Shown one piece after another: positions 1 to 14,791 of a DNA stretch of 14,791 bases. The stretch's first letter is position 1; the number at the start of each line of letters is the position of its first letter. The position numbers and the translations under genes are program-made. Origin of the DNA: Abditibacteriaceae bacterium (lineage in GTDB: Bacteria; Armatimonadota; Abditibacteriia; Abditibacteriales; Abditibacteriaceae); assembly GCA_031372065.1 (NCBI GenBank), contig JANMKN010000196.1, forward strand, positions 1 to 14,791. The letters are read 5' to 3'. The notes beneath the pieces were generated by a model. It worked only from the letters and a program-made list of their open reading frames with translations. It did not search any database and was not told the origin of the DNA.

Positions 1-222
1 CGAACCGTCCATAACCTTTTGTATGATGTGCGCGGCGTCTTCGGGTGATGGTAAATCGGGCCGCACCGGGAAGAATTCCACGCCTTCGGCTTCGATTTTA
101 GCGCGATAAATTTCGCTGGTCGCCAAAAGCGGCGTGTGGCCGCGCGCTTTTAATTCCAGCGCAATCGCTAAATAAGGATGAATATCGCCAAACGAGCCAA
201 AGGTGGAAAGAGTAATGCGCAC
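1..222 (-). CDS. Glycosyltransferase, GT-B fold (GT1/UDP-glycosyltransferase-like); N-terminal part only, runs off the window
   Basis: Manual translation from GTG at 222: MRITLSTFGSFGDIHPYLAIALELKARGHTPLLATSEIYRAKIEAEGVEFFPVRPDLP. It matches the GT1/GT28 N-terminal pattern (GSxGDxHP...LxxRGH...xGxxF). An in-frame TAA lies two codons upstream of the GTG. Not in the supplied ORF track because it is truncated. Confidence 0.9.
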   Translation of the reverse strand, partial: MRITLSTFGSFGDIHPYLAIALELKARGHTPLLATSEIYRAKIEAEGVEFFPVRPDLPSPEDAAHIIQKVMDGS

Positions 223-261
223 GCATTAAATCAAACACAAAAGCGCGCGAAAGACAAAGAC

Positions 262-795
262 TCAAGCCACGAAACCATCAAGCAGCGAACAAAGTGAGGC
301 TTCTATATTGTCGCTGGGCGCCGAGCCGCCGATGCCGCGCAGCACAATTTTATCTTTGATGTGGCTGCCTACGGTGCTGATTTCCATTTCGGTTGGATAA
401 AGGGCGAGCAAGGACACTTCGCCCAGCAATTTGCCCAAGAATCCCAGTTGATCCGGCCCTTGCACGATGATTTCAAGGGCGCTATCGGGCCGCCGCCGCA
501 CCTGAAAAACGCTCAACTGCGGCGGCGAAGCGGGTGTATGGACGGCGCGCTTGCCTGCCAAAGATAAATAATCTACGCCTTCTGGCGACAGCAGGCTGCG
601 CCGGAAATCCAGATGAAAAATGGCATCCCATTTGTGGCTAATTTGCTGGGTGGCGTGGCCTCCGACAACCGAAACTTGCCGCTCTGCCAGCCCCGACAGC
701 AAAAAAACCATCCAGTGTGGATGGGGAAACAAACCATCAATTCTTAACTCTTGCAGTCCGTTGGCGCTTGGTGTCACCGTTGCTTTTGGTATCAT
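262..795 (-). CDS. Hypothetical protein, probable tandem ACT-domain protein (resembles the GlnD C-terminal ACT pair)
   Basis: 177 aa with a GGAGAGG SD upstream. The C-terminal half LEIIVQGPDQLGFLGKLLGEVSLLALYPTEMEISTVGSHIKDKIVL follows the ACT pattern (LEV.A.DRPGLL..I...F...L.I..A.I.T.G....D.F.V). The N-terminal half looks like a more degenerate copy. Confidence 0.65.
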   Translation of the reverse strand: MIPKATVTPSANGLQELRIDGLFPHPHWMVFLLSGLAERQVSVVGGHATQQISHKWDAIFHLDFRRSLLSPEGVDYLSLAGKRAVHTPASPPQLSVFQVRRRPDSALEIIVQGPDQLGFLGKLLGEVSLLALYPTEMEISTVGSHIKDKIVLRGIGGSAPSDNIEASLCSLLDGFVA

Positions 796-816
796 GATTT
801 TGAGTCCTCTCCGGTC

Positions 817-825
817 ACTTTACCA
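817..825 (-). promoter_or_regulatory. Putative extended -10 element (TGGTAAAGT)
   Basis: TGn-TAnnnT just upstream of the SD of the ACT-like gene and downstream of a terminator. It is nearly identical to TGGTAAATT upstream of the grpE-like gene. No good -35 at normal spacing. Confidence 0.4.
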
Positions 826-872
826 AAGGCTTGTTTCGGATTTGTAAACAAGTTGATAAGCAACGCCATGAC

Positions 873-916
873 AAAAAGCAAAAGCCCGGCGCACACGCGC
901 CGGGCTTTTGCTTTTT
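873..916. terminator. Intrinsic terminator, potentially bidirectional
   Basis: Perfect 20-bp inverted repeat AAAAAGCAAAAGCCCGGCGC-ACAC-GCGCCGGGCTTTTGCTTTTT, 11 nt after the Hsp70 stop codon. Confidence 0.92.
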
Positions 917-927
917 ATGAAATTTGT

Positions 928-2463
928 TTAGGAAATTACAGCTTGTGACAACATCCATGCTTCGTTTTCGACTTCGTCCGTATTTCGCTCGCCCACCAGT
1001 GAAATCAGCGAGCGACTTTCCTTGCCGGTATCGGAATCACGCGCTAAAGCCGTCACGCGCCCATTTTCGTCGCAGCGGAATTCGACGCTGATTAGCGGCT
1101 TGCCTTTGGGACGCGGTGGATTGGTATCCAGATTAAAAACGCCAACCGGCCCGGTGGCATAGGCTTCGGGGTCTTTGGCTTCGCCTTCGTAAACGCGCAC
1201 TTGCACCATCGTTTGCTGTTCTTGCGTGGTAGTGTAGCCATCACGCACCGCCGAGCAGGGCAGGGGCGTGAGCGCGGGAATAACGTGATCAATCAGCGCC
1301 GTGCCGTTTTTCAGCGCGGCCACGCCCAAGGAATGGCTAAGAACGTGACCGACGCGCACATCGGAAACGGTTTCGTCTTTGGTGAGAATCGCCGCTTGAA
1401 TGGCGGCGCCTTTGGCGACACATTCGTCGGGATCGTGCAAAAGCGGGCGACGACCTGTAACGCGGGTGAGCATTTCGCGCACCATCGGCATTCGCGAGGA
1501 GCCGCCCACGCAAATCGTTTCGCTAATGTCGGCCCAGGTCAGGCTGGCTTGCGACAGCACGCTGTCAATCAGCATTTCCGTGCGCGCCAGCAGGTCGGCG
1601 GTGATTTTTTCAAATTCCTCGCGCGAAATCTCCACGCGCACCGGAATAAAAGTCTCCATCGTGCTGCCGCCGGTGGCGATGGTGCGTTTGGTTTTGAATG
1701 TGATGGGAACTGTGGGGCGCCCTGTCAGTTGGCGTTTGGCGGCTTCGGCTTTGAGGCGCAGTTCCGCTTCGAGCAGCGGATCGGCTTCCATTTCGTAATC
1801 GAATTTTTTGGAAAGATCGTCTTCGATGTAGTTCATCAAACGATCATCCCAGTCTTTGCCGCCCAAATGCGGGTCGCCGCCGATAGCGATAACATCCAGC
1901 GAGTCGTTGTCAATCGCCAAAATCGTGACATCGAACGTGCCACCGCCGAGGTCGTAAACCAGAATGTTCCGGCGATGACCCCGCCGCGAAATGCCGTAAG
2001 ATAGCGCCGCTGCGGTTGGTTCGTTGATGATGCGCAAAACCTGCAAACCGGCCAGTTGACCGGCTTCGTAAGTGGCTTGGCGTTGAGCCTCCGTGAAGTA
2101 GGCCGGAACGGTAATAACCGCTTGTGTAACGCGGTCACCGAGTTCCATTTCGGCTTCCTGCACCAATTTACGCAAAATGATGGAGGAAATGAATTCTGGT
2201 GAAAACGATTCACTTCCCACCTGCACGCGGTAATCGCTCACGCCCATGAACCGCTTGACGAACTGCACCACTTTGCTCGGATCAGTCATGGTGGCTTGTA
2301 AGGCCACCTCTCCGACGACAAAAGTTGGCGGGTCGCAGAAGACGACCGATGGCGTCGTCACTTGTCCGTCCGTGTTCTTGACGACAACCGGCTTACCGTA
2401 TTCATCAATCGTGGATACGGCGGAATATGTTGTCCCCAAGTCTATGCCGACTGCGCGCCCCAA
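928..2463 (-). CDS. Hsp70/DnaK-family chaperone paralog lacking most of the C-terminal helical lid
   Basis: Motifs GIDLGTTYS, TTPSVV, AVITVPAYF, LRIINEPTAAAL, VYDLGGGTFDVTIL, HLGGKDWD, VGGSSRMP, DPDECVAKGAAIQA, and an SBD-beta region (VRVYEGE, PPRPKGKPLISVEF, DENG, DTGKE). TTG start with AGGAGG SD. Length 511 aa. Confidence 0.95.
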   Translation of the reverse strand: MGRAVGIDLGTTYSAVSTIDEYGKPVVVKNTDGQVTTPSVVFCDPPTFVVGEVALQATMTDPSKVVQFVKRFMGVSDYRVQVGSESFSPEFISSIILRKLVQEAEMELGDRVTQAVITVPAYFTEAQRQATYEAGQLAGLQVLRIINEPTAAALSYGISRRGHRRNILVYDLGGGTFDVTILAIDNDSLDVIAIGGDPHLGGKDWDDRLMNYIEDDLSKKFDYEMEADPLLEAELRLKAEAAKRQLTGRPTVPITFKTKRTIATGGSTMETFIPVRVEISREEFEKITADLLARTEMLIDSVLSQASLTWADISETICVGGSSRMPMVREMLTRVTGRRPLLHDPDECVAKGAAIQAAILTKDETVSDVRVGHVLSHSLGVAALKNGTALIDHVIPALTPLPCSAVRDGYTTTQEQQTMVQVRVYEGEAKDPEAYATGPVGVFNLDTNPPRPKGKPLISVEFRCDENGRVTALARDSDTGKESRSLISLVGERNTDEVENEAWMLSQAVIS

Positions 2464-2598
2464 GTTACGCCTCCTCTAAATCGCTTTCTGAAAGTCTGCT
2501 CAACAAAACAGTCTTGCGGATTTTCAGGCTTTCATTATGCCGTCCAGTGCCATCATTTAGCACACTTGGCGGCTTTGTCACACTAATCTTGCTGCGGT

Positions 2599-3387
2599 TT
2601 AAGCCGGAGCGTTGCTACGTCCTACCACGACTTCGGCGACGCGGAAAATGTGCCCACGCAAATACCAACCACTGCGCACCACGCGCTGAATGGTGTTTTC
2701 TTGTTCCGGCGGCACTTTGACGACATCCAGTGCCTTATGGAATTTCGGATCGAACTGGCCTTCGGGTTTCTCCATCAAAGTGACCTCGCAGATGTGCAGC
2801 GCTTCAATCAATTGATCTCGAAAATGCTGAACATTCTGCCGCACATGGCTTGCTGATAACGTTTGCCGCCGCTCATCGTTTTCGGTGTGCTCGTAGGGCC
2901 GCACTTCTTCTTCAAAGAGTTCGAGCGAATCGTAGAGAAACAGCAATTGGCGAATCACCGGCTTCAGGTGTTCGTAGATGAAATCGTTTTTGTATTCGCC
3001 CAGTTCTTTGTGCAAAACATCGAACACTTTGCTCTGGTTGGATTCGTGTTCGCTGATTTCGACAAACGCTTGCTGCATCAATTCAATTTCTTGACGTAGC
3101 CGCGCCACCTCTTGGGCAATGGCCCCTGTTTGCGTGCTAATTTGTTGCGACAAAACAGTAGGTGTGATTGGCCCGGCGCCGGGCGCATTCTGTGAAGGCG
3201 TCATAACGGGATTCTTCCCTTGTGGAACTGTTTTTGCGGCGGGTTTTGCCTCCGTCGCTGAACCTGCCATGTTATTGGAGTCATCCGTTGTCGTTTCCTC
3301 TGTTGAGTCACTTTTCTTTGCAACCTCTCCCGTCAGCCGGGGCAGACGGAATTTCAATCCGAATCCACTACTTTGTTCTTCAGCCAT
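2599..3387 (-). CDS. GrpE-like nucleotide exchange factor with a long low-complexity N-terminus
   Basis: C-terminal GrpE head pattern GQFDPKFHKALDVV...ENTIQRVVRSGWYLRGHIFRVAEVVV, preceded by a coiled-coil-like segment. GGGAG SD. Lies directly upstream of the Hsp70 gene. Confidence 0.88.
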   Translation of the reverse strand: MAEEQSSGFGLKFRLPRLTGEVAKKSDSTEETTTDDSNNMAGSATEAKPAAKTVPQGKNPVMTPSQNAPGAGPITPTVLSQQISTQTGAIAQEVARLRQEIELMQQAFVEISEHESNQSKVFDVLHKELGEYKNDFIYEHLKPVIRQLLFLYDSLELFEEEVRPYEHTENDERRQTLSASHVRQNVQHFRDQLIEALHICEVTLMEKPEGQFDPKFHKALDVVKVPPEQENTIQRVVRSGWYLRGHIFRVAEVVVGRSNAPA

Positions 3388-3417
3388 AACTTCGCTCCCT
3401 GCTGCGGGCTGCCCCTT

Positions 3418-3444
3418 AATTTACCATAAAAAATTTACCATAAA
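3418..3444 (-). promoter_or_regulatory. Tandem 13-bp direct repeat (TTTATGGTAAATT x2 on the minus strand); extended -10 elements or an operator
   Basis: AATTTACCATAAA occurs at 3418-3430 and 3432-3444, 30 nt upstream of the grpE-like start. Each copy contains TGn-TAAATT on the minus strand. Confidence 0.55.
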
Positions 3445-3547
3445 CACGCGTCCTACCAAAGGTCATCTTCTGCTTACGGTAGTGGACACTCGGAAATTTT
3501 CCTGCAAAGACCGAAAATCGCCTTGTTTTTAGGTTGTTGTTTATGGT

Positions 3548-3820
3548 TTACGGCTCCAAAACGCGAATGTAGCCTTGCGACACGGCCCAATCCACAAATG
3601 CTTGTGCATCTTGCGGCGGCGGGTCAGTGCGTTTTTTGACGGCATTGGCGCGTTGCACGACAACTCCCGCAAATTGTATATCATTCATGCCTTGAATGAA
3701 ACCGCGCATCAGCATTGGCGCCCGCCGTGCGGCTTCAGCCTTGGCCTGATGCAAAATGTCCTCCGCATCGCGGCCTTCAAATTCTTGTTTGATGTCTTCC
3801 ACTGTCAGTTCGATTTTCAT
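3548..3820 (-). CDS. Hypothetical 90-aa protein
   Basis: ATG-started ORF with globular-looking composition. It fills the gap 32 nt after the second E3-like gene in the same orientation. No family recognised. Confidence 0.75.
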   Translation of the reverse strand: MKIELTVEDIKQEFEGRDAEDILHQAKAEAARRAPMLMRGFIQGMNDIQFAGVVVQRANAVKKRTDPPPQDAQAFVDWAVSQGYIRVLEP

Positions 3821-3852
3821 CTGAGCTAATCCAAGTCTTTAAGCCAAAATCT

Positions 3853-5412
3853 TTAAGCAGAAACGCCGCCTTCCGAAAAATTCCCTCCGATGGCGCGCCG
3901 GGCGGCTTCGGCTAACACCTCACTAAAGGTCGGCGCGCCACACGGCACCTCGGCCAATTTTTGAACAGTTAAACCTAAATGCAAAGCCAAAGCCGCTTGA
4001 TTAATTAATTCGCTCGCGCACGGGCCGATGATTTGACAGCCCAAAATCGTGCCATCCGTCGCATCGGCGATGATTTTGACCATGCCACGATACTCGTTTT
4101 TTGTCGCCGCGCGCGCCGTATCATGAAAATGACAAACGCCGACATTGATTTCATGCCCGGCCCATTGCGCGGCGCGTTCGCCGTGCCCGATGGTTGCCAC
4201 TTCGGGCGTCGTGTAATAAACGTGCGGCACGACGGGCAAAGTGCGCGGTGCAAATCCCGTAACGATGTCCGCCACAAGCGCGCCTTCGGCCATCGCCTGA
4301 TGCGCCCATCCGGTGCCGCGTGTGCAATCACCAACCGCGAAAACACCCGGCACATTGGTTTGGCACTGCTCGTCCACCAAAACGCGCTCGTGCCGCGTGG
4401 TGATGCCCGCTACTTCCAAGTTCAAAGGCTCAGTGTTCGGCTTGCGGCCCGATGTGACGAGCAATTTTTCGACGGTGAGAGAGGAAGTTTGCTCATCTTG
4501 GCTCAAAGTCAGTTGCAAGCCGTCAGCATGGGCCTCAATCGCTTGCAATTTGTGGCCCGACAGCACGGCCATGCCGCCTTCGCGTAGCGCGGTTTCCAAT
4601 TCGCGCGCGATGTCGGGGTCTTCCAGCGGCAAAATGTGCGGCGAATAATCAATCAGCGTCACACGCACGCCCAGCATTTGAAACAACTGCGCGAATTCAA
4701 CGCCGAGCGCGCCGCCGCCGATAACAGCCATCGAAGACGGCAATTTTTCCAGTTCCCAAATTTGGCGCGTGGACAAAACATTCGGCAAATCCACGCCCGG
4801 CACTTGCAAACGGCACGGCACTGCACCGGTGGCAATCAGCACATTAACCGCTGTCACGCTGCGCACCACTTGATCGCCGCGCACAATTTCGACAGTGTGC
4901 GATTCGACAAAACGCGCGCGGCCCGGCAAAATCTGCACGCCCAAGGCTTCGAGATGCGCCTGCGTATGCCCGCGCACTTCGCTCGTGACTTTTTCGCGCC
5001 GCGCCCAAAATTCGACGAAATCGAAACTGCCGCTGGCGCGCAAGCCAAATTCTTCAGCGCGTTGCATATCGCGCAGCAAATTGGCCGCGCAAAGCAACGC
5101 TTTGATGGGCAAACCGCCGCGATTGATATGCACGCCGCCGATTTCGCGCGATTCGATTAAGCCAACGCGTGCGCCTTGCTCGGCGGCGCGCAAAGCCGCC
5201 GTGTAACCTCCCGGCCCGCCGCCGATGATGAGCAAATCGAAATCGTGCGGCGCGCCTTCGCGCAAAAGCTGCTCGGCGGCTTCGACAATAGATTCGCTAT
5301 CAAATTCCGGCAACGCCTCGGCGACGGCGCCTTCGGTTTGCGTCGTCGCCGCGTTTTGCGATTCCGAATGAGGGGTCAAGGGGGCTGTCATGGACAACAT
5401 TCTCGCGCTCAA
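3853..5412 (-). CDS. Dihydrolipoyl dehydrogenase-like FAD/NAD flavoprotein lacking the redox disulfide and catalytic His
   Basis: FAD motif IIGGGPGGY, IATG, NAD motif VIGGGALGVE, GRKPN, VFAVGD, TPEVATIG and the dimerisation domain are all present. GGVHINRGGLPIK replaces GGVCxxxGCIPSK, and GAPTFSE replaces PHPTLSE. Start uncertain (TTG 5412 with AGGA upstream, or later ATGs). Confidence 0.9.
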   Translation of the reverse strand: MSARMLSMTAPLTPHSESQNAATTQTEGAVAEALPEFDSESIVEAAEQLLREGAPHDFDLLIIGGGPGGYTAALRAAEQGARVGLIESREIGGVHINRGGLPIKALLCAANLLRDMQRAEEFGLRASGSFDFVEFWARREKVTSEVRGHTQAHLEALGVQILPGRARFVESHTVEIVRGDQVVRSVTAVNVLIATGAVPCRLQVPGVDLPNVLSTRQIWELEKLPSSMAVIGGGALGVEFAQLFQMLGVRVTLIDYSPHILPLEDPDIARELETALREGGMAVLSGHKLQAIEAHADGLQLTLSQDEQTSSLTVEKLLVTSGRKPNTEPLNLEVAGITTRHERVLVDEQCQTNVPGVFAVGDCTRGTGWAHQAMAEGALVADIVTGFAPRTLPVVPHVYYTTPEVATIGHGERAAQWAGHEINVGVCHFHDTARAATKNEYRGMVKIIADATDGTILGCQIIGPCASELINQAALALHLGLTVQKLAEVPCGAPTFSEVLAEAARRAIGGNFSEGGVSA

Positions 5413-5465
5413 TAAACTTCCTGAGCAAAAAGTTACTTTAAAATGCCAAAAGGGATGGGGGTTCT

Positions 5466-6872
5466 CTACTTTTTCGGCCTATGAATATGCGTCGCTTGGC
5501 CGAAAAGCACTTCGGCGGATTCCATCATGGTTTCCGAAAGCGTCGGATGCGGGTGGATGGTCAGTTTCACGTCGCTGGCGACGGCGCCCATTTCGATGGC
5601 AAGTGTGCCTTCGGCGATCAGTTCGCCCGCGCCCGGCCCGGCGATGCCGACGCCTAAAACGCGCTCGGTTTCGGGGTCGGTGATGATTTTCGTGACGCCA
5701 TCGCTGCGGTCAAGCGTTGTAGCGCGGCCCGATGCGGCCCACGGAAAACGCGACACAGTAATCTTGCGCCCTTCTTTTTCCGCTTGCGTTTCGGTCAGTC
5801 CGGCCCACGCGATTTCGGGGTCAGTGAAAACCACAGCCGGAATCGCTTGCGGTTCCCAGACGGCGTTGTGACCGGCGATGACTTCGACGGCTAAACGGCC
5901 CTCGTGCGAGGCTTTGTGTGCCAGCATCGGTTCGCCTGCGATGTCGCCGATGGCGTAAATTGTCGGCTCAACGGTGCGCCTTTGGGCATCCACTTCGATA
6001 AAACCGCGTTTATCGGGCGCAATCCGCGTGTTTTCTAAGCCCAAATCCTGCGAATTGGGCACGCGTCCGATGGAAATCAGCACTTTTTCAAATATTTGCT
6101 CTTTTTCCATGACTTTTTCGCCTTCAAAAGTCACTTTGACGCCGTTTTTTACTTCTTTCATGCTGACGACTTTGGTTTCCATCAGCATGGCGTGCATTTT
6201 GGTTTTGATGTGGCCTTCGAGAACCTTTACCAAATCGCGGTCGGCGCCCGGCAAAAGCGTCGGCGTCATTTCGACAACCGTCACTTTGGTGCCCAAAGCC
6301 GCGTAAACGCTGCCCAGTTCAAGACCGATATAGCCGCCGCCAACCACCAAAAGCGTTGCAGGAATGTTTTCCAATTGTAGCGCGCCGGTTGAATCCATGA
6401 TGCGCGGGCTGCCAATATCGAAAGCCGGAATTTTGGCCGGACGCGAACCGGTGGCTAAAATGGCGTGTTCAAAACTCAGTTTTTGCGTGCCTTCGGCGGT
6501 TTCGATATCAAGTTCGCTGGCAGAAGCAAATTTCGCGCGGCCTTTGATATAAGTCACTTTGCGCGCTTTGACCAGTTGGCCCAAACCGCCGGTCATTTTG
6601 GCGACGACGCTTTCTTTCCACGCGCGCATTTTGTCGAGATCAATCTTCGGCTCGGCGAAAGTCAGGCCGATATTTTCGGCTTCGCGCGCTTCATTGAGCA
6701 ATTTGGCGACGTGCAACAGCGCCTTGGAAGGAATGCAGCCGCGATACAAACACACGCCACCGGGGTTGGTTTCCATCTCAACAAGCGTGGTTTCAATGCC
6801 AAGGTCAGCGGCCAAAAAAGCGGCGGCATACCCGCCGGGGCCGCCGCCAATCACTACCAGTTTCGTTTTCAT
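5466..6872 (-). CDS. lpdA: Dihydrolipoyl dehydrogenase (E3)
   Basis: VIGGGPGGY, GGVCLYRGCIPSKALL, VVGGGYIGLE, MLAHKASHEG and IHPHPTLSE are all canonical. Homology begins at ATG 6872 (MKTKLVVIG). An alternative in-frame GTG lies at 6938. Confidence 0.97.
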   Translation of the reverse strand: MKTKLVVIGGGPGGYAAAFLAADLGIETTLVEMETNPGGVCLYRGCIPSKALLHVAKLLNEAREAENIGLTFAEPKIDLDKMRAWKESVVAKMTGGLGQLVKARKVTYIKGRAKFASASELDIETAEGTQKLSFEHAILATGSRPAKIPAFDIGSPRIMDSTGALQLENIPATLLVVGGGYIGLELGSVYAALGTKVTVVEMTPTLLPGADRDLVKVLEGHIKTKMHAMLMETKVVSMKEVKNGVKVTFEGEKVMEKEQIFEKVLISIGRVPNSQDLGLENTRIAPDKRGFIEVDAQRRTVEPTIYAIGDIAGEPMLAHKASHEGRLAVEVIAGHNAVWEPQAIPAVVFTDPEIAWAGLTETQAEKEGRKITVSRFPWAASGRATTLDRSDGVTKIITDPETERVLGVGIAGPGAGELIAEGTLAIEMGAVASDVKLTIHPHPTLSETMMESAEVLFGQATHIHRPKK

Positions 6873-6940
6873 AATGCGGAATGCAGAATGCGGAATGCGG
6901 AACGGAAAATTCCGCACTCCGCACTGCACATTCCGCACTT
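6873..6940. repeat. Inverted heptamer-repeat hairpin between aceF and lpdA
   Basis: AATGCGG-AATGCAG-AATGCGG-AATGCGG-AA, loop CGGAAAA, then TTCCGCA-CTCCGCA-CTGCACA-TTCCGCA-CTT. Confidence 0.9.
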
Positions 6941-6943
6941 AGA

Positions 6944-8323
6944 TCATCCTTCGAGAGACATCAAAAAAGGCTGTTCGAGGGCGTTGCAAATCCAGCGCAG
7001 GAAGCGGGCGCCGTCGGCGCCGTCAATGACGCGGTGGTCGTAGCTGAGACTGAGTGGAAGCATCAGTCGTGGCTCGAAAGTTTGGCCGTTCCAAAATGGC
7101 TCGATGCCGCCGCGTGATAAGCCGAGGATTGCCACTTCGGGCGCGTTGACAATTGGCGTAAAATTGGTGCCGCCGATGCCGCCCAAATTGGTGATAGTGA
7201 AACAGCCGCCCTGCATTTCTTCGAGCGTTGTTTTCTTTTCGCGCGCGCGTTCGGCAATTTTGTTCAACTCGACGGCGATTTCCACGATGTTCAATTTGTC
7301 CACATCGCGCACAACCGGCACCATCAAACCGCGCGGCGTATCAACCGCCACGCCGATGTTGTAGTAATTCTTGAAAATCTGCTCGTTGCTGCCCATGTCC
7401 AAGCTGGAATTGAACTGCGGAAACTTTTTCAGGGCCCCGGTCACGACTTTTAAAATGATGGCCGTTACGGTCAGTTTGGCGCCTGCGGATTCGGCTTGTT
7501 TGCCATATTGCTTGCGCAGTTTTTCCAGTTCAGTGATGTCGGCTTTGTCGAACTGCGTAACGTGCGGAATCGTTGACCACGAACGCGCCATTTGCTCGGC
7601 AGTCGCGCGGCGAATGCCCGACAAGGGCTTGCGTTCGACGCTGCCCCACTTAGCAAAATCGGGTAGCGGCGCGGCGGGCACTCCATTGGAATAGCCTACC
7701 GGCGCAGCAACTTTGGCAACCGCATTCTTGACATCGGCGAAACCGACGCGCCCGTTGGGGCCGCTGCCTTTGACCGACGCCAAATCCACACCTAATTCGC
7801 GCGCCAGACGGCGCACGCTGGGCGCGGCAGCAATGCTGGCGCCTGAAACAGCGGACGCGGCAGCCACGGCGGGCAGGGCATGGCTTATGCCATTTGGAGA
7901 ACCGTTGGGCGAACCATTCGACTGCGCCAATTGGGAAGGCGGCACCAGTTTTTTGTCTTTGCCGGCGTCTTCGTCTTCTTTGTCGTCTATGCCGGTTGCC
8001 ATACCTTGCTGCTGCTCTCCGGTGGCTTTAACATCGGCTTCTTTGCTGTCGGCGGCTTCGGTTTTGGCTTCCGTTTTCGCTTCGCTTCCAGCGGCTTCAA
8101 ACGACATCACCGCTTGGCCGACTTTCACTTCGTCGCCTTCTTTGACGGAAATGCCCGCGATTTTGCCGCCTTGCGGCGCTGGAACAGGCACAACTGATTT
8201 GCCGGTTTCGAGTTCGAGAAGCGGCTGGCCTTCTTCGACCTGCTCGCCCACCGACACCAAAATTCCGGCCACTGTGCCGGATTCTACACCTTCGCCCAAA
8301 GAGGGCAATTTAAATTCTGTCAT
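6944..8323 (-). CDS. aceF: Dihydrolipoyllysine acetyltransferase (E2) with a single lipoyl domain
   Basis: Lipoyl domain FKLPSLGEGVESGTV...LELETGKS, an Ala/Glu/Lys-rich linker, the subunit-binding domain APSVRRLARELGVDL..VKGSGPNGRV, and catalytic-domain motifs FTITNLGGIGG and SYDHRVIDGADGARF. ATG 8323 has a GAAGG SD. Confidence 0.96.
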   Translation of the reverse strand: MTEFKLPSLGEGVESGTVAGILVSVGEQVEEGQPLLELETGKSVVPVPAPQGGKIAGISVKEGDEVKVGQAVMSFEAAGSEAKTEAKTEAADSKEADVKATGEQQQGMATGIDDKEDEDAGKDKKLVPPSQLAQSNGSPNGSPNGISHALPAVAAASAVSGASIAAAPSVRRLARELGVDLASVKGSGPNGRVGFADVKNAVAKVAAPVGYSNGVPAAPLPDFAKWGSVERKPLSGIRRATAEQMARSWSTIPHVTQFDKADITELEKLRKQYGKQAESAGAKLTVTAIILKVVTGALKKFPQFNSSLDMGSNEQIFKNYYNIGVAVDTPRGLMVPVVRDVDKLNIVEIAVELNKIAERAREKKTTLEEMQGGCFTITNLGGIGGTNFTPIVNAPEVAILGLSRGGIEPFWNGQTFEPRLMLPLSLSYDHRVIDGADGARFLRWICNALEQPFLMSLEG

Positions 8324-8338
8324 GGTGTTACCTTCTTC

Positions 8339-8437
8339 AATAGAACGCAAATCGCGCGAATTATCGCTAATTTACGCAAACTTTCTTTGAAAAGATTTGC
8401 GTAAATTGGCGTTTGTTTGCGAAATTCGCGTTCTATT
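8339..8437. repeat. Long imperfect hairpin built from 9-10-nt CGCnAA units between aceE and aceF
   Basis: AATAGAACGC (8339-8348) pairs with GCGTTCTATT (8428-8437). CGCTAATTTACGCAAA (8365-8380) pairs with TTTGCGTAAATTGGCG (8396-8411) with one non-Watson-Crick position. Confidence 0.85.
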
Positions 8438-11196
8438 TAACCAGCTAAACCCGGCCAGACAATATCAGTCAACGGATTGAGTTTGTCCGGGTTGATGTTC
8501 ATTTCTTTCAGCGCATTTTGCACCACGTCCGGCTTGATTTTGCCTTGCTCGACCAATGCGGTTAGCGTCGCCAAAACGATATAGCGATGATCTACTTCAA
8601 AGAAATCGCGCAGGGCGTGACGGCTTTCGCTGCGGCCAAAGCCATCTGTCCCCAGTGAATACAAGCGGCCCGGCACCCAACTGCGAATCGAATCGGGCAG
8701 AATCTTCATGTAATCGCTGCTCGCCACGAAAACGCCGTCTTTGGCGCTTTGCAATTGCTGCGTCACGAAAGGCACCCGCTTTTCTTCGCCGGGATGCAGC
8801 AAGTTGTAGCGCTCGCATTCCAAACCGTCGCGGTTCAGTTCTTTGTAACTGGTTACGCTCCACACATCGGCGGCGACTTTGTATTTTTCTTCGAGAACGG
8901 CTTGCGCCTTCACGACTTCGTTCAAAATCGTGCCGCTGCCAAACAGAGTCGCTTTGAGTTTGGATTTGCTTTGCGACTTTTTGAAAGGATACATTCCCTT
9001 GAGAATGCCTTCTTTGATGCCTTCGCCTTCAGGCATCGGCGGCTGCGCGTAGGTTTCGTTCATCAGCGTGATGTAATAGAAAACCGCTTCGCCGTTTTCA
9101 TACATACGCCGCAAGCCTTCGCGGATAATAATCGCCAATTCGTAAGCGTAAGCCGGGTCGTAGGCTAACAAGTTCGGAAAAGTGTAAGCCAGCAAATGCG
9201 AGTGCCCGTCTTCGTGCTGCAAGCCTTCGCCGTTGAGCGTGGTGCGTCCGGCTGTGGCGCCGAGCATAAAGCCACGGGCGCGGATATCGGCAGCCAACCA
9301 CACCAAATCGCCGACACGCTGCGGGCCGAACATCGAATAGTAAATGTAAAACGGAATCGTATTTACGCCATGCGTGGAATACGCTGTGCCCGCCGCGATG
9401 AAACTCGACATGGCACCGGCTTCGTTGATGCCTTCTTCGAGAATCTGCCCGTTTTTTGATTCCTTGTAATACGCCAGTTCTTTGCGGTCAACCGGCTCGT
9501 AAAGCTGCCCGACGCTGGAATAAATGCCGTAAGAACCAAACAAGCCATCCAAACCGAAAGTGCGCGCTTCGTCGGGGATAATCGGCACGACTAACTTGCC
9601 GATTTCCTTGTTGCGCAAGAGCTTGCGCAGGACATTGCCAAAAGCCATCGTGGTGGAGGCTTCGTGACCGTCAGAGCCTTTGTAAAACTCTTCAAAGTCT
9701 TTTTCGAGCGGCGTTTTAAATTCCGGCACCAGCATCGAACGCTGCGGAACCGGGCCACCCAAAGCGGCGCGGCGCTCTTTGATGTATTTTACTTCGGGGC
9801 TGTCTTCGGCGGGACGATAAAACTTCAGCTTGCGCGCGTCATCGTCGGAAATCGGAATCTCGAAGCGGTGCGCAAATTGAACCGTCGCTTCTTCTTCCAT
9901 TTTCTTGGCGTTGTGCGCGCCCATTTTGCCTTCGGCAGATTCGCCCAGCCCGTAACCTTTGACGGTTTTCGCCAAAATAACCGTTGGCTGGCCGCTATGA
10001 TTGACCGCCGCGTGATAAGCGGCGTAAACCTTTTCGGGATCGTGCCCGCCGCGCTTGATTTTGCGGATTTCTTCGTCGGAAAGCTGGCTGGCGAGCTTTT
10101 GCAAATACGGCGTGTTGAAGAAGTGTTCGCGCGCATACGCGCCGGTTTCGACGGTGTATTTCTGATATTGACCGTCCACCACTTCGCCCATGCGACGCAC
10201 CAATTCGCCGGTTTCGTCAGCTTCAATTAATGGGTCCCAACCGCTGCCCCAAACCACCTTAATAACGTTCCAACCGGCACCACGGAACAAGCCTTCGAGT
10301 TCCTGAATAATCTTGCCGTTGCCGCGAACCGGGCCATCCAAACGCTGCAAGTTGCAGTTGATAACCCACGTCAGGTTGTCGAGTTTTTCGCGGCCCGCGA
10401 GCGTAATCGAGCCGAGCGATTCGGGTTCGTCGCATTCGCCGTCGCCCAAAAAGGCCCAGACGCGCGAATCGCTCGCGTCTTTGTGGCCGCGATGCTCCAT
10501 GTAGCGGTTAAAACGCGCCTGATAAATGGAAAGAATCGGCCCAAGACCCATCGAAACCGTCGGGAACTGCCAGAAATCCGGCATCAGCCACGGATGCGGA
10601 TAGGATGAAAGTCCTCCGGCGGGCTGCAATTCTTGGCGGAAGTTGATGAGTTGCTGTTCGCTCAGGCGTCCTTCGAGAAAAGCGCGCGCATAAGGGCCGG
10701 GTGAGCCGTGTCCTTGGAAGAAAATCTGGTCGCCCGAACTACGCTGCGCGCCCTTGCCGTTGGGCGCTTTGAAAAAGTGGTTAAAACCCACTTCCAAAAG
10801 CGTCGCGGACGAGGCGTAGGTGGAAATATGGCCGCCGACTTCGATGGCTTTGCCGCTGGGGTCTTTGACTTTCTGAGCGCGCAGCACCATCGCCATCGCA
10901 TTCCAGCGGATAATGCTTTTGATGCGCCGTTCGATTTCGCGGTCGCCGGGATACTCCGGTTGCGCGCGGCGCGGAATGCTATTGATGTAAGGTGTGGTGG
11001 CGGCGAAGGGGATTTTAACCCCGTTGCGCTGCGCGTGAATTTCCAGATGCTTGAGCAATTCGGCTACGCGTTCGGGGCCGCCGGATTCCAAGACAAAGTC
11101 TAAGGAATCCAGCCATTCCTGCGTTTCAATTTGCTCGATTTGAGAAGAAGATTGAGCCTCGGCCTCAACATCGGAAGCCATTTCGAGAGTCGCCAT
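8437..11196 (-). CDS. aceE: Pyruvate dehydrogenase E1, homodimeric type
   Basis: ETQEWLDSL, IRWNAMAMV, GGHISTYAS, FQGHGSPG, GLSSYPHPWLMP, PTVSMGLGP, the ThDP motif GDGECDEPES...NCNLQRLDG, PDEARTFG, GRTTLNGEGLQH and LGTDGFGRS. AAAGGA SD upstream. Confidence 0.98.
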   Translation of the reverse strand: MATLEMASDVEAEAQSSSQIEQIETQEWLDSLDFVLESGGPERVAELLKHLEIHAQRNGVKIPFAATTPYINSIPRRAQPEYPGDREIERRIKSIIRWNAMAMVLRAQKVKDPSGKAIEVGGHISTYASSATLLEVGFNHFFKAPNGKGAQRSSGDQIFFQGHGSPGPYARAFLEGRLSEQQLINFRQELQPAGGLSSYPHPWLMPDFWQFPTVSMGLGPILSIYQARFNRYMEHRGHKDASDSRVWAFLGDGECDEPESLGSITLAGREKLDNLTWVINCNLQRLDGPVRGNGKIIQELEGLFRGAGWNVIKVVWGSGWDPLIEADETGELVRRMGEVVDGQYQKYTVETGAYAREHFFNTPYLQKLASQLSDEEIRKIKRGGHDPEKVYAAYHAAVNHSGQPTVILAKTVKGYGLGESAEGKMGAHNAKKMEEEATVQFAHRFEIPISDDDARKLKFYRPAEDSPEVKYIKERRAALGGPVPQRSMLVPEFKTPLEKDFEEFYKGSDGHEASTTMAFGNVLRKLLRNKEIGKLVVPIIPDEARTFGLDGLFGSYGIYSSVGQLYEPVDRKELAYYKESKNGQILEEGINEAGAMSSFIAAGTAYSTHGVNTIPFYIYYSMFGPQRVGDLVWLAADIRARGFMLGATAGRTTLNGEGLQHEDGHSHLLAYTFPNLLAYDPAYAYELAIIIREGLRRMYENGEAVFYYITLMNETYAQPPMPEGEGIKEGILKGMYPFKKSQSKSKLKATLFGSGTILNEVVKAQAVLEEKYKVAADVWSVTSYKELNRDGLECERYNLLHPGEEKRVPFVTQQLQSAKDGVFVASSDYMKILPDSIRSWVPGRLYSLGTDGFGRSESRHALRDFFEVDHRYIVLATLTALVEQGKIKPDVVQNALKEMNINPDKLNPLTDIVWPGLAG

Positions 11197-11390
11197 ACGA
11201 TTTACGGTCCTTTCTCTTTAAATATATCTGCTTAGTGGCTTTTCTGCCCACAATCGGCGCCTATCTATATAGTAAGGCAGCTTTTAGCCGCACTGGGAAA
11301 TCGTAATCGGCGCGAAATGAAATCGCCAACCAGCACCCCGCACCAAAAAGCGCGCCGCTTATAGATTGCAACAAAAGCGGGGCTGGCGCA

Positions 11391-11557
11391 CAATGGCATT
11401 AAGTTAAGGATTTCGAGAGCTATAGTTCCTCCCCTTTGGGCGGGCGCCCGCTTACTGCGGGCAGGATTAGGTGGGGGTTGAGGGCGGCTATGCCGCCGTT
11501 ATTCCTTCCCTCCGGGAGGCAATCCACGTTTCTGAATTGCTTAACTTAATGCCATTG
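11391..11557. mobile_element. 167-bp MITE, probably IS4-family-derived
   Basis: Perfect 18-bp TIRs CAATGGCATTAAGTTAAG (11391-11408) and CTTAACTTAATGCCATTG (11540-11557). A perfect 10-bp direct repeat GGCTGGCGCA flanks it (11381-11390 and 11558-11567). No transposase inside. Confidence 0.93.
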
Positions 11558-11574
11558 GGCTGGCGCACCCTTCC

Positions 11575-11611
11575 AAAGGCGCGTTCTTCACGATGAAGAG
11601 CGCGCCTTTTT
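11575..11611 (+). terminator. Intrinsic terminator-like hairpin
   Basis: AAAGGCGCGTTCTTCA-CGA-TGAAGAGCGCGCCTTT then TT. The single non-Watson-Crick pair is U-G on the plus strand and the longer T run is on the plus 3' side. Confidence 0.7.
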
Positions 11612-11673
11612 CTATCTACAAACAGCGCTTGCCGCGTCGTTATACTTTCGACAATTTGCTTTGAAAGTTATTC

Positions 11674-14145
11674 ATGTCCCGTTTTCATAAATCGTGCGCC
11701 CTTTTGTTCGTGCCGCTTGTTCTGATCTTTGCGCCTCTGCGTGCCGATGTGACTAAAAATTGGGACGAGGCGAATGCAGCCATCGCCGTTGCGAAGACTC
11801 CTCTGGAAAAGGCCAATGCGCTCTATCAAAAGGCGGGTTTGCCGCTGGCGTGGTTCGAGAAATCCACGCGAGCCGATTGGGAAGAAGCGGGCAGGGCGAT
11901 GGACGAGGCGTTTAAGCTGCTCGATCAAGTTTCCAACGATGGCAAAGGCAAAATTGCAGGGCAGGACGCCTTTTATTTTCGGCGCGGTTATGTCGCTAAC
12001 AAGCTGGACAATTTTACCGGTGCGGTCAATTTCTACAATGAGGCCGAAAAAGCGGGCTATCTGGCCCAGCACGCCACCAATCGCAACAAAGGGGCGGAAC
12101 TTTATAGCAATCGCGCCGAGGCCAAAGCCGCGCTTTATGACTTCGCGGGCGCTCTGGCCGATTTAGAGCAAGCTATCGCGCTCAACAATAACTATATTTG
12201 GGTCAGGCAACGCGCCGAAACGCGCTTTGAGATGGGCGATTGGGACGGCGCTGTGGCCGATTGGAAACGCGTCGTCGAACTGAATCCGAATGAGAAAATC
12301 GAGCGCGAGGTCGCTGATTTGTTGGATAACACGCCAAAGAACGAAATCAAAATGCCGTTTGACCGCTATTTAGTGCCTTTCAATAAAGCCATTGCCGACA
12401 ATCCAAACAGCGCCGCGCCGTTTGTGGCGCGCGCCCGGCATCGCTTGGCGCGCGTGCAGAGGGAATTGAAATACGAATTCGGCATTATGCGCAGCTTCAA
12501 GCAAACAGAGGCCAATAAAACGGCAAAAAGCATTCTCCGCGATTTAAATCGCGCTATTGCCCTTGAGCCGAAAAATGCCGCCGCATGGCGCGAACGCGGC
12601 AAAACGCGCGGTTATTTCTGGGTTCTGAGCGAAGGAAATGGCCTTGACTTCGACGAAAAGGCGCCTCTGCTCGATTTCAATCGCGCTTTGAATTTGGAAG
12701 ACAGCAACGCTTTGACGCGTTTCGAGACGGGCTTTTATCTTCTCACTCGCTCCTCGCCGCAGCCGGGCAAACCTGTGCCGGGAGATTTAAAAGAGCGTCG
12801 CAAATTCGATTTGCAGACTGCGATCATGAACTTCAGCCGTGCCATCGTGAAAGCGCCGGAAGCCAATGCCGACGCGCATTATCATCGCGCTTTTGCCGAG
12901 CGTCAAACCGAAACTCCCGACCAGAACACGCTTTTGGTGGATTATTCCGCCGTTATCGCGCAGCAAATGAAAGGCATCGGCGATGCGCCCGACGACGGCG
13001 AAAAAAGCGATATGCTTTCAGCGGCCCGTGTGATGCGCGGCAAGATTTTACTGTCGCGCGGCCAACGTAACGTGGCGTTGCAAGATTTCGACGCAGCCAT
13101 CAAAGTAGCCAGTTTGAATTACGAGGCACGCTTCGAGCGCGGCAAATTACGCGTTATTCGCGGCGAATACGAAGATGCTTTAGAAGACCTTGAGGTCGTC
13201 ACAGAAAACACCCGTTCCGCCGAAGCGTGGCTGTGGAAAGCGGCGGCGCAGGACAGCAAAGGCGACACCGAACAAGCCAAAACTGCGTTGCAAGAAGCCT
13301 TCAAACGCGACGCTAATCTGAAAAGTCGCGTGCGCGGCACTCGCTACGACGAAGCCACTCCAACGCAAAAGCCACTCGCCCCCGCGCCCGATAAAAACGA
13401 CGCGAAACTGCTCACCGGCACCGCTTTGGAACACAAAAACGCCGGCAACGAATTGTTGAATAAAGGCAATGCGAGCGGGGCGTTGGCCGAATATAGCGCG
13501 GCGATTTTGCTTGACCCTAACTTTGCCGACGGCTACAACAATCGCGGCGGGCGCTATGTCGTGCAGGAGAAATACGACTTGGCGCTGGCCGATTTAAATC
13601 GCGCCATCGAACTTGACCCCAAACATCGTCTCGCTTACTTTAATCGCTCCTTTGTTTGGAGAAGCCTGCGCGATGCCGAAAAGCAAGGCGCCGATTTAGA
13701 CCGCGCCATCGAATATGCCGACACGCCCGAAGGCAAAGCCACCGCTTATGTGATGCGCGCTGTCGCAAAAGCCGAAACCAACCCGGCCAGCGCGCAAGCC
13801 GATTTGACTGCCGCCGTCGCCACTGCGCCCAAAGACGCCCCTATTTTAGATCAAAGCGGGCGTCTTTTCCTTTATTTTCAGCGCAACGACACCGCGCGCG
13901 ACACCTTTCGTCGCCTGCTGGAACTTCAGCCCTCCAACAACACCGCGCGCCTGCATTTATCCTTCGCTTTAGCCGCCTTAAACGACGAAGCCGCGCCGGG
14001 CGAATTTGAAAAAGCCTTTGCCAACGCCAAAGCTGCCGAAGTCGCCGATGCCAAGGGCACCTTGGATGAAGTCCTCAAACACCAGCCCGATTCCGCCCTG
14101 CTCAAAACCATGAAAGAGCGCCTCGCCAACCCCAAAACGCCGTAA
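11674..14145 (+). CDS. Tetratricopeptide-repeat protein with a probable Sec signal peptide
   Basis: Basic N-terminus, hydrophobic core ALLFVPLVLIFA and a plausible cleavage after PLRA. Many TPR consensus units, e.g. AELYSNRAEAKAALYDFAGALADLEQAIALN and ADGYNNRGGRYVVQEKYDLALADLNRAIELDP. Confidence 0.93.
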   Translation: MSRFHKSCALLFVPLVLIFAPLRADVTKNWDEANAAIAVAKTPLEKANALYQKAGLPLAWFEKSTRADWEEAGRAMDEAFKLLDQVSNDGKGKIAGQDAFYFRRGYVANKLDNFTGAVNFYNEAEKAGYLAQHATNRNKGAELYSNRAEAKAALYDFAGALADLEQAIALNNNYIWVRQRAETRFEMGDWDGAVADWKRVVELNPNEKIEREVADLLDNTPKNEIKMPFDRYLVPFNKAIADNPNSAAPFVARARHRLARVQRELKYEFGIMRSFKQTEANKTAKSILRDLNRAIALEPKNAAAWRERGKTRGYFWVLSEGNGLDFDEKAPLLDFNRALNLEDSNALTRFETGFYLLTRSSPQPGKPVPGDLKERRKFDLQTAIMNFSRAIVKAPEANADAHYHRAFAERQTETPDQNTLLVDYSAVIAQQMKGIGDAPDDGEKSDMLSAARVMRGKILLSRGQRNVALQDFDAAIKVASLNYEARFERGKLRVIRGEYEDALEDLEVVTENTRSAEAWLWKAAAQDSKGDTEQAKTALQEAFKRDANLKSRVRGTRYDEATPTQKPLAPAPDKNDAKLLTGTALEHKNAGNELLNKGNASGALAEYSAAILLDPNFADGYNNRGGRYVVQEKYDLALADLNRAIELDPKHRLAYFNRSFVWRSLRDAEKQGADLDRAIEYADTPEGKATAYVMRAVAKAETNPASAQADLTAAVATAPKDAPILDQSGRLFLYFQRNDTARDTFRRLLELQPSNNTARLHLSFALAALNDEAAPGEFEKAFANAKAAEVADAKGTLDEVLKHQPDSALLKTMKERLANPKTP

Positions 14146-14179
14146 TACACATACAATTTGCAGGGAAAACCGCAGTCGG

Positions 14180-14575
14180 CGGGGACACTCATATCATTTA
14201 TGGCGGCACTCCTATCTCCTGTAGCGGGACGCTTTTGGTTCGCGAAGGCGCGTGTAACAGTTGTGGGGGCAGGGTTTGTCCCTGTTCCCCTCCACGACAT
14301 GAGTCGGGCAACAGGACAGGGCAAGCCCTGCCCCTACAAATCGCGCGTTTCGGCATTTTTATCGCCTGTGGAGGCAGGCTTATGTCGTGTGGAGGCACTC
14401 ATATGGTTTATGGCGGCCCTCCTATGTCGTGTGGGTGCATTAATATTCATATGAGTGCCTCCACAAACGATATGAGTGCCGCCACAAACGATATGAGTGC
14501 CGCCATAAACCATATGAGTGCCGCCACACGGCATAGGAATGCACCCACAAGCGATATGAATGCGGCAATAGACAA
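14180..14575. repeat. Degenerate 21-bp tandem repeat array arranged as two inverted arms centred at about 14447-14448
   Basis: Right-arm units start at 14450, 14471, 14492, 14513, 14534 and 14555 (consensus TATGAGTGCCGCCACAAACGA). Left-arm reverse-complement units start at 14180, 14201, 14348, 14369, 14390, 14411 and 14432 (consensus TGGMGGCACTCATAT-N6). Confidence 0.9.
14261..14339. repeat. GTAG-type REP doublet (REPIN-like)
   Basis: Left copy TTGTGGGGGCAGGGTTTGTCCCTGTTCC (14261-14288). Inverted right copy at 14314-14339 reads TTGTAGGGGCAGGGCTTGCCCTGTCC on the minus strand. Each copy is a GTRG tetramer plus an internal palindrome. Confidence 0.8.
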
Positions 14576-14751
14576 TTGGAGGACGCCTTGCCGCGTGTTT
14601 AATGGCGTAACTCAAGTCCAGCGACTGAAAGCGCGGTTCAAACGCGGCCAAGTCGCTCTGCGGTGACAGAATAAAAGCCCTTTTTCAGTCCGAACAAGGC
14701 GAATTTTGCTCATTTGGAGCCGTGAATTCATTCGCCATCCAGAAAAAGCGT

Positions 14752-14791
14752 AGGAGAATGATTACTCATGTTACGCAGTGAGGTTGTGATA
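14752..14791 (+). promoter_or_regulatory. Possible translation initiation region of the next gene
   Basis: AGGAG at 14752-14756 with an ATG at 14768 open to the window end (MLRSEVVI), plus a second SD-like GAGGT at 14780-14784. Too little sequence to decide. Confidence 0.25.

Follow-up and report, generated by a model that had tools for sequence, protein, structure and literature searches.

Relatives of the E3 enzyme that lack redox cysteines have so far been known as isolated cases. One is Irc15p, a yeast E3 paralogue in which both redox cysteines are replaced (C44Y/C49A-type changes) and the His-Glu dyad is kept. In the accessible part of its description (PMC6296175), Irc15p is an FAD-binding dimer that is reduced by NADH and shows diaphorase and menadione reductase activity with no disulfide activity; it is also a microtubule-associated protein, for which a binding or regulatory role has been proposed. 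Mycobacterial LpdA keeps one cysteine, is missing both the His and the Glu (PMC6296175, available in part), and acts as a quinone reductase (PMC6296175 and PMC5423352, both available in part). The transhydrogenase SthA, as given in the available portion of PMC9460512, is defined by a CxxxxT and a YxxxxE motif.

The window, meaning the whole 14,791-nucleotide stretch of Abditibacteriaceae DNA analyzed here, encodes at 3853..5412 (minus strand, as are all features below unless marked) an E3-like protein of 515–519 aa that lacks the catalytic Cys-Cys-His and is an ortholog of the standalone Armatimonadota E3. The original prediction of an intact 519-aa frame 53 nt after the lpdA stop codon is correct except for its TTG start, which is doubtful because the deposited protein record (P0003) begins at the ATG at 5400 (515 aa) and the orthologues are 503–519 aa long; residue numbers here are counted from the TTG. 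The former redox-disulfide loop (5101..5139) reads GGVHINRGGLPIK, versus GGVCLYRGCIPSK in the adjacent LpdA, with Cys changed to His95, Cys changed to Gly100, and Lys104 kept, so that H95xxxxG100 stands in place of the redox-active CxxxxC. At the former His-Glu dyad (3919..3945), PCGAPTFSE replaces the IHPHPTLSE of LpdA; the C-terminal HPTxxE is incomplete, with Ala493 for the catalytic His and Glu498 kept, and the usual C-terminal tail beyond it is missing. These substitutions, which the original prediction had listed, are not due to chance or sequencing error, since all 11 genus-level orthologues (62–85% identity) carry H95 and have lost both Cys and the His. As that prediction also held, a protein that has lost both Cys and the His would be incapable of E3 dithiol-disulfide chemistry (dihydrolipoamide oxidation), judging from its sequence. 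A cysteine two residues before the lost His, which had been singled out as a feature, is shared by just 3/11 genus rows, and Cys491 is thereby ruled out as a relocated redox cysteine.

The cofactor sites are kept, as had been claimed. The FAD-binding GxGxxG (residues 64–69; 5206..5223) has its three glycines in 56/56 rows of the family alignment; the NAD-binding GxGxxG with Glu239, plus Asp255 (4648..4719), is eroded in several other altered lineages; and a family signature, GDCxRxxGWAH, surrounds the FAD-binding Asp362 (4300..4332; C363 in 56/56 and W369 in 52/56 rows). Besides both GxGxxG motifs, the protein retains E87, ATG, K104, E239, D255, R323, D362, and E498, and all 12 residues checked in the FAD and NAD Rossmann motifs, the acidic NAD determinant, and the Lys-Glu pair are present. 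Two features had been overlooked, namely the tail loss and a 55-residue N-terminal extension, which contains an invariant helix with the motif D..IVExAExxLRxxxPHDF (residues 38–58; 5239..5301), preceded by a disordered acidic and proline-rich leader. AlphaFold2 predicts a complete four-domain E3 fold (pLDDT 87.3); the model matches 2eq6 in Foldseek (TM 0.82/0.92) and Thermus E3s in VIA (Z 48, rmsd 2.0–2.2 over about 450 residues).

E3 is the best family and fold match (TIGR01350; Thermus 2eq6/2eq7, Geobacillus 1ebd). The E3-like protein narrowly misses the TIGR01350 cut-off (405.3 versus 408.8 bits), which its intact orthologues clear (519.7 and 492.3 bits); the adjacent LpdA scores 510.6 bits. 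It scores 291.9 bits against a cut-off of 465 for SthA (NF003585), 285 against 479 for the LpdA-type NAD(P)H-quinone reductase (NF005883), and 329.4 against 454.45 for MerA (TIGR02053). HxxxxG and AxxxxE stand where SthA has CxxxxT and YxxxxE, and neither the inner CxxxxC nor the C-terminal Cys-Cys of MerA is found in the sequence. The LpdA-type quinone reductase pattern, in which one Cys is kept and His and Glu are lost, does not fit a protein that has no Cys and keeps the Glu, and the NF005883/1xdi-type LpdA ranks far below true E3s as a match. The expectation that the protein lies outside the characterized Cys-deficient families is therefore borne out, as it falls below the cut-off of every one of them.

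The E3-like protein shares 30% identity with the adjacent LpdA and falls in a clade of the phylum's standalone E3s, apart from the aceEF-linked and sucB-linked E3s. This rules out a recent lpdA duplication. Descent from E3s is evident from the nesting of the protein among catalytically intact Armatimonadota E3s. A family-alignment search finds a match at E ≤ 1e-125 in 99/151 phylum genomes, exactly one in each, and all 18 loci returned from outside the class have an intact Cys-Cys-His set and the C-terminal AIH/LH tail; we infer that the standalone lineage is the phylum's housekeeping E3. A metagenome scan with the genus alignment gave no relative, a genome scan gave only distant family members, and a DNA-pattern search returned six loci, five with intact motifs and one truncated by the contig boundary downstream of its intact Cys pair. 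The window's genome also encodes two other intact, operon-linked E3s, a true SthA (567.6 bits), and one further disulfide reductase; the other E3s and SthA pass their NCBIfam cut-offs. With two other intact E3s in the genome, the lipoamide chemistry of this copy would be redundant.

Loss of the catalytic residues has occurred repeatedly within this lineage. When membership is set by the helix or the GDCxRxxW motif, with three fragments dropped, Cys-Cys-His is altered in 24/44 complete lineage members versus 2/219 other E3-family matches, both of which retain the Cys pair; these fractions are not rates, because the protein sets are redundant and enriched for diverged sequences. An orthologue is present in 26/31 class genomes, with both Cys lost in seven of the 26, and was not found in G001, G004, G007, G010, and G020, of which G004 consists of two contigs and the others are fragmented. 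In a tree built without the motif columns, the triad changed at least eight times among 42 rows; a second tree, of 25 rows, requires at least six changes and places altered forms inside groups of intact ones with bootstrap values of 94–100. A single origin of the Cys-less forms is ruled out (p-AU 1.4e-7, with seven altered rows held together among 19).

The changes themselves vary. Cys to His at position 95 recurs in the window's genus, G042, G025, and P0131; the sister proteins of the window protein, G003 and P0012, have each lost K104 together with E239; G008, P0128, P0131, and P0228 lack a portion of the NAD motif; and altered singletons have long branches and differing substitutions. The most eroded orthologue, in G008 (L066:9144-10682), is an open 513-aa frame in which the Cys loop is replaced and the NAD motif and HPT are gone; its helix and gene order are retained. 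A tail-like C-terminal pattern is found in 8/44 lineage proteins versus 166/219 others. In the accessible part of PMC4293902, Azotobacter E3 is inactivated by deletion of its last 14 residues, so even members with intact motifs may be poor E3s. In their source records, altered members carry names such as dihydrolipoamide dehydrogenase or NADPH-glutathione reductase, which amounts to mis-annotation; one altered member, P0035, is named there from Abditibacterium utsteinense.

The N-terminal helix has outlasted these losses. Its residues A46, E47, R51, P55, H56, and D57 are found in all 56 family rows, as are the FAD glycines, G232, and C363, while the catalytic C95, C100, and H493 are kept in 33, 34, and 35 rows, respectively; the 50%-representative rows were ranked by a profile that contains the helix, which favors helix-keeping rows, and clustering at 50% enriches for diverged members. 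Among the 25 altered rows, the AExxLRxxxPHD residues are kept in all 25 and the full set of 12 FAD, NAD, and Lys-Glu residues in 13. G008 keeps 10/12 helix columns versus 9/37 NAD-domain columns, and the Cys-less G025 keeps 1/12 helix columns. The helix is modeled at moderate confidence (pLDDT 62–72) and lies beyond the segment that aligns with solved E3s; a search of the genome with its profile gave no further copy.

We read the E3-like protein as a redundant E3 that has turned into a pseudoenzyme and is held by a binding role, a sequence-based interpretation to which we assign a probability of about 0.5. The binding role is likely carried by the invariant helix, rather than consisting in dedicated PDH regulation. 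The protein descends from a standalone lineage whose members in the rest of the phylum keep their catalytic residues, and the other E3s and the transhydrogenase of the genome would make its lipoamide chemistry redundant. On the family stem, the AExxLRxxxPHD helix became fixed and the C-terminal tail disappeared. Many separate losses of Cys-Cys-His came next, and several lineages went on to lose the Lys-Glu pair and the NAD motif but not the helix. The present protein would still be a dimer that holds FAD, with the helix as its presumed docking site for a partner. In the window's genus, its flavin is predicted to remain reducible by NADH, as in Irc15p, and to give diaphorase activity in vitro; such a flavin could serve as a redox switch on binding.

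Several observations weigh against a binding-role pseudoenzyme. The first Cys is kept in 33/56 rows and the Cys pair in 19/26 genomes, so catalysis still seems to be selected in many lineages. The helix could simply pack against the FAD domain of the same protein, and little of it is left in the Cys-less G025. The gene was not found in 5/31 class genomes, and selection on G008 is relaxed (dN/dS 0.51). Finally, all 12 cofactor residues are retained in 9/11 genus rows, and the changes in this genus beside the flavin and the channel, which follow a long stem, would fit a new chemistry.

These last observations also support a different reading, in which the genus protein is a new NADH:acceptor oxidoreductase (a diaphorase, quinone reductase, or oxidase) with a remodeled channel, and the other lineages decay independently. 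An acidic residue at position 255 is present in 11/11 genus rows, the genus stem is long (0.58–0.78) and its crown branches are short, and 39 residues are fixed in the genus, including H95, H153, R216, W219, and H397. Aligned to E3 positions, the fixed changes 214–219 (STRQIW), H95, and H153 map next to the flavin or the former substrate channel. Irc15p and mycobacterial LpdA, moreover, reduce quinones and dyes (PMC6296175, available in part). However, G003 and P0012 lack K104 and E239 and still have dN/dS values of 0.10–0.15, other altered lineages lack the NAD motif, and no membrane, quinone, or electron-transfer gene was seen among the conserved neighbors. An oxidoreductase also leaves the invariant helix unexplained, and in vitro diaphorase activity is expected under the binding-role reading too. 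We regard a new oxidoreductase as the main rival reading and as a tentative possibility.

If the pseudoenzyme is instead held by binding, its gene neighborhood offers candidate partners. Directly downstream lies a gene for a conserved, family-restricted 90-aa protein (3548..3820), present in 20/31 class genomes; it matches no Pfam or NCBIfam entry at E ≤ 0.001, none of its fold comparisons exceeds Z 3.5, and its predicted model is confident (pLDDT 93.8). It is followed by a GrpE-like gene (2599..3387; PF01025, 69.8 bits), whose order is conserved, and by a 511-aa short Hsp70-like gene (928..2463; PF00012). The latter belongs to a family-specific group (E ≤ 1e-100) found in 26/26 other family genomes and 0/4 other class genomes, with one to five matches per genome. 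In most relatives, the next slot holds a degenerate, membrane-anchored J-like gene (a weak PF00226 match at E < 1e-3 in one of six tested). In the window, this slot is taken by an ACT-like protein (262..795), an atlas lead; such a gene stands in for the J-like gene after the Hsp70-like gene in G000 and G002, and the idea that it does so in all relatives is wrong. This family-specific expansion of short Hsp70s with GrpE-like and membrane-anchored J-like genes may constitute a specialized chaperone system.

Some further features of these genes were observed. The atlas neighbors of the ACT-like gene are unnamed clusters from Myxococcota and Thermodesulfobacteriota, and the HPD of the J-like proteins reads DHR or DHH. 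A second chaperone copy lies at G000:C199:6762-9374, and a J-like gene lies on G000:C281 at about 4985-5591.

The E3-like gene lies upstream of the GrpE-like gene in 14/22 family genomes, often with the 90-aa gene in between, and it follows a TPR gene in 4/4 genomes of other families. It is unlinked from the chaperone set in 8/22 family genomes, and the Hsp70 group also occurs where the E3-like gene is elsewhere or was not found; the synteny is thus conserved, and an obligate partnership is rejected. The gene order favors the chaperone side over PDH. Speculatively, the neighboring GrpE/Hsp70/J-like set or the 90-aa protein could be the partner of the helix. A stronger version, in which the family is turning an ancestral E3 into an NADH-sensing adaptor whose helix docks on the Hsp70/GrpE/J-like set, with catalytic residues then shed in parallel at least eight times, is doubtful. 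If true, it would provide a natural enzyme-to-pseudoenzyme series and link redox state to a specialized chaperone system.

On the other side of the gene lie the PDH genes, with intact lpdA, the PDH E3 (5466..6872), as the immediate upstream neighbor and aceE and aceF beyond it (6944..11196). The original prediction tied the protein to PDH and proposed testing whether its position after lpdA is conserved. What stands is the order in the window's genus, which is the same in all three genus genomes that have the gene. The E3-like gene has the same orientation as lpdA and lies 53–74 nt downstream of it, and no terminator-like site is listed for the gap; a promoter and terminator scan near it gave about shuffle levels, and a search for RNA runs listed none. 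Together with the full E3 fold, this arrangement would suit a dead subunit that regulates PDH by forming a heterodimer with LpdA or by occupying the E3-binding domain of AceF.

The wider tie is weakly supported. Adjacency, and with it linkage to aceE and aceF, is limited to 4/26 class genomes of two genera, namely the three of the window's genus and G005, in which Cys-Cys-His is intact. The PDH genes of G006 lie about 8 kb upstream of the E3-like gene, and the fetched flanks (up to about 10 kb, shorter at contig ends) of 4/7 Cys-less genomes (G008, G042, G025, and G027) contain no PDH genes. The link to PDH is therefore weak, and the distance from LpdA in identity and clade further argues against a PDH regulator, which we consider unlikely. 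A weaker point concerns Asp344 and Glu431, which we take to be the E3 contacts to the E2 binding domain, although a literature search gave no confirmation: the acidic residue expected to contact that domain is His here, and is acidic in 2/56 family rows but also in only 5/17 outgroup rows.

Three other observations come from this side of the window. In the lipoyl domain of aceF (about 8195-8210), the lipoylation motif is ETGKS, not ETDKA, in exactly 4/11 aligned genomes; these are exactly the genomes in which the E3-like gene follows lpdA, which probably reflects shared operon ancestry. Divergent from aceE is a gene for an 823-aa TPR protein with a signal-peptide-like start (11674-14145, plus strand). 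At about 14300-14650 there are short repeats and overlapping ORFs with CGGTHMVY/MSAATN-type peptides, and a similar, possibly dispersed repeat is present on G000:C281.

A redundant E3 might also be slowly heading to loss, from intact to eroded to deleted, with selection acting only against misfolding or for operon integrity. All three states are present in the class (19 intact, seven with both Cys lost, and five with the gene not found among 31 genomes), and the long-branched singletons with their different substitutions and the relaxed G008 branch fit such a course. Within the window's genus, however, the 11 aligned orthologues are all full length and free of stops at a synonymous distance of about 1–1.8. 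Pairwise dN/dS values of the E3-like gene in three genus genomes are 0.115, 0.19, and 0.22, compared with 0.10–0.17 for lpdA and 0.10–0.19 for aceF, and a one-ratio maximum-likelihood codon model gives 0.123. As 11/11 orthologues lack the triad and dN/dS is about 0.12, like that of the neighboring lpdA, the gene is under purifying selection and pseudogene decay in the genus is ruled out. For the short terminal branch leading to the window's copy, dN/dS is estimated at 0.20, a value not significantly different from 1 (2dL 3.3). Values elsewhere are 0.04–0.17 for intact trios and 0.11 for the independent Cys-less branch G042, and comparisons with other families are saturated. Slow loss also fails to account for the invariant helix and is very unlikely.

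The weakest alternative, a dead or regulatory partner for a core-less lipoyl/E3-binding-domain protein and orphan E1alpha/E1beta, is scarcely credible: the genome does have a 169-aa lipoyl plus E3-binding didomain without an E2 core and scattered E1alpha/E1beta genes, but didomain and E1alpha were not found in G011, G015, and G019, where the E3-like gene is intact, are present in G004, G007, and G020, where it was not found, and the lipoyl Lys is kept whatever the state of the E3-like gene, so that an obligate link has no support from presence and absence.

The didomain gene lies at L196:1489-1995 (G000:C150), and orphan E1alpha/E1beta genes lie at L238/L199 (C190) and L236:5627-6646 (C213), both kinds being conserved across the class; the didomain and E1 genes together were not found in G011, G015, and G019. 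At L269, L270, and L271, from three genomes of other families, didomain and E1 genes cluster by eye with FabG-like, two ketosynthase-like, hydrolase-like, and glycosyltransferase-like ORFs, which suggests an E1-fed acyl or glycolipid biosynthetic pathway.

The E3-like protein is thus real, conserved, outside the known families, and lineage-restricted. In one orthologous lineage, the catalytic set is intact in some members and partly or fully altered in others, and in some genomes the gene was not found; together with the parallel losses and a helix that outlasts catalysis, this allows direct tests of how a pseudoenzyme arises, through side-by-side comparison of intact and dead orthologues. The phenomenon is restricted to a single little-studied class, and what the protein does is proposed from its sequence. 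A literature search, with subscription journals mostly outside its scope, found no paper on the E3-like protein and gave no confirmation for a trypanosome E3 that is presumably annotated 'point mutation'.

Among known systems, E3 itself differs from this protein in having the CxxxxC, the catalytic His, and the C-terminal tail, and in lacking the added N-terminal helix. SthA resembles it in having the fold of a flavoprotein disulfide reductase but neither the disulfide nor the His, and the actinobacterial LpdA quinone reductase (NF005883, 1xdi) resembles it as an E3-like protein with no His dyad and no disulfide chemistry. Irc15p, compared by description only, is likewise E3-derived, has both cysteines replaced, and coexists with an intact E3 elsewhere in the same genome. 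As Irc15p is already a characterized E3 paralogue without both cysteines (PMC6296175, available in part), the original expectation of an undescribed kind of protein is not upheld, and the E3-like protein is a variant of a kind that is not itself new. By analogy, it appears to work like an Irc15p-type dead E3, and it belongs to none of the families compared. Unlike Irc15p, it has also lost the His, has an independent bacterial origin repeated many times in one lineage, and carries an added N-terminal helix.
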